Shown piece after piece: positions 1-64,000 of a stretch of DNA of 64,000 nucleotides. Origin of the DNA: an uncultured Acidobacteriota bacterium. Its GTDB lineage: Bacteria > Acidobacteriota > Thermoanaerobaculia > Gp7-AA8. Position 1 is the first letter of the stretch, and each line of letters begins with the position of its first letter. Where the stretch lies: the NCBI GenBank assembly GCA_963741955.1, contig CAVUKB010000006.1, positions 32,001 through 96,000 on the forward strand. The letters are read 5' to 3'. The translations under genes and the position numbers were made by a program. The notes beneath the pieces are model-generated. The model was given only the letters and a program-made list of their open reading frames with translations, made no database searches and had not been told where the DNA came from.

Positions 1-296
1 GCGAGAAGCGGTTGCTTCCCGCGTCACGGGTCTACTTCCCGCGGCGCAAGTGGGCCCTGATCGCATTCGACGATGCGGCGATGGTGTTCGTCCGTCGGGA
101 TTCCGCGCCGAAGCAGTTGCTCGATCGGATCGAGTACCGGGTCCTGGTGCCCGACGCGGAAGATCTCGATCCCGGTGCAGACGATACGCGGAAGGAAGCG
201 GCGCGAGAGATCGAGCGTGCGCTGCGTGAGATCGGAGAAACGAACGTGCTGCGGAGGCTGGCGGCTGCCGTGGGCGGTGGACCGTCGCCGAAGTGA
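1..296 (+). CDS. C-terminal part of a hypothetical (probably membrane-associated) protein, truncated by the window edge
   Basis: Open frame from the window start to TGA at 294-296, with protein-like sequence (WALIAFDDAAMVFVRR). Confidence 0.55.
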   Translation, partial: EKRLLPASRVYFPRRKWALIAFDDAAMVFVRRDSAPKQLLDRIEYRVLVPDAEDLDPGADDTRKEAAREIERALREIGETNVLRRLAAAVGGGPSPK

Positions 297-362
297 CGAG
301 GGTCGAGTGGGAACGCCGGTGAGAGTCACGGAAGCTGGTGCATCCCGACTCGATCGATGCGT

Positions 363-665
363 TCAGTTCACCATCTGATCGGTGGGCGCTTCGTAGAGCG
401 ATTCCTCTTCGGGCCAGCGCTCCCCGATCATCCGTTCGAAGCGCGGACGGATTCGCCGGTCGAAGTCGTCGAGGTAGTGTGGGAAGAGATCGAGGATGGA
501 CTTACGCGCGCAGTCGACGAGGCATCTCGCCTGTCTGTGGGTGAGGGAATCGTCCGTCCGGAGAAGGTTCTGTGTCAGCTCGATGATCATCCTGAGCCGA
601 CGAATCCTTTTCCTCCGTTCGAAGAATCCCGGCATGTCGAAGCCCTTCTTCTCTTCGTGGATCAT
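363..665 (-). CDS. Small hypothetical protein of a type seen in Acidobacteria
   Basis: 100-aa ORF with RIRRLRMIIEL...ILDLFP...IRPRFERMI pattern recalled from small Acidobacteria proteins. Confidence 0.65.
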   Translation of the reverse strand: MIHEEKKGFDMPGFFERRKRIRRLRMIIELTQNLLRTDDSLTHRQARCLVDCARKSILDLFPHYLDDFDRRIRPRFERMIGERWPEEESLYEAPTDQMVN

Positions 666-883
666 TCGTCGTCCGAGAACCCGCGAGGTACACGGGCAAT
701 TCCGGCGAGATGTTACATTTCACCGGTCCTGCCAACGGACGAGCGAGCCGTTCCGTGTGCGCGAATGTGAAGGAAAATATTCCTTGAAAACGATGCGTGA
801 GAGACGCGCAACGGAGGAGTGTCGAAGAGGTGGAGATGGATTGAAGGGGCGCCGCACAGCGGGTACTGCGCAGGAGTGGAAGT

Positions 884-1516
884 TCAGGCGTGCTCTCGAT
901 CGCCTTCGGCCCAGATCTCGTCGGCCAGAACGGGATCGATCAGCGACTCGTAGTAGCGGATCGTCGCTCGTCCGACGGCGCGCACCATCGCATAGTTGAG
1001 CGCACCGCCCGAGATCACGCCGATCAGCGGAACGAGCGACGCGAGCCGCTCGTGCACCAGTCTCGTTCCGATCTTCTCCGCGATCATGCCTCCTTCGACC
1101 GTCGCGGATTCGAGCATGACCGCCAGACCATGCTTACTCAGTCCCACACCGGATCCGTACGCGACGCACGCGAGCGCTTCCTGGAACCGCTCCTTCTGCG
1201 AGGGCTCGCGTCCGTAGACCGTCGCCACACCGAGGATCATGCGGAACTGCTGGTAGATGAGATAGGCGAGATCGGCGCCGAGCGCGGCGACCGCACTCAC
1301 TCCGACAGGCACGCCACTGATTGCACCGGTCGCCGCACATCGCATTGCGGTGCGGCGAAGAAGAACGCGCGCATGATCGCGAGGCTCGAAGTCGGGGCGC
1401 GAATCCCGCAGCAGATCGACTTCTCTGCGCAGCTTCTCCGTGTCGATCTCCTCGAAAAGAGATCGAAACAGCTCGATCAGTGCTCCATCTGCCTTCTTCT
1501 TGAGCGCCTTCACCAT
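884..1516 (-). CDS. EcsC-family protein
   Basis: 210 aa; AATGAISG..P, ADLAYL..QFRMI...A.VYG and C-terminal VPLIG..SGGALNY match the EcsC pattern; GAGG RBS upstream. Confidence 0.75.
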   Translation of the reverse strand: MVKALKKKADGALIELFRSLFEEIDTEKLRREVDLLRDSRPDFEPRDHARVLLRRTAMRCAATGAISGVPVGVSAVAALGADLAYLIYQQFRMILGVATVYGREPSQKERFQEALACVAYGSGVGLSKHGLAVMLESATVEGGMIAEKIGTRLVHERLASLVPLIGVISGGALNYAMVRAVGRATIRYYESLIDPVLADEIWAEGDREHA

Positions 1517-1582
1517 TGTGTCGCGTTTCCGACCTCTTCAATGTACGCGTCCCGGAGGACGGACGTCCACTGAAAGAAAACG

Positions 1583-1921
1583 TCAGGATGTGCTCCCCGT
1601 TCCGGAGGAGGATTTGGATGAAGTTCCGGATGAGCTTCCGGACGAAGGTTCGGACGAAGATCCGGACGAGGAGCTCGACGAGTCGCTCGTCGTCGTCGCC
1701 GATGTCGATTTCGACTTCGACTCCGATCCCCCCGCGCTCCCTCCCTTCGCGTAATCGTTGATGTAAAACCCTGCCCCTTTGAACTTGATGGCCGGCGCCG
1801 AGATGAGCTTCTTCAACGCCCCTCCGCAGTGCGGGCAGATCGTGTAGGGAGGATCCGAAAACCTCTGGATCGCCTCCACGACCTTGCCGCATCCCTCACA
1901 CCTGTATTCGTACAACGGCAT
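1583..1921 (-). CDS. FmdB-family zinc-ribbon protein
   Basis: MPLYEYRCEGCG...CPHCGG...FKGAGFY signature followed by a Ser-rich tail. Confidence 0.92.
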   Translation of the reverse strand: MPLYEYRCEGCGKVVEAIQRFSDPPYTICPHCGGALKKLISAPAIKFKGAGFYINDYAKGGSAGGSESKSKSTSATTTSDSSSSSSGSSSEPSSGSSSGTSSKSSSGTGSTS

Positions 1922-2038
1922 GGCCGCATACCTCCCGGCGTCTGGAACACCGCAGAGGTGGCAACGGATTCCTTCCGGAACGGGGGCGCGTTGGTGCGCT
2001 CTCGAGGCAGCCCTGTTCCTGCCGCGCAGCCGACCCGG

Positions 2039-2653
2039 TCACTCCTCGGAGCCGGCGGCGAGCTTCAGCGGGCCTTCGTATTCCGCAGCGAAGAGATGCC
2101 CGTCGCGGAAGAAGACCGCGGCCACTTTTCCGTCCGTCCGCCCGTAGTACCACGACTCGATGGTTCCGCCGTTCTTCTCGACCGTCCGCTTCCAACCCGG
2201 GAGAGGCTTTCCGATCTCCGCCGCCACCTCTTCAGTGGTCATGCCAGTCCGGAGATCGAGGAGCTGCCCGCGCGAGACGTGGACGTGGCGCAACGCTTCG
2301 TCGAGCTCGCGCTGCACGTCGTCGCGCGCAGGGTGCCGCGCGAGGAAGCTGCGGTAGAACGGGGCTGCCTCACGATAGCGGCCCTCCGCGGCGAGAGAGC
2401 GGGCGCGCTTGAGTTGCAGCTCCTCCCAGGCATGACGGGCCCGCATGTGCTCCGGATGAAGCTGGAGGAAGCCGGCGACGGCGTCCGCGTAGGCCTGCTT
2501 CGTCTCCGTGGTCGGATTCGCGGTCATCTGCGCCTTGACGCCGAGCACCGACTGCCATTCCTGCTGTTCCTTCCGGCTGCCGGGGTCGGTACATCCGGAA
2601 AAGAGAACGACGAAGAGGAGGAGAACGAGCGGTGTGGAAAGGCGGCGGCCCAT
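2039..2653 (-). CDS. Lipoprotein with TPR-like helices and a C-terminal SmpA/BamE-like domain
   Basis: Signal peptide ending in lipobox FSGC; TPR-like AEGRYREAAPFY; LRTGMTTEEV...IGKP...WYY motif. Start placed at ATG 2653. Confidence 0.7.
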   Translation of the reverse strand: MGRRLSTPLVLLLFVVLFSGCTDPGSRKEQQEWQSVLGVKAQMTANPTTETKQAYADAVAGFLQLHPEHMRARHAWEELQLKRARSLAAEGRYREAAPFYRSFLARHPARDDVQRELDEALRHVHVSRGQLLDLRTGMTTEEVAAEIGKPLPGWKRTVEKNGGTIESWYYGRTDGKVAAVFFRDGHLFAAEYEGPLKLAAGSEE

Positions 2654-2758
2654 CCGCGGCAAAGTAACACAACCCGAAGAGATCCGGGCGGGCGAGGCCG
2701 ACGGCGTTTCGCGATCCAGTGAGGAGCCGTCTCGCTGTGCTGACGCCGCGGCATTATC

Positions 2759-2788
2759 TTGACACTGCCAGCGGGGGGACCACATAAT
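2759..2788 (+). promoter_or_regulatory. Sigma70-type promoter
   Basis: TTGACA-18 nt-CATAAT about 50 nt upstream of ATG 2838, which has a GGAGG RBS. Confidence 0.65.
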
Positions 2789-2837
2789 CGCCCTCTGGCG
2801 ATCCGCATTCGTTTAACCCGAACATTGGGAGGGATTT

Positions 2838-4219
2838 ATGGCCGTGCGGGGTGAAGAGGTCGCACAGAAGTTCGAAGCCTTCGTGCGGGAGTCCGTCGAC
2901 CGCATGGTCGCCGACATCCGCTCCACAATCCAGGACGTACGCGAGGCCGTCGACCAGCAACTCGACGCGGCGCTTCAGAGCGTCCAGGCGGACGCCAGCG
3001 CGCCATCGCTCCACTCCGAGATCGAGAAGCTCCTTTCCGACATCGATCTTGCCGCGCCTGCCGTTGCGGCTGAACCCGCTGCTCCATCCGGTTCCGAAGT
3101 CAAGACAGCCGTCCAGAACATCGAGCGCGGGAAGACTCAGGTCGACGTTCTGAACGGGCTCCTCGAGCAGGTCCTTCGCTTCGGCTCGCGCGCCGCGCTG
3201 CTGATCCTCAAAGGAAACGGCTTCAGCGGATGGAAGGGAGCGGGCTTCACTGCGAACGGCGGCAGCGATGAACAGATCAAACGCTTCAACACCGACGCAG
3301 GCGCGATCCCCCAGCTCCAGCAACTTCTGGCCGCCGAAAAGAGCGTGAAGTGGGACGGCGCCAATCTTACGCAGGCGCTCAATGCTTCGAGACCGGAGCG
3401 CGCGATCCTCGTGCCGATGGTCATCAAAGACAAGATCGCCGCGGCGTTGTACGTCGACGTGATGGCCGGCTCCGACCGCAACTTCGACGTCGACTCGATC
3501 GAGCTCCTGGTCTTCACCACCGGCCTCCTGGTCGACACTCTCGGCATCCGCAAGAAGACGCCGTCGCCCAGCCTTTCCGAAGCGTCCGGCTCCACGGCTG
3601 CAGCGACTCCGACAACAGCATCTCCCCAACCGCCGGCAGCATCTCCCCAATCGGAACCGACGGTCACACTCCCCCCCCGCGGCCCGCACCTCCCCCTCCG
3701 CCAACCACCGCGCAGGTACGTCCGCCGGAAGACCTCGAAGGATCAGGGAAGCGCGTCGCACCTCCGCAGGTACGCCCTTCCACTCAGGTCCAGCCACCCG
3801 CTCCTGCTGCGCCGCGTCCTGAGGCGCCCGCTCCCCAAGCGCCGTCGCCGGCGCAGGCGCAGTCTGCTCCGGCCGCGCACGAGCCGGGCGACCGTTCGTC
3901 GACGCAATACATCCCGCCCCCGGGACTCAGCCGCGGCGGGGCATTCGCGCAGCCTCCGTCGGAAGACGCCAAACGGCACGACGAAGCACGGCGGTTCGCG
4001 CGTCTCCTCGTCTCGGAGATCAAGCTGTACAACGAGGCGAAGGTCGACCAGGGACGGAAGAACAGAGATCTCTACGAACGGCTGAAGGAAGACATCGACC
4101 GGAGCCGGCAGATGTACGACGAGCGGATTCCGGAGGACGTCCGAAAGAGCTCCAACTACTTCTACGACGAGCTGGTCCGGATTCTCGCGGACGGACAGAC
4201 CGATTCGCTCGGGCTCTGA
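2838..4219 (+). CDS. GAF-like domain protein with Pro-rich linker and conserved helical C-terminal domain; frameshifted at the C8 run 3671-3678
   Basis: ORF 2838-4085 holds the GAF-like part (ILVPMVIKDKIAAALYVD); ORF 3350-4219 holds ARRFARLLVSEIKLYN...YFYDELVRILADG. One extra C joins them into 460 aa. Confidence 0.75.
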
Positions 4220-4460
4220 GACGAGCTGCCCACATCCATTCTTGCCATCGCGAGAAGGTGGTGCAGCACGGACACATTCGTTCAGTCGGAGTCGCGATGG
4301 AAGCGGCTGGGAGTCTGCGTTTCTCACGCCATCTCTGCCGGCAAAAGGCCCGGGAGTCGCCAAAAGGGAGATGGTGCGTTCCTGCGATCGTGGCTGATCC
4401 GCGTCAGGCGTCCGAAGTGAGGTACGCAGCGGGCGAGGAATCTGCACCTGGATTCCTCCG

Positions 4461-6821
4461 ATGAGGCCGAAGCGTTCCGTGACGAATCGATCCGGCGCCA
4501 CGATGACGATCCTCGGCGCGACGCTGGTGCTTCTGCTCGGCGGCCTGCTGATCCTCTTCCTGCGCGATCCCTCCTTCCATCCGGCGGAGAGTGGAACCGT
4601 GATCGCAGCCCACGCCCCCTCCGAGCTCGCCCCATTCAGAGAGCCGTTCCTGCGAGGGATCGACGCGATCCAGCATTTCGACCCGGCAGTGGCGATCGGT
4701 GCATTCGAATCGTTCTCTTTCGGCGACCGCGCGGTCGAGGAATATCGCCTCTATTACCTCGCGAATGCCTACCAGCTTCACGGCGATCGCGATCGTGCTC
4801 GGCTGACCCTCGCCACGCTCTGGTCGAGAAAACCGCGGCTGGGCTACCGCACGGATGCGGCGTTCAACCTCGCACAGCTCTATGAGGATTCGGGGAACTG
4901 GTCGAACGCCGCGAGGGTTCTGGGGACGGAAGGAGATCGCGCGACGCAACCGGATGTGATCGCCACCGCTCGCGCGGCGCAGATCCGTGCCGCCACCTAC
5001 GGCGGCGATCCGGGGGCGGTCCTCTACGCGGTTCGCAACCTGATCGTCGAAAGCCCGAAGAGCGCCGAAGCGAGAGCCGCTTTCGCGACGTACCGAGCCA
5101 TGCTCTCCATCCCCGACGATACCCCGGTTCCGCTCACCCTTCGCGAAAGAGTCGTCCGCTGCGAGCATCTGCTGCGCGACGGGGACCCGGCGGCCGCGCT
5201 CGCGGAGCTCGATGCCATCGCGCCGCTCGCGGCAGAAACCTCGACACGCTATCGCGTCACGCTCGATCGCGGTATCGCGCTCCAGCGCCTCGCCAGATTC
5301 GAAGAATCGGATCGCGTTCTCCAGCCGCTGTTCGCGACGTATTACCGGTATGCAGTTCCGGCGCTCCAGAACTCGGCGAGGAACCTCCGCGCCCTTGCAG
5401 ATTCGATTCACGCGGAGACGAGTCGAACCATCAAAGTGCGACAACGCGCCGGAACGAAAACCGTCCGCCGAAAGGGAAAAATGGTCCGGATCGCGACGTA
5501 CCGCACCGTGACCCGTACGGTGACGGTGAAGGATCCGAAGCTCGAGGCGAAACGCGAGACGTACGAACGGATGTACGCGGAACGGCTCAAGGACCTCCTC
5601 CAGACTCACGCCAGCCCGGAAGTCCGGCTCGACACGCTCCGGAGACTCCTCATCGTCGCGACGGAGAAGAAGCAGGAGTCGTACATGATGGAGCTCGTTG
5701 CGCAGATCGTCGCGCTCGACCGCCTTGCGGATCCGGGACTGCAGCATTTCTGGGACGAGGCGTGGGACGCCTACGAAAAGCGCGACTTCGAACGGTCACG
5801 CGATCTGCTCGACTTCATCCGCACCACGTACAAGAGCGAGAACATTCGCCGGCAGGCCTCCTACTGGTATGCCCGCTCGCTCGAGCATCTGGGCAGGAAG
5901 GAAGAAGCGTCCGCGATCTTCACCAAGATCGCCGATGCGCCGTACGAAGATCTCTACGCCCGCTTCGCCGAGCAGCGGGGGGCGAAGCGGCGGGCGCCTT
6001 CGGACAACCCTCTCGACCGCGGCGGCGCGAGCTGGCCGTCGATGGTCAGCCCGCACATTCCACCGGAGCTCCGTCTCGCATTCGATCTGGACATGCTGGG
6101 CGACGGCCGCGATTCGCGGTTGGAGATCCAGAAGAACGTCTCACCCTCGAATCGGCGATGGGGGGAAATGATTCTCGCCGATCTGTACTACACCGAAGGG
6201 CAGACGGAGCTCGGCAACCGATACGTCCGTCGCGCCTATCCGGAGATCGCGACCGTCGAACAGGACTCCGTCCCGCCCCGTTTCCTCGGCCTCTACTATC
6301 CGCTCCGCTACGAGGAGACGATCCGGGAAACGGCGGCGAAGCGGGGGCTCGATCCATATCTCGTCATGGCCATCGTGCGGCAGGAAAGCACGTTCAACCG
6401 TCAGGCTCGGTCGCCCGTCGGCGCGACCGGCCTGATGCAGCTGATGCCCGCCACCGCGCGCGAGCTCGGCGGCCGGCTCACCATCGCGCTCGCCCCTGGC
6501 GGACTCGAAAATCCAGCCATCAATCTCGAGCTGGGAACGTACTACCTGCGCAAGCTCGTCGATCTTCTGTACGGGAAGATCGAGCTGGCCGTGGCCGGCT
6601 ACAACGGCGGACCTTACCGCATCAAGCGATTGCGCGAAGAGCAGAAGTCGAAACCGCTGGATGAGTTCATCGAGGGAATCCCGCTCTCGGAAACGAGGAA
6701 CTACGTCAAGCGGGTGATTCTGCTTCGCTCGAGCTACGAGAGGTTCTACGGCTCGCCGGCTCGGGAACGCTCCCCGAGGGCGGATCTCTCCTCCATAAAT
6801 CCGACTTTGCATTCGGAGTAA
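4461..6821 (+). CDS. Slt70-like lytic transglycosylase with TPR repeats
   Basis: N-terminal TM, TPR helices and SLT motifs AIVRQES, GATGLMQLMP, AGYNGGP, ETRNYVKRV. Confidence 0.92.
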   Translation: MRPKRSVTNRSGATMTILGATLVLLLGGLLILFLRDPSFHPAESGTVIAAHAPSELAPFREPFLRGIDAIQHFDPAVAIGAFESFSFGDRAVEEYRLYYLANAYQLHGDRDRARLTLATLWSRKPRLGYRTDAAFNLAQLYEDSGNWSNAARVLGTEGDRATQPDVIATARAAQIRAATYGGDPGAVLYAVRNLIVESPKSAEARAAFATYRAMLSIPDDTPVPLTLRERVVRCEHLLRDGDPAAALAELDAIAPLAAETSTRYRVTLDRGIALQRLARFEESDRVLQPLFATYYRYAVPALQNSARNLRALADSIHAETSRTIKVRQRAGTKTVRRKGKMVRIATYRTVTRTVTVKDPKLEAKRETYERMYAERLKDLLQTHASPEVRLDTLRRLLIVATEKKQESYMMELVAQIVALDRLADPGLQHFWDEAWDAYEKRDFERSRDLLDFIRTTYKSENIRRQASYWYARSLEHLGRKEEASAIFTKIADAPYEDLYARFAEQRGAKRRAPSDNPLDRGGASWPSMVSPHIPPELRLAFDLDMLGDGRDSRLEIQKNVSPSNRRWGEMILADLYYTEGQTELGNRYVRRAYPEIATVEQDSVPPRFLGLYYPLRYEETIRETAAKRGLDPYLVMAIVRQESTFNRQARSPVGATGLMQLMPATARELGGRLTIALAPGGLENPAINLELGTYYLRKLVDLLYGKIELAVAGYNGGPYRIKRLREEQKSKPLDEFIEGIPLSETRNYVKRVILLRSSYERFYGSPARERSPRADLSSINPTLHSE

Positions 6822-6951
6822 TGAACGCGGGCCCCTCAATCCGTTCAAGAAACCGTCCGCGGAATCCAATGAATTGGAATTCGGCCCGAAACGTTGATTT
6901 CGCTTTTTCGCAAGCGCATTGGAAATGAACGACTTACACTTCCGAAAGCGA

Positions 6952-6967
6952 CGGCACTTCCGTTGCT
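6952..6967 (+). promoter_or_regulatory. Sigma54 (-24/-12) promoter of the two-component operon
   Basis: CGGCAC-TTCCG-TTGCT (GG-N10-GC), with an AT-rich IHF-like AAATGAACGACTTA just upstream. Confidence 0.6.
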
Positions 6968-7048
6968 GGCGATCAGCAGGGATCAGACGCGAATTTTGCC
7001 GCTCGATCGAGCAGGCAGATCCGCGAACGATCCGCTCCGGGCCAATCG

Positions 7049-9814
7049 ATGCGCAAGTCGCACCTCGTGAATGTGATTCTCACGGTGATCACGCTGATCG
7101 CGATCGCCGGCGCGTTCACTTCATTCCAACGTAAGAGGTCGTCCTTCGAGCGGCTCGACTTCCGCTTCCACTGGGTCGAGGGAAAAGGGATCATCATCGT
7201 CGACGCAGTCGATCCCGGGAGTGGGGCGTCGGCATCGGGGCTTCGTCCCGGCGACCGGATCTGGGTAGTGGGACAGACTCCCGCGAGCGAGCTTCCCGGG
7301 CTGAAGCGGACACTTCGCGAGTCCGGCCCGGTGCGGCTCATCGTCGGACGAGGGGATCAGACACTCTCGCTCCGCTACACGGCTCCCGACCTCAAAGTCG
7401 ATTACCGCTATCTCTTCCTCACGTTCATAGGATTTCTGTATCTGGCCATCGGCCTCTTCACTCTCTTTCGAGGGACCCGTGCCGAGAGTCTTCTCTTTTA
7501 CGTTCTGACTCTCCTCGCATTCATCGTCTACGTCTACACTCCGGCGGGAGATCTCGACACGACGTACAAGCTGCTGTCGATGATCGAGGAGTACGCACGG
7601 ATTTTTCTCCCTCCGCTGACGCTGCACTTCTTCCTCCGCTTCCCCCGACCGCTGCTCGAGAAGCGGTGGATCATCGCCGCGCTCTACGTTCCTCCGATCC
7701 TCGTCACGATCTGGGTGACCAATCTCCTGGTGCTCGGCAACGTCTTTCCGGTGGGTTCGCCGGTGACCGCGTTCCACATCATCGACCGTTGGGAGATGTC
7801 GCAGTTCGCCGTGTACTTCACCCTCGCGCTGATCGCGCTGACCTACACGTATCGAACCGCGCCGGTGGTCGGACAGAAAAAGCAGATCAAATGGATCTAT
7901 CTCGGGATGGCATTCGGCTTCATCCCGTTCCTTCTCCTTTATCTCGTGCCGTACATCCGCAGCGGAGCCAATCCCGAGTACACCAGCCTCGCGGTCCTTC
8001 CGCTCGCGTTCATTCCGCTGGCATTCGCCGTCTCGATACTCAAGTACAAGCTGTGGGACGTCGAGGTGATCATCAAGGAGATCCTCGCGTACACGGTCAC
8101 GTTCATCTTCGGGATGGTCGCGTTCTCCACCGTGAACGTGATCCTCACTCATCTGATCGAAGAAGGGATGGCGCTGGAGCGGAACTTCCTCGCCTTCGCT
8201 TCCGGACTTCTGATCGCAGGAGTTCTGGTCCCGCTGAAGGGTCGGATCGAGACTCTGGTCGAGATGGTGCTGTACCGAGACACGTACCGCCACCGGCGGG
8301 CGATCGTCGAGTTCGGCCAGGAGCTGGCGACGTTCCGCGACCTTCATGAGCTCCTGGAAATCATCCGCGAGCGCCTCGCAGCAGCGGTGGGGATCGACCG
8401 GATGAACCTCTACGTCCGGGACGACGACTCCTTCATCCTCTACTCCGACGACCCGCGGATCCCTTTCCGGGTGGAGCAGAGCGATTTCGCGGCGCTTCCG
8501 ATCGACCGGCCGCTGATCCTCGACGAGCCACGGCTTCCCGATGCGAGCGAGATTCCGCTGCAACTCCTCCGCGCGGGCTACCGGTACGTATTTCCGCTGC
8601 GGCACCGGAGCGAGTTGAAGGGAATGCTGATCTCGGGTGCGAAGCGCGGTGAGGACCGCCTCTCGACCGACGACCTGCAGCTGGTCGGATCACTCACCGC
8701 TCCGGTCGCCCTCGCGATCGAGAACTCGCGACTTTACGGACGCCTGAGGCGGCAACTCGACGAGATCCGATCGCTCAAGGAGTACAACGAGAACATCATC
8801 GAGTCGTCCGCCTCGGCGATCGTGGTGGTCACCGCCGACGGAACGGTGATGACCGCGAACCGCGCGTTCTGGACTCTGATCGGCGTTGCTTCCGGTTACG
8901 AAGGGACGATCGACAGGCTCTTCCCTCCTTACCGCGACGCCGTCGCTGCCCCGAACACCACCATCGAAATGCGATTCACCAATCTGCAAGGTGAAGAGAA
9001 AGCGCTCAGCGTCACCGCGGCGGAGTTCAACGCCCAGTACGCGCCGCGCGGCACGATGGTGCTGGTGATCGTCGACATCTCGGAGCGGGCACGTCTCGAG
9101 CGTGAGCTGCAGCAGAAGGAGCGGCTGGCCTCTCTCGGCCTCTTCGCCGCAGGAATCGCGCACGAGGTGAACACACCTCTGACCGGAATCTCTTCCTACG
9201 CGCAGCTGCTTCTGTCGGACGTCGCACCCGACGATCCGAAGTACACCATCCTGAAGAAGATGGAGCAGCAGACTTTCCGCGCTTCCCATCTCGTGAACAA
9301 CCTGCTCGATTTCGCGTCCAACCGGCAGCGTCGAACCGAACAGATCGATCTGGAGGATCTGATCCGCTCGACAGTGGTCCTCCACGAGGACCTGCTGCGG
9401 GCCAGGGAAGTCCGGCTCCACCTCGGCGAGCTGCAAAGTGCGACCGTGGAGGGAGATTTTCTCCAGATTCAGCAGGTCGTAACCAATCTGTTGCTCAATG
9501 CGAAAGATGCCGTCGCTCGAGAGGGTAATATCTGGATCGACCTCACAGTCGATGGAACGAGCGCGCAGCTTTCGGTTCGTGACGACGGTCCGGGCATTCC
9601 GCCCGAGATCCAGTCGTTCATCTTCGAGCCTCTCGCGACGACCAAGTCGGCGCAGGGCGGTACCGGACTCGGTCTCGCCATCTCGCGCCGGATCGTTCGC
9701 TCCATCGGAGGTGAGATCGCGGTGAAGAGTGCTCCGGGGGCGGGTGCAACATTTCTCGTCACTCTTCCGTTATCTACCCCGAGTGTGAGCCCGACGCGAG
9801 AGAGCGCCAGATGA
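7049..9814 (+). CDS. Membrane sensor histidine kinase (PDZ, multi-TM, GAF, PAS, HisKA, HATPase)
   Basis: PDZ-like SGASASGLRPGDRI; many TM segments; H-box AGIAHEVNTPL, N-box NLLLNAKDA, DDGPGI, GTGLGL. Confidence 0.93.
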   Translation: MRKSHLVNVILTVITLIAIAGAFTSFQRKRSSFERLDFRFHWVEGKGIIIVDAVDPGSGASASGLRPGDRIWVVGQTPASELPGLKRTLRESGPVRLIVGRGDQTLSLRYTAPDLKVDYRYLFLTFIGFLYLAIGLFTLFRGTRAESLLFYVLTLLAFIVYVYTPAGDLDTTYKLLSMIEEYARIFLPPLTLHFFLRFPRPLLEKRWIIAALYVPPILVTIWVTNLLVLGNVFPVGSPVTAFHIIDRWEMSQFAVYFTLALIALTYTYRTAPVVGQKKQIKWIYLGMAFGFIPFLLLYLVPYIRSGANPEYTSLAVLPLAFIPLAFAVSILKYKLWDVEVIIKEILAYTVTFIFGMVAFSTVNVILTHLIEEGMALERNFLAFASGLLIAGVLVPLKGRIETLVEMVLYRDTYRHRRAIVEFGQELATFRDLHELLEIIRERLAAAVGIDRMNLYVRDDDSFILYSDDPRIPFRVEQSDFAALPIDRPLILDEPRLPDASEIPLQLLRAGYRYVFPLRHRSELKGMLISGAKRGEDRLSTDDLQLVGSLTAPVALAIENSRLYGRLRRQLDEIRSLKEYNENIIESSASAIVVVTADGTVMTANRAFWTLIGVASGYEGTIDRLFPPYRDAVAAPNTTIEMRFTNLQGEEKALSVTAAEFNAQYAPRGTMVLVIVDISERARLERELQQKERLASLGLFAAGIAHEVNTPLTGISSYAQLLLSDVAPDDPKYTILKKMEQQTFRASHLVNNLLDFASNRQRRTEQIDLEDLIRSTVVLHEDLLRAREVRLHLGELQSATVEGDFLQIQQVVTNLLLNAKDAVAREGNIWIDLTVDGTSAQLSVRDDGPGIPPEIQSFIFEPLATTKSAQGGTGLGLAISRRIVRSIGGEIAVKSAPGAGATFLVTLPLSTPSVSPTRESAR

Positions 9815-11223
9815 AAATACTGATCATCGACGACGAACAGGTTCTCCGGGACGTTCTGGACACCCTCCTGACTCGTGAGGGTTACGACACAGCTCTGGCA
9901 GCCAGCGGAGAGGAAGGGATCGGCATCGTCGACAACGACGAGATCGATCTGGTGATCCTCGACATGATGCTGCCGGGGATGAGCGGGATCGACACGCTCC
10001 GGATGATCAAGGAGACCAACGCTTCGATCCCGGTAATCATCATCACCGCCTATTCGAGCATCGATGGCGCGATCGAGGCGATGAAGGAAGGCGCCTTCCA
10101 CTACATCCCGAAACCGTTCAAGAACGACGAAGTGGTGCTCACGGTGCGCAAGGCTCTCGACCAGCGCCGGCTTTCCAGCGAGAACGAGCGGCTCAAAGCG
10201 GAGCTTTCGGAGAAGTATTCGTTCTCCAACATCCTCGGCAAGAGCGACGCGATGAAGAAGATCTTCGATCTGATCCGCCTCGCCGCTCCGTCGCGCTCGA
10301 ACATTCTGATCACCGGCGAATCGGGAACTGGAAAGGAGCTGGCCGCCCGCGCGATCCACCACGCCAGCCCCCGCGCGAAGAATGCTTTCGTCACCGTCAA
10401 CTCGGGATCACTCCCGCCGGAACTGCTCGAGTCGAATCTCTTCGGCCACGTAAAGGGAGCCTTCACCGGCGCCATCGCGAACAAGCGAGGTCTGTTCGAG
10501 ATCGCCGACGGCGGCTCGATCTTTCTCGACGAGATCGGCAATGTCGGTCTCGACACTCAGGCCAAGCTGCTCCGCGTGATCCAGGAGAAGGAGTTCATGC
10601 GACTCGGTGGCGTGGAGACGATCCGCGTGGACGTACGGATCATCGCCGCGAGCAATGCCGACCTTCAGGAGCTGATCCGCGACTCCGAGTTCCGCGAAGA
10701 TCTCTACTACCGACTCAACGTCATCACCATCACGCTTCCGCCTCTCCGGCGCCGCCGCGAGGACATTCCGCTGCTCGCCACTCACTTCCTCCACAAGTAC
10801 TCGGCCGAGAATCGGAGGACGATCCTGGAGATCACTCCCGAGGTGATGCGGATCCTGATGGATCACACCTGGCCGGGAAACGTGCGCGAGCTGGAAAACA
10901 CCCTCGAACGGGCCGTGGTCCTCTCGACCGGCGATCGAATCACTCCCGATCTGCTTCCCGAATATCTCCGGAACCCGCAGCCGCAGGACCAGCTCACCAC
11001 GGTTCTTCCCTCCTCCGGCCTCTCGCTCAAGGATGCCGTCTCACGATACGAGCGGAACATGATCCTTCAGTCGCTGGAGCTCGCGAACGGAGTGCAGAAG
11101 AAGGCTGCGGAGCTGCTGCAGATGAAACCTTCCACTCTCAACGAGATGATGAAGCGGCTCGGAATTCAGTGGAAGTCGAATGGCAGCCGCGCCTCCGAGG
11201 AAGAGACCTACGCTGCGAAGTGA
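9811..11223 (+). CDS. Sigma54-dependent response regulator (NtrC family)
   Basis: REC domain, GESGTGKE, GAFTGA, FLDEIG, WPGNVRELEN and Fis-type HTH; ATGA overlap with the kinase. Confidence 0.96.
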   Translation: MKILIIDDEQVLRDVLDTLLTREGYDTALAASGEEGIGIVDNDEIDLVILDMMLPGMSGIDTLRMIKETNASIPVIIITAYSSIDGAIEAMKEGAFHYIPKPFKNDEVVLTVRKALDQRRLSSENERLKAELSEKYSFSNILGKSDAMKKIFDLIRLAAPSRSNILITGESGTGKELAARAIHHASPRAKNAFVTVNSGSLPPELLESNLFGHVKGAFTGAIANKRGLFEIADGGSIFLDEIGNVGLDTQAKLLRVIQEKEFMRLGGVETIRVDVRIIAASNADLQELIRDSEFREDLYYRLNVITITLPPLRRRREDIPLLATHFLHKYSAENRRTILEITPEVMRILMDHTWPGNVRELENTLERAVVLSTGDRITPDLLPEYLRNPQPQDQLTTVLPSSGLSLKDAVSRYERNMILQSLELANGVQKKAAELLQMKPSTLNEMMKRLGIQWKSNGSRASEEETYAAK

Positions 11224-11260
11224 GGGCGGGATCTCGATTCCGTACGAAAGACCCGGAGGC

Positions 11261-11494
11261 TCAGGGACGGGTGAGCTTCATCAGTGCCCAGAGGCTGACG
11301 AACGACCAGACCCCCTCGAGAACGATGAAGCCGTACTGGCGTTCTGCGACCGCAGTGATGCAGAGAGCGATTCCACCGAGAAGGTTGAACAGCTGGTAAG
11401 TCACCGTTTCGCGCTCGATGCGCCCTGTCTGATTGGCCACGAAAGCGAATAGAATCAGAAAAGCACCGAGCAGCGAGATCACCTGAAATATCAT
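11261..11494 (-). CDS. Small membrane protein (CBU_0592-like)
   Basis: 77-aa hydrophobic ORF with YQLFNLLGG and GFIVLEGVW motifs; GGAGG RBS. Confidence 0.75.
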   Translation of the reverse strand: MIFQVISLLGAFLILFAFVANQTGRIERETVTYQLFNLLGGIALCITAVAERQYGFIVLEGVWSFVSLWALMKLTRP

Positions 11495-11618
11495 CGAATC
11501 CTCCCGCCGGGCTTCGAGCCGGCAGGACTCGAGCCGCAGTCTTCTATCACAGCGCGGCGCGGGGCGGAATACGTGACCAGCCGCCGCCGCGACGTATCGA
11601 CGAGGGGCATTGACTCTG

Positions 11619-14171
11619 ATGAAACGCATCATCGTGCTGATCCTTCTGTTCGCAGCAACCACCTCTCTGGCCGTCGCCGCCTCACCGACGCCGAAGCAGT
11701 TCCTCGGCTACCAGATCGGTGACCACTTCACTCCGTGGTCGCGCATCGCCGATTACTTCGACACGCTCGCGCAAACCTCCGATCGCGTGACCGTGCAACG
11801 GTTCGGAGAAACGTGGGAGCGACGCCCGCTGATGTATGCGGTGATCACCTCGTCCCGAAATCAGGCGCGGATCGAGGAGATCCGGAAGAACCTCGCGGCG
11901 ATCGCCGATCCGCGGGCCACCACGCCCGCCGAGGCCCAACGGATCGCGAGCAGCACCCCGGTCGTGGTGTGGCTCGCATTCGGTGTCCACGGTGACGAAT
12001 CGTCATCCAGCGAAGCGGCGATGGAAGTCGCGAACTGGCTGGTCCAGGGCGGAAAGGAAGCCGACGATCTGCTCGAGAACACCGTGGTGATCATCGATCC
12101 GCTCGAGAATCCGGATGGCCGCGAAAGGTATGTACAGTGGTTCCGCCAGACGGTAGGACAGAAGGCCGATCCGAACCCCTCGTCGTTTCAGCACCTTCAG
12201 CCGTGGCCGGGCGGAAGGTACAACCACTACCTCGTCGACATGAACCGTGACTGGGCGTGGTCGACGCAGCGCGAGACCCGCGCGCGGATCTCCGCGTTCC
12301 GGCAGTGGCACCCGCAGGTCTTCGTCGACTTTCACGAAATGGGAGTCGACTCCAGCTATTTCTTTCCTCCCGATGCGAGTCCGATCAATTCGAATATCCG
12401 CCAGGATACGGAGAAGTGGCTCCAGGTGTTCGGCCGCGCGAACGCGGACGTCTTCTCCAGCCGCGGCTGGCCGTTTTTCGTGAACGAAGTGTTCGATCTC
12501 TTCTATCCCGGTTACGGCGACTCGTGGCCTTCGCTGAACGGGGCGATCGGGATGACTTACGAGATGGCGGGAGGAGGACGCGCGGGGAGAAAGGTCCGCC
12601 GCGACGACGGAACGATTCTCACTCTCGCGGAGCGGGCAGAAAAGCACGCGACCGCGGCGATGAACACCATCCGCACTGCGGCTACCCATCGCCACGACCT
12701 GATTCTCCATACCTTCGACACGTTCGAGTCCAATCTCGAGGCACCTGCTTCGACGTACTTCATCGCTCCGGGCTCGCCGAATTTCGACGATGCCGTCGAC
12801 CTTCTCCGCCGGCAGGGAATCGAGATCCGCATGTTGACGCAGCCGCTCACCGTGAATGCCACGGCGATCCGCACCGGCGAGAGCGGAACCCGGCAGATTC
12901 CGGCCGGCTCGGCGGTGATCTCCACCCGGCAGCCGCTCGGCGCACTGGCCCGTTCACTCCTCGAGCGCTCTCCTGTCTTTTCCGATCACTTCATCGAACG
13001 GCAACGCGAGCGCATCGCGCGCGATCAGCCGGACGAGTTCTACGACATCACCGCGTGGAGCATTCCCGTCTCACATGCGCTCGACGCATGGGTGAGCCAG
13101 AAGCCATTGAACGCTCCCACCACTCCATGGGCAGATCAGGAGAAGCCGCAATTTCAGAAGGCGAAGTTCGCGTGGCTGATCGACGGCGCCGATCCCGCGG
13201 TCTACCGCACCGCGGGACAGCTTCTCGAGCGCGGGATCCGTTTCAGCGTCAGCTCCACCGATCTCGAGCTCGGCTCGGAGAAGCTCGCGCGCGGTACGCT
13301 CGCCATCCTCCGGAGCAACAACGGCGATGATCTCGACAAGTCGTTGAAGGAGATCGTCGATGCGACCGCTGCCCACACCATTCCCCTCGACAATGCCTGG
13401 ACCGATGGCGTGGTCCTCGGATCGGAGAAGTTCCAGTACGTCCGCGATCCCGGAATCGCGCTGGTCGGAGGTGAAGGGACGGACTCCTCCGCGTTCGGTG
13501 CGCTCTGGTACACCATCGACGTCGAAGTTCCCGTCCCTCATTCCGTGATTCCTCTCGACCGCCTCGGATCGACGGATCTGTCGAAGATCCACGTTCTCCT
13601 CCTGCCGGACGGCCGCGGCTACTCGCGCCTTCTGGACAAGGGGGCGATCGAACGGCTCCAGCAGTGGGTCCGTGACGGCGGAACGATCGTGGCCACCGCG
13701 AACGCCGGAAAATTTCTGCGAAGCAAGGAAGCGGGGCTCTCGAGCATCGAGGAATGGGCGCCGCCGAAGAAGGACGAGAAAGAAGCGAAGAGCGAAGGTA
13801 GACCTCTCGGCGAGCGGTACAACGATTATCAGGTTCCGGGCGCCGCGTTCCGAACCGAGATGAATCCGTCGAGCTATCTCACGTTCGGGCTCACCAGCGC
13901 GCCCGACGTCTTCGTCTCGGGGAAGACGGCGCTCCTCCCGCTCCCCCATCCCGTGGACAATGTGCTGCGGATCCGGAGCGACGATCCACTCGCGGCCGGA
14001 TTCGCGTGGCCGGAATCGATCGACCGGCTGAAAGGGTCGGTCTGGCTCGGGATCGAGCACACCGGAAAAGGGAAGGTGATCACGTTCGCCGACGAACCGA
14101 ACTTCCGTCTTTTCTGGAGAGCGACGCTCGCGCCATTGATGAATGCTCTGCTCTATTCACATTCGTTCTGA
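11619..14171 (+). CDS. Secreted M14-family zinc carboxypeptidase
   Basis: Signal peptide; HGDE, NPDG, DMNRDW and DFHEM motifs; C-terminal glutamine-amidotransferase-like domain. Confidence 0.92.
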   Translation: MKRIIVLILLFAATTSLAVAASPTPKQFLGYQIGDHFTPWSRIADYFDTLAQTSDRVTVQRFGETWERRPLMYAVITSSRNQARIEEIRKNLAAIADPRATTPAEAQRIASSTPVVVWLAFGVHGDESSSSEAAMEVANWLVQGGKEADDLLENTVVIIDPLENPDGRERYVQWFRQTVGQKADPNPSSFQHLQPWPGGRYNHYLVDMNRDWAWSTQRETRARISAFRQWHPQVFVDFHEMGVDSSYFFPPDASPINSNIRQDTEKWLQVFGRANADVFSSRGWPFFVNEVFDLFYPGYGDSWPSLNGAIGMTYEMAGGGRAGRKVRRDDGTILTLAERAEKHATAAMNTIRTAATHRHDLILHTFDTFESNLEAPASTYFIAPGSPNFDDAVDLLRRQGIEIRMLTQPLTVNATAIRTGESGTRQIPAGSAVISTRQPLGALARSLLERSPVFSDHFIERQRERIARDQPDEFYDITAWSIPVSHALDAWVSQKPLNAPTTPWADQEKPQFQKAKFAWLIDGADPAVYRTAGQLLERGIRFSVSSTDLELGSEKLARGTLAILRSNNGDDLDKSLKEIVDATAAHTIPLDNAWTDGVVLGSEKFQYVRDPGIALVGGEGTDSSAFGALWYTIDVEVPVPHSVIPLDRLGSTDLSKIHVLLLPDGRGYSRLLDKGAIERLQQWVRDGGTIVATANAGKFLRSKEAGLSSIEEWAPPKKDEKEAKSEGRPLGERYNDYQVPGAAFRTEMNPSSYLTFGLTSAPDVFVSGKTALLPLPHPVDNVLRIRSDDPLAAGFAWPESIDRLKGSVWLGIEHTGKGKVITFADEPNFRLFWRATLAPLMNALLYSHSF

Positions 14172-14390
14172 AGAATGTCGGATGATCGTGGAAATGAAGT
14201 GATTTCGAAAGATTCCTGAGCTTGCCTTCCGCCCGATGCGGAATGATATTGATTCGGTCGGGCGGAGCGCGAGGCGAAGGTTCCCTCCAGAGCGAGGCAG
14301 AACCAGACCCTCTCACTTTGCGAATCAAAGATGGGAATCACTGATTCCCGGCGCTTCGAAGCGTTCTACAGTCAGCCACTCCGTCCGGAA

Positions 14391-14424
14391 CAGACGCCGC
14401 GATCCGTCGCGGCGTCTGCTTTTC
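14391..14424 (+). terminator. Intrinsic terminator
   Basis: 12-bp stem CAGACGCCGCGA/TCGCGGCGTCTG with a 4-nt loop, followed by CTTTTC. Confidence 0.6.
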
Positions 14425-14464
14425 ACCTCCCCGTGATACGCTTCGCCTTGACGCAGGAGCGCCG

Positions 14465-15286
14465 ATGGGAAGAAGGCAGCCGGCCGTAGCGGGATGGTTC
14501 TACGAACGTGATTCCGAGCGACTTCGTGCACAGGTGGACGCGTGTTTCGCCGCGAATCCGCCGGTCACGCAGAAGCGACGCGTGGTCGGCGCCGTCGTCC
14601 CGCACGCAGGGCTGATGTACAGCGGCCAGATCGCCGCGGCGCTCTACGCGATCGCCGATCTCCCGAGGAGACTGGTGATTCTCTGCCCCAACCACACCGG
14701 ATTCGGATCGGGCGCCGCGATCAATCTCGAAGGAAGCTGGGTCACCCCGCTCGGTGAAGTGCCGATCGACACCGAGCTCGCAAAGGAGATCGCAGAGGCG
14801 TGCGGAACGGTCGAGGACGACTCCGCGGCACACGCACGCGAACACTCGCTGGAAGTCCAGCTGCCGCTCCTTCAGTCGATCCTTCCCGAGTTCTCAATCG
14901 TCCCTCTCTGCCTCGGCATTCACCGGTACCAGTTCTGCGAGGAGATCGGAGAGGCGCTCGCCATGGTGGTCGAACGACATCGGGAGAATGATCCGGTGGC
15001 CATCATCGCGAGCAGCGATCTGAACCACCACGAAGAACAGTCGGTGACGCTGCGGAAGGACCAGCTCGCGATCGACCGGCTTCTGGCACGCGATCCGCGG
15101 GGGCTGTGGGAGACGGTACAGCGCGAACGGATCTCGATGTGCGGCATCGTTCCGGGGACCGCCATGCTGGTCGCGGCGAATCAGCTCGGCGCCTCCGAGT
15201 CGGAGTTGATCCGGCACGCCACCTCCGGTGACGTCAATGGCGATTTCGATTCCGTGGTCGGCTACGCCGCCGTTCTCGTTTCATGA
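14465..15286 (+). CDS. amrB: AmmeMemoRadiSam system protein B (MEMO1 family)
   Basis: RQPAVAGWFY, PHAG..YSG, PNH, EHSLEVQLP, SSDLNH, SMCG, VVGY. Confidence 0.93.
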   Translation: MGRRQPAVAGWFYERDSERLRAQVDACFAANPPVTQKRRVVGAVVPHAGLMYSGQIAAALYAIADLPRRLVILCPNHTGFGSGAAINLEGSWVTPLGEVPIDTELAKEIAEACGTVEDDSAAHAREHSLEVQLPLLQSILPEFSIVPLCLGIHRYQFCEEIGEALAMVVERHRENDPVAIIASSDLNHHEEQSVTLRKDQLAIDRLLARDPRGLWETVQRERISMCGIVPGTAMLVAANQLGASESELIRHATSGDVNGDFDSVVGYAAVLVS

Positions 15287-16758
15287 CACGAAAACTCCGC
15301 ATCGCATTCGTCTCGGCCGAAGTCTCGCCGTTCGCCAAGACCGGCGGATTGGGAGACGTCGCCGGCGCTCTCCCGCGCCAGCTCGGCGTTCACGGCCACG
15401 ACGTGGTGGTCTTCACTCCCTGGTACCGTCAGACCAGGGAGTACTTCGAAGCCGCCGGCGTCCAGCCGGAGACGCTCGCCTCCCTCATGATCATCTGGCC
15501 CGGCTTCTCCGCTCCGGTGACGCTCCTCCGCTCCACGCTTCCGGGGAGCGGAGTTCCGGTGATCTTCGTGGCCAATGACGCGCTGTTCGACCGGGACGGA
15601 ATCTACGCGCTGCGGGACGGAATCTACGACGACCTCCTCGAACGATTCACGTTCTTCTGCCGTGCGGTCATTGCCGCATGCGAGACCCTCGGGTTCAGCC
15701 CCGACATTCTCCACGCGAACGACTGGCACACCGCTCTGCTGCCGATCATGCTCGCGAACGGCCTCCGCCACTCGCCCCACTTCGCGCACTGCGCCTCCGT
15801 CTTCACCATTCACAATCTCAACTACCAGGGTCGCTACGGCGCGGAACATTTCCCCGGCACCGGGCTCCCGTTCAGTCTCTGGTCTCCTGCCGCAGTGGAG
15901 TATTTCGGTGATCTGAACCTGATGAAGGGAGCAATCATCTTCGCCGACCGGGTCACCGCGGTCTCGCCGAATTACGCAAAGGAGATCCAGACTCCTCCCT
16001 TCGGCGCCGGGCTCGACGGAATCCTTCGGGAGCACGCTTCGAAGCTTGTCGGAATCCTCAACGGAATCGATGTCGAGGAGTGGAACCCGGAAACCGACCG
16101 GTACATCCCGGCGCGCTTTTCGACCGAGTCACTGGCCGGCAAGGCGGATTGCCGGCGCGAGTTGAGAAAAGAAGCCGGCCTTCAGCCCCGGCCGCGGACG
16201 CCGGTGATCGGAATCATCTCCCGCCTCGTCGAACAGAAGGGATTCGATCTCCTCCTTCCGGAGATTCCGCGCCTTCTCTCGCTCGGAGCACAGTTCGTGG
16301 TGCTCGGGTCGGGAGCGTCATTCATCGAAGAAGCATTCCGCAGTTTCGAACGCGACTTTTCCGCCCAGTTCCGCACCTGGATCACATTCGATCTGGGACT
16401 GTCACATCGGATCATCGCCGGCTCGGATCTTCTTCTGATGCCTTCGCACTACGAGCCGTGCGGGCTGAATCAGATGTACGCGCTCCGCTACGGTACGCTG
16501 CCGATCGTCCGTCTCACGGGCGGCCTCGCGGATACCGTACTCCCCTTCGATGGGAGCAACCGCCGGATCGCGAACGGTTTCGGATTCGGTCGCCCCGATG
16601 CGGAGATGCTGTTCCTCATCTCCTGGATCGCGATGCTGAGCTGGAAGGACGAGGCGCTCCGTCGCACTCTTCAGAGGAATGGGATGTCGGCCGACTTTTC
16701 GTGGGACCACTCGGCACGCGAATACGAGCGCGTTTACCGCTCGACCATCGGCGCCTGA
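15283..16758 (+). CDS. glgA: Glycogen synthase
   Basis: KTGGLGDV, HANDWHT, FTIHNLNYQG, EPCGLNQMY, TGGLADTV. Confidence 0.96.
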   Translation: MTRKLRIAFVSAEVSPFAKTGGLGDVAGALPRQLGVHGHDVVVFTPWYRQTREYFEAAGVQPETLASLMIIWPGFSAPVTLLRSTLPGSGVPVIFVANDALFDRDGIYALRDGIYDDLLERFTFFCRAVIAACETLGFSPDILHANDWHTALLPIMLANGLRHSPHFAHCASVFTIHNLNYQGRYGAEHFPGTGLPFSLWSPAAVEYFGDLNLMKGAIIFADRVTAVSPNYAKEIQTPPFGAGLDGILREHASKLVGILNGIDVEEWNPETDRYIPARFSTESLAGKADCRRELRKEAGLQPRPRTPVIGIISRLVEQKGFDLLLPEIPRLLSLGAQFVVLGSGASFIEEAFRSFERDFSAQFRTWITFDLGLSHRIIAGSDLLLMPSHYEPCGLNQMYALRYGTLPIVRLTGGLADTVLPFDGSNRRIANGFGFGRPDAEMLFLISWIAMLSWKDEALRRTLQRNGMSADFSWDHSAREYERVYRSTIGA

Positions 16759-16828
16759 ATCCCGCACAATATTCCCGCACGGGTGCGCTGCGCGGACAGC
16801 GACCCCGGTAACCTCCTTCCTCGGGCTG

Positions 16829-16844
16829 TGGCATCGGCAATGCA
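16829..16844 (+). promoter_or_regulatory. Sigma54 (-24/-12) promoter
   Basis: TGGCAT-CGGCA-ATGCA (GG-N10-GC) 40 nt upstream of the small ORF at 16884. Confidence 0.55.
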
Positions 16845-16883
16845 GTGTTGAAAGTCGACGGCAAGAGCCGGGAAGGAGACGAG

Positions 16884-17012
16884 ATGGAACTCTTCACTCT
16901 GATCAGCATATTCGCCATTTCCGCCGTCGTCGGCGTTCTGATGGCGAGAGACAGCACGAACCAGGAGCTCCTCACCGTACGCGTGAGATCGGAGAAGAAC
17001 AAAGGACGCTGA
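16884..17012 (+). CDS. 42-aa single-pass membrane peptide (not in the ORF track)
   Basis: MELFTLISIFAISAVVGVLMARDSTNQELLTVRVRSEKNKGR; AAGGAG RBS; fills the intergenic gap. Confidence 0.6.
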   Translation: MELFTLISIFAISAVVGVLMARDSTNQELLTVRVRSEKNKGR

Positions 17013-17021
17013 ACGGCGTCC

Positions 17022-17618
17022 TTACTTCGTTTCGAATACGATGAAGTATCTCTCGGGAAGAATGTTGTGCCGTCCCACCGGACGGAATCCGAACCGCCCG
17101 ACCTGCTTCATCATCTGATGGCTGGCGATCCGCTCCGCCAGAGGCGGTCCCGTTTTCATCGGCCGTCGATACCAGTCGATCACCGCAATCTCACCGTCCG
17201 GCGCCAGCGCACTCTTCACCGCATCGAAGAAGGCATCCTTCTCGTCCAGATGCCGGTACGCATCGTAGAGGACGATCGAGCGTACCCCGCGCGGCAGCTC
17301 CGGATGCGCCGCTGATCCCAGAACCGGCGTCACATTGAGAAGGCCGGCCAGCTCGATCTCGCGTCCCAGAGCCTCGACCGTCTCCTTGTCCGTTTCGATG
17401 ACGGTCACTCTTCCTTCGCGTCCGACCCGGCGGCTCATCGCCCGGAGAAATTCGGTGGGCGCCGGACCGACCACCGCGACCGTATCCCCTCGACAGACGT
17501 TCAGCAGAGACGCAATCTCCCACGCCTTGTCGCGATCGACGGCAGACACTCCGCTCGCGAGGAGCGATGCGGTCGCAACCATGAGGATGCCGAGGCGAAT
17601 CAGTTTCGAATGGAGCAT
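17022..17618 (-). CDS. Class I SAM-dependent methyltransferase-like protein with signal peptide
   Basis: SRRVGREGRV, YRHL, ALAPDGEIAVIDW and GPPLAERI resemble exported methyltransferases; motif I is degenerate (VVGPAPT). Confidence 0.7.
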   Translation of the reverse strand: MLHSKLIRLGILMVATASLLASGVSAVDRDKAWEIASLLNVCRGDTVAVVGPAPTEFLRAMSRRVGREGRVTVIETDKETVEALGREIELAGLLNVTPVLGSAAHPELPRGVRSIVLYDAYRHLDEKDAFFDAVKSALAPDGEIAVIDWYRRPMKTGPPLAERIASHQMMKQVGRFGFRPVGRHNILPERYFIVFETK

Positions 17619-17668
17619 CGCCGGATCATAGTCGGCTCGTCCCCGCGAGGGAAGAGCGGCGCGCCGGC

Positions 17669-18052
17669 CTACTCCAGGAGATCGAGAATCGCTCGAAGTT
17701 CCTTTCGAACCTTTTCGAGCGCGTTGCGGGTTCTCTGATCGCCGGCCGCCGTGATCTGTGGCTCCTTCGCCCCCGCCGCTTCCGGGACGAGCTCGAGGTC
17801 TTCGTTCAACTCGTTCTCGAGTTTCTTCTTCGCTCCGGCGATGGTGAATCCTTCTCCGTACAGCAGTGCCTTGATGCGGAGAATGATGTCGATCTCGCGC
17901 TGCGAGTAGAGCCGCTGTCCGCCGCCCGATTTTCCTGGGGCCAGCGGCGGAAACTCGGTTTCCCAGTACCGGAGCACGTAAGGCTGAACGTCCGCGAGCC
18001 GGCAGACCTCACCGATCTTGAAAGTTCCCTTTTCCGGTTTCGCTTTCGCCAT
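17669..18052 (-). CDS. MerR-family transcriptional regulator
   Basis: FKIGEV...YVLRYWETEF...GQRLY...LLYGEGFTIAGA. Confidence 0.93.
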   Translation of the reverse strand: MAKAKPEKGTFKIGEVCRLADVQPYVLRYWETEFPPLAPGKSGGGQRLYSQREIDIILRIKALLYGEGFTIAGAKKKLENELNEDLELVPEAAGAKEPQITAAGDQRTRNALEKVRKELRAILDLLE

Positions 18053-18091
18053 CCCTGACGATTATATGGGGATTTCGAGTTTCGGCCCGGT

Positions 18092-20551
18092 TCAAGTGGA
18101 CGATCCGGTCGCAGGGCCGGGAGCTTCCCCGTCGGAACGGCGGAGCTTCCTGCGCCGGATTGCGCGGATCGCCGGAACCAGACCGAGGAGCACGACCAGT
18201 ATCCCGCCCGAGACCTGAGCAGCGGTGTAGAACGAGAGGGGGTTGTAGACGACACGGATGAGCGAGGTTCCGGGCGGCACGAGGAACCCCATGAAAGGAC
18301 CGTTCACCTGAATCACCTTGAGCTCCTCGCCACCGTTCCGGTAGACCCGCCACCCCGGCCAGTCGGGCTGGCTGCTGGCAATGAACGTCCAGTGAGTCGA
18401 TTCGACACGAAGGTCGAACGCGCGAGCCTCGGCGTGCAGAATCCGAACCTTCGCCGGCGGAAGCATCGCACTTCTCTCCTGCATCAGGTCCGCATGAATT
18501 GCATCCACCATGCTGGTCGGGAGCCGCTTCACGATCGCCGTCCCTCTCCAATCATCGTGAGCTCGCAGAAGCCAGCTCCTCTTCCGGTCGTCGAACTCGG
18601 AGATGAGCCGCTTCACCGCAAAGAATCTCGGATAGGCGGTCCGGTTCCGGTAGATCCTCCCGTCCGGCCCCTTGTAGACGAGCTGGAAGTGATCGGCCGC
18701 CGCCGGCTCGTCCGGCGCGGTCACGACGTATCGAACATTCGCGTAATCGACATACGTCTCGTCGGGATCGACGAACTTTCCGAAGTAATACTCCGTCTCG
18801 TACGACGTGAAGTAGCGGAGAGGGTCGGTCATCCGAGCGTTGGCCATCGGGTCGTGGGCCCGGATGTCTTCCAGTCCATACATCGCCGAAGTGTTCGGGA
18901 AGAGAGTGCCGAACAGTGCAACGATACGGAACGGGTACATCGGCTCGAGACGGCGATCGCTCTCGAGCCTCTCGAGCGTGCGGATCAGAGGAGTGGCGGG
19001 GTAGAAATCACGATCGGACACGACCGGATTCCACCGGTGATGGACCGACCAGAGCTCGGCGAAAATCACCAGAGCGAGAACGGCGGAAGCACCGGTCGCG
19101 AACCGCGGGGGGATCCACATCACGACCGCGAGAAGGACGAGAGCGCCGATCGCCGGAGCAATGGACCAGAGAGCATACGAACGCGCGGCGTCGTCCGGAA
19201 CGTGGATGAGGAAGAAGGGAACTGCGAGAAGGGCGAGGGCAATGGCCACCCCCACGGTGACTTCGACGCGAAACTTCTTCCTCGCGACCAGATCGACGAG
19301 CACCCCCGCGAGCATCGCGAGAGACCAGCAGACGAAGATCCGGAATCGTCCGTTCACGGTCATCGAGAAGGGAGGGATCTGGTGCAGGAGCGGCGCGAGG
19401 GGACGCCAGCCGAGGGCGACGGTCAGCGAGAGCGGTGCGAGGAGAAACCAGAGCCATACCAGACGGTCCATGGATCGGCGAAGCGGCAGCACCAGCGCAC
19501 AGACGAACCATGCTGCGATCGCGATGATCCCCGCGTAGCCGGTGATGACCTCGGGTTGCGCCGGTCCCCAGATGTTCCACATCGGGAGACTTCCGAAGAA
19601 TTTCGGCTCGAGGAACGTCACCAGATCGCGTGCACCTGACACGGTCCATCCCTCCGGATGACGCACCAGCGCCCGGAATCGCTGCGAGCTCGGAAGGGCT
19701 TCGATGAACGGGAGCACGACCGGGAGAGCGAGGAGGAATCCCGCGATCCCGGCTCCCGCCACCGCGAAGACTCTGCGAAACGCGATTTCCTTCCAGAAGA
19801 AGATCGCGACGACAACCGTGTAACATCCGCCGAAACCCACCACCAACGCCACGGTCTCGGGATGCCCGCCGGTGAGCAACGCGAGAAAGGCGAACGTGAG
19901 AAAGAGCCAGCGCCCGTATCCGGGTTTCTCGAGCACCAGATCGATCGCCACGAGCAGCAGCGGGAGAAGGAGACCCACCGTGGCGAGAGGAAAGTGAACC
20001 CACGTCACCGACCAGGTCGAAAACCCGAACGCGAATGCTGCGGCCGTCGCGCCGATCGGTCCGCCGCCGCGCCTCCGGACGTAGATGAACGTGAACGTGA
20101 GCGCGACGAGTAGCTTCAGCGCCGCTTCCACGACGATCGCGTTCACCAGCGAAAGCGGGAGAGCGATGAGCCTGAAGAACGAGAACGCACTGCTCTGCGC
20201 GTTCCCGAGCAGCGGGTACCCACCTCCCGCCATCGGATTCCAGAGAGGCATCTCTCCGTGGAGAAACGACTGTCGCACCTGATGAGCCCAGGGGACGATC
20301 TGGAACACCAGGTCGTTCAGTTCCGGGTTCGAGTGAGGGAGCGGACGGCCGAACGCGCTCCAGGGATACGTGCGGTAGAGATAGTCGACCGGTACGTTCA
20401 CGTATGGTCCGGTCAGTGGAAGAAGGAAGAACGCGAGGACGGCGACGTAGAAGAGCGCAGCGATCTTCCAGGGAATCGGAAGCCCGCCGCGGCGCGCCAG
20501 TGCGACGAGGACCAGGTAGATCGCGGCGAGGTAGAGGAATCCGGGATTCAC
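18092..20551 (-). CDS. YfhO-family multi-pass membrane protein (GT-C glycosyltransferase-like)
   Basis: PLWNP...G.PLLGN.QS, GGHPE, many TMs, C-terminal WPGW...FLVPPG...Y.P. Confidence 0.85.
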   Translation of the reverse strand: MNPGFLYLAAIYLVLVALARRGGLPIPWKIAALFYVAVLAFFLLPLTGPYVNVPVDYLYRTYPWSAFGRPLPHSNPELNDLVFQIVPWAHQVRQSFLHGEMPLWNPMAGGGYPLLGNAQSSAFSFFRLIALPLSLVNAIVVEAALKLLVALTFTFIYVRRRGGGPIGATAAAFAFGFSTWSVTWVHFPLATVGLLLPLLLVAIDLVLEKPGYGRWLFLTFAFLALLTGGHPETVALVVGFGGCYTVVVAIFFWKEIAFRRVFAVAGAGIAGFLLALPVVLPFIEALPSSQRFRALVRHPEGWTVSGARDLVTFLEPKFFGSLPMWNIWGPAQPEVITGYAGIIAIAAWFVCALVLPLRRSMDRLVWLWFLLAPLSLTVALGWRPLAPLLHQIPPFSMTVNGRFRIFVCWSLAMLAGVLVDLVARKKFRVEVTVGVAIALALLAVPFFLIHVPDDAARSYALWSIAPAIGALVLLAVVMWIPPRFATGASAVLALVIFAELWSVHHRWNPVVSDRDFYPATPLIRTLERLESDRRLEPMYPFRIVALFGTLFPNTSAMYGLEDIRAHDPMANARMTDPLRYFTSYETEYYFGKFVDPDETYVDYANVRYVVTAPDEPAAADHFQLVYKGPDGRIYRNRTAYPRFFAVKRLISEFDDRKRSWLLRAHDDWRGTAIVKRLPTSMVDAIHADLMQERSAMLPPAKVRILHAEARAFDLRVESTHWTFIASSQPDWPGWRVYRNGGEELKVIQVNGPFMGFLVPPGTSLIRVVYNPLSFYTAAQVSGGILVVLLGLVPAIRAIRRRKLRRSDGEAPGPATGSST

Positions 20552-20587
20552 GTGCGCGGGTATTCTAAGACGAATCGCAGAAGCGGA

Positions 20588-21580
20588 TCAGAGAGAGCTT
20601 GCGGGACCCGATGAGACCGAATCGTTCGAGCGTGAGGCTTCTCCCGCGCCTTTCCAGCGGTCGTGCTGCCAGAACCAGAGCTCCGGACGTCGACGGATCC
20701 GCTCCGTGATCACGTCGTTGATCCTGGTGGTCAGTGCTTCGACGGACGACATTCCCGGATCGCTGGCCCGGAGCGGCCCTTCGATTCTCCAGTGAATCTC
20801 TTCGCCCACCGGTTCGCCGAACGCGAAAACGATCGGCGCACCGTGCCGCATCGCCAGTTTGGCCGGGGCGGTGGTGGTCCACGCCGGACGTCCGAGGAAT
20901 GGAACGCAGACTCCCTCCCGCGGCTTCACAGCCTGATCGGCCAGCATCACGACGATTCCGTTTCCGGCGAGCGCCGTCAGTACCGGTCTCGCCGCCGAAC
21001 GCCGGTCGACGATCTCGATTCCCCGACGTGCCCTCGACTGGTTCAGCTGCTGCTCCAGCAATTCGTTGTCGAGAAAGCGCGCGACGACGGTCACCGGAAG
21101 GTCGAGCTGCGAGAGCGCGCCGACGCCGAATTCCCAGTCGCCGTAGTGTGCCGTGACCAGAATCGCGCCCTTCCCCTCGTCGAGCGCGTCACGCAGCACG
21201 TGCTGATCGAGAATCCGGTTGGCCGCCTCCACTTCCCGGATCTCCTCGCCGAGCCGGCGCACGTAGAAGAGCATCATGGTGACGAAGCGGATCCAGGAGC
21301 GACGGACGATGTCTTCGCATTCTGCGGGACTCCGCTCCGGGAACGAGGCTCTGGCATTCGCGATCGCCTTGCGGCTCCTACCTCCGAGCAAACGATGCGC
21401 GAGACGGCCGATCCGCGAGCCCCACTTCCTGATCGATGCGTCGGAAGGGATGGAGAGGAGGAGCTGAACGATCCGGAAGAGGACGAATTCGAGGCGTTGC
21501 ACCAGGCGGTGCTTTCGCCTCTTCGATTTGCGGCCGGCCGAAGCGGCGGCCGGTCTCCCGGTCTCGACAGGGGAAGTCAT
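20588..21580 (-). CDS. lpxL: Lipid A secondary acyltransferase (LpxL/HtrB family)
   Basis: HYGDWE, LADQ, PFLG, PELWFWQHDRWK. Confidence 0.9.
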   Translation of the reverse strand: MTSPVETGRPAAASAGRKSKRRKHRLVQRLEFVLFRIVQLLLSIPSDASIRKWGSRIGRLAHRLLGGRSRKAIANARASFPERSPAECEDIVRRSWIRFVTMMLFYVRRLGEEIREVEAANRILDQHVLRDALDEGKGAILVTAHYGDWEFGVGALSQLDLPVTVVARFLDNELLEQQLNQSRARRGIEIVDRRSAARPVLTALAGNGIVVMLADQAVKPREGVCVPFLGRPAWTTTAPAKLAMRHGAPIVFAFGEPVGEEIHWRIEGPLRASDPGMSSVEALTTRINDVITERIRRRPELWFWQHDRWKGAGEASRSNDSVSSGPASSL

Positions 21581-21584
21581 GACG

Positions 21585-22535
21585 TCAACGGCGGCCGGAC
21601 CCGGACCGCTCTCCTCGAATCCGTTCGAACAACAGCTGGTAGAACTTCTCTTCCTGCTCGATCACGACCGAGACGATGGCGACGGCGATCGCCGGATTTC
21701 CGATCTTCACTGCGTCTTTGGCCGTGGTGACGATCAGATCGGCAGTTTTCGATCTTCCTTCCTCGAGAATCGCGTCGATCTCGGCATCCGAATAGCGATG
21801 GTGGTCCTCGAAAGACCTGACCCCGACGAGCACCGCGCCAGCCGCAGAGAGGGAATCGAAGAACTGCCGATTGTCAGCGAGGCCGGCGAACGCGAAAACG
21901 CGACGGCCGCGGATCGCCTCGATCGGAGACTCCGTCCCCTCCTGCCGCAGAGCGGTCAGCGCGAGTTTCATCCCGAAGACCGGAGGTATTCCCTCTCCCT
22001 TCTCCGCCGCGCCGCGCCGCAGGACGAGATCCGCACAGCGCAGCGCCGAGCGTCCTTCGCGCAGCCATCGGGCCGCGGGATGGTCGATCACGACGTCGAT
22101 GTCGCGGGCGAGAGGAAAATGCTGGAACGCGTCGTCCAGGAGGAAGAGATCGCAGTCATGATCGTTCAGGTAATCCAGCCCCGCCGCTCGCCGGTCGGCG
22201 CCTACCACGACATCGACGCCGGGGAGCATCTCGCGCATCAGCACCGGCTCGTCGCCGAACCGCGCGGGATCAGCTGCGGTGACCAGCGTCGAGGGCTCCT
22301 TGACGCTGCGGCCATAGCCACGGCTCAGGATCGCGACGCGAAATCCGCTCGAGCGAAGCTTCGACGCGATGGCCATGGTGACCGGCGTCTTCCCGCTTCC
22401 GCCGAAGCTGATGTTGCCGACCGAGATCGTAGGACGCGGAAGGCGCCGCCCCGGCGCGAGGCCCGACACCTTCAGCCACCTCCGGAGGCGGTTCACCCCC
22501 CGGTAGAGGAGCTCTGCGAGGATCAAGGGATTCAC
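21585..22535 (-). CDS. lpxK: Tetraacyldisaccharide 4'-kinase
   Basis: SVGNISFGGSGKTP, LSRGYG, GDEP, LLDDAFQH, TTAKDAVK; GTG start overlaps the waaA stop. Confidence 0.95.
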   Translation of the reverse strand: MNPLILAELLYRGVNRLRRWLKVSGLAPGRRLPRPTISVGNISFGGSGKTPVTMAIASKLRSSGFRVAILSRGYGRSVKEPSTLVTAADPARFGDEPVLMREMLPGVDVVVGADRRAAGLDYLNDHDCDLFLLDDAFQHFPLARDIDVVIDHPAARWLREGRSALRCADLVLRRGAAEKGEGIPPVFGMKLALTALRQEGTESPIEAIRGRRVFAFAGLADNRQFFDSLSAAGAVLVGVRSFEDHHRYSDAEIDAILEEGRSKTADLIVTTAKDAVKIGNPAIAVAIVSVVIEQEEKFYQLLFERIRGERSGSGRR

Positions 22536-23782
22536 GAGATTGCTTCCACGATTCGGCGCGCGGTTTTTTCCGCCGCGCCCCGGTTCTTCTCCACGGCCGC
22601 CTTCGCACGCCGGGACCATTCTTCCCTTCTGGACGGATCCGCCGACACCGCGGTCACGAACGCGAACAGCTCGTCCACGTCGCGCACCTCGAGCGCGGCA
22701 TGCTCGCTGATGAACGAAGCCGCGATCTCGCGGAAGTTGCTCATGTGAGGGCCGAATGCGACCGGCGTCCCCACCGCCGCCGCCTCGATCGGATTGTGTC
22801 CGCCGGTCGGCATCAGACTCCCGCCGATGAACGCCGCCGTCGCATGGGCGTAGAGGCGAGCGAGCTCGCCGATGCTGTCGAGAAGGAGAAGATCGCAGCC
22901 GCCCTCCTCCCGTTCGAGCTCCGACCGGCGACGGAACCGGATCTTCGCACGCGAGACGAGGGCCGCCACCTGGTCGAAGCGCTCCGGCTTCCGCGGGGCG
23001 AGGACGACGAAGCTCCCCGCAGCGATCAGGCGCTCGAACAGCGGCAGGAGAAGCTCCTCCTCTCCGTCCACGGTCGAGCCGGCGATGAAGATCGGCCGCT
23101 CCCCCGCCAGCGCTTCGATCGATGAAGCGATCGGCGAGGGGCGGGGATCGGCTTCGTAGTCGAACTTCACGTTCCCGGAAACCTCGACCCGCTCCGGAGC
23201 AGCTCCGATCGCCACGAAGCGCTCCCGGTCCGTCTCTTCCCGAACCAGGACCGCGGAGTACAGAGATAGAACCGGACGGAGAAGCCTGCGGAACCGGCGA
23301 TAGCGGGGAAACGAGCGATCCGACAGGCGGCCGTTCGCGAGGATCAGAGGCATTCCACGGCGGGAGCAGTGCCTCGAGACATTCGGCCAGATCTCGGTCT
23401 CCACGGTGGCGTAGACGCGAGGGTGGTAGTGATCGAGGAAACGCCGCACCGAAAAGGAAAAATCAAACGGGAAATACGTGACCGCGGCATGGGGAAACAT
23501 GCGGCGGGCCGTCGCCTGTCCGGTGAGCGTCGTGGTCGTCACGACGAAGCTCGTCTCCGGTCTCATCCGGCGGATCCGCTCGACGATCGGGACCGCAGCC
23601 ATCACTTCACCGACCGAAACGGCGTGAAGCCAGACGTCGGTATCGATTGCAGGGCCGGGATACCGGCCCAGACGCTCCCGCACGCTTCCGAAGTATTTCC
23701 CGCGCACGAGACCGACCACGGAGAAATACGGGATGGCGAGGATGAAGACGAGGAACAGCAGCCCCTCGTAGATCGCGAACAT
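22532..23782 (-). CDS. waaA: Kdo transferase
   Basis: WLHAVSVGE, ETEIWPN, NGRLS, GNVKFD, AGST, GGHNPIE. Confidence 0.96.
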   Translation of the reverse strand: MFAIYEGLLFLVFILAIPYFSVVGLVRGKYFGSVRERLGRYPGPAIDTDVWLHAVSVGEVMAAVPIVERIRRMRPETSFVVTTTTLTGQATARRMFPHAAVTYFPFDFSFSVRRFLDHYHPRVYATVETEIWPNVSRHCSRRGMPLILANGRLSDRSFPRYRRFRRLLRPVLSLYSAVLVREETDRERFVAIGAAPERVEVSGNVKFDYEADPRPSPIASSIEALAGERPIFIAGSTVDGEEELLLPLFERLIAAGSFVVLAPRKPERFDQVAALVSRAKIRFRRRSELEREEGGCDLLLLDSIGELARLYAHATAAFIGGSLMPTGGHNPIEAAAVGTPVAFGPHMSNFREIAASFISEHAALEVRDVDELFAFVTAVSADPSRREEWSRRAKAAVEKNRGAAEKTARRIVEAIS

Positions 23783-23908
23783 GGCGCGTGATTATAGTGG
23801 CAGGTCACAGGCTGTGGCGGTTCAGGAGCGCCGGGAGTCGGTTCCCTCCGCGGAATCTCTTGCACCTCGGCGCGCTTTCTGTATATTGAGAGTATCCGAA
23901 AAGAAAGG

Positions 23909-25198
23909 TTGAATTTGCTGAATCAGACAGGCGCGTCCGCGCCGGAAAAGGCGATCCTGGCAGGGCTGGTCCTTCCTCAGGTCTCACGTACGGTCGTCGA
24001 AGAACACCTCGAAGAACTCCAGAAACTCACCGAATCCGCAGGCGGCTCGGTCGTCGGCACGATCCTTCAGGAACGTTCCGCTCCGGACTCCGCCACGTGG
24101 ATCGGCCGCGGAAAGGCGGAGGAGCTCGCGGAACTCGTCACGTCGGCCGGCGCGACGCTGGCGATCTTCGACGACGATCTCTCCCCGGCGCAGGCCCGCA
24201 ACCTGGAAAAGATCCTCGGCGTCAAAGTGATCGACCGGAGCGGTCTGATCCTCGACATCTTCGCCCGCCGCGCGAGGAGCCGCGAATCACGGACCCAGGT
24301 CGAGCTCGCGCAGCTCGAGTACCTCCTCCCGCGCCTCACGCGCCAGTGGTCTCACCTTTCGCGGCAGGCCGGCGGCATCGGGACCCGCGGAGTCGGCGAG
24401 ACGCAGCTCGAGCTCGACCGGCGCATCATCCGGAACCGGATCCGCCGGCTGAAGGACGAGCTCGCGCACATCGAGCGGACTCGCGAGACGCAGCGGCGAG
24501 GCCGGCGGAATGCGTTCACGGTCGCGCTGGTCGGTTACACCAACGCCGGAAAATCGACTCTGTTCAACCAGCTCACCAACGGTCACGTCGAAGCGGTGGA
24601 TCAGCTCTTCGCGACTCTCGACGCGAAGCTGCAGAAATCGCAGTATGGAATGCCGTGCGAGACCGTCTTCATCGACACGGTCGGCTTCATCCGGAAGCTC
24701 CCGCATCATCTGGTCGCGTCATTCCGTTCGACGATGGAAGAGGCTGCGAGTGCCGATCTCGTACTCCACCTGATCAACTTCAGCCATTCCCAGTTCGAAG
24801 ATCAGCGCGAGATCGGCAAGCAGGTCCTTCGCGATCTCGGCATCTCCGGCTCGAAGGTCATCGAGGTCTACAACAAGATGGACCAGATGGAGGGGCGCGT
24901 TCTCCTCGGGCCCCGTCGAGACGACGCCGTGACCATTTCCGCGCTGACCGGACGAGGGGTGCCGGAGCTCCTCGAGATCATCCGCCGCGAAGAGCGCGCC
25001 CGCGGGTCGGTGATGCAGCTCGAGATCCCGCAGGCCGAATCGAGGCTCATTGCACACCTGTTCGAGGTCGCCGAAGTCCGGGAGCAGTCGGCCGATGGAG
25101 ATGCAATCCGCTTCGTCGCCTGGGTACCGGGCGATGCCGCCCATCAGTTTCAGCCATTCGCGATCGATCCTCTCGATGACCGCGCCGTGGCCAATTGA
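23909..25198 (+). CDS. hflX: GTPase HflX
   Basis: ILDIFARRA, QVELAQL, GYTNAGKST, DTVGFI, NKMD. Confidence 0.97.
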   Translation: MNLLNQTGASAPEKAILAGLVLPQVSRTVVEEHLEELQKLTESAGGSVVGTILQERSAPDSATWIGRGKAEELAELVTSAGATLAIFDDDLSPAQARNLEKILGVKVIDRSGLILDIFARRARSRESRTQVELAQLEYLLPRLTRQWSHLSRQAGGIGTRGVGETQLELDRRIIRNRIRRLKDELAHIERTRETQRRGRRNAFTVALVGYTNAGKSTLFNQLTNGHVEAVDQLFATLDAKLQKSQYGMPCETVFIDTVGFIRKLPHHLVASFRSTMEEAASADLVLHLINFSHSQFEDQREIGKQVLRDLGISGSKVIEVYNKMDQMEGRVLLGPRRDDAVTISALTGRGVPELLEIIRREERARGSVMQLEIPQAESRLIAHLFEVAEVREQSADGDAIRFVAWVPGDAAHQFQPFAIDPLDDRAVAN

Positions 25199-25241
25199 TG
25201 ATTGTGCGCTGACTCAACTGATCGAGTGCCGTGCGTCACAG

Positions 25242-25763
25242 ATGGACCCCACCGCTTCCATTACTCTCGAATCCGGCAGCGTGAAGATTCGCCCGGTCGA
25301 GCAGACGGACCGGCGCCGGATCGCGGCGATTCTCGCGGCCGTGAGGATATTCACCAGCGATGAGATCGAGGCAGCCATGGCGCAGGTGATCGAAGCGATC
25401 AACACCCCCCGGCGAGGGAGATACCTCGTGGACGTCGCCGACTCGACCGTGGGGCTGGTCGGATACGTCAGCTACGGACCGACACCTCGCTATGCCGGCA
25501 CCTGGGATCTCTACTGGATCGCAGTCGACCCGGAGCAACGGAACCGGGGAATCGGAAGCCTCCTGCTCGAGCACGTGGAGAAGCGGATCCGCGAACTGAA
25601 AGGGGAGACTCTCCTCATCGAAACGTCGGCAGCGGAAAGTTACGAGCCGACGAGGCGGTTCTACCAACGGAACGGCTACCGGCCGGCGACGCGGGTGATG
25701 GATTTCGCCCGCCTCCGTGCCGACCGCATCATCTATTCGAGACGGATCGGTGGAACCGCATGA
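25242..25763 (+). CDS. GNAT-family N-acetyltransferase
   Basis: WDLYWIAVDP...RGIGSLLL...IETS...FY..NGY. Confidence 0.88.
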   Translation: MDPTASITLESGSVKIRPVEQTDRRRIAAILAAVRIFTSDEIEAAMAQVIEAINTPRRGRYLVDVADSTVGLVGYVSYGPTPRYAGTWDLYWIAVDPEQRNRGIGSLLLEHVEKRIRELKGETLLIETSAAESYEPTRRFYQRNGYRPATRVMDFARLRADRIIYSRRIGGTA

Positions 25764-26557
25764 TCTCCTTTCACCTGGCGCTCTACGCCACGATCGTTTT
25801 CTACGGGGCGGCCACCGTGTCGGTCTTCATCTCCCTCTTCAATCGCGATGAGAAGCTCCAGAAGCTCGGCCTCGGCCTCGTCGCGACGGGATTCGTGACC
25901 CACACGGTCTGGATCGGCAGCATCTGCAGCCGGACCCTCCATCCGCCGCTGACGAACCTCCCCGAGACGACCGCATTCATCGGCTGGCTGGTGGTGGTCG
26001 CGCAGCTGTTTCTCTATTTCAGATACCGGGTCTATGCCGCGTCGTTCTTCGTTTACCCGCTGCTGGTCATCCTGATCACCGTTCCGGCGATCGTCCGCGA
26101 TCCCCTCGCCACGATGGATCCGGCGCTCCGTTCGAATGTCTTCATCGGACACCTCCTGCTGACGATGATCGGCCTCGCGGCTCTGCTGATCGGTCTCGCG
26201 TTCACCATCCTGTATCAGGTGCAGGAGCGGGCGATCCGGCTGAAACGGAGAGGAAGGCTCTACCAGTGGATTCCGAGCCTCCGGGTCTGCGACGTCCTCG
26301 GCTACCGCCTCCTGGCATCCGGCTTCGTGATCTATACACTCGGACTCGGCGCGGGGATTCTCTGGTCCTACCGGACCACCGCGGGAGCGTTCTCGCTGCG
26401 GGCGAAGGAGATCGGAGCACTCACCGCGTGGGTCATGTTCGCGGCGATTCTGCAGACCTACATCAGCGGATCACAAAGAGCGCGACGCGTGCTCATCCTC
26501 TCCGCGTTCGCTTTCATTTCCATCACCATCGCTCTACTGGGGATTCAGCATGTCTGA
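25760..26557 (+). CDS. ccsA: Cytochrome c assembly protein (CcsA/HemX-like)
   Basis: About 8 TMs, conserved His, PSL..D motif; directly upstream of hemA. Confidence 0.82.
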   Translation: MISFHLALYATIVFYGAATVSVFISLFNRDEKLQKLGLGLVATGFVTHTVWIGSICSRTLHPPLTNLPETTAFIGWLVVVAQLFLYFRYRVYAASFFVYPLLVILITVPAIVRDPLATMDPALRSNVFIGHLLLTMIGLAALLIGLAFTILYQVQERAIRLKRRGRLYQWIPSLRVCDVLGYRLLASGFVIYTLGLGAGILWSYRTTAGAFSLRAKEIGALTAWVMFAAILQTYISGSQRARRVLILSAFAFISITIALLGIQHV

Positions 26558-26608
26558 GCGGCGCGACGCTCGAACGCATTGCCGGAAGGCGGAAGGGAGG
26601 CTGACGTC

Positions 26609-27883
26609 ATGCCTCTCGTGCTGATCGGCGTGAACCACAAGACCGCTCCGGTCGAGGTGCGGGAGCAGCTCAGCGTCGCAGACGGCGATCAGGAGAAACT
26701 CCTCGCCAGCATCCACGGAGTGGAAGGGGTCGAAGGAGTGATCGTCCTCTCGACCTGCAACCGCATCGAAGTGATCCTCTCGGTCCGCGACGAGGACGTC
26801 CTCGACCCGGTCATCGATCACCTCATCAGCCGCTCGACACTCAGCCGCGCCGAGATCGAACAGCATTTCTACATTCTCCGTCATCGGGACGTGGTGCGGC
26901 ATCTCTTCCGCGTTGCCTCCGGTCTCGATTCGATGATCCTGGGTGAGCCGCAGATCGCAGGTCAGTTCCGCGCTGCGTATCAGCGATCGGTCGACGCGCA
27001 GCTGCTCGACATGGTGCTGCGTAAGCTCGGTGAACACACTCTTCACGTGGCGAAAAAGGTCCGCACCGACACCGGAATCGGAGAGAGTGCGGTATCGATC
27101 CCATTCGCCGGTGTCGAGCTCGCGAGGAAGATCTTCGGTGACCTGACCGGATTGCGGGTTCTCCTCGTCGGCGCGGGAGAGATCGGCGAGCTGACCGCCA
27201 TCCATCTGCACGGGTTCGGCGCCGAGCGCGTCTGGGTCGCGAACCGCTCGTTCGAAAAGGCGGTGGAGCTCGCCGGCCGTTTCGACGGCGAAGCGATCGA
27301 GTTCGGCGCTCTCGATTCGAAGCTCGGCGATTCCGACATCGTGATCGTCTCGACCTCGGCACCGAACTACGTCATCACCTCCGACCAGGTCAGAGAGGCG
27401 CTTTCGTCGCGCCGCAGGCGGAGTCTCTTCCTGATCGACCTGTCGGTTCCCCGCAACATCGATCCCACCATCTCCGAGGTCTCCGGATCGTACCTCTACA
27501 ACGTGGACGACCTGAAGGAAGTGGTCGACACGAATCTCGAGTCGAGAGCGAAGAAGGCGGAATTCGCCGAAGAGATCGTAGAGAAGGAATCCGACGGTTT
27601 CGTCCGGCGGATCGCGACTCACGAAGTGGTACCGACCATCGTCGAGCTCCAGCATCACCTCGACGAGATGCGGAGAGCGGAGCTGGAGAAATGTCTCCGC
27701 AAACTCGGTCCCATCACCACCGAACAGCAGGCAGCAATCGAGATGCTCACCACCGGGATCGTCAACAAGGTCCTCCACTACCCGATCCTCCGGCTCAAGG
27801 AATCGGCGTCCGACGAGCCGGCCGCCGCAACGCAACCCGAGTCGGTACGCGAGACCATCCGCCGGATATTTGGACTGCGATGA
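26609..27883 (+). CDS. hemA: Glutamyl-tRNA reductase
   Basis: GVNHKTAP, LSTCNR, SGLDSMILGEPQI, GAGEIG, DLSVPRNI. Confidence 0.98.
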   Translation: MPLVLIGVNHKTAPVEVREQLSVADGDQEKLLASIHGVEGVEGVIVLSTCNRIEVILSVRDEDVLDPVIDHLISRSTLSRAEIEQHFYILRHRDVVRHLFRVASGLDSMILGEPQIAGQFRAAYQRSVDAQLLDMVLRKLGEHTLHVAKKVRTDTGIGESAVSIPFAGVELARKIFGDLTGLRVLLVGAGEIGELTAIHLHGFGAERVWVANRSFEKAVELAGRFDGEAIEFGALDSKLGDSDIVIVSTSAPNYVITSDQVREALSSRRRRSLFLIDLSVPRNIDPTISEVSGSYLYNVDDLKEVVDTNLESRAKKAEFAEEIVEKESDGFVRRIATHEVVPTIVELQHHLDEMRRAELEKCLRKLGPITTEQQAAIEMLTTGIVNKVLHYPILRLKESASDEPAAATQPESVRETIRRIFGLR

Positions 27884-28803
27884 AGAAAATTCGAATCGGA
27901 ACCCGCGGCAGCGATCTCGCGCTCTGGCAGGCGAACACGGTCTCCAACAAACTCTCCGAAGCAGGTTTCCCATCCGAGATCCGGATCATCAAAACGACCG
28001 GAGACCGGCGCCAGGACGTCCCCCTCGCCTCCATCGGCGGGAAGGGACTCTTCATCAAGGAGATCGAAGAGGCACTCGACTCCGGCAGCATCGACATCGC
28101 AGTGCACAGCCTCAAGGACGTCCCGTCGATCGTGCCGCCCCGGTTTCGTCTGGGTGCTTTCCTCGAGCGCGCCGACCCTCGGGATGCGTGGCTGCAGCCC
28201 GACTTCCGTGCCATCGAGACCCTCTCGAAGGGGGCGAAGGTCGCGACCAGCTCGCCGCGCCGCCGTGCCCAGGTCAAGCGCCTCCACCCGCAGGTCGAGC
28301 TCGACGAGATCCGCGGCAACGTCGACACGCGCATCCGGAAGATGCACAGTGGACTCTGTGACGGAATGATTCTCGCCGCAGCGGGCCTGACCCGACTGGG
28401 ACGCGATTCGGAGATCGTATCCTTCTTCCCGGTCGACCAGATGGTTCCGGCCGCGGGTCAGGGGATCGTAGCGATCGAGACGTGTGCGGGCCGCGACGAC
28501 CTTCTGCCGGCGCTCGAAGCGATCGACCACGCCGATTCTCATCTCGCAGCCGAGAGCGAGCGCGGTGTGCTCCAGCGCTTCGGGACTCTCCTCGACTGCT
28601 ACTCCTGCATCGCGGTACACGCCCGCACGGAAGACGGCACGCTGCAGATCGACGCATTCCTCTCCGACCCTTCCGGCGAGCAGGCGCTCCGATTGAAACG
28701 ATTCGGCGCACGCGACGACGCCTCCGCGATCGTCAATGCAGTGGCGGATGAGCTGATCGCGCAGGGAGCGTACGAGTTGCTCGGGATCGAGCCGGCGCCG
28801 TGA
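27880..28803 (+). CDS. hemC: Hydroxymethylbilane synthase
   Basis: IGTRGS.LALWQ, GKGLFIKE, VHSLKD, RGNVDTR, LDC cofactor Cys. Confidence 0.97.
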   Translation: MKKIRIGTRGSDLALWQANTVSNKLSEAGFPSEIRIIKTTGDRRQDVPLASIGGKGLFIKEIEEALDSGSIDIAVHSLKDVPSIVPPRFRLGAFLERADPRDAWLQPDFRAIETLSKGAKVATSSPRRRAQVKRLHPQVELDEIRGNVDTRIRKMHSGLCDGMILAAAGLTRLGRDSEIVSFFPVDQMVPAAGQGIVAIETCAGRDDLLPALEAIDHADSHLAAESERGVLQRFGTLLDCYSCIAVHARTEDGTLQIDAFLSDPSGEQALRLKRFGARDDASAIVNAVADELIAQGAYELLGIEPAP

Positions 28804-29594
28804 GTCGCGAGGCCGCCTCTCCGCTCGCAGGACGCACCATCTTCGTCACGCGCGCGAAGAGTCAGGCCAACGATCTCTGCACTCTTCTCGAAGAGAGCGG
28901 CGCGGAAGTGATCGAAGTTCCGACCATCGAGATCACTTCCCCCGATTCGTGGGAGAGTCTCGACCACGTCATCGACTCACTGGAGCGGTGGGGGTGGCTG
29001 ATCTTCACCTCGACGAACGGAGTCGATTTCTTCTTCCGTCGCTGCGCGGAGAAGGGTCGGATCCTCGACCCTTCTGCACGACCGCAGGTCGCCGCCGTCG
29101 GCGCGAGCACCGCGGAAAGACTCGGCGATCACGGGATCACTCCCGATGTCGTCCCGGAGAAGTTCCAGGCGTCGGAAGTCCTCCCGCTTCTCCCCGCCGA
29201 GCAGCACGGGGTGCGCACCGCGGTCGTCCGCGCGGAGAAGGGACGGGAAGAGCTCATCGAGGAGCTGCGGAACCGCGGTGGAGAGGTCCATCTCGCGGTG
29301 GCGTACCGCACCCGGACCGCTCCCGGGATCCGTTCACACTTCGCACCGGCTCTCGCGCAAGGAGCGATCGACGCGATCACGTTCACCAGCTCGTCGACGG
29401 CGGAAAAGCTGTTCGGCGCACTGGAGGAATCGGAACGGGAAGAGTTGCGTCGCAACGTCTGCCTCGCATCGATCGGACCGGTGACCACGGAGACGTTGCG
29501 GCGGCTCGGGGCACCGCCGGCTTGCGAAGCGGCGCGACCTTCGATGGAGGCGCTCCGCGACGCGCTGGTGGAGTACTTCAGGCTGCGGCCGTAG
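28800..29594 (+). CDS. hemD: Uroporphyrinogen-III synthase
   Basis: VTRA, FTSTNGV, AVG.ST, FTSSST, SIGPVT. Confidence 0.93.
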   Translation: MSREAASPLAGRTIFVTRAKSQANDLCTLLEESGAEVIEVPTIEITSPDSWESLDHVIDSLERWGWLIFTSTNGVDFFFRRCAEKGRILDPSARPQVAAVGASTAERLGDHGITPDVVPEKFQASEVLPLLPAEQHGVRTAVVRAEKGREELIEELRNRGGEVHLAVAYRTRTAPGIRSHFAPALAQGAIDAITFTSSSTAEKLFGALEESEREELRRNVCLASIGPVTTETLRRLGAPPACEAARPSMEALRDALVEYFRLRP

Positions 29595-29614
29595 GCGCGG
29601 TTCGCCGAGACGCC

Positions 29615-29854
29615 GGAGCGCGGACTTGCAGTCCGCAGCGAGGATCGTGTTCTTCGCCATGAAGACCGAACCTGCGGCCTCCGCGCCTGACCGCGGGGAG
29701 CTCGGGACGCAGAAGGCTTCTCATCTGGTGCCCGAGTACCGAAGATTGCGCAAGGGAAGTGACGAGCACGGGATGCTCGTCACAAGCCGGCAGAGATGCC
29801 GGCGCTCCAGCGCTCGTGCCACGGCCCGCGCGGCGGATTACAAATCCGCACTCC
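29615..29854. repeat. REP-like palindrome cluster (inverted pair plus variants)
   Basis: GGAGCGCGGACTTGCAGTCCGC at 29615 (+); GCGGATTACAAATCCGCACTCC at 29833 (-); variant GCCGGCAGAGATGCCGGCGCTCC at 29786; a further hairpin at 29760-29782. Confidence 0.65.
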
Positions 29855-29945
29855 ACTCGCGTCAGGCCGCCGCCGGAGGGCCAGTGACAGCGTTCCGCAC
29901 GCATCCCGTAGCGAAACGCCCGCACCTTGTCTACACTCCCTCAAG

Positions 29946-32900
29946 ATGAGCTCTCGCCCCCGCGATCCCGGCGACTTCTCGATCCGTGCAGCGAACGCCC
30001 TCCTCTGGGTCGGATCCTTCGCGTTCGCAGTGGCGATCTTTCTCTGCGCACGAAGGCTGCTGGTCTGGATCCCACTGACCGCTCCCGACGCCGTCGGCCG
30101 GGTCACCATCGAAGGCGCCTCGAAGATGCGCGACTACGTCACGGCTGCGCTCTTCTACCTCGTCGCAGGCATCGGGACTCCGCTCATCGCGATCGGCCTC
30201 CGCCGGCTGCACGATCGATCCCTCGGATTCGGGGGCACCGCCACCAGACGGTTCGAGGCACCTTCACTCGCTCTCTTCTCCGTTCCGTTTCTGATCTCCC
30301 CGTTCTTCTATCTCACCACGCGCAAGGAAGGATGGGCACTGCTGCTGCCGTTCGTCCTTTCGCTGGCCGCTCCGTGGTCGTTCCGGGCCTGGTCGCGTCG
30401 CCGCTGGATCCGGGAGCTGTTCCAGCCGGCGCTCTTCGCGGCGAACGGACTCCTGATCACCGAAGGGTTCGCCTGGATTCTCGCGCGCTACATCGGGATC
30501 GGAAAACGAATCGCGCACATCCCCACTCTTTTCCTGGAGATCGCATTCCTCCTCTTCTTCCTCGCTGCGTTCTGGTGTGCCGCGGTGCTGATCTGCAGGA
30601 TTGCTTCTCTCTCGAGCGGTCGCTCGGTCGACCGGCTTCTCCCGCGGTTCGCCATCGGCGCGACACCACTTCTCGCGCTTCCTCCGATGCTCCTCTCACT
30701 GCGCACCGGGAGCGGCGCGGTCGGGATCGTCGTCGGCATCACCGCGATCACCGTGGTACTCGCGCTCCGGAGCGAGATCGATCCGCGGCCCCGCACCCTC
30801 CGTCTCTGGACGGCGCTCGCCGCGGTACCGATGCTCCTGTTCGTGTTCAGTTTCGCCTCCACCGCGATGCTCTCGCGCTGGGTCGATCTGTTTCATCGAG
30901 GGGAGTCGCTGGGACCCGCTTCGGACTACCTGCGCGGAAAGATCCCTTACCGCGACGTCTTCGTGCTGCATGGAATGCTCGAGGACGGACTCCTCGACAG
31001 CTGGCTGATGAATCTCTTCGGCCGCGGATACGAAGTGGCCGCGATGCGGATGGAGATTCTCTCCGCTCTGGTTCTCCCCGCGTTCTGGTACCTCGGGCTG
31101 GCGCTGTTCCGCTCGATGCCGCTCGCCCTCGCCACCGTCGCGGTCGGAATGGTCACGTCGTCGGACAACCAGCGGGGACTCCTGGCGATCGTCGCGGTCA
31201 CACTTCTGGTGGTCGCGATCACGCGGAGGCGGCAGCTTCCGCTGGTTCTGAGCGGCGCGGTGGCCGGGGTGGCTCTCTTCGTCAGTCTGGAGATCGGGAT
31301 CTACTCCATCGCAGGAGGATTCGCGACGCTCGTCGTCCTGGCCTTCCTGGAGCGATACCAGCCCGCGCAGCCGAACGCGATCGCAGGCCGGCGGTCTCTC
31401 CTGACGTTCGGGGGAGGGGTGATTGCCGGAACTGCGCCTTTCCTCGTCTATCTCGCTGTTCGCGGCGCGATCGGCGCGTTCTTCGAAACTTCATTCCGCA
31501 CGGTTCCGTCGATCATCGATTCGGTATGGTCCCTCCCGTTCCCGGACCTGACGTCCGCCTTCGGTACAGACCTGACCCTCCGGTCGATCTCGGACTTCGT
31601 GCTCGGGTCGCAGATGCGCTTCGTCCTGAATCCGCTGGTGATCGGCATCGCGCTCGCGGTGGTCGCGGCGATGGTGTACTCGCGACGGGTGACCGACGAC
31701 ACCCGCACTCTTCTCGCCCTCGCGATCGTCGCCGGATTGACCCAGCGGAGTGCCCTGGGGCGTGCCGACTTCCCGCATCAGTATTTTTCCGCGTTCCTGA
31801 TCGCGCCGATTGCGGTCATTCTGGCCGTCCTTCTCGCACGCCGGGTCGTGCCGCTGTGGCACCTCGGCGCCGGATCGAGAACGGCCATCGTCGTCGCCGC
31901 GTGCGCTCTCCTTCCAGCCGCGGTCGTGGCGCTCTGGATTCCCGACCTCCTCAATGCAAAGCTCGACGACGTGATTCGCTATCGGCCGCGTGTGTCGCGC
32001 ATCGGCTTCAGTGACCCGGTCGGTGATGAAAGTGAAGAGCGCATACGGGCGCTTCGAAGCGCGATCGACAAGCTCGTGCCACCGGGCCATCCGATCTTCG
32101 ACTTTTCCAATCAGCCTGCGCTCTACTTCTTCGCCGATCGGCCCAACCCCACCCGCTTCTACCAGGTCCCGGTCCTCTCACCTCCCGCGTTTCAGGTCGA
32201 GGCGATCCGCGATCTGGAGATCTCGAAACCGCGCCTGGTGCTCCGGCGCTCTCCCGACGGATTCGATCGGTTCGACGGAGTGACCAACGATATGCGCGCG
32301 GCCGCACTCGCCCACTACCTCGATGAGCGCTACCAGTACCTGCGCAATGTGCGGGGTGTCGAGCTCTGGATCCGCAAACCCGGAGGCCGCCGGATCGAAT
32401 ACTCACACTTCGTGACGATCGCGAAGCGGATTCCGCCTCGAACGGTGGATCACGGCGATCAGGTCGTCTTTCCTGCCGTCGGAAGCGTTCGGGGCGCCGC
32501 TTCCTCGTATTGGAGATCCGATCTCCTGGTGGACAACCGCTCCGACCGGCCGGCGGCACTCCGCATGCGATATCTCTCCGCGGACGGGAACCGCGAAAGA
32601 AGAGTCATCGCCCCACCCGCGCGACTGCTGAGCATTCCCGACGTGGTCCGGAACCTCTTTGCCGCACCCGACAGCCGCGGAGCCCTCTGGGTGGAGTGCG
32701 ACGGCGACTGCCCACTGATGCGCATCCGCACGTGGGATACCACACATGCCGGCGCGGAGCCCGCGTACGAGCCCCCGCTCCAGGTCAGTCAGTCCGCCGA
32801 GGGAGGGAGCGATCACGACGAGCTGGTCATCATCGGCGCGGTCGGAACGCGCACCCGCAGGGTGAATGTCGGAGTCATCAACACCGGAATCCGGCCGTTG

Positions 32901-33146
32901 AAATACAGTGTCGCGCTGGTGGATCGCGACGGGAACGTGGTCGGAACGACGCTCCACTCCTCGGTCGACGAAGGCGGGACCGAGCTGTTCGTCGACGCTG
33001 CGAGCAGATTCGGAGTACCGGTGGACGGGTCCAAAGTCATCCGGATCCGGCTGGAATCGGGCCGCGCCCTCGCATATGCTGGAATCGTCGATGGACTGAC
33101 GGGCGACCAGAACTTCATCCCCGCAGTTCGCACAGGTGGCTCATGA
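29946..33146 (+). CDS. Large polytopic membrane protein (GT-C-like) with an extracytoplasmic C-terminal beta domain
   Basis: Many TMs; DLFHRGE...G.IPYRD.F..HG motif; PALYF...RPNPTRF; C-terminal PAVGSVRGAASSYWRSDL domain. Confidence 0.7.
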   Translation: MSSRPRDPGDFSIRAANALLWVGSFAFAVAIFLCARRLLVWIPLTAPDAVGRVTIEGASKMRDYVTAALFYLVAGIGTPLIAIGLRRLHDRSLGFGGTATRRFEAPSLALFSVPFLISPFFYLTTRKEGWALLLPFVLSLAAPWSFRAWSRRRWIRELFQPALFAANGLLITEGFAWILARYIGIGKRIAHIPTLFLEIAFLLFFLAAFWCAAVLICRIASLSSGRSVDRLLPRFAIGATPLLALPPMLLSLRTGSGAVGIVVGITAITVVLALRSEIDPRPRTLRLWTALAAVPMLLFVFSFASTAMLSRWVDLFHRGESLGPASDYLRGKIPYRDVFVLHGMLEDGLLDSWLMNLFGRGYEVAAMRMEILSALVLPAFWYLGLALFRSMPLALATVAVGMVTSSDNQRGLLAIVAVTLLVVAITRRRQLPLVLSGAVAGVALFVSLEIGIYSIAGGFATLVVLAFLERYQPAQPNAIAGRRSLLTFGGGVIAGTAPFLVYLAVRGAIGAFFETSFRTVPSIIDSVWSLPFPDLTSAFGTDLTLRSISDFVLGSQMRFVLNPLVIGIALAVVAAMVYSRRVTDDTRTLLALAIVAGLTQRSALGRADFPHQYFSAFLIAPIAVILAVLLARRVVPLWHLGAGSRTAIVVAACALLPAAVVALWIPDLLNAKLDDVIRYRPRVSRIGFSDPVGDESEERIRALRSAIDKLVPPGHPIFDFSNQPALYFFADRPNPTRFYQVPVLSPPAFQVEAIRDLEISKPRLVLRRSPDGFDRFDGVTNDMRAAALAHYLDERYQYLRNVRGVELWIRKPGGRRIEYSHFVTIAKRIPPRTVDHGDQVVFPAVGSVRGAASSYWRSDLLVDNRSDRPAALRMRYLSADGNRERRVIAPPARLLSIPDVVRNLFAAPDSRGALWVECDGDCPLMRIRTWDTTHAGAEPAYEPPLQVSQSAEGGSDHDELVIIGAVGTRTRRVNVGVINTGIRPLKYSVALVDRDGNVVGTTLHSSVDEGGTELFVDAASRFGVPVDGSKVIRIRLESGRALAYAGIVDGLTGDQNFIPAVRTGGS

Positions 33147-33823
33147 GACGGGTCGACGTTCCAGCAAAGTGGTCACGAAAGCTCTGCGTCGTCACGGACT
33201 TCCGTCCCGACGACTCGAGTCGTTACTTCTCCTCGCGGGAGATCGGAGCACTCGCGAAGTTCCGCACCGCGAAACGGAGAGAAGAGTGGGCGCTCAGCCG
33301 TATCGCGGCGAAGCTTCTCGCCATCGACCGGCATCTCTGCAGCGATCCGAAAGAGTGCAGCGTCGTCTCGACGGAAGAAGGGCCCCGCCTCATGATCCGC
33401 AATCAGGAGTCTTCCTGGAATCTTTCCATCTCCCATTCGCACGGGCTCGGCGCTGCAGCGCTCGACGCGATGGGGATCGGGGTCGATCTGGAGAAAGTGC
33501 GGGATCTCGACGAGAAAGCGTTCAAGTTCTTCCTCGTTCCATCCGAGATCCGGTTGATGAAGGCTCTCCCGCTCGAGCACGCGTCGATTCATTTCTGGTG
33601 CTGCAAGGAAGCGGCATGGAAGACCCAGAGCCAGGAGCTGACGCTTCGCAAGATCTCGGTCGAGCTGATGGACGAACACCGGGACCGCCTGGTGCTGAAG
33701 TACCGGGCGGCCCCGTCGGGCGTCGTGGAGTCGTTCTCGCTCGATGCGAATTACGTCGGCGCAATCGCCGAGCCGACGTGGGACAGTGAGGAGTTCCGGA
33801 TTCCACCTCTGGAGACGGAGTAG
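33143..33823 (+). CDS. 4'-phosphopantetheinyl transferase (Sfp-like)
   Basis: KRREEW...R.AAK, LSISHS, IGVDLE, WCCKEAAWK. Confidence 0.9.
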   Translation: MRRVDVPAKWSRKLCVVTDFRPDDSSRYFSSREIGALAKFRTAKRREEWALSRIAAKLLAIDRHLCSDPKECSVVSTEEGPRLMIRNQESSWNLSISHSHGLGAAALDAMGIGVDLEKVRDLDEKAFKFFLVPSEIRLMKALPLEHASIHFWCCKEAAWKTQSQELTLRKISVELMDEHRDRLVLKYRAAPSGVVESFSLDANYVGAIAEPTWDSEEFRIPPLETE

Positions 33824-33826
33824 CCC

Positions 33827-34684
33827 CTATTTCACTCCCCAGTCGTTCATGAGCTTCCTCGCGTCCTGCTGCGCGGATGCGTCTTCGACCGCGTACTCGG
33901 GATCGTTCGGCGACGCGATCACGTGCCGGAGAATCTCCACCGCCTTCGGCTTCGTCGAGCGGTCATTCGCAACCATCGCTTCGGCCAGAAAGACGTTGGT
34001 GAGCTTGTTGGTGGGATCCTGTTTCACCGACTCCTGGAGGAGCTTGACCGCCTCGGCGTCGGACGCCCATCCGGTCAGGAACGGGACGTGAGGTGTCTGG
34101 TTGTGCAGCCGTCCGAGAATCCGCGCTCCCCCGCCGCGTTCCATGGCCGGATCGGCCAGCATGACGATGGTCGACTCTCGACGGATCCGGTCGGCCGCTC
34201 CCTGCCGCACCGCGGCGAATTTACCGTACACCAGCGCCCACTCACCCCAGAGCGCGGCATCCCAGTAGTAGACCTCTCCCGCTCCGGGGATCGTCTTCAC
34301 CACCGGTGCGATCTGCTTCGGCGACGCGTTTGCGGGGTTCTTCACTCCCTTCGCCGCGAGAAGCTTCTCCACCACTCCCACCGATTCCTCGCCCAGCTTC
34401 TTTCCTTCGGCGAAGAGCTCCTTCTTCTGATCCTGATTGGTCAGGACGTAGGAGCCTTTGAAACGAATGGCACGCATCAGTTTCCACCGCGCCTCGAGAT
34501 CGGTCGGGTTCTGAGCCACGGCGGTTCGATACGCGGCGATCGCCGCATCGATCGGCGCAGCCTGAGCGAGGCCCGCCTGATGTCCTTCGGCACGCCCGAG
34601 CCAGTGCTGATCCCCTTCGGCGATCTGCGCGAACGCGGACGCCGCGAAACAAACCAGAAATAGTGCGAGAGAGAATCTCTTCAT
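33827..34684 (-). CDS. Secreted TPR-like helical protein
   Basis: Signal peptide MKRFSLALFL...AFA; helical repeats; GGARILGRL...P.VPFL; GGAGG RBS. Confidence 0.75.
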   Translation of the reverse strand: MKRFSLALFLVCFAASAFAQIAEGDQHWLGRAEGHQAGLAQAAPIDAAIAAYRTAVAQNPTDLEARWKLMRAIRFKGSYVLTNQDQKKELFAEGKKLGEESVGVVEKLLAAKGVKNPANASPKQIAPVVKTIPGAGEVYYWDAALWGEWALVYGKFAAVRQGAADRIRRESTIVMLADPAMERGGGARILGRLHNQTPHVPFLTGWASDAEAVKLLQESVKQDPTNKLTNVFLAEAMVANDRSTKPKAVEILRHVIASPNDPEYAVEDASAQQDARKLMNDWGVK

Positions 34685-34831
34685 GTTTCCTCCAGGAAAA
34701 ACGTCGACGCCATCCTTCAGTTCTATCTGTGTCTCACCGGTTGAAGAGCTCCCGATGTCCGGGAACCGCCAAACCGAAACCGGCCCGTGAGAACCCGAAT
34801 ACAATAGCAGTTCCGCACGAAGGGAGCCCAC

Positions 34832-35299
34832 GTGACGAGACTGCAGATCGAGACTCAGATCAAAGCTCCCATCGAGCTCTGTTTCGACCTGGCGCGGGAC
34901 GTCGAAGCCCACACCGAGTCCGCTGCTTTCTCTTCGGAACGTCTGGTGGAGCCCGGAAGATTGCAGGGGCTCCTCGAGGAGGGCGATCTGATCGCCTTCG
35001 AAGGAGTGCATTTCGGGTTCCGGCAGCGGTTCGTCGCGAGAATCGTGGAGATGCGCCGTCCGGTCGTCTTCGTGGACGAAATGGTGCACGGGGCGTTCAG
35101 GACCATGCGTCACATCCACGCGTTCGAGCGGAGCGGCGAAGGGACGCTGATGCGCGACACGCTCGAATGGGAAGCTCCGCTCGGATTTCTCGGCAGGCTC
35201 GCCGACCACCTCTTCCTCCGCCGCCACCTGGAGTCGTTCGTGCGACGCAAGCAGGACGCGCTCCGCCGCCTGGCCGAGAAGGAGGTACAGAACTTCTGA
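34832..35299 (+). CDS. SRPBCC-family protein
   Basis: I.APIELCFDLAR, HFG, FVDEMVHGAF...H.H.F, APLG.LG. Confidence 0.88.
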   Translation: MTRLQIETQIKAPIELCFDLARDVEAHTESAAFSSERLVEPGRLQGLLEEGDLIAFEGVHFGFRQRFVARIVEMRRPVVFVDEMVHGAFRTMRHIHAFERSGEGTLMRDTLEWEAPLGFLGRLADHLFLRRHLESFVRRKQDALRRLAEKEVQNF

Positions 35300-35440
35300 C
35301 TTCTGGTTACCCCGGACTATTCATGGGACTTCTGCTGCGGAGCGCGATCCGGGCTGGAATCTCGGATGTGCCGAACCACGACGGGAAGGAATCCGGAGCT
35401 GGAATCTACCCAGCCGGATTCATGTATTCTGATCTTGATC

Positions 35441-38254
35441 GTGACGCGCGTCTGTCGAGCCGCCCTCGTCCTCGTTTCGCTCCTTTCCTGCGCCGCTCCC
35501 GCAGTGGCTCTCGATCCGTCCCGGAGGATCGACCTCTACGCGCTCGACGTCTGGCGTGAAGGACTGCCCCAATACACGGTACAGGCCATCGATCAGGGGC
35601 CGCAGGGGTACCTCTGGCTCGGGACGTTCGAGGGGCTGGTCCGCTTCGACGGCATCCGCTTCGACGTGTTCGACGAGACGACCGTCCCGTCGATCGAGAA
35701 CTGGCAGGTGCGTGCGATCTGTCACGATCGGAACGGCATCCTCTGGGTCGGGACCGGACGCGGCCTCGTCTCCCGCCACAACGGAATCTTCTCGTTGTTT
35801 CCAGGCCCACTTCAGACCGATACGATCACGTCACTTCTTCCCGCGAAGGATGGTTCGTTGTGGGTGGGAACGGACCGGGGGATCTTCCGGATACGCGACG
35901 GTGTCGCGGAGACGCTCGACGGACTTCCGGATCGTGTCGTCGCCGCCATCGCAGAAGAGCGGGACGGGACGATCGTCGCCGGGACCGAAGGAGGAATTGC
36001 GCGCTTCGACGGGAAGAGGTTCAGGGAGGTCGCGCTGGACGCGCTGCCGGACCGCACCCGCATCACGGCACTGATGGTCGCACGCGACGGGGCGCTCTGG
36101 GTCGGGACGTTCGCCGACGGACTTCTCCGGATCAAGGGTGACCGCGAGGAGCGCTTCGCCGGCCAGTCGTGGGTCACCACCATCCTCGAGGATCGCGACC
36201 ACAGCATCTGGTTCGGAACCCAGCCTGGCGGCCTCTCCCGCATCTCCAACGGGCGAACGCAGTTCCTCGGGCGTGAGCGCGGCCTTCCGAACGATTCCGT
36301 GCGACGAATTTTCGAGGATCGCGAAGGAAGTCTCTGGGTCGGAACGAATGCCGGTCTGGCGCGGCTCAAGGACCTCAAGTTCGTGAACTGGTCGAGGCGC
36401 AACGGGCTCTCCGAAGACAACATCCGAGTGGTCACCGAGACCGACGATGGCTCGATGTGGATCGGGACGACCGGCGGCGGTGTCGACCGGATCCTCGACG
36501 ACAAAGTATCCACGTTCCTCGAACCGGGCCCCTTCGTCCGGACCCTCGCGGCGACCGGCGACGGGATCTGGGTCGGCTCGGCCGACGGACTCGCTCGCAT
36601 CGGCTTCGACGGACGCGTGAAGAAGATCGAGGCCTTCGCCGGAAAGAAGATCAATGCGCTCGCCGTCCGGCGTGATGGCTCTCTCCTGGTCGCGGACGAT
36701 TCTCGGGGACTCGTTTCATTGCGCGACGGAAGGGAGAAGGTGCTCGCACCCGGCGCGCCGGTGCGTGTTCTCCTGGAGGATCGGGGTGGTCACGTCTGGG
36801 CCGGCACGCCGAACCAGGGCCTGTTCGAGCTGGTTGACGGAGCGCTGATCCGGCGGTGGAACGCATCCTCCGCGATCTACGCGATTCAGGAGGAGCCCGA
36901 CGGCAGCCTCTGGATGGGAACGCGCAAAGGGCTTGCGCGGTATCGCGACGGGGAGGTGGACGAGATCCGCAGCCTCGGTCCCATCTTCCAGTTGATCGAC
37001 GATGGGATCGGAGGTCTCTGGCTCACCTCCTCGCACGGACTGCGCCGCGTCGATCGCGCCGCCGTGGAAGCCGCGCTCGACGGGCGCAACCGTCAACTTC
37101 AGACTCGCACATTCAGCCGCGCCGACGGAATGGGGAGCGAGCAGTGCAACGGCAACTCGCAACCTGCGGGCATCCGCCTCCGTGACGGGAATCTGGCCAT
37201 CCCGACTGCGGGAGGATTGACCATCGTCGATCCGCGTCACCTCCACTTCAATTCCGTTCCTCCGCCGGTGGTACTCACGAAAGTCGTCGCAGATGGCCGG
37301 AACGTCACCGGGCGGAACGGCCTCACGCTGCCGTGGAACAGCAGCCGCGTCGAATTCCACTTCGACGGACTCAGTCTTCTCCAGCCGGCGATGGTGAATT
37401 TTCGATACCGTCTCGACGGGTTCGACCGGGAGTGGATCGAGTCCGACGGCCGGCGCGTGGCGATGTACAACTCACTTCCACCCGGACCCCACGTCTTTCG
37501 CGTGATCGCCCTGAACAACGACGGGGTACCGAGTACGGAGGAAGCCACTTTCGGTTTCGACCTTCCGAAGCCGCCGTGGCTTCGATGGTGGGCGCTCGTC
37601 GCATATGCGCTACTCGCCACGCTTCTGGTTCTGGCCGTAATACGGCTCCGGGAGCGCGCGCTCCACAATCGCAATCGGATTCTCGAAGAGAAGGTTCAGG
37701 AGCGCACCGCGGCGCTCGATCTCGCGAACCAGCAGCTGGCGCAACTCTCGATCACCGATTCGCTGACGCAGGTGGCGAATCGTCGACGATTCGACCAGAT
37801 GCTGGATCTGGAGTGGAGCCGCGCGAGACGCGCCGCCGCACCACTGTCGCTTCTCGTGATCGATATCGACGAGTTCAAGGCGTACAACGACACGTACGGG
37901 CACCTCGCGGGTGACGACTGCCTGAAAGAAGTGGCTGCGGCGATGAGGGGCGTATTGAGCCGCTCGAGCGATCTCGTCGCCCGCTGGGGCGGAGACGAAT
38001 TCGTGGTCCTCCTTCCGGGCTCGACTGAAGTGGAAGCCACGTTGAATGCGGAACGGATCCGGACCGCCGTCCAGCAGCTCGCGCTCACCCATCCGCACAC
38101 CTCGATCGGAGGCATCGTCAGAGTGTCCGTCGGCGTCGCGACGATGGTACCGGTCGAAGGAACGTCTCCCGAGGATCTGATCCGCGCCGCGGATGCAGCG
38201 CTCTACCGCACCAAGCGCACCGAGAGCGTTTTTTCGCAGCTCTCCGAATCGTGA
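35441..38254 (+). CDS. Diguanylate cyclase with periplasmic beta-propeller and Y_Y_Y sensor
   Basis: Repeated D.DG.LW.GT units, Y_Y_Y domain, one TM, then RSSD I-site and RWGGDEF. Start uncertain (35366 or 35441). Confidence 0.92.
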   Translation: MTRVCRAALVLVSLLSCAAPAVALDPSRRIDLYALDVWREGLPQYTVQAIDQGPQGYLWLGTFEGLVRFDGIRFDVFDETTVPSIENWQVRAICHDRNGILWVGTGRGLVSRHNGIFSLFPGPLQTDTITSLLPAKDGSLWVGTDRGIFRIRDGVAETLDGLPDRVVAAIAEERDGTIVAGTEGGIARFDGKRFREVALDALPDRTRITALMVARDGALWVGTFADGLLRIKGDREERFAGQSWVTTILEDRDHSIWFGTQPGGLSRISNGRTQFLGRERGLPNDSVRRIFEDREGSLWVGTNAGLARLKDLKFVNWSRRNGLSEDNIRVVTETDDGSMWIGTTGGGVDRILDDKVSTFLEPGPFVRTLAATGDGIWVGSADGLARIGFDGRVKKIEAFAGKKINALAVRRDGSLLVADDSRGLVSLRDGREKVLAPGAPVRVLLEDRGGHVWAGTPNQGLFELVDGALIRRWNASSAIYAIQEEPDGSLWMGTRKGLARYRDGEVDEIRSLGPIFQLIDDGIGGLWLTSSHGLRRVDRAAVEAALDGRNRQLQTRTFSRADGMGSEQCNGNSQPAGIRLRDGNLAIPTAGGLTIVDPRHLHFNSVPPPVVLTKVVADGRNVTGRNGLTLPWNSSRVEFHFDGLSLLQPAMVNFRYRLDGFDREWIESDGRRVAMYNSLPPGPHVFRVIALNNDGVPSTEEATFGFDLPKPPWLRWWALVAYALLATLLVLAVIRLRERALHNRNRILEEKVQERTAALDLANQQLAQLSITDSLTQVANRRRFDQMLDLEWSRARRAAAPLSLLVIDIDEFKAYNDTYGHLAGDDCLKEVAAAMRGVLSRSSDLVARWGGDEFVVLLPGSTEVEATLNAERIRTAVQQLALTHPHTSIGGIVRVSVGVATMVPVEGTSPEDLIRAADAALYRTKRTESVFSQLSES

Positions 38255-38382
38255 GCCGGCCGGCTTCGCTCAATGCTCGGTCGGACCGACGCTGATCGCA
38301 CCTGCTCCGATCAGAGGAAGCCGCAGATCTGCAGCGCCGCTGCGTGCTTTGCGATGCTGCCGTTCTCCTTCGCCGATACGCC

Positions 38383-39537
38383 TCACGCCTGAGGCGCCGG
38401 TTGACGCCCCTCGGACCGTCCCGCCGTCCGCTCGACCTCCGGGGATCCCGTTCCGCGGAGAAGCATCCCCATCCAGATCGCAACGGCGACACCACCGAGG
38501 AGCAGGAGGACGAAGAGTGAGATCACGCCCCATTGCGGCTCGACGAAACCGGTGATCTGGAATCCTGCTGCCTCGAGCATCCCTTCCCTCACCTGATCCC
38601 TCGCGAGGAGCATCAGCACCAGAGTCACGACGACGAGAGGAATCGAAGTCTTCAGCATCCACGCCGGTCGATCCGAGCGACGCACTCCGAGGACGAATGC
38701 GAGAGACGCAAGCCCGGTCATCACCCCGAGTGCAAGTACCACCGTTCCCGCGACGCTTCCTCCCATGAATCGCTTCATCAGCGGCAGCGGAAGCCGGGAC
38801 ATCCACCAGAAGCCGGCAACCATCGCGAGAACCGTCGCCACCGAAAACCAGGCAGCGCCCTTGCGCATCAGTCCTATGCCCGTCGCCTCCTCCTTTCCTC
38901 GGATGGCAAGTCCATAGATCGCAATCACGAGTCCGGCGACGGCAACCGCCCCGAACAGCATGTGGAGAAACCGCGGCAGGAAAGTCGGGTCACTCGTGTT
39001 CAATGTGAGGCCTCGTGCGTCCGCGAGATGCCCGGCATGCACCACGTCCGGCCGCAGCATCAGGCTCATGTTGTTGCTGTAGACGAACGCGATTGCGAGG
39101 AAGAGGAGCGAGACCACGACTGCGATCGCCGCGGGCGTCTTCGTCGTCGTCTTCTTTCGGAACGCGATGAGATACGTGCCGTAGTACGCACAGATGAGAA
39201 TCGGGACCACCGCGAACCAGAACCATGCGATCTGCACGGACGAGGGAAAGAAGATCCGACCGTACAGCGTCTGCAGGAAGAGGAGGGGAGCGACGCCGAA
39301 CGTCACCGCTGCGGCAACCATGGTCGGCATCAGTTTCCCCATCCACGCGGTCAGCTCGCGAGACCCTTCAGCGCCGCGCAGCCTTTCGACCGCCGCGATC
39401 AGTGATCCCCCCAGGACGAAATTCATCGCCACGACGTGGAAAAAGAACGTGAGGATCAGAAGTGTGTGCAGCAGCCACGGCGGCGCCGGCAACGCCAGCG
39501 GATCGGCCGCGGGAATCACTGCGAGAAACGTGTCCAT
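38383..39537 (-). CDS. Polytopic membrane partner subunit of the bd-like oxidase
   Basis: About 9-10 TMs with His-containing motifs (HVVAMN, RFLH); starts 1 nt after the upstream cydA-like gene. Confidence 0.7.
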   Translation of the reverse strand: MDTFLAVIPAADPLALPAPPWLLHTLLILTFFFHVVAMNFVLGGSLIAAVERLRGAEGSRELTAWMGKLMPTMVAAAVTFGVAPLLFLQTLYGRIFFPSSVQIAWFWFAVVPILICAYYGTYLIAFRKKTTTKTPAAIAVVVSLLFLAIAFVYSNNMSLMLRPDVVHAGHLADARGLTLNTSDPTFLPRFLHMLFGAVAVAGLVIAIYGLAIRGKEEATGIGLMRKGAAWFSVATVLAMVAGFWWMSRLPLPLMKRFMGGSVAGTVVLALGVMTGLASLAFVLGVRRSDRPAWMLKTSIPLVVVTLVLMLLARDQVREGMLEAAGFQITGFVEPQWGVISLFVLLLLGGVAVAIWMGMLLRGTGSPEVERTAGRSEGRQPAPQA

Positions 39538-39538
39538 G

Positions 39539-41245
39539 TCACTTCCCTCCTTTCACCCGCGTCGCGTAGAGGTACGTCGCGAGCGCGTGCCGATCCGCGT
39601 CAGTCCCTTCGAACTCCGGCATCGCGTCGTTGAGTTGCGGAAGACGGCCCAGAAGGTCGTAGATCTGCGCCTCATTCTTTCCGGCGAGACGCGGCTCGAG
39701 CGGCCAGTCGGTCCCTTCGCCGTGGCACATTCCGCACGATGCGTCGAAAACAGTCGCGCCGGCGGCGCTGGGAGGCGCCTCGATCTCTCCCCCGCCGAGC
39801 GTGGCGAGATAGATCGCAAGGGCGTGGCGCTCGTCTTCATTGCCGGGGAAGGGCGGCATCCGCCTGTTCCGCCATGTGGCGAGCTCCACTCCGGGTTGAC
39901 TCCAGAGAGCTGGTTGGCCGTTCGCGTGGCGCGGGACCGCGAGGCGGTCGATCACACCCTCGAGTGCCACTACGCTCTTTCCCCGGACCAGGGGACGGAT
40001 GGCGAGGTAGCCGTCCACGGTGTGGCACTCCGAGCAGGTGAGCCGGAACAACTCCGCACCAGTCTCGGTGTGATGCTCGAGATCGGTCTGACCGCCGTTC
40101 GAGGCGCGCGTGTAGAGCGCCGAAGCCACAATGCCGCTCTGCTGGAGATGATCGACGCGCAGCGGATCGTTCACTCCCTGCGCCGCGGCGGGCGATCCAT
40201 CCGGCGCAGGCATCCTCGTTCCGTTCACGAACATGTAGTTCGAGATGACGAACGGCTTCCTCAGGTCCTCACGCACCCACTCGGAGCTCCCGACTGCCGC
40301 GAGTGCGGCAATCATCAGAAGTGAGGCGAGAACTCGAGCTCCCCCTCGGGCGCGGGTGAGCATCACGATGAGCGAGAGGACGATGGTGAGAGTGATGCTC
40401 GCGAGCGAGACGCGCAGCGCGAGATGGGCTGTCGGATAACCCGTCGCCGGTGCGAGGAACGCGCTTCGGAGAAGATCGATCGAACGCGACGACGCAGCTC
40501 CGAAGATCTCACCGACCGGAATCGCAGCGCGTGTGGCATCCGCGAAATACCAGAGAAGAGCGAACGGCAGCCCGATCGCCATCGGTGCGACCCATCCGGT
40601 CACCGCATACCGGGAGACCTTCTTTTTCAGATCACCCGTGGTGAGCCATGACGCGGTGAAGAGAGCGTAGACCCCCGCGAGACCGATTGCTCCGAGAGAG
40701 CGGATCACCAGCGAGGAGACGTACGTCGGATTGAAGAATCCGTCGAAGAACGAGTGCGTCTCGAGCCATGCCCCCGGAGTCAGCATGAAGCTGAGGATCC
40801 CGTTGATCACCACGAGACTCGCGAAGGCGGCGCCGAAGTAGATCCAGCCGACCGCGAGGTGGCGCTTGCGATCGAGCCGATCCCACCCGTAGTAGTAGAC
40901 GATCGCCGCGGTGATCTCCACGAAGAAGAACACCCACTCGATCGCCCATCCCCAGACGAAGATGTTGATCAGCGACGACGTCGCCGCAGGATGGACCAGG
41001 CCGATCGTGAACCAGATCCCCACACCGGTGACCGCTCCGAAGACGAGAGTGAGGAGGATGAAAAAGCGGCTCAGCCGGCGGATGTACCCGAGAAGCTCCG
41101 GATCCTCTTCCCGGTACGCCTTTCTCTCGGTCCAGACGAGAAAGAGCCCGCCTCCGACCGCGAAGTGAGAGACGAAGACGTGTACGATCGCGACTGCGGC
41201 GATCAGAAGACCGGACGCAGGCAGCGACCAGATCGGATAGTTCAT
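39539..41245 (-). CDS. Cytochrome bd oxidase subunit I-like protein fused to two c-type heme domains
   Basis: HVFVSHFAVGGG, FGAVTGVGIWF, IEWVFFFVE and EWVRE..RKP; C-terminal CSECH...MP and CGMCH...MP. Confidence 0.85.
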   Translation of the reverse strand: MNYPIWSLPASGLLIAAVAIVHVFVSHFAVGGGLFLVWTERKAYREEDPELLGYIRRLSRFFILLTLVFGAVTGVGIWFTIGLVHPAATSSLINIFVWGWAIEWVFFFVEITAAIVYYYGWDRLDRKRHLAVGWIYFGAAFASLVVINGILSFMLTPGAWLETHSFFDGFFNPTYVSSLVIRSLGAIGLAGVYALFTASWLTTGDLKKKVSRYAVTGWVAPMAIGLPFALLWYFADATRAAIPVGEIFGAASSRSIDLLRSAFLAPATGYPTAHLALRVSLASITLTIVLSLIVMLTRARGGARVLASLLMIAALAAVGSSEWVREDLRKPFVISNYMFVNGTRMPAPDGSPAAAQGVNDPLRVDHLQQSGIVASALYTRASNGGQTDLEHHTETGAELFRLTCSECHTVDGYLAIRPLVRGKSVVALEGVIDRLAVPRHANGQPALWSQPGVELATWRNRRMPPFPGNEDERHALAIYLATLGGGEIEAPPSAAGATVFDASCGMCHGEGTDWPLEPRLAGKNEAQIYDLLGRLPQLNDAMPEFEGTDADRHALATYLYATRVKGGK

Positions 41246-41287
41246 GGCGACTCCCTTCCAGCGTCGTGACGAACGTACGACCGGAGG

Positions 41288-41354
41288 ATTATGGCGAGCG
41301 GCATGGTCTGGCAGTGCCGGACGTCACAGCGAAGCGTTTGTGAGCCGGCTCACT
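41288..41354 (-). promoter_or_regulatory. Putative CRP/FNR-family-activated promoter of the bd-like operon
   Basis: -10 CATAAT (41293-41288); TGTGA-N6-GCACT on the minus strand (41313-41328); TGTGA-N6-TCACT (41339-41354). Confidence 0.45.
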
Positions 41355-41406
41355 GCGTCGCCGGAAGGGAGAGGGTGCGCTCCGGCGATCGTGATGACAA
41401 GCGTGC

Positions 41407-41451
41407 TTGACACGCCGCGTTCCACGTCCTATATTTCACATGGAAAGTGAA
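41407..41451 (+). promoter_or_regulatory. Sigma70 promoter with overlapping inverted repeat
   Basis: TTGACA-17 nt-TATATT, followed by TTCAC-N7-GTGAA. Confidence 0.65.
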
Positions 41452-41476
41452 CTTGACACAGCGATGGAGGCTTTCG

Positions 41477-42214
41477 ATGCGCATCACGATGATCGGTCAC
41501 AGCACAGTTCTCCTCGAGTCCGGCCGCAGCAGACTTCTGACCGACCCCTGGTTCGGACGGTTCGGCAATCTGGCGTATGCGCGCACCGCACCTCCCTCGA
41601 TGCAACGCGAAGAGCTTCGAAACGTCGACGGCGTTCTTCTCTCCCATCATCATTTCGATCACACCGACCGGAGATACCTCCGGGGTCTCGACCAGACGGT
41701 TCCGGTCTTCGTTCCCGATGGTGAGGGGTGGCTGATGAGACTCAAAGGAGTCCGGAATCCGATTCCGGTGAGAACGTGGGAGGAGCGCGAGATCGCCGAC
41801 ATTCGGATCACGGCGGTCCCCGCGGTGCACATCGCGCGCACCGCCGGATGGCTCCTCGAGGCAGAAAACCTCGCGGTCTGGTTCGCAGGCGACACGTACC
41901 ACCGTCCTTTCGTGCGAGAGATTGCGGAGCGCTTCCGCGTCGACGTCGCGCTGATGCCGGTGACGACGTTTCTCATCCCGCCCACCATGGGCGAGCGCGG
42001 AGCCGTCGCTTCCGCTCTCGATCTTCACCCTTCGGTGATCATTCCGATTCATCGGGGCATCACCCCGCGCCTCCCTCTGCTCCGCGGACGTCAGAGCGTC
42101 GAACGATTCGAGCGACGGCTGCTCGCCGCGGGTGTCGACGCGCAGGTTCTCGGGCTCGAGGAAGGATCGTGGTGGGATTCGGAGAGCTCCGCACGCGCGC
42201 TCAGGGCCGGGTGA
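41477..42214 (+). CDS. MBL-fold metallo-hydrolase
   Basis: GHST, LTDPWF, SHHHFDH, PAVH, FAGDT, IPIH. Confidence 0.92.
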   Translation: MRITMIGHSTVLLESGRSRLLTDPWFGRFGNLAYARTAPPSMQREELRNVDGVLLSHHHFDHTDRRYLRGLDQTVPVFVPDGEGWLMRLKGVRNPIPVRTWEEREIADIRITAVPAVHIARTAGWLLEAENLAVWFAGDTYHRPFVREIAERFRVDVALMPVTTFLIPPTMGERGAVASALDLHPSVIIPIHRGITPRLPLLRGRQSVERFERRLLAAGVDAQVLGLEEGSWWDSESSARALRAG

Positions 42215-42788
42215 AACGAGGCCCTTTCTTCACCCGCCCGGCGGTCTCGACGTCCTTTCGGGTCTTCGAGTAGACGAGTACGTCGGAGACGATTCCTGCC
42301 TTCACCGCTGCGTCACGCAGGCGCCCTTCGAGTCGGAAGCCGCACTTCTCCAGGACGCGTCCGGAGGCGGGGTTCGAAGCGATGTGGCGCGCCTGGATCG
42401 AAGTGATCTCCGGCAGCATCTCGAACCCGTACCAGACGATTGCGTCCACCGCCTCGGAGGCGATTCCGCGTCCCCAGTACGGCTCGGCGATCCAGTATCC
42501 GAGCTCGATCGTGCAGCGGAAGATATCGCTCTGCGGCTGGAGTCCGATCCCACCGACGACCTGTCCGGAGAGCTCGATCGCGAAATCGAGCAGAGGACCG
42601 GGGTTCGAGTTGCACTGTGCGATCCACCGCCATGCGTCGGGAAGCGTATACGGATGCGGAAAGGAGTCCCGAAGATTCCGGGCGACATTCCAGTTGTCCG
42701 CCCACTGAACGAGAGCATCCTCGTCACCCGGCATCCAGGGTCGGAGGAGGAGTCTCGAAGTGCGGATGGTGGTCGTGGTCGAAGGCAT
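42201..42788 (-). CDS. GNAT acetyltransferase (RimJ/RimL family)
   Basis: RLLLRP, FPHPYT, ELGYWI...YWGRGIASEA, NPASGRVLEKCGF..EG. Confidence 0.93.
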   Translation of the reverse strand: MPSTTTTIRTSRLLLRPWMPGDEDALVQWADNWNVARNLRDSFPHPYTLPDAWRWIAQCNSNPGPLLDFAIELSGQVVGGIGLQPQSDIFRCTIELGYWIAEPYWGRGIASEAVDAIVWYGFEMLPEITSIQARHIASNPASGRVLEKCGFRLEGRLRDAAVKAGIVSDVLVYSKTRKDVETAGRVKKGPRFTRP

Positions 42789-42815
42789 CCGCTGCGAAGA
42801 TTACTGCGACTTGGC

Positions 42816-43113
42816 GTCTGCGCGGTAGAAACTGTCCTACTGCGAAAGCGGATCAATGGTCCAAATCCGAACGAATTTGGCCTCGTTGCTCCGCTTTCTC
42901 GCTACGGACGTTTCTATCGCGCAGACTCCCAGCCCGCATTTCTCACACCGTCTCGTCGCGAGGAGGCGGAGAGGGGCCTGGATGCAAGGCGCGCCGGGCT
43001 TCGGCAACGAAGGCATAGTGGCGACTATGTCGAGGAGCCGAAGCCGGGCGCAACGCAGCAGAATGGCCGCTATCCGTCTCCGCAGCAGAGATGATGTGAG
43101 AAATGCGGGCTGG
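42816..43113. repeat. Two adjacent long imperfect palindromes (MITE/REP-like)
   Basis: 42816-42927 has arms GTCTGCGCG.TAGAAAC...GTTTCTATCGCGCAGAC; 42928-43113 has a 20-bp terminal IR CCCAGCCCGCATTTCTCACA/TGTGAGAAATGCGGGCTGGG plus nested inner stems. Confidence 0.75.
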
Positions 43114-43218
43114 GGAAGGAAAAGCGACCGGCGTACGGCTCTTTCATCGCCAATGCAGCAGGGAGCCGGAGCGTCAGAAATGTCCGTCGTGCCGGGAGGC
43201 GGGGTCTCCGCTCGCGGA

Positions 43219-43521
43219 TCACCGGTGCTGATGATCGCGGCAGTAGTAGGTCGTACGGCCCGCGACGACGGCGCGCTCCAGCGTGCCCCCGCACCGTGCA
43301 CAGCGCGCTCCTTCGTCGCGACGATCGATCAGCCAGTTGCGTGGATTCGGTGTGTCGCTCTCCTGGCGCTCGATCGCCGCGGTGAGGATCCGGCGCATGG
43401 TGCGGAACATCGCCCGTGTCGTCTCCGGCGAAACTGCGTTCCCTCGAGTCTCCGGATGCACCGCGGTCTGAAAGAGAATCTCGTCGACCCGGAGATTGCC
43501 CAGTCCCGCGACGTTGCTCTG
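43219..43521 (-). pseudogene. mutM: Fpg/MutM DNA glycosylase, C-terminal remnant (H2TH and zinc finger)
   Basis: QSNVAGLGNLRVDEILF..AVHP...CARCG...GRTTYYCRDHQ; no N-terminal PE catalytic domain upstream. Confidence 0.8.
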
Positions 43522-43524
43522 GCA

Positions 43525-43775
43525 CTCTCCACGTGCTCGTGTCTCTTCGAGAAATACGGGACTCTGACTGGGCCGCAGGTCATCAACAACACGCAGTATT
43601 TTGACGGGACGAACACGACCGAGTGCCAGAGCAATCCGGACTGGCGGGCTTGGACCCATGTGAATGATAATGGGGTGTATCTTTGCGATTCTTTCACCAG
43701 ACTCAGCGACCAGGGCGCCGCAGTGATCGTGATCCACGAAGCCTTGCACTCCGTGGGGATGGATGACAGTTGCGC
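43525..43775 (+). pseudogene. Internal fragment of an HExxH zinc-metallopeptidase-like gene
   Basis: CSCLFEKY...VYLCDSF...AAVIVIHEALHSVG; visibly more AT-rich; no start codon or RBS of its own. Confidence 0.55.
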
Positions 43776-43780
43776 GACGC

Positions 43781-43806
43781 GACCTGTCGGACATGTCCGA
43801 CAGGTC
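43781..43806. repeat. Perfect 26-bp palindrome
   Basis: GACCTGTCGGACATGTCCGACAGGTC equals its own reverse complement. Confidence 0.9.
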
Positions 43807-43828
43807 CGCAGCACCGAGCGGTGACCGC

Positions 43829-44818
43829 CTACCGCAGTTGCTCGGCGCGCTCCGCGACCAGGCGTGCTTCTTCGTCCCGGGGAGGATGCTTCGTCTGTCC
43901 CAGAAGGCTTCGGAGATCGAAGCGGCGCCGGCCGAGCACCGGCTTCCAGAGATCGCCGAGTTGCGCCAGTCGCTCGCGCGAGTTGTCCATCCGGAAGTCG
44001 TCGATCTCGATCCCTTCTTCGATCTCTTCCCAGGTGACCGGCATGGAGACCGGCGCACCCGGTCGCGGACGGACCGAGTAGACCGACGCGAGCGTGCGTC
44101 CCCATGCGTTCTGGTTGTAGTCGACCAGGACGCGTCCCCGTGGACGCTTCGCCTTGCGGTACTCGGCGGTGGCGATCTTCGGATGACGGCTCTGCATCTC
44201 GATTGCGATGGCCTTGGAGACTTTCCACACTTCCTTCTGCAACGGCCCGTGCACGATGGGGACGTAGACGTGAATGCCTTTCGAGCCGGTCGTCTTCGGA
44301 TACGATGGCATCCCGAGGGCGTCGAGCATTTCGCGCAGACGCAGCGACACTTCCCGAACGGTCGCGAACGTCGCACCGGGAACGGGATCGAGATCGAAGT
44401 GGAGAAAGTCGGGCCGGTCGTAGTCGTCACACGGCGAGTACCACGGGTTCAGGTCGATACAGCCGAGGTTCACCAGCCAGAGGAGTGACGCGAGATCGTC
44501 GACGACCGGGAACTCGACCGGTCCCGCATTGTGTGGGATGGTGCAGGTACGCACCCAATCCGGACGCGGCGAAGGAGCGCGCTTCATGTAGAAGAATTTC
44601 CCGCTCGCGCCATTCGGATAGCGCTTCATCACCATGGCCCGCCCTGTAATGTGCGGCAGCAGCCAGCGCGAGACGTCGGCGTAGTACTGGAGTAGATCGC
44701 GCTTGGCGATCTTCTCCTCGTCCCAGAAGAGTTTGCCGAGGTTCGTGAGATCGACCGTGTGTCCCTTGATGGTCAGGGAAGCATTGTCGCGATCCTCTGG
44801 AATTCTCGTCCCGGCCAT
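43829..44818 (-). CDS. ligD: LigD-type primase-polymerase domain (stand-alone)
   Basis: KRYPNG..G.FF.K, FDLDP, KTTGSKGIHV, VDYNQN, YSVR, PVSMP..WEE; no ligase domain. Confidence 0.92.
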   Translation of the reverse strand: MAGTRIPEDRDNASLTIKGHTVDLTNLGKLFWDEEKIAKRDLLQYYADVSRWLLPHITGRAMVMKRYPNGASGKFFYMKRAPSPRPDWVRTCTIPHNAGPVEFPVVDDLASLLWLVNLGCIDLNPWYSPCDDYDRPDFLHFDLDPVPGATFATVREVSLRLREMLDALGMPSYPKTTGSKGIHVYVPIVHGPLQKEVWKVSKAIAIEMQSRHPKIATAEYRKAKRPRGRVLVDYNQNAWGRTLASVYSVRPRPGAPVSMPVTWEEIEEGIEIDDFRMDNSRERLAQLGDLWKPVLGRRRFDLRSLLGQTKHPPRDEEARLVAERAEQLR

Positions 44819-45037
44819 GGGGGACGAGTGTTGCGAAGAGCCTGCCCGCAGGCCGGGGCCGGCCGGACTATTCCGAGCCCGGCTGATGGACGCAACGAGT
44901 CGCGTGAGGAGGACTCGATGTTCACGAGCTCTCGACGTCCAAGGCGGGTGGTACGACCCACAAACGGAGCAAACCATTTTCTTACGATCGCGTCATAATG
45001 GTCAGAACGTCCCGACCCGTCCTCGGGATCTCACGCC

Positions 45038-46246
45038 ATGAAACTACGAACCGGGATCGGACTCGCTCTGGCTGCGCTCGCCCTCAACGCCTGCACTGCA
45101 GCTCCGGCGTCGACTCACGGCTCCTCCGGGTCCCCTGCGCGGGCGGCGGAAGTGCGACGCGGCGACTTCGTCGACGTCTTCGTCCTCACGGGGGCGCTCG
45201 AAGCCACTCGCGGCGAGACGCTGAGCGTTCCGACCATCCCGATGTGGCAGACCACCATCAAGTGGCTGATCGACGACGGAAGCCGGGTGAAGACGGGCGA
45301 CCGCATCGCGGAGCTCGACAGCACTGCGCTCACTTCGAACCTGGAGCAGCAGAAGCTCACTGCCGCCCAGGCGCGGCAACGTCTCGCGCAGAATCGCGCG
45401 TCGTCCGAGGCACAACTCTCCGATTCGGATCTCACGGTCGAGCAGCGAAAGCTCGAGATGGAAAAGGCCGCGATCACTGCGTCGGTGCCGAAGGATCTCC
45501 TCCCGCTTCGAGAGTACAGCGACCGTCAGCTCGCGCTGCAGCGCGCGCGCAGCGAGTACGAGAAGGCCGTAACCTCACGAGAGGCGTTGCGAAAGAGCAG
45601 CGCGTCCGAGATCGCGAATCTGCTGCTCGACCTCGAGAAGACCGAGCGCGAGATCGCGGAAGCGGAATCCGCAGTACACGCCCTGACCCTTCGCGCACCG
45701 GTCGACGGAGTCGTCGTCATCGAGAATCATCCGTGGGAGGGACGACCTGTACAGGTCGGAGACAGCGCGTGGGTCGGAATGAGCATCGCCACCATTCCCG
45801 ACCTTTCGACGATCCAGGTGCTCGCACAGCTTTCCGACGTCGACGACGGAAAGGTTCTCGAAGGGATGCCTGTCGAGGTGAAGTTGGATGCGTATCCCGG
45901 CGCCGTGTTTCGGGGTCACGTCTCCAGAGTCTCCAGCATCGCTCAGGAGCCGGATCCGCGTTCCAGGCGCCGGAGTTTCCGGGTGAGCGTCGCGCTCGAT
46001 CATCTCGACCAGCAGAAGATGCGTCCCGGCTTTTCGGCGTTGGTGTTGGTCCGGCGGGCCGTGGTCAAAAACGTTCTTCTCGTACCGCGTGCCGCGGTCG
46101 ATTTCTCCCGGAACCAGACCATGGTTCGGGTTCGCGACCGTGGTCCGGTCGAGGCGCGCCTCGGCGCGTGCAATCCGCAGGAGTGCGTCGTTGAAGCCGG
46201 CCTGACCGAAGGGACTCTCGTAGACGTCAGCGGAGGGAGGGCATGA
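45038..46246 (+). CDS. Efflux periplasmic adaptor (MFP/HlyD), lipoprotein
   Basis: Lipobox LNAC; G..VK.GD, coiled coil, LRAPVDG, MRPG.S. Confidence 0.88.
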   Translation: MKLRTGIGLALAALALNACTAAPASTHGSSGSPARAAEVRRGDFVDVFVLTGALEATRGETLSVPTIPMWQTTIKWLIDDGSRVKTGDRIAELDSTALTSNLEQQKLTAAQARQRLAQNRASSEAQLSDSDLTVEQRKLEMEKAAITASVPKDLLPLREYSDRQLALQRARSEYEKAVTSREALRKSSASEIANLLLDLEKTEREIAEAESAVHALTLRAPVDGVVVIENHPWEGRPVQVGDSAWVGMSIATIPDLSTIQVLAQLSDVDDGKVLEGMPVEVKLDAYPGAVFRGHVSRVSSIAQEPDPRSRRRSFRVSVALDHLDQQKMRPGFSALVLVRRAVVKNVLLVPRAAVDFSRNQTMVRVRDRGPVEARLGACNPQECVVEAGLTEGTLVDVSGGRA

Positions 46247-47463
46247 ACCGCCGGCGGATGGCGATCGTCGCCGGGATCGGCGCCGCTCTCGTCGCGCTCG
46301 GCGTCATGGGAGAGCGCCATCTCGAAACCGGGAAAACGCAATGGGGAACGGCCGTGCGAGACGACCTCGTGATCTCGACCGAGATCAGCGGGACTCTCGC
46401 GGCGGTCGAGTCCGACCTCCTCGGTCCGCCCCAGATCCCCGATTTCTGGGACTTCAAGATCTCTCAGCTGGCCGCCGAGGGGACCACTGTCCGGAAGGGA
46501 CAGCCGGTGATCGGATTCGACACCAGCGATCTTCAACGCCAGCTCCAGGAGAAGCTCGCCGAGAGCCAGACCGCGCGCAAGGAGATGGAAAAGCGCGCAG
46601 CCGACCTCGAAGTCGACGCGGCCGCGGACCGTCTCCAGCTCGCGGAAGCCCGCGCCTCTCTGCGGAAGTCCGAGCTGAAGCTGGAGGCTCCCGGGGAGAT
46701 CGTGGCGGTCAACGAGCGGAAGCAGGCGACGCTGGATCGTGATCTCGCCATCAAACAGATCCGCTTCGTCGAACAGAAGATCGCCGCTTCGTCCCGCGCC
46801 GCGAAAGAGGAGATCGACATCCTTCGAAACCGGATGGAGTCCGCAGACGCACGAGTGAAACAGATCGAGTCATCCATCGAACAGATGAACGTCCGCGCGC
46901 CGCGGGATGGGACAGTCATTCTGATCCCGAACTGGCGCAATCAGAAGAAGAAGGTCGGCGATTCCTGCTGGCGGGGAGAACGGATCGCGGAGATTCCGAA
47001 TCTCAGGAGAATGATGGCCAAGGCCGAGGTGGACGAATCCGATGCGGGGCGCATCGCGGTCGGGCAGCGGGTGGTTCTCCGCCTCGATTCGCGTCCCGAC
47101 GAAGAGCTCGTGGCGAAGGTCTCCAGAATCGCCACCAACGTCCAGAAAAGGAGCCGGTGGGATTCGCAGAAAGTGCTCAAGGTCGATCTCTCCCTCGCTC
47201 GAACCGATCCCGAGACGATGCGCCCGGGGATGCGGTTCCGCGGAGACGTGGAGTTCGAGCGGATTCCCGGAGTGGTCCTGATTCCTGAAGCGGCGGTCTT
47301 CGACTCGCCGCAGGGGCCGGTGGTGATCCGCCGCGGTCTGTTCGGGAACACCACCGTCCCGGTGCGTCTCGGGCGGCGCAACCGCGACCGTGTCGAAGTG
47401 ATCTCCGGAGTCGATCCAGGGACGAAGGTCCTCCTTCGCGAACAATCCGAGGAGAAGTCATGA
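46243..47463 (+). CDS. Efflux periplasmic adaptor (MFP/HlyD)
   Basis: EG..VRKG, VRAPRDG, MRPGM, IP..AV. Confidence 0.88.
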   Translation: MNRRRMAIVAGIGAALVALGVMGERHLETGKTQWGTAVRDDLVISTEISGTLAAVESDLLGPPQIPDFWDFKISQLAAEGTTVRKGQPVIGFDTSDLQRQLQEKLAESQTARKEMEKRAADLEVDAAADRLQLAEARASLRKSELKLEAPGEIVAVNERKQATLDRDLAIKQIRFVEQKIAASSRAAKEEIDILRNRMESADARVKQIESSIEQMNVRAPRDGTVILIPNWRNQKKKVGDSCWRGERIAEIPNLRRMMAKAEVDESDAGRIAVGQRVVLRLDSRPDEELVAKVSRIATNVQKRSRWDSQKVLKVDLSLARTDPETMRPGMRFRGDVEFERIPGVVLIPEAAVFDSPQGPVVIRRGLFGNTTVPVRLGRRNRDRVEVISGVDPGTKVLLREQSEEKS

Positions 47464-48680
47464 GCGCGACGAGACGGGTGGCGATCGCCGCCGGAGCCGT
47501 CGTGACCGTCGCGGCGCTCGCGGTCCTCGCACTGAATCTCGCCGGAGATTCTGTCCCTGCAGAGCCGCTCTTCCGGATCGCGCCGTCGACTTTCTCGCGG
47601 ACCGTGACGGCGGATGGTACGTTCAAGGCGGTCGATTCGACGCCAGTGAGTGCTCCGGTCGGGATACGGCGTCCGATGAGAATCGCCTGGCTCACGGACG
47701 ATGGGAAGCACGTCGAGAAGGGTGATCTCCTCGCGCGTCTCGATGCGTCGGAGCTGGAATCGGAGATGAAGGACGGGCGCGTGATGTGGGAGACGGCGGC
47801 GAACCGGATCCGGAAGGAGGACTCCGACTGGACCGCCACGCGGGAGAACCTGGGGCGCGATGCAGAACAGGCCACGCGCGAGCTCGTTGCAGCCAGGAGC
47901 TTTCCGCGCCGGGACGACGACGTCTTCTCGCGATATCAGATCATCGAGTCGGATATCGACGAGAACCTCGCGGAAAGAAAACGCGACCACGCCGACGATC
48001 TGAAGGAGATCCGCGGACGCGTCGCGGCGGCACAGCGCCAGCTCGTGGAGATCGAACAGAAGAAGGCCGGCCTGAAGATCGATCAGGCGAAGTCGGGATT
48101 GGCATCACTCGAGATCCGCGCAGAGCATGCCGGGACATTCACCCTCCGCCGCGTCTACGGGGAGACGCTTCGCGTCGGCGACCGGGTGTGGAGCGGACTC
48201 TCGATCGGCGAGCTGCCCGACCTCGCGAAGATGGAGGCGGAAACGTGGGTGCTCGAAGCGGATGCCGGCGGTCTCGCTCCGGGCGAGCCGGCCGACGTCT
48301 GGCTCGAGTCGAACCCGCGGAGGACGTACGCCGCGAAGGTCAGGAGTGTGGCGCCGATCGCGAAACCGCACGTCCAGGGATCGCCGGTGCAGTACTTCGA
48401 CGTGACGCTCGAGCTCGAGAAGACGGATCCGGCAGTGATGAAGCCGGGAACCCGGCTGCGGGCGAGAATCCACCTCGAACGGCGGAACGCCGCGATTGCG
48501 ATACCGCGTCAGGCGGTGTTCGAGAAGAAAGGAAAGAAGATCGTCTACCGCAGGAGTGATCAGGGATTCGAACCGGTCGAGGTCACGATCCAGAGCACGT
48601 CTCCGGGCCGGGTGGTGATCACGAAAGGATTGAAGTCCGGCGACGTCATCGCGCTGCGCGAGCCGGAGAAGACGGAGTGA
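47460..48680 (+). CDS. Efflux periplasmic adaptor (MFP/HlyD)
   Basis: DG..VEKGD, IRAEHAG, MKPG, IPRQAV. Confidence 0.88.
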   Translation: MSATRRVAIAAGAVVTVAALAVLALNLAGDSVPAEPLFRIAPSTFSRTVTADGTFKAVDSTPVSAPVGIRRPMRIAWLTDDGKHVEKGDLLARLDASELESEMKDGRVMWETAANRIRKEDSDWTATRENLGRDAEQATRELVAARSFPRRDDDVFSRYQIIESDIDENLAERKRDHADDLKEIRGRVAAAQRQLVEIEQKKAGLKIDQAKSGLASLEIRAEHAGTFTLRRVYGETLRVGDRVWSGLSIGELPDLAKMEAETWVLEADAGGLAPGEPADVWLESNPRRTYAAKVRSVAPIAKPHVQGSPVQYFDVTLELEKTDPAVMKPGTRLRARIHLERRNAAIAIPRQAVFEKKGKKIVYRRSDQGFEPVEVTIQSTSPGRVVITKGLKSGDVIALREPEKTE

Positions 48681-48751
48681 GCGCGACTGGTGTGTGCGTC
48701 GTGGGGTTTGAGCAGACAGCGGACAACGGATGAGGGGTTGCAGAGTCTTCC

Positions 48752-49987
48752 ATGACACTCGGTGAATCAGTCCAGACGGCGCTCTCGAATCTCGCCGCGC
48801 ACAAGCTGCGTACGACCCTGACCATGCTCGGGATGATCTTCGGCGTCGGAGCCGTGATCGCGATGCTCTCGATCGGTGCCGGCGGCGAGAAGCAGGCCCT
48901 CGAATCGATCGGTCAGCTCGGCGTGAACAACGTCCTGATCCGCGCGGTCGATCTGAAGGACGACGAGAAACAGGAGATCCGGAAGAAGTCGCTGGGCGTG
49001 TCGCTGCGCGACGGCGAAGCGATCGAAGAGGCGGTTCCCGGAGTGGAAGTGGTCCTTCCGCGAATCGAGATCAAGACCACGAAACTCCTCGCGGACGGCG
49101 CGAAGAGCGAAGGAAAGGTCTTTGGAGTGTCGTGGAGGCAGGCCGAAGTCTCGTCGGTGAAGATCGCGCAGGGACGCTTCTTCGACCGGCGCGACGAGGA
49201 AGCGCATGCGCAGGTTTGTCTGATCGGAGAGACAGTCCGGCATGAACTGTTCGGTTACGGCGACGTGCTCGGGAAACGCCTCAAGATCAACGACGTCTGG
49301 GTCGAAGTGATCGGAGTGCTCGGAGCCGCGCCGGGCGCCGCAAAATCCGTGGAAGGGGTCCCGATCACGTCGACTGCCCGCGAGGTGTACATTCCGGTCT
49401 CCACCGCCCTCCGGAAGTTCGACCGCGATCCCCTCGACGCGCCACTCGACGAGCTGGTGGTTCGCCTCCGCGAAGGAGTCTCCCCGCGCGAGACGGCAAC
49501 GGTGATCCGGGGACTCCTCGAGAGGCTGCACGGCGGAGCATCCGATTTCGAGATCGTCGTCCCCGAAGCGCTCCTCGAGCAGAGCCGGAAGACGCAGCGG
49601 ATCTTCAGCATCGTGATGGGATCGATCGCGGGGATCTCTCTTCTGGTCGGCGGGATCGGCATCATGAACATCATGCTCGCGTCGGTGCTCGAGCGGACCC
49701 GGGAGATCGGCGTGAGGCGCGCGGTGGGAGCGAGGCGCAACGACATCCGGATCCAGTTCGTGATCGAGTCGTTCTCGATCAGCCTCGCGGGAGGAGTCGC
49801 GGGAATCGTGATCGGTGCGCTGATCGCGCGCATCGTGGCCGCCTATGCGGGATGGCCGACGGTGATCACTCCGGCGTCGCTCCTCCTCTCGACGGGCGTC
49901 TCGATCGCGGTGGGCCTGGCGTCCGGTATCTATCCGGCGACCCGCGCGGCGATGCTCGATCCGATCGAAGCGCTGCGTTACGAGTAG
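48752..49987 (+). CDS. MacB/FtsX-family ABC permease (no ATPase domain)
   Basis: LTMLGMIFGV.AVI, VGGIGIMNIML.SV.ERTREIG.RRAVGA, PIEALRYE. Confidence 0.93.
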   Translation: MTLGESVQTALSNLAAHKLRTTLTMLGMIFGVGAVIAMLSIGAGGEKQALESIGQLGVNNVLIRAVDLKDDEKQEIRKKSLGVSLRDGEAIEEAVPGVEVVLPRIEIKTTKLLADGAKSEGKVFGVSWRQAEVSSVKIAQGRFFDRRDEEAHAQVCLIGETVRHELFGYGDVLGKRLKINDVWVEVIGVLGAAPGAAKSVEGVPITSTAREVYIPVSTALRKFDRDPLDAPLDELVVRLREGVSPRETATVIRGLLERLHGGASDFEIVVPEALLEQSRKTQRIFSIVMGSIAGISLLVGGIGIMNIMLASVLERTREIGVRRAVGARRNDIRIQFVIESFSISLAGGVAGIVIGALIARIVAAYAGWPTVITPASLLLSTGVSIAVGLASGIYPATRAAMLDPIEALRYE

Positions 49988-50033
49988 GGAGCGCGAGCGC
50001 AGGGCGCGCGCAGATGGGAGCGTCTCGATGGGA

Positions 50034-50109
50034 GCAGGGCGGGGCGGGACCCCGCCCTGCATCGGACGGGACGTCCAACCCACTTTCGCCTGCATCGGAC
50101 GGGACGTCC
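50034..50109. repeat. REP-like hairpin plus 21-bp direct repeat
   Basis: GCAGGGCGGGG...CCCCGCCCTGC hairpin; CCTGCATCGGACGGGACGTCC at 50056 and 50089. Confidence 0.6.
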
Positions 50110-50124
50110 GAGCCGCTGGCGGAG

Positions 50125-50158
50125 AAACGAAAAGGCCGGAGCAGCTGCTCCGGCCTTC
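50125..50158 (-). terminator. Intrinsic terminator of the FadL-like gene
   Basis: AAGGCCGGAGCAGCTGCTCCGGCCTT palindrome followed by TTCGTTTC on the minus strand. Confidence 0.75.
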
Positions 50159-50180
50159 GAGTATCGACGGCTGATCGGCG

Positions 50181-51506
50181 TCAGAAACGGGTGACGATCG
50201 AGACTGATCCGACTTTGTAACGGTCGGACGTTTCGTATGCCGCATCCACCTGGAACCGCGGCCAGGCGAGACCGAAACCGACCGAGTAATGATTCTCGTC
50301 CTGTCCGCCCGGGAAGATGATCGCCGCCGCGACCTGCTCGGCACTCTGGAGAGGTCCGGAGTACTTCATCTGGTGCGCAGGGTCACGCCACCAGCCGGCA
50401 CGAACCGCGAACGGGATCTTCGTCGCGAAGAAGTACTCTCCCCCCACGTGCACCTCGGTGGCATCGTCCATCTTGAAGTCCTTACCTTGAAGCTGCGGAT
50501 CGGGATTGATGACCACCATGTCGTCGACCAGGTTCGAATACATCACGTCGTCGACGTCGACGTTGATGGTCAGCACCGGGATGGGCCGGTACGAGATTCC
50601 GACTCCGGCGATGTCGGGAACATGGAACATCGGATTCGCGAAATGCTGGAATCCGTTGCTCGTGGTGAGGTCCGCGAACGAGAGGTCCGTCTTGAAGGAC
50701 GGCCCCTGCTTGTAGACTCCGCCCAGGCTGAACCGGTCGCTCGGCGCCCATTTGAATCCGCCGGTGAACGTGGTGTCGTGCTCATCCTTCGCCTGCTGCG
50801 CGATGATCGAGAGGAGATTTCCGTTCGGATCGGCGCGGAGAGTGAGCGCGGTCTCGTTGAATTTCTGGTAGCGACCCGCGACGCCGAGGGAGAGATTCCC
50901 CATCTTCCACGCCAGGGCCACACCAGCAGTTTTCATGCTGACGTCGACCACACTGCCGAATGGATTGAGGTTGTACTCCAGACAGTCGGCTCCGAGGTTC
51001 GCGCACTGGTCCGAGCTGACCGGACCGTTCGGTCCGAGATAGAACGTCACCGGATTCAGATCCGTGAACGCCGACGACGCGGTCTCCAGGAGGATCTGGT
51101 AATCGAGCGGCTGATGGTAGTAGCCGGCCACGGCGAAGTTCCCCATCGGCAGGACGATCGACGCGAACGAGAGCTGCGCCCGACGGCTGTAGTTGTTGAA
51201 GTCTTCGGTGGTCAGCGCGTCGGGATAAACACCGCCGGTGGTGAACGTCTGGACGTTCTCGTAGTTCCGTCCTTCGACCGAGATCTCCGGACGCCGGAGG
51301 ATGGTGAGACCGGCGGGATTCGCTTCCGCCGCTGACGCGTCGTCGGCCAGCCCGAGGAATGCACCTCCCATTGCGAGTGAACGCGCGCCCGGATTCGCGA
51401 AGTTGAACTGAACTCCGGAGAGAGCCTCCATGTCCGTGTTCTGCGCGAGGGCCGCCGTTGCGGCGAGCAGAAGAAGTGTCGAGACGAGTACCAGGACTCT
51501 ACGCAT
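50181..51506 (-). CDS. OmpP1/FadL/TodX-family outer-membrane protein
   Basis: Signal peptide; PGARSLAMGGAF...ADDASA..ANPAGL; beta-strand pattern; C-terminal Phe. Confidence 0.85.
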   Translation of the reverse strand: MRRVLVLVSTLLLLAATAALAQNTDMEALSGVQFNFANPGARSLAMGGAFLGLADDASAAEANPAGLTILRRPEISVEGRNYENVQTFTTGGVYPDALTTEDFNNYSRRAQLSFASIVLPMGNFAVAGYYHQPLDYQILLETASSAFTDLNPVTFYLGPNGPVSSDQCANLGADCLEYNLNPFGSVVDVSMKTAGVALAWKMGNLSLGVAGRYQKFNETALTLRADPNGNLLSIIAQQAKDEHDTTFTGGFKWAPSDRFSLGGVYKQGPSFKTDLSFADLTTSNGFQHFANPMFHVPDIAGVGISYRPIPVLTINVDVDDVMYSNLVDDMVVINPDPQLQGKDFKMDDATEVHVGGEYFFATKIPFAVRAGWWRDPAHQMKYSGPLQSAEQVAAAIIFPGGQDENHYSVGFGLAWPRFQVDAAYETSDRYKVGSVSIVTRF

Positions 51507-51576
51507 ACCCATGCCTCCCATCGACTCCGTCCGGAGTCGCGATTCGTTGTTCTGCGTTGTCGATTCGGACCCGCCA

Positions 51577-51605
51577 AGTCTAGATTTGAGCCGTGCGGCA
51601 GTCAA
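51577..51605 (-). promoter_or_regulatory. Sigma70 promoter of the FadL-like gene
   Basis: TTGACT-17 nt-TAGACT on the minus strand. Confidence 0.7.
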
Positions 51606-51621
51606 GACGAGGAAAGGCAAT

Positions 51622-52021
51622 TGAAAGGCATCGAGGATCGAGGATCGAGGATCGAGGATCGAGGATCGAGGATCGAGGATCGAGGATCGAGGATCGAGGA
51701 TCGAGGATCGAGGATCTGGGATCGAGGATCGAGGATCGAGGATCTGGGATCGAGGATCGAGGATCGAGGATCTGGGATCGAGGATCGAGGATCGAGGATC
51801 GAGGATCGAGGATCGAGGATCGAGGATCGAGGATCGAGGATCGAGGATCGAGGATCGAGGATCGAGGATCGAGGATCGAGGATCGAGGATCGAGGATCGA
51901 GGATCGAGGATCGAGGATCGAGGATCGAGGATCGAGGATCGAGGATCGAGGATCGAGGATCGAGGATCTGGGATCTGGGATCTGGGATCTGGGATCTGAA
52001 AAGCATCACGGATCGTGGATC
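51622..52021 (+). repeat. Heptamer tandem array 1: TGAAAGGCATC-(GAGGATC)52
   Basis: 52 contiguous 7-mers at 51633-51996, with TGGGATC at units 13, 17, 21 and 49-52; then a second head TGAAAAGCATC and degenerate units. Confidence 0.97.
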
Positions 52022-52033
52022 GGGGACCCGATA

Positions 52034-52069
52034 GGGGGGTCCGGGGTCCGGGGTCCGGGGTCCGGGGCC
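52034..52069 (+). repeat. (GGGGTCC)4 heptamer run with G-quadruplex potential
   Basis: GGGGGGTCC GGGGTCC GGGGTCC GGGGTCC GGGGCC: five G tracts of 4 or more. Confidence 0.8.
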
Positions 52070-52139
52070 GAAGCTCACAGTTGTGATCAGGCTGCGATCC
52101 GCAGTCTCGTCCGGAATCTCTCGGACCGTCTCAACTGCC

Positions 52140-52386
52140 GATGCCGTTCAGATCCTCGATCATGGATCCTCGATGTCTCTCAGATCCTCGATCCTCGATC
52201 CTCGATGTCTTTCAGATCCTCGATCCTCGATGTCTTTCAGATCCTCGATCCTCGATGCCTTTCAGATCCTCGATCCTCGATGCCTTTCAGATCCTCGATC
52301 CTCGATGTCTTTCAGATCCTCGATCCTCGATCCTAGATCCTAGATGTCTTTCAGATCCTCGATCCTCGATCCCAGATGCCTTTCTA
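52140..52386 (-). repeat. Heptamer array 2: about 25-bp units TGAAAGRCATC-(GAGGATC)2-4 on the minus strand
   Basis: Plus strand shows repeated GATGYCTTTCA-GATCCTC-GATCCTC; the array begins at the proS stop codon. Confidence 0.95.
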
Positions 52387-54102
52387 GCCGCCGAGGCGTT
52401 GGGATTCGACCAGTTCGATGATTGCCTTGACCACCGCCCCCGGCTCGCCGACCTGCTTCTCGCGATCGCGGCGGAGGCTCCATTCGATGTTCCCCTCCGC
52501 GAGGCTCCGGGCTCCGATCACGATGCGGACAGGAAAACCGATCAGGTCCGCATCTGTCAGTTTGACCCCCGCGCGCTCGTCGCGATCGTCGTAGATCACT
52601 TCGATCCCGGAGGCGAGCAGTTGTGCATAGACCTGCTCAGCAGCGCGGGCCACCGATTCGTCCTTTCCGAGAGTGGTGATCACCACTTCGAACGGAGCGA
52701 TCGGGATCGGCCAGATGATTCCCTTTTCATCGAAATTCTGTTCGATTGCCGCGGCCACGGTCCGGCCGATGCCGAGCCCGTAGCAGCCCATGATCATCGA
52801 GCGCCGCTCGCCGCTCTCGTCGAGATAGACGCAGTTCATCGCATCGGAGTACTTCGTCCCGAGCTTGAAGATGTGGCCCACTTCGATTCCGCGATACGTC
52901 TCGAGAGGCGTGCCGCAGTGCGCGCAGGGATCTCCCGCGGTGACGAGAGTGAAGTCGTCGAACTCGGAGATGTCGACGTCGCGCCCACGCTCGACGTTGC
53001 GGAGATGCTGATCCCGCCGGTTGGCGCCGACGACCCATTGGTGCATCGGCTCGAGCGAGCGATCGGCGATGACCCGGGTGATCTTCGTTCCGACCGGCCC
53101 GCAGAAGCCGGCCGGTCCGCCGACGACGTCCTCGAAATGCTCGTCGGGAACGAAGGAGAGCTCCTGGACGTCGAGGAAGTTCCGGATCTTCACCTCGTTC
53201 GCTTCCCGGTCTCCGCGGACGAGGACCATCACCGGTCCCTTCTCGGTCTGGTAGACCAGCGTCTTGACCAGCTTCGAAGTGGGGATGTCGAGAAACTTCG
53301 ACACGTCGTCGATCGACTTGGTGTCCGGTGTGTCGATGAATTCCATCGGGGTCGAAGAGCCCTTCTCCGGCTCGGTCGAGTAGAACCCGGAGACGGCCTT
53401 CTCCACATTCGCGCCGTAGCCACATGTGGCGCAGCGGACGACCGCGTCCTCACCCGACTGGGCGAGAACCATGAACTCGTGGGAGTGGGATCCGCCGATC
53501 GCTCCGGTGTCGGCTTCCACCATCACGTGATCGAGTCCGCAGCGGCGGAAGATCGCGTTGTAGGCGTCGCGCATCGCGTCGTAGGTTTCGGCGAGCGACT
53601 CCCAGCTGGTGTGAAAGGAGTACGCGTCTTTCATGATGAATTCGCGCCCGCGCATCAAACCGAAACGCGGACGGACTTCGTCACGGAATTTGGTCTGGAT
53701 CTGATAGAGAGTCGTCGGCAGCTGACGATAGGAGGAGATGGCGTCGCGCACCGTCTCCGTGATCACCTCTTCGTGGGTCGGTCCGAAGACGAAATCACGA
53801 TCGTGCCGGTCCTTGATCCGGAGGAGCTCACGCCCGTACTGGTACCAGCGCTTCGATTCCATCCAGAGCTCGGCCGGCTGTACCGCCGGCATCAGGAGCT
53901 CGACCGCGCCCGCCCGGTTCATCTCCGTACGGACGATCTGTTCGAGCTTCTGGATCGAGCGAAGCCCCAGAGGAAGATACGTATAAATCCCTGCGGCGAC
54001 CTTCCGGATCATTCCGGCGCGGGCCATCAGCTTCTGGCTGACCACGTCGGCGTCCGCAGGCTCCTCGCGGAGGGTGTTGATGAAATATCGATTCCAGCGC
54101 AT
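52384..54102 (-). CDS. proS: Proline-tRNA ligase (with editing insertion)
   Basis: GPTHEE, QTKFRDE.RPRFG.MRGREF.MKDAYSF, GIEVGHIFKLG, MGCYGLG. Confidence 0.99.
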   Translation of the reverse strand: MRWNRYFINTLREEPADADVVSQKLMARAGMIRKVAAGIYTYLPLGLRSIQKLEQIVRTEMNRAGAVELLMPAVQPAELWMESKRWYQYGRELLRIKDRHDRDFVFGPTHEEVITETVRDAISSYRQLPTTLYQIQTKFRDEVRPRFGLMRGREFIMKDAYSFHTSWESLAETYDAMRDAYNAIFRRCGLDHVMVEADTGAIGGSHSHEFMVLAQSGEDAVVRCATCGYGANVEKAVSGFYSTEPEKGSSTPMEFIDTPDTKSIDDVSKFLDIPTSKLVKTLVYQTEKGPVMVLVRGDREANEVKIRNFLDVQELSFVPDEHFEDVVGGPAGFCGPVGTKITRVIADRSLEPMHQWVVGANRRDQHLRNVERGRDVDISEFDDFTLVTAGDPCAHCGTPLETYRGIEVGHIFKLGTKYSDAMNCVYLDESGERRSMIMGCYGLGIGRTVAAAIEQNFDEKGIIWPIPIAPFEVVITTLGKDESVARAAEQVYAQLLASGIEVIYDDRDERAGVKLTDADLIGFPVRIVIGARSLAEGNIEWSLRRDREKQVGEPGAVVKAIIELVESQRLGG

Positions 54103-54222
54103 GGCTTGCTACCCGGTAAGGACGGATTTCCCGCCGCGGTCGCGGCGGAAGCGCCGCATTCTAACAGTTTCCCGTCTTCCCGGCGGGAACGGGCGGTTTC
54201 AATTCCGGAAAGGAGTGTTCTG

Positions 54223-54717
54223 GTGATCGAAGGGGGGCTCGAAGAGAAGACGCTGGTGTTCGACCGCACGCCGATCGGGCGGCTGGTCTCCTGCGCCGCT
54301 GCCTTCGGAGCCGCCGCCCTCTTCTTCCAGTACCTCGGCGCGGGCCTGGAGAACGTCGAGCCACTCCCTCTGGCAGGGCTCGGGTTCCTTCTGATCGGGA
54401 CGATCCTCGCGGCACTTCTTCAGTACGGGGACCACATCTACATCGGTCCGGAAGGGCTCCTCTACGAGAATCGATGGGTGCGGCTGGTCGGGCGCCGCGC
54501 CGCGTGGATCCGCTGGGAAGAGGTGGTGGAGATCCGCGAGATCCGTCGCAAGATCCTGGTGCTTTTCTCGCGCGACGGCCGCCGCGTCTTCGTCGATGCC
54601 ATCAACGGCTATCGCTTCGCCCGGGCCGAGATCCTCCGGCGGGCACCGCACGCCGCAATCACCGGAACGCTGGAGCGCCGCGACCGGGAAGAAATGCATC
54701 GTGGATCGAGGATCTGA
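54223..54717 (+). CDS. Small two-TM membrane protein with a PH-like C-terminal domain
   Basis: AGGAG RBS and GTG start; two TMs; IGPEGL...IRWEEV; last codons and stop lie inside array 3. Confidence 0.7.
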   Translation: MIEGGLEEKTLVFDRTPIGRLVSCAAAFGAAALFFQYLGAGLENVEPLPLAGLGFLLIGTILAALLQYGDHIYIGPEGLLYENRWVRLVGRRAAWIRWEEVVEIREIRRKILVLFSRDGRRVFVDAINGYRFARAEILRRAPHAAITGTLERRDREEMHRGSRI

Positions 54718-54906
54718 AAGGCATCGAGGATCGAGGATCGTGGATCGCGGATCTGAAAGGCATCGCGGATCTGAAAAGCATCGCGGATCGCGGATCGTGG
54801 ATCGAGGATCTGAAAGGCATCGAGGATCGCGGATCGAGGATCTGAAAGGCATCGCGGATCGCGGATCGCGGATCTGAGAGGCATCGTGGATCGTCGATCG
54901 GAGATC
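54691..54906 (+). repeat. Heptamer array 3
   Basis: Repeated TGAAAGGCATC heads followed by GAGGATC/GCGGATC/GTGGATC units. Confidence 0.95.
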
Positions 54907-55010
54907 CGACAGAGGTCGAAGAGAGTGATGCGAATATTCGGGACCGGTGCGCTGCTCACGACCATTCCATCCCCTGAACCGATATCATGCGCACGACGGA
55001 GGAGAGAGCA

Positions 55011-55457
55011 ATGCCGACGCTGACTGAACGGATCCGTACCGATCTGACCTCTTCCATGAAGGCCCGCGATGCCGCGCGCACGTCGACTCTGCGGATGGTG
55101 CAGGCGGCTCTGAAGAACGAGCAGATCGACAAAGGCCACGAGCTCACGGACGAGGAAGCGACTGCAGTGGTCGCACGTGCAGTCAAGCAGCGTCAGGACT
55201 CGATCGAGCAGTACCGGAAGGGAGGTCGCGAGGATCTCGCCGCGAGGGAGGAAGCGGAGATCGCGATGCTGCAGGATTATCTCCCGCAGCAGCTCTCCGA
55301 GACCGAGGTGGAAGCGATCGTGGATCAGACGATCGCCAGCACCGGGGCCACCTCGAAGAAGGACACCGGCAAAGTGATGAAGGAGATCATGGCGTCTCAT
55401 CGCGGCACGGTCGACGGAAGAATGGTGCAGGAGATTCTCGCGAAGAAGCTGACGTAG
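55011..55457 (+). CDS. yqeY: GatB/YqeY domain protein
   Basis: MKARD...LR, KQR.DSIEQY..GGR.DLA..E, YLPQQL, GKVM. Confidence 0.95.
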   Translation: MPTLTERIRTDLTSSMKARDAARTSTLRMVQAALKNEQIDKGHELTDEEATAVVARAVKQRQDSIEQYRKGGREDLAAREEAEIAMLQDYLPQQLSETEVEAIVDQTIASTGATSKKDTGKVMKEIMASHRGTVDGRMVQEILAKKLT

Positions 55458-55542
55458 CTGACAGCCCCTCCCCATCGCGACCGGGACAAAGCTCGGACCC
55501 AGGATGACCCAGGAGTCTGAGCGCACACCACGCCACTCGCGC

Positions 55543-55563
55543 CGGACTGCAAGTCCGCACTCC
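55543..55563 (-). repeat. REP-like palindrome of the same family as 29615
   Basis: CGGACTGCAAGTCCGCACTCC is the reverse complement of GGAGTGCGGACTTGCAGTCCG. Confidence 0.65.
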
Positions 55564-55592
55564 TCCGGGTTCAGTCCCGATCCCCGACTGTC

Positions 55593-55732
55593 GATGCCTT
55601 TCAGATCCTCGATCCTCGATTCTCGATCCTCGATTCTCGATCCTCGATCCTCGATCCTCGATCCTCGATCCTCGATGCCTTTCAGATCCTCGATCCTCGA
55701 TCCTCGATCCTCGATGCTTCTCAGATGCCTCA
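55593..55732 (-). repeat. Heptamer array 4
   Basis: Plus strand GATGCCTTTCA-(GATCCTC)n; ends next to the TGCTATTCT -10 element of pyrE. Confidence 0.95.
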
Positions 55733-55752
55733 TGCTATTCTCCGTCGCCGGA

Positions 55753-56334
55753 ATGAATGACAGCTTCGATCTCGCCGCACTCCTCGAGTCCACCGGGGCC
55801 CTTCTCACCGGGCATTTCCGGCTCTCATCCGGGCTGCACAGTCCGAATTACGTCCAGTGCGCGAAGCTGCTCGAGCATCCCCGCAACGCCGCGGCGATCG
55901 GCCGCGCACTCGCCGCGATGATCGCACCGCTGAAGCCGGAGAAGATCGTCGCTCCCGCGATGGGAGGAGTGGTGATCGGGTACGCCGTTGCGGAAGCACT
56001 CGATCTTCCGATGATCTTCACCGAACGGAAGGACGGCGTCATGTCGCTCCGGCGGGGCTTTTCGGTCACCGGGGGAGAGCGGCTCGTGGTGGTCGAGGAT
56101 GTCGTCACCACCGGAAAATCGACTCGGGAGACCGTAGAGGTCGTCGAGTCGCTCGGTGGTGAGGTCATCGGTTTTGCATCCATCCTCAACCGGAGCGGGC
56201 GCGAGAATCCGTTCGACCGTCCTTACGTTACTCTGATGGCGCTCGGTCTCGAGACGCACCCGCCGGATGCATGTCCTCACTGCCGGCGCGGTGAGGCGCT
56301 CGATGCTCCGGGGAGCCGTTTCACGAATCGATGA
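55753..56334 (+). CDS. pyrE: Orotate phosphoribosyltransferase
   Basis: GHFRLSSGLHS..Y.QCA, PAMGG, VVEDVVTTG.S, PGSR. Confidence 0.95.
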   Translation: MNDSFDLAALLESTGALLTGHFRLSSGLHSPNYVQCAKLLEHPRNAAAIGRALAAMIAPLKPEKIVAPAMGGVVIGYAVAEALDLPMIFTERKDGVMSLRRGFSVTGGERLVVVEDVVTTGKSTRETVEVVESLGGEVIGFASILNRSGRENPFDRPYVTLMALGLETHPPDACPHCRRGEALDAPGSRFTNR

Positions 56335-56825
56335 GCCAGCGAATCGCAACAGTCGGAACCGAAGAGATCGCCGTCGAGCTCCGGAAGGAGAATGGAACGG
56401 CGTACGTTCGCGCCGGCGAATCAGAGCTCGAGATCGATGTCCTCTCGATCGGGATGGACGAGGCGATGCTCAGCATCGACGGGAGACGCGTCCGGGTTCC
56501 CTTCATCCGGGAAGGAGGACGGGTCGAGCTGATGCTCGACGGGGAGGTCTGGTCCGTCGACATCGCTGCGCCGGGCCGGGGACGCCAGAGACATCGCGAA
56601 CATTCGATGTCCGCACCGATGCCGGGGATGGCCTTGAAGATCCTCGTCGCTCCCGGTGACGCGGTGAAGAAGGGAGCGCCCCTGATGATTCTCGAAGCGA
56701 TGAAGATGGAGCACCCGATCACCGCTCCCTACGACGGAACGGTCAAGGCGATCCACTGTCGGGAGGGTGAACTGGTGCAGCCGGGCGCCGACCTGATCGA
56801 GATCGAGGCGGCGGAGGAATCGTGA
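56331..56825 (+). CDS. Biotin carboxyl carrier protein (BT and biotinyl domains)
   Basis: APMPG, LEAMKMEH biotinylation motif. Confidence 0.92.
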   Translation: MSQRIATVGTEEIAVELRKENGTAYVRAGESELEIDVLSIGMDEAMLSIDGRRVRVPFIREGGRVELMLDGEVWSVDIAAPGRGRQRHREHSMSAPMPGMALKILVAPGDAVKKGAPLMILEAMKMEHPITAPYDGTVKAIHCREGELVQPGADLIEIEAAEES

Positions 56826-57757
56826 AGCTGGACGTCGAGAGAGTCCGCATCGTGGAGGTCGGCCCCCGCGACGGCCTGCAGAACGAGAGAGTGGTCATCC
56901 CCACCGAGGCGAAGGTGGCGATGATCGATGCACTGACGGATGCCGGACTGCAGGTGATCGAGGCCGGCGCGTTCGTCCATCCGAAATGGGTTCCGCAGAT
57001 GGCCGATACCGCAGAGGTGTACCGGGCGATCCGGAAAGCGCCCGGAGTCGACTACCCCGTCCTCGTACCGAACATGAAAGGGCTCGATCGGGCGCTCGAG
57101 AACGAAGTCGAGTCGATCGCCATATTCACCGCGGCCTCGGATACGTTCAACAAACGCAACATCAACATGTCCATCGACGAGTCGTTCGAGAACTACGCCC
57201 CGGTTGCGCGCCGCGCGTTGCAGGAAGGGATGAAGTTGCGCGGCTACGTCTCGTGTGCGTGCGGCTGCCCGTACGAAGGGATGGTCGAGCCCGAGCGGGT
57301 TCTGGAAGTGACGGCGCGTCTTCTCGATCTCGGCTGCTACGAAGTCTCGATCGGCGACACCATCGGGGTCGGCACGCCGATGCAGGTGCAGGGCCTCACC
57401 GGGCTTCTCCTTCAGGTGATTCCCGCATCACGTCTCGCGATGCACTTCCACGACACGCGAGGGATGGCGGTTGCGAACACCCTCGCCGCGCTCGAAGCGG
57501 GGATCACCACGTTCGACGCCTCCGCAGGAGGACTCGGTGGATGTCCATTCGCGCCCGGAGCGTCGGGAAACATGGCCACCGAAGATCTGGTGTATCTGCT
57601 GGAGAGCCTCGCCATCGAGACGGGGGTCGATCTCGAGAAGCTGATCGTGGCTTCGGAGATCATCGCTCCGTACCTCGATCACCCGCTTCCGGGGCGCGTG
57701 CTGCAGGCGAGCACCCGCGGGACGCTCCGAACCGGCACGAAGAGTGTCGTACAATAA
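56822..57757 (+). CDS. hmgL: Hydroxymethylglutaryl-CoA lyase
   Basis: EVGPRDGLQNE, PKWVPQMAD, DTIGVG, HFHDTRG, GGCPFAPGASGN.ATED. Confidence 0.96.
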   Translation: MKLDVERVRIVEVGPRDGLQNERVVIPTEAKVAMIDALTDAGLQVIEAGAFVHPKWVPQMADTAEVYRAIRKAPGVDYPVLVPNMKGLDRALENEVESIAIFTAASDTFNKRNINMSIDESFENYAPVARRALQEGMKLRGYVSCACGCPYEGMVEPERVLEVTARLLDLGCYEVSIGDTIGVGTPMQVQGLTGLLLQVIPASRLAMHFHDTRGMAVANTLAALEAGITTFDASAGGLGGCPFAPGASGNMATEDLVYLLESLAIETGVDLEKLIVASEIIAPYLDHPLPGRVLQASTRGTLRTGTKSVVQ

Positions 57758-57765
57758 GCTCATCC

Positions 57766-58257
57766 ATGGCCCCCGATCCGCGCGCGGCGACGAGCTCGAA
57801 CGCTTCTGAGCGATCCGAAGCCCGGCCTGCGTTCGCGCGCCCGGGGTGGCGCGACGGCTGGTACGTCGTCCCGTGGGAAGTGACCTGGCGCGACGTCGAC
57901 GCGATGGGACACGTCAACAACGCCGTCTACTTCACCTACTTCGAATGGGCGCGGACGAAGTACTGGATGGCGCTGGAAGGAATCGGCGACCCGCACGACA
58001 TCGGCTTCATCGTCGCCCACGCCGCGTGCGACTTCCGCGCGGAGCTCTCGCTGCTCGAGCGAATCGAGATCCGGGTGCGGATCGGCTCCATCGGAACGAG
58101 CTCTCTCGAGTTCCAGAGTGAGATCGCCTCGGAAACTGGCGGGAAAATTGCCGCTACGGGAAGAGTGGTCGTGGTGCTCTTCGATTGGGCATCGCGAGCG
58201 AAGATCCCCGTCTCGGAAGAACTGAGGGGAAGGATCGAACGCTTTCAGAGCGCTTGA
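57766..58257 (+). CDS. Acyl-CoA thioesterase (4HBT/YbgC family)
   Basis: V.WRDVDAMGHVNNAVY.TYFE.AR. Confidence 0.92.
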   Translation: MAPDPRAATSSNASERSEARPAFARPGWRDGWYVVPWEVTWRDVDAMGHVNNAVYFTYFEWARTKYWMALEGIGDPHDIGFIVAHAACDFRAELSLLERIEIRVRIGSIGTSSLEFQSEIASETGGKIAATGRVVVVLFDWASRAKIPVSEELRGRIERFQSA

Positions 58258-58279
58258 TCGCGCACGAGGAGGAGAGTCG

Positions 58280-59137
58280 TTGACGCAGAGTGGTCGGGTC
58301 CTGACGCATCCGGCAGCCGCGCGAAAGCGGTTCGAGGAGCTGGCGCGCCTTCCCGACGAGATGCTCGACCTGGTCGAGGCCTCACTGGTGATCGCGCTCG
58401 AAGCGTATCCCGCGCTCGACATGGAGAGGTACTTCGATCAGATCGAGGCGTGGAGTCGCGCAATCCGGGAGCGGGTGGTCGGGAGCCACGACCTGGAACG
58501 GGTGATCGAGCAGGTCAACCATCTCCTCTTCGACGAAGAAGGATTCCACGGCGAGGCGGATGACTACTACGATCCGCGGAACGCATTTCTGAACGAAGTT
58601 CTCGACCGGCACGCCGGCCTTCCGATCGCGCTCTCGATTCTCTACCTGGAGATCTCCCGCCGGATCGGCATCGAGATGCGGGGGGTCGCACTCCCCGGCC
58701 GCTTCCTGGTACGCGCCGGCGAGGGGCTGGAAGAGATCCTGGTCGATCCGTTCGACGGAGGACGTGTCCTCACCCGAAGCGAATGTCAGAGCCTGATGGA
58801 CGCGATGTACGGCGGAGCGGTGCGGCTCGGTGAGCGGCATCTCCGTCCCTCCACCCGCCACGAGATTCTTCTTCGTGTCCTTGCGCATCTCAAAGCGCTC
58901 TATCTCTCCCGTCACGACGTGGAAGGGGCGCTCGCTTCCGTCGACCGCATCCTCATCCTCGACGACCATGATCCGTGGGAACTGCGCGACCGGGGACGTC
59001 TCGCGATGCAGTCGCACCGGTACGAAGAGGCGATCGAGTTCCTCAGCCGCTACCTCGATCTCGCCCCCTCCGCCGACGACTATCGGCAGGTTGCGGACGA
59101 GATCGATTATCTGCGCAGCTGGCTGGAGCGGAACTGA
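58280..59137 (+). CDS. SirB1/YchA-family transglutaminase-like TPR protein
   Basis: GF.G...DYYDPRN.FL..VL.R..GLPI.LS, PG.FL, DPFDGG, ELRDRG. Confidence 0.92.
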   Translation: MTQSGRVLTHPAAARKRFEELARLPDEMLDLVEASLVIALEAYPALDMERYFDQIEAWSRAIRERVVGSHDLERVIEQVNHLLFDEEGFHGEADDYYDPRNAFLNEVLDRHAGLPIALSILYLEISRRIGIEMRGVALPGRFLVRAGEGLEEILVDPFDGGRVLTRSECQSLMDAMYGGAVRLGERHLRPSTRHEILLRVLAHLKALYLSRHDVEGALASVDRILILDDHDPWELRDRGRLAMQSHRYEEAIEFLSRYLDLAPSADDYRQVADEIDYLRSWLERN

Positions 59138-59298
59138 GGTGGTACGCTGCAGGAGTGGACCGCAAAGTGAGACCGATCCAGCCGGGTTCCGCCTGCCACG
59201 AACCACGACCTCGAACCTCCAACCCCTGAGCCCACAACAGCATAACGATCTGCTAGAATGAGCCACTTCTTATTTGTGCCTACAGGAGAGCGGACCGC

Positions 59299-60000
59299 TT
59301 GATCACCGGCTTCAATACCGACATCAGGCACAACGACAGGATCTTCCACATCCAGACCGAGGACAAGGGACTCAACAATCCCTACATCGAGTCGCTCGTG
59401 TACGTGGGTGGGGAGATTCTGGCGTCCAAGAAGACTTCGTACGTCGAACACGTCAATCCCGGTGCGCCCATCGACGAGAAGCTGATCGCCAGCATGATGG
59501 AGCACCAGCACCGGACCATGATCGCCGCGATCAAACGCGGCAAGCTCGATTCGATGTCCGATGCGAACATCGCCAGAACGAAGGCGATGCCGGCGAAAAC
59601 CGTTTTTCAGCCGCAGCCGGAACCGGTCGTCGCGGACGAAGAGAAGACGCTCGATCAGGTGATCATCGATTACCTCGCGTCCGAAGCGGAGCGGGAACAC
59701 CTCGAGCTGACGCTCCACAACGTGACGGACTTCATCGCCGGTCATCCGATCGAGCTGCGTGTCGCTGCCCAGAAAAGCATCTCGCAGCAGCCGATCGCCG
59801 AAGCAGTGATCGAAGTCAAAGTCATTTCGACCGTCGAAGCTCCGCGGGTGATCTTCCGCGGGCGGACGGCCGACGACGGTACATGTCAGGTCCGCTGCAC
59901 CGTCCCCACCTTCCGCGAAGGGACCGCCGCAGTGATCATTTCGGCCCAGAGTCCCCTCGGAAATGATGAGGTCAAGCAGCTCGTCAAGCGCAGGAAATGA
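59299..60000 (+). CDS. Conserved hypothetical protein
   Basis: MITGFNTDI...HIQTEDKG..NP.IESLVY..G.IL...KTSY...QH N-terminus; KTLDQVI.DYL; Ig-like C-terminus. Confidence 0.8.
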   Translation: MITGFNTDIRHNDRIFHIQTEDKGLNNPYIESLVYVGGEILASKKTSYVEHVNPGAPIDEKLIASMMEHQHRTMIAAIKRGKLDSMSDANIARTKAMPAKTVFQPQPEPVVADEEKTLDQVIIDYLASEAEREHLELTLHNVTDFIAGHPIELRVAAQKSISQQPIAEAVIEVKVISTVEAPRVIFRGRTADDGTCQVRCTVPTFREGTAAVIISAQSPLGNDEVKQLVKRRK

Positions 60001-60209
60001 GTGAATCCCTGAACATTCAGCTCAACGGTCAGCCCCGCGAGGTTCCGGCCGGCTCGACCCTAGGCGATCTGATCTCGGAGCTCGGTGTCGACGTGAACCT
60101 CCTCGCGGTCGAGCTCAACCAGAAGATCGTCCCTCGAAGCGAGCTTTCCGGGCGGGGTATCTCGGAGGGTGACCAGATCGAGATCGTCGAATTCGTCGGC
60201 GGTGGATGA
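59997..60209 (+). CDS. thiS: Sulfur carrier protein ThiS
   Basis: 70 aa; AVELN..IV, GD.IEIV.FVGGG with C-terminal GG. Confidence 0.95.
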   Translation: MSESLNIQLNGQPREVPAGSTLGDLISELGVDVNLLAVELNQKIVPRSELSGRGISEGDQIEIVEFVGGG

Positions 60210-60248
60210 TCCGGGCCTGATTCCTGCTCACCGGAGCTGGCCGGAAGG

Positions 60249-62684
60249 ATGCAATCGACGAGTTCGATGAAACGGCACAGACTCTCTTCCGCGCTGCTCA
60301 TTCTGCTGGCACTGGCGATCCTCAGCTACCTGATGATCAGCCTCTATCTCCCGTCATCCAGCAGATTGATCCTCGGTGTCGACAAGCAGACCGGCGCGAT
60401 CCGCATGGCGAGCTCCAACGTCACGTTTCTCCCCCCGAACCGCTATTACAGGATGGTGTTCGATCTCCGCAACGGGACGCCGCAACGCGACGGCGTGGTC
60501 GTGGTCCGCTCCAGCGACGGAATCCCGGTCAAGGTCGCTTACCGGATCCGTTTCTCGATCGACCCCCGCGGGCTCGCCGACCCCGGGCGTCTGGTGGCGA
60601 ATGGATGGAGCGCCTGGATGCGCGCGCGCGTCGCGGAAGCAGTGTCGGCGGTGACTTCCCAGGTCCCGATTGAAGACCTGACCTCTCCGATGTCCACGTT
60701 CAGCGCGGAGCGAGACCGGCTCCGACGGGTGGTCGCGGATCATCTCGCACGGAGCGGGCTGCAAGTGAGCGCGTTCGAGATCCTGAGAATCGACGTCGAC
60801 CGCGACGCGCTCCTCGCATTTCAACGAACGCAGCTCCGGCGGAAGGCGCGCGGCGCATTCGGCCGCGTCGCGATCTTCGGAATCGACGGCGCGGACTGGA
60901 GCCTCCTGCACGAGCTGATCGTCGACGACCACATGCCGAACCTCTCGGCCATGATCGATGGGGGGGCGATCGCGAGCGTCACCACCATTCAACCGCCCGT
61001 TGCTCCGATGCTCTGGAGTGCGGTCGCGACCGGACTTCCTCCAGGGCGGAACGGAGTCGTCGACTGGATGGATCGAAGTCCGTCCGGAACGCAGGGCCCG
61101 GTGAACTCGCAATCGAGGCGGGCTCCCGCACTGTGGGAGATCGCCTCCGCATTCGGCAGAGACGTCGGAGTGGTCGACTGGTGGACGGACTGGCCTCCCG
61201 CCATGAATCGCGGCTTCGTCGTCTCCGAACCGCTCAACCCAGAGTTCCTCGTCTACCCCCCTTCGCTCGCGAAGTCGGCAGGACATCTGCGGGTTCCCGA
61301 GTCGACGATCGATTTCGGACAGGTGAAGAACTTTCTGAACATCAACCAGAACGAATTCGACGATGCGATCTCGAAGAACGACCCGGCTGATCCGATCATC
61401 GAATTCCGGCGGGTGCTCGCAAAGAGCTGGAGCGACCACCGCATCGCGATGAGCCTTTATCGTCGAGAGCAGCCGGAGCTTCTGATGTTCAACTTCGAAG
61501 GGAGCGATCTGGTCAATCATCTTTTCGGTCCGTATCACCCGCCGTGGCGGAGCGGACTGGACGGAACCAGCTTCCGTCGATACTGGCCTGCCGTGGTCTC
61601 GTACTACTCGGAGCTCGACAGGATGCTCGGCGAGTGGCTGAAGCTCCTGCCGCAGGACACCACCGTGATCGTGATGTCCGCTCACGGAATGGTCTGGGGA
61701 GACCAGCGCCCGCTGCAGCCGCCGAAAGCGGGCGAAGCACTTCAGGAGGACGACGCGCCGGGCGTCTTCATCGCGTTCGGAAATCGCGTCACCCATTCGC
61801 CGTCACGTCATGAGATGACGCTGTACGACGTCGCACCAACCGTGCTCGCGCTGCTCGGACTTCCGAAAGCGGAGGAGATGCCGGGCGAGATCACAGGGTG
61901 GGCGCTGAACGGAATCGAACCCGTGACTGCGATCCGGATCGTCAGTTACGGCGACTCGGTGACGACTCGGCCGCTGACCACCAGCGGTTCGGTCAGCCCC
62001 GCGGAGTACCAGCGGCAGCTGCAGCTCGCTGGTCACGTCGCGCCACCGAATGCACCGCCGTCGCCCGTCAATCTCGCCGCCACGACGACCACCGCGGCCC
62101 CGGACAATTCGCCGAAGTGGGGCGAGTACGCCTGGAACAACGACCAGGGAGTGAAGCTCTTCCAGCAGCGGAAGTACAAGGAAGCTTCGGATGCGTTCGA
62201 AAAAGCGATCGAGCTGTACCCGGACCGCCCTGCCGCGTACTACAACCTCACCGTTGCGCTGATCGAGCGCGGCGCTGTGAGTGACGCGGACGACGTGTTT
62301 CTCGCTGCGGTCAAGCGCGGTCTTCCAGACCCTGAGCAGCGTTTCGTCGACGTGGCTGCACTCTACCGGTCGAAGAACATGGTCACCCGGGCGATCGATC
62401 TGCTGCAGAGCGCTGAAGAGCTCTATCCGCAGTCGTTCCTGATCGCATCCGAGCTCGGCGCGTCGCTCGCCGCAGCAGATCGCTACACCGATGCAATGCC
62501 TGAGCTCCAGCGGGCGCTCTCGCTGCAACCGGTCTCGACGGACGTGCTCAACAACATCGGGACGGTTTTCCTGAAACGGAAAGATTACTCACGCGCTCTC
62601 GATTACTGGAACCGTTCGCTCTCGATCGACCCGCGTCAGCCGAAGATCCGCGCCGCGGCTCAGGCGGTGAGCCAACAGCTCTGA
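60249..62684 (+). CDS. Membrane-anchored SPFH-like, alkaline-phosphatase/NPP-like and TPR fusion protein
   Basis: N-terminal TM; SSDGIPV.V.Y SPFH-like segment; FGIDGADW...ATG, DVAPTVL.LLG; C-terminal TPRs. Confidence 0.78.
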   Translation: MQSTSSMKRHRLSSALLILLALAILSYLMISLYLPSSSRLILGVDKQTGAIRMASSNVTFLPPNRYYRMVFDLRNGTPQRDGVVVVRSSDGIPVKVAYRIRFSIDPRGLADPGRLVANGWSAWMRARVAEAVSAVTSQVPIEDLTSPMSTFSAERDRLRRVVADHLARSGLQVSAFEILRIDVDRDALLAFQRTQLRRKARGAFGRVAIFGIDGADWSLLHELIVDDHMPNLSAMIDGGAIASVTTIQPPVAPMLWSAVATGLPPGRNGVVDWMDRSPSGTQGPVNSQSRRAPALWEIASAFGRDVGVVDWWTDWPPAMNRGFVVSEPLNPEFLVYPPSLAKSAGHLRVPESTIDFGQVKNFLNINQNEFDDAISKNDPADPIIEFRRVLAKSWSDHRIAMSLYRREQPELLMFNFEGSDLVNHLFGPYHPPWRSGLDGTSFRRYWPAVVSYYSELDRMLGEWLKLLPQDTTVIVMSAHGMVWGDQRPLQPPKAGEALQEDDAPGVFIAFGNRVTHSPSRHEMTLYDVAPTVLALLGLPKAEEMPGEITGWALNGIEPVTAIRIVSYGDSVTTRPLTTSGSVSPAEYQRQLQLAGHVAPPNAPPSPVNLAATTTTAAPDNSPKWGEYAWNNDQGVKLFQQRKYKEASDAFEKAIELYPDRPAAYYNLTVALIERGAVSDADDVFLAAVKRGLPDPEQRFVDVAALYRSKNMVTRAIDLLQSAEELYPQSFLIASELGASLAAADRYTDAMPELQRALSLQPVSTDVLNNIGTVFLKRKDYSRALDYWNRSLSIDPRQPKIRAAAQAVSQQL

Positions 62685-62782
62685 TCCGCAGAATCGCGCG
62701 ACTCCGGAACGAGCCTGCTGCAGCGTCGTCGTCCGGCGAATTCGCGGACGCCACCCGAATCACTTCCGGATACACTGTCGAG

Positions 62783-63916
62783 ATGCCTTCGCTCACCTCC
62801 GACGAGCTCGCCCGCTACGCGAGACAGATCTCGCTTCCGCAGATCGGGCCGAAGGGACAGGAGATGCTCGCCCGCGCCTCCGTACTTCTCATCGGGGCAG
62901 GAGGACTGGGAAGCCCCGCCTCGCTCTACCTCGCCGCGGCAGGGGTCGGACGAATCGGCATCGCCGACGGCGACGTCGTCGACGCGAGCAACCTCCACCG
63001 GCAGGTGCTCCACTCGACCGCCACGGTCGGTGAATCGAAAGTCGACTCGGCACGAGAGCGTCTCACCTCGCTCAATCCTCACGTGCGGATCGAGACATTT
63101 CGATCCACCGTCACTTCTCAGAACGTGCGCGAGCTGATGGAAGCCTATGACCTCGTCCTCGACGGGAGCGACAACTTTCCGACGCGCTATCTCGTGAATG
63201 ACGCGGCGGTGCTCCTCGGGAAAACGAACATCTACGGATCCGTCTTTCGTTTCGATGGTCAGGCGTCCGTCTTCGCTCCGGGCGAGGGCCCGTGCTACCG
63301 CTGCCTCTACCCCGATCCTCCTCCTCCCGGCACGGTTCCATCATGTGAGGAGGGAGGGGTGCTGGGAGTCGTTCCGGGAATCATCGGAATGATTCAGGCC
63401 ACCGAGGCCGTGAAGCGCATCCTGGGGATCGGCACGAACCTGATCGGAAGGCTTCTTCTTTTCGATGCGCTGCAGATGAGGTTCCGTGAGATTAGAATAG
63501 CGCGCGTCGCCACGTGCCCCGTCTGCGGTGAGCGACCGACGATCACGTCACTGGTCGATTACGAACGGGTCTGCGGACCCGGAGAGGAAACAATGCTCAA
63601 TAGCGCAACGATCACACCTTCCGATCTCGCGGAACGGCTCCGGAAGGGCGAGAACATCAGGCTCATCGACTGCCGCGAACAGTGGGAATGGGACATGGGC
63701 CACATCGAGAAGGCAGAGTTGATTCCGGCCGGCAAACTGGCCCGGGACGTCAGCGGTTTCTCTCCCGTCGAAGAGATCGTCGTGTACTGCAGGAGCGGTG
63801 CGCGAAGCGGCCAGGTCGTCTCCATCATGCGCTCCGCAGGACTGAACGCGAAAAACATGCTGGGCGGGATTCTGCGCTGGTCGCACGACGTCGACCCGTC
63901 GATGCCGCGCTACTGA
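62783..63916 (+). CDS. moeB: MoeB/ThiF adenylyltransferase with C-terminal rhodanese (MoeZ type)
   Basis: RYARQ, GAGGLG, SNLHRQ, DGSDNFPTRY, CYRC, SC.EGGVLG, CPVC, rhodanese CRSGARS. Confidence 0.96.
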   Translation: MPSLTSDELARYARQISLPQIGPKGQEMLARASVLLIGAGGLGSPASLYLAAAGVGRIGIADGDVVDASNLHRQVLHSTATVGESKVDSARERLTSLNPHVRIETFRSTVTSQNVRELMEAYDLVLDGSDNFPTRYLVNDAAVLLGKTNIYGSVFRFDGQASVFAPGEGPCYRCLYPDPPPPGTVPSCEEGGVLGVVPGIIGMIQATEAVKRILGIGTNLIGRLLLFDALQMRFREIRIARVATCPVCGERPTITSLVDYERVCGPGEETMLNSATITPSDLAERLRKGENIRLIDCREQWEWDMGHIEKAELIPAGKLARDVSGFSPVEEIVVYCRSGARSGQVVSIMRSAGLNAKNMLGGILRWSHDVDPSMPRY

Positions 63917-64000
63917 GCTTCGCCGGACATCTCGCGGCCGAAGAGAACCACGACCGACTTTCCGCGCTCGCGCCGGGTGGTGCTCCCGTCGATCACGGCG
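63910..64000 (-). CDS. Probable 3' end of a gene truncated by the window edge
   Basis: Open frame ...AVIDGSTTRRERGKSVVVLFGREMSGEAQ-stop, converging on moeB. Confidence 0.35.
   Translation of the reverse strand, partial: AVIDGSTTRRERGKSVVVLFGREMSGEAQ

Follow-up and report, generated by a model that had tools for sequence, protein, structure and literature searches.

The locus between positions 51622 and 55723 of the analyzed DNA (a 64,000-nucleotide stretch, here called the window) raises the question of how tandem heptamer arrays of one grammar came to lie at the edges of neighboring genes and what they do there. The sequence and its token maps, in which H is the 11-nt "head" with at most two mismatches and U is NNGGATC, confirm four head-plus-heptamer arrays in the orientation + - + -, as first described, and a search of the window outside them retrieved no further array of the family, as first described for its first 51 kb. 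Array 1 (51622-52021, + strand) reads H U52 H U2 (period 7, 48.4 copies, 96% matches); its units are mostly GAGGATC, with TGGGATC at periodic places, and its second H is a head variant. Array 2 (52140-52385, - strand) reads H U3 H U4 H U2 H U2 H U2 H U2 H U3 H U3 H, a series of nine heads with 2 to 4 units each that gives 25-nt and 32-nt higher-order repeats (period 25, 5.7 copies, 98% matches). Array 3 (54690-54892, + strand), with the map H U2 H U4 H U H U4 H U3 H U3 H U, has seven heads with 1 to 4 units and GCG, GTG, and GAG variants, and array 4 (55593-55723, - strand), H U4 H U10 H, consists of 14 units and three heads. In the only public run that holds the stretch, the contigs confirm the junctions between unique sequence and arrays (52348-54727, 54825-55651, and 55688 onward) and end inside the arrays, all copy numbers being given as assembled.

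The gene next to array 1 encodes a FadL/TodX-type outer-membrane transporter (50181..51513, - strand), with a likely start ATG at 51513 and a signal peptide; this start was chosen from the sequence, and the longest open reading frame extends to 51620. A sigma-70-like match (TTGACT-17-TAGACT, 51605..51577, - strand; 9/12, a consensus match only) lies 16 nt from array 1 toward the transporter gene, at the distance given in the original prediction, but as a promoter it is weak, with one site found versus 0.6 expected. Array 2 begins, as had been noted, at the stop of proS (prolyl-tRNA synthetase, 52384..54102, - strand; tRNA-synt_2b, tRNA_edit, and HGTP_anticodon), where TAG is followed directly by AAAGGCATC of the outer head. 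Read along the proS-to-fadL transcript, array 1 is the C-rich 3' arm, and the loop of 118 nt that separates it from array 2 contains a short array of a different heptamer family ((GGGGTCC) x 4.6, 52036..52067, + strand). Array 3 rewrites the C terminus of a conserved 164-amino-acid gene with no Pfam family (54223..54717, + strand), providing its last 10 codons and TGA; this earlier observation also holds. The gene is real, with 57% identity to the L007 orthologue, and the homology ends at residue 154. Arrays 3 and 4 enclose a yqeY-family gene (54987..55457, + strand), and the outer end of array 4 lies 30 nt before the ATG at 55753 of a pyrE-like phosphoribosyltransferase gene (55753..56334, + strand). 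The -10 box that array 4 was thought to abut did not appear, as a simple scan found no promoter-like site between the array and pyrE.

The same gene junctions exist in relatives without arrays, which are the empty sites that the original prediction proposed to look for. The proS-fadL gap of a relative is approximately 75 nt and array free, where the present genome has the gene-less pair of arrays 1 and 2, and the yqeY flanks in relatives are gaps of 10 to 46 nt without arrays, where arrays 3 and 4 stand here on either side. No target-site duplication or target motif was seen at the array sites in this genome.

The window arrays are 4 of approximately 101 arrays of one family in a 5.4-Mb Thermoanaerobaculia genome. 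These sites, mostly intergenic, hold NNGGATC units punctuated by TGAAAGRCATC, and the family totals 101 arrays, 1158 units, and 213 heads (10.7 kb) on nine contigs. Four in-register GGATC heptamers occur 184 + 177 times versus 3 + 0 for the reversed control, and the exact 11-mer occurs 77 times versus approximately 3 expected, by arithmetic estimate, for an 11-mer in 2 x 5.4 Mb. The genome contains 239 period-7 arrays from many heptamer families, 7 being the commonest TRF period, and the coding share is below 20% in 197 of them according to our own gene calls. A separate REP-like hairpin module adjoins 18 of the 101 arrays.

The 11-mer is present in 75 of the 101 arrays, but the designation as a head describes only part of its behavior: it is the first token in 34 of these arrays and the last in 26, and it also occurs internally, so that it is a punctuation mark. 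The number of units between two heads ranges from 1 to 52 with a mode of 4 (48 of 128 intervals), and periods of 25, 32, 39, 46, and 53 nearly all belong to this head-punctuated GGATC family. In a genome of the same order (G026), a related A-rich head precedes that genome's own (AGGGATC)n arrays (24 matches versus 0 in the control). The recurrence of one 11-mer in 75 of 101 arrays supports the argument, first made from the four window arrays, that the loci have a common origin rather than being products of separate slippage events.

Among the explanations that the original prediction suggested for this common grammar is templated repeat addition. Here a reverse transcriptase (RT) or telomerase-like enzyme would extend DNA ends at gene boundaries by copying a short head-plus-unit RNA template, each new round beginning with the head. 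The shared head, the restart-like grammar of a head plus n units, and the strict polarity would all agree with such a mechanism, and the IVP proteins belong to PF05635, reportedly the Pfam family of the DGR accessory protein Avd. However, the genome (99% complete) contains one RVT_1 hit, which is a group II intron RT with a DDE transposase gene lying between it and its maturase part, and because this split gene is the only reverse transcriptase, templated addition finds no support. No intact RT gene with a unit-bearing template RNA was found in this genome, and no Y1/HUH transposase gene lies near the arrays: the genome has 11 Y1_Tnp hits, each separated from the closest array by more than 10 kb. 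Among the exact heads, 71 of 77 lie within arrays, and no stand-alone template copy was seen among the heads examined. Local slippage fits better than one template, since inter-head counts vary from 1 to 52 and unit variants are locus specific, and templated addition is therefore regarded as highly improbable. On the basis of the split RT gene and the location of the heads, telomerase-like and DRT/retron-like RT-templated repeats were also rejected as a class for these arrays.

Polarity toward gene edges, which had been proposed for the four arrays, is real and significant genome-wide. With gene positions from a home-made gene caller that over-extends starts and missed the 164-amino-acid gene, the 5' end of the G-rich strand is the end nearer a gene in 76 of 101 arrays, and the median distance to the nearest gene is 31 nt for the 5' end versus 208 nt for the 3' end. 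On its outer (5', G-strand) side an array abuts the flanking gene, and in many cases it overlaps that gene's stop codon or provides it. Convergent gaps, where both flanks are stop codons, hold 33 of the 101 arrays versus 633 of 3837 gaps overall, and polarity is kept in 25 of these 33; divergent gaps are depleted, with 14 arrays.

This distribution, together with array starts at a median of 31 nt from a gene, would also be expected if the inverted arms and the downstream complement of the head were Rho-independent bidirectional terminators selected at gene ends, and in G026 the C-rich arm is followed by a run of 5 to 7 T. In the present genome, the head complement gives only three T, and a terminator scan found no terminator-like site at the arrays; the class, defined by a stem-loop directly followed by a U-run, was accordingly rejected for them. 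The metagenome arms show no excess of AAAA runs on their outer side (9 of 93) over their inner side (7 of 93). Moreover, the same arms flank IVP genes between co-oriented, operon-like partners, where a strong terminator would be harmful. Termination as the selected function is thus judged unlikely.

The two arms of a pair follow a fixed order. Among 15 pairs of neighboring arrays of opposite orientation in this genome, the order is G-then-C in 14 and C-then-G in 1, and among the metagenome loci carrying (GAGGATC)4 (n = 80), it is G-then-C in 20 and C-then-G in 0. Of the 23 pairs from other heptamer families in this genome, 17 have more G than C in the left arm, 2 have equal amounts, and 4 have more C than G, showing that the G-first order is not absolute. 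The inverted arms of pairs 1/2 and 3/4 are capable of forming a long predicted stem: arrays 1 and 2 give a predicted fold of -447 kcal/mol (z = -11.5), and arrays 3 and 4 give a predicted pairing gain of -141 kcal/mol versus -19 ± 5 kcal/mol with array 4 shuffled. A putative RNA-level insulating or stability element would fit these strong predicted hairpins. Many arrays of the family are single, without a partner arm, and paired arms usually differ in head count. Paired arms share unit variants no more than unpaired arrays do (cosine of 0.56 versus 0.61), and selection for perfect pairing is therefore not evident.

A link to a gene-bearing element is provided by the IVP loci, whose genes are Avd-like and encode four-helix bundles. 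Of 30 IVP loci in this bacterial class, 20 are bracketed by matched inverted arrays, 5 are partly bracketed, and 5 are not, each cassette having its own heptamer. One IVP gene in this genome (C6:534851-535345) has arms of the GGATC family itself; it lies between tyrosine-kinase-like and phosphatase-like genes, and a head supplies the TGA of the first. Arms of this type bracket IVP genes between co-oriented genes resembling operon partners. Within the window, no PF05635 open reading frame was found in either loop: the loop of arrays 1 and 2 has no open reading frame, and that of arrays 3 and 4 holds yqeY. The loops of gene-less pairs contain no IVP remnant, and a different hairpin repeat is often found there instead.

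Several known repeat systems resemble these arrays in part. REP/BIME and REPIN are dispersed intergenic hairpin repeats of 20- to 40-nt palindromes associated with RAYT (Y1) transposases, and the present arrays are likewise dispersed, intergenic, hairpin forming, clustered, and mixed with other modules. Their unit is, however, a nonpalindromic tandem 7-mer, and the nearest Y1_Tnp hit is more than 10 kb away, so this class was rejected. The cyanobacterial STRR heptamers, reportedly described by Mazel et al. in 1990, likewise comprise several sequence families in tandem in the intergenic DNA of one genome; they are not known to have a head or punctuation.

A close likeness is to the G-rich intergenic heptamers that Rehm et al. 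(2015, PMC4692102) described, with the unit GGGAATC in Xanthomonas and GGGGA(C/T)T in Nostoc/Anabaena. In the available portions of that report, these are also 7-nt tandem units dispersed genome-wide (approximately 90% intergenic), with the 5' end near an open reading frame (28 versus 160 nt, compared with 31 versus 208 nt here). Convergent inverted pairs are frequent there, divergent genes seldom have an array between them, and blocks of four units are preferred, all of which applies to the present family too (PMC4692102). Since the polarity and convergent pairing rules are thus already published, the kind is known, and the present arrays are best explained as its acidobacterial counterpart (PMC4692102). 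The new part is the punctuated higher-order unit: only the present arrays, when set against the portions of Rehm et al. at hand, have an 11-nt punctuation that gives 25-, 32-, 39-, and 46-nt higher-order repeats, and they reach 52 units and sit in another phylum (Acidobacteriota).

A DNA-level role, by binding of a protein (nucleoid, insulator, or IVP protein) or through a G-quadruplex or cruciform that affects replication or promoters, has the 7-nt period in its favor, as well as the conserved GGATC core with GATC every 7 nt and the preferred blocks of four units, which recall the G-quadruplex-forming Xanthomonas repeats (PMC4692102). Array strand is also weakly associated with local GC skew (odds ratio, 2.8; P = 0.016), whereas no leading- or lagging-strand preference is reported in the accessible part of Rehm et al. 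(PMC4692102). Against this role, the units GAGGATC, GTGGATC, and GCGGATC carry GG, unlike the runs of at least three G per unit in the Rehm heptamers as given there (PMC4692102), which makes a stable G-quadruplex unlikely. One binding protein cannot explain all the families, because each IVP cassette has its own heptamer. Overall, a DNA-level element appears rather unlikely.

Two further systems share features with the arrays. The TAACTGA direct repeats that MacGregor (2015, PMC4679880) described from intergenic DNA of Beggiatoaceae, Cyanobacteria, and Bacteroidetes are likewise heptamers beside gene boundaries with a patchy distribution across phyla, but in the sections available they mostly occur as 2 to 6 copies just upstream of start codons in the sense orientation, with one indirect repeat among 170 sets and a proposed translational role (PMC4679880). 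The intervening sequence (IVS) in the 23S rRNA of Coxiella burnetii carries an S23p/IVP open reading frame, and RNase III cleaves its 28-bp terminal stem (PMC4990558). As in the present pairs, its arms are inverted and enclose a loop; they measure about 28 bp, the length of four heptamers (PMC4990558). The same protein family is found between heptamer arms in this genome. By the available excerpts, the window pairs differ in that they lie between protein genes rather than in rRNA, their arms are many times longer, and their loops either have no open reading frame (arrays 1 and 2) or enclose a host gene (arrays 3 and 4) (PMC4990558).

The arrays could also be a neutral satellite, a functionless selfish or junk repeat spread by recombination and slippage whose polarity only reflects what selection tolerates near genes. 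The expansion is extreme and uneven (3 to 54 units per array), variants are locus specific, and the arms do not covary; furthermore, no GGATC heptamer arrays were found in the 24 same-family genomes searched, and the head-plus-units pattern had no match in two large collections. On the other hand, the G-first order recurs in unrelated metagenome contigs (20 versus 0), a related head is kept in G026, and three other organisms obey the distance rules seen here, according to Rehm et al. (PMC4692102). These three observations argue for constraint beyond mere tolerance, and a purely neutral origin is considered quite improbable.

The arrays are, instead, probably the expanded arms of hairpin-type heptamer elements predicted to form long RNA stems, their sites having presumably been seeded by an element of the IVP-cassette type. 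Such an element would have seeded the sites by copying, and slippage and unequal crossing-over would then have grown each arm locally into higher-order repeats, each a head with about 4 units and so close in size to a single 28-bp arm. If transcribed, the arms may pair into long stems that RNase III could cut, as in rRNA intervening sequences, and that would thereby mark transcript boundaries; genes for both Rho and RNase III are present in the genome. A possible reason for the persistence of the G-first order is that the C-rich arm would be paired as soon as it is made and would therefore offer no Rho loading site. The original interpretation as a whole is partly supported.

For more than 30 years, heptamer tandem repeats have been known from bacterial genomes, to our knowledge without an accepted origin or function. 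The present genome is an unusually rich and clean case. It has approximately 100 arrays of one family, whose head marks their common descent, and one copy still encloses an IVP gene; relatives show empty sites, and the strict arm order recurs in unrelated soil contigs. For annotation, the arrays rewrite gene C termini, break short-read assemblies, and create long false open reading frames. The case makes claims testable on arm order versus Rho-dependent polarity, cutting of the stems by RNase III, and binding by the IVP protein. A more speculative proposal, held only tentatively, is that the head plus about 4 heptamers is a conserved functional module that serves as an arm of mobile IVS-like RNA elements, and that heptamer satellites (STRRs and those of Xanthomonas and Nostoc) are expanded or orphaned arms of IVP cassettes. 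If so, IVS-like elements would insert at gene boundaries with the head bearing an outward-facing stop codon, the G-rich arm would be kept first so that the C-rich arm pairs at once and never loads Rho, RNase III would excise the elements from transcripts, and the heptamer arms would be copied or maintained by the IVP protein.

Four arrays occupy 51622-55732 of the window in the order + - + -, and each combines an 11-nt head (TGAAAGGCATC and close variants) with a 7-nt unit of consensus NNGGATC, of which GAGGATC is the commonest form. The window holds no further array of this head/unit family, in agreement with the original prediction for its first 51 kb. Array 1 (51622-52021, +) reads as a head, 52 units, a second head and two units. 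Arrays 2 (52140-52385, -), 3 (54690-54892, +) and 4 (55593-55723, -) are higher-order repeats of one head plus one to five units, which accounts for the periods of 25, 32 and 39 reported by TRF. Contigs of one soil metagenome, possibly the source sample, confirmed the junctions between unique sequence and array; over the part compared (52080-56200) none spans any array and all end within arrays, and the copy numbers are those of the assembly. The search for the stretch in public sequencing runs gave this one DNA run and no RNA run.

The claimed anchoring at gene ends is borne out at arrays 2 and 3. In proS the TAG stop runs straight into the remainder of a head, and array 3 gives the gene at 54223 (164 amino acids) its last ten codons and its TGA. 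This gene is real, with 57% identity to an orthologue and homology up to residue 154. The promoters proposed beside the arrays fared less well: a sigma-70-like match does lie 16 nt from array 1, although it is weak, and array 4 has no such match nearby. A coding repeat was rejected, as Pfam gave no match for open reading frames across the arrays and the periods are not divisible by 3; the 858-residue open frame antisense to proS (52141-54717, +) is a high-GC artefact. No Rfam match was obtained in 51000-56400 at E ≤ 0.1. The loop between arrays 1 and 2 contains a short array of another heptamer family, (GGGGTCC) x 4.6 at 52036-52067, and the abutting of different heptamer families is frequent in this genome.

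The genome (5.44 Mb, 63% GC, 16 contigs, with the window at C6:32001-96000; its ProS has its closest named relative, at 71% identity, in a Thermoanaerobaculia MAG) contains 1400 non-overlapping tandem arrays detected by TRF, among them 239 of period 7, 149 of period 14 and 81 of period 21. They belong to many heptamer families, such as AGCCTCG (34), AGAGGCG (24) and AGGATCG (18), and 197 of the 239 period-7 arrays are less than 20% coding by our own gene calls. A whole-genome tokeniser assigned 101 arrays to the head/unit family, with 213 heads and 1158 units in 10.7 kb, and periods of the form 11+7n (25, 32, 39, 46, 53) belong nearly all to it. A separate REP-like double-hairpin module (45 core matches) occurs within 100 nt of 18 of the 101 arrays, frequently at their inner end, and also forms tandem clusters of its own; examples are C1:122811-123501 and C1:431794-432045, and the array loops C5:648193-648425 and C6:487264-487575.

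The head was first described as the opening element of each array. It does open 34 arrays, but it is also the last token in 26 and stands at both ends in 11, so that it is better regarded as punctuation. At least one head is present in 75 of the 101 arrays, and arrays account for 71 of the genome's 77 exact heads. The spacing between two heads is most often four units (48 cases), followed by three (27), one (20) and two (19). An origin of the higher-order repeats by nested insertion was rejected, given that head counts are mostly unequal between the two arms of a pair. The literature searched, at the level of search records, returned no published description of an 11-nt punctuation element.

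The polarity claimed for the four arrays holds genome-wide. In 76 of 101 arrays (binomial p = 4e-7) the G-rich strand has its 5' end closer to a gene than its 3' end, and the median distances are 31 and 208 nt, respectively. These figures rest on home-made gene calls in which starts are over-extended and the 164-residue gene is missed. Among arrays with stop codons on both flanks, which are immune to over-extended starts, the 5' end is nearer in 25 of 33. About 10 arrays overlap a stop codon, an overlap usually provided by the TGA in their opening head. In gaps between co-directional genes the G-rich strand is sense in 25 arrays and antisense in 29, which leaves no simple tie to the direction of transcription; array strand is weakly associated with local GC skew (odds ratio of 2.8, p = 0.016). 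Where neighboring arrays differ in orientation, the G-array precedes the C-array 14 times and follows it once.

These properties have close precedents. Rehm et al. 2015 (PMC4692102) describe GGGAATC repeats in Xanthomonas and GGGGA(C/T)T repeats in Nostoc with an intergenic bias of about 90%, 70 to 75 convergent inverted pairs, a 5' ORF at 28 nt versus a 3' ORF at 160 nt, few occurrences between divergent genes and a preference for four units, and treat them as being without known function. By the rules set out there, the polarized, gene-anchored grammar is a known property of such repeats.

Empty sites, the comparison proposed at the outset, were found in relatives at the gaps that carry arrays here. 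The gap between proS and the fadL-like gene is about 75 nt and array-free in one relative (L007), against 870 nt in the window; that between the 164-residue gene and yqeY is 46 nt in G005, and that from yqeY to pyrE is about 10 to 20 nt in G005 and G001. The gene pair yqeY-pyrE is co-directional in the window (54987-56334) and in 3 of 13 relatives (L243, L244 and L250 among loci L240-L252) and divergent in the other 10, which indicates a single-gene inversion in the neighborhood; the inverted arrays enclosing yqeY here are a conceivable means of such a flip.

Four in-register GGATC heptamers occur 361 times in this genome and were not found in any of the 24 genomes of its family that were searched, which belong to other genera. 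G026 and G036, less closely related, have them with other units; this tally, like that of PF05635 below, takes in the unpublished genomes G022 and G030. The head plus two units had no match in genome_contigs or metagenome_contigs, from which the genome's own records may be excluded, and plain (GAGGATC)4 was found in more than 122 metagenome contigs. At 80 such metagenome loci, opposite-orientation neighbors are G-then-C in 20 cases and the reverse in none, mostly as tight hairpins. G026, of the same order, has its own A-rich head ahead of (AGGGATC)n arrays (24 matches versus 0 for the control), and its heads adjoin stop codons. Downstream of its yqeY (C11:218900-220700, positions 505-758) a G-arm is followed by a punctuated C-arm whose period of 54 combines some four units with a T-rich spacer, so that the architecture is like that of the window while the letters differ. 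A general A-tract or U-tract at outer arm ends was without support in the metagenome arms.

Read as RNA, the minus strand of 51600-52400 is predicted to fold into a single, very large hairpin at -447 kcal/mol (mean of shuffles, -335 ± 10; z = -11.5), and arrays 3 and 4 have a predicted pairing gain of -141 kcal/mol versus -19 ± 5 after array 4 is shuffled. Co-evolution of paired arms did not show, unit variants being common to them no more than to random array pairs. The search for the suggested enzymes gave templated repeat addition no support: the single RVT_1 match in the genome is of the group II intron type (C11:449-3372, with a DDE transposase gene between the RT and maturase domains), and the 11 Y1_Tnp matches are all farther than 10 kb from the nearest array.

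A search of 41 genomes of the class found genes for PF05635 (IVP; Avd-like, S23p) four-helix-bundle proteins in 36. Among 30 loci, each the best match in its genome, matched inverted heptamer arrays surround the gene in 20, partially in 5 and not at all in 5, the last including the unpublished G022; the comparison covers this class only. The heptamer differs at each of the 20 bracketed loci, the arms average about 4.3 units, and by hand count G minus C per unit in the left arm is at least +2 in nine and -2 or lower in none. An A-tract at these arms was discarded, AAA standing in 2 of 38 outer flanks. The PF05635 gene at C6:534851-535345 of the genome under study carries head/unit arms; its neighbors, read from translations, resemble tyrosine-kinase and PHP-type phosphatase genes, and the TGA of the kinase-like gene is supplied by a head. 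Another such gene, C4:5264-5578, apparently lies within a longer coding region with short heptamer-like inverted arms on either side, and may have been inserted into another gene. No paper linking heptamer repeats to such genes appeared in the records of the literature searched.

The arrays thus belong to a known kind of heptamer repeat, here as a dispersed and polar family of hairpin arms that this lineage has gained, and the punctuated higher-order form is the new part. Sites may have been seeded by elements resembling the PF05635 cassettes and then enlarged locally through slippage and unequal crossing-over. By analogy with S23p-bearing intervening sequences, for which a terminal stem of 28 bp is described (PMC4990558), the arms would act as an RNA stem with RNase III, and the G-first order may reflect avoidance of Rho loading; genes for both Rho and RNase III were found in the genome.
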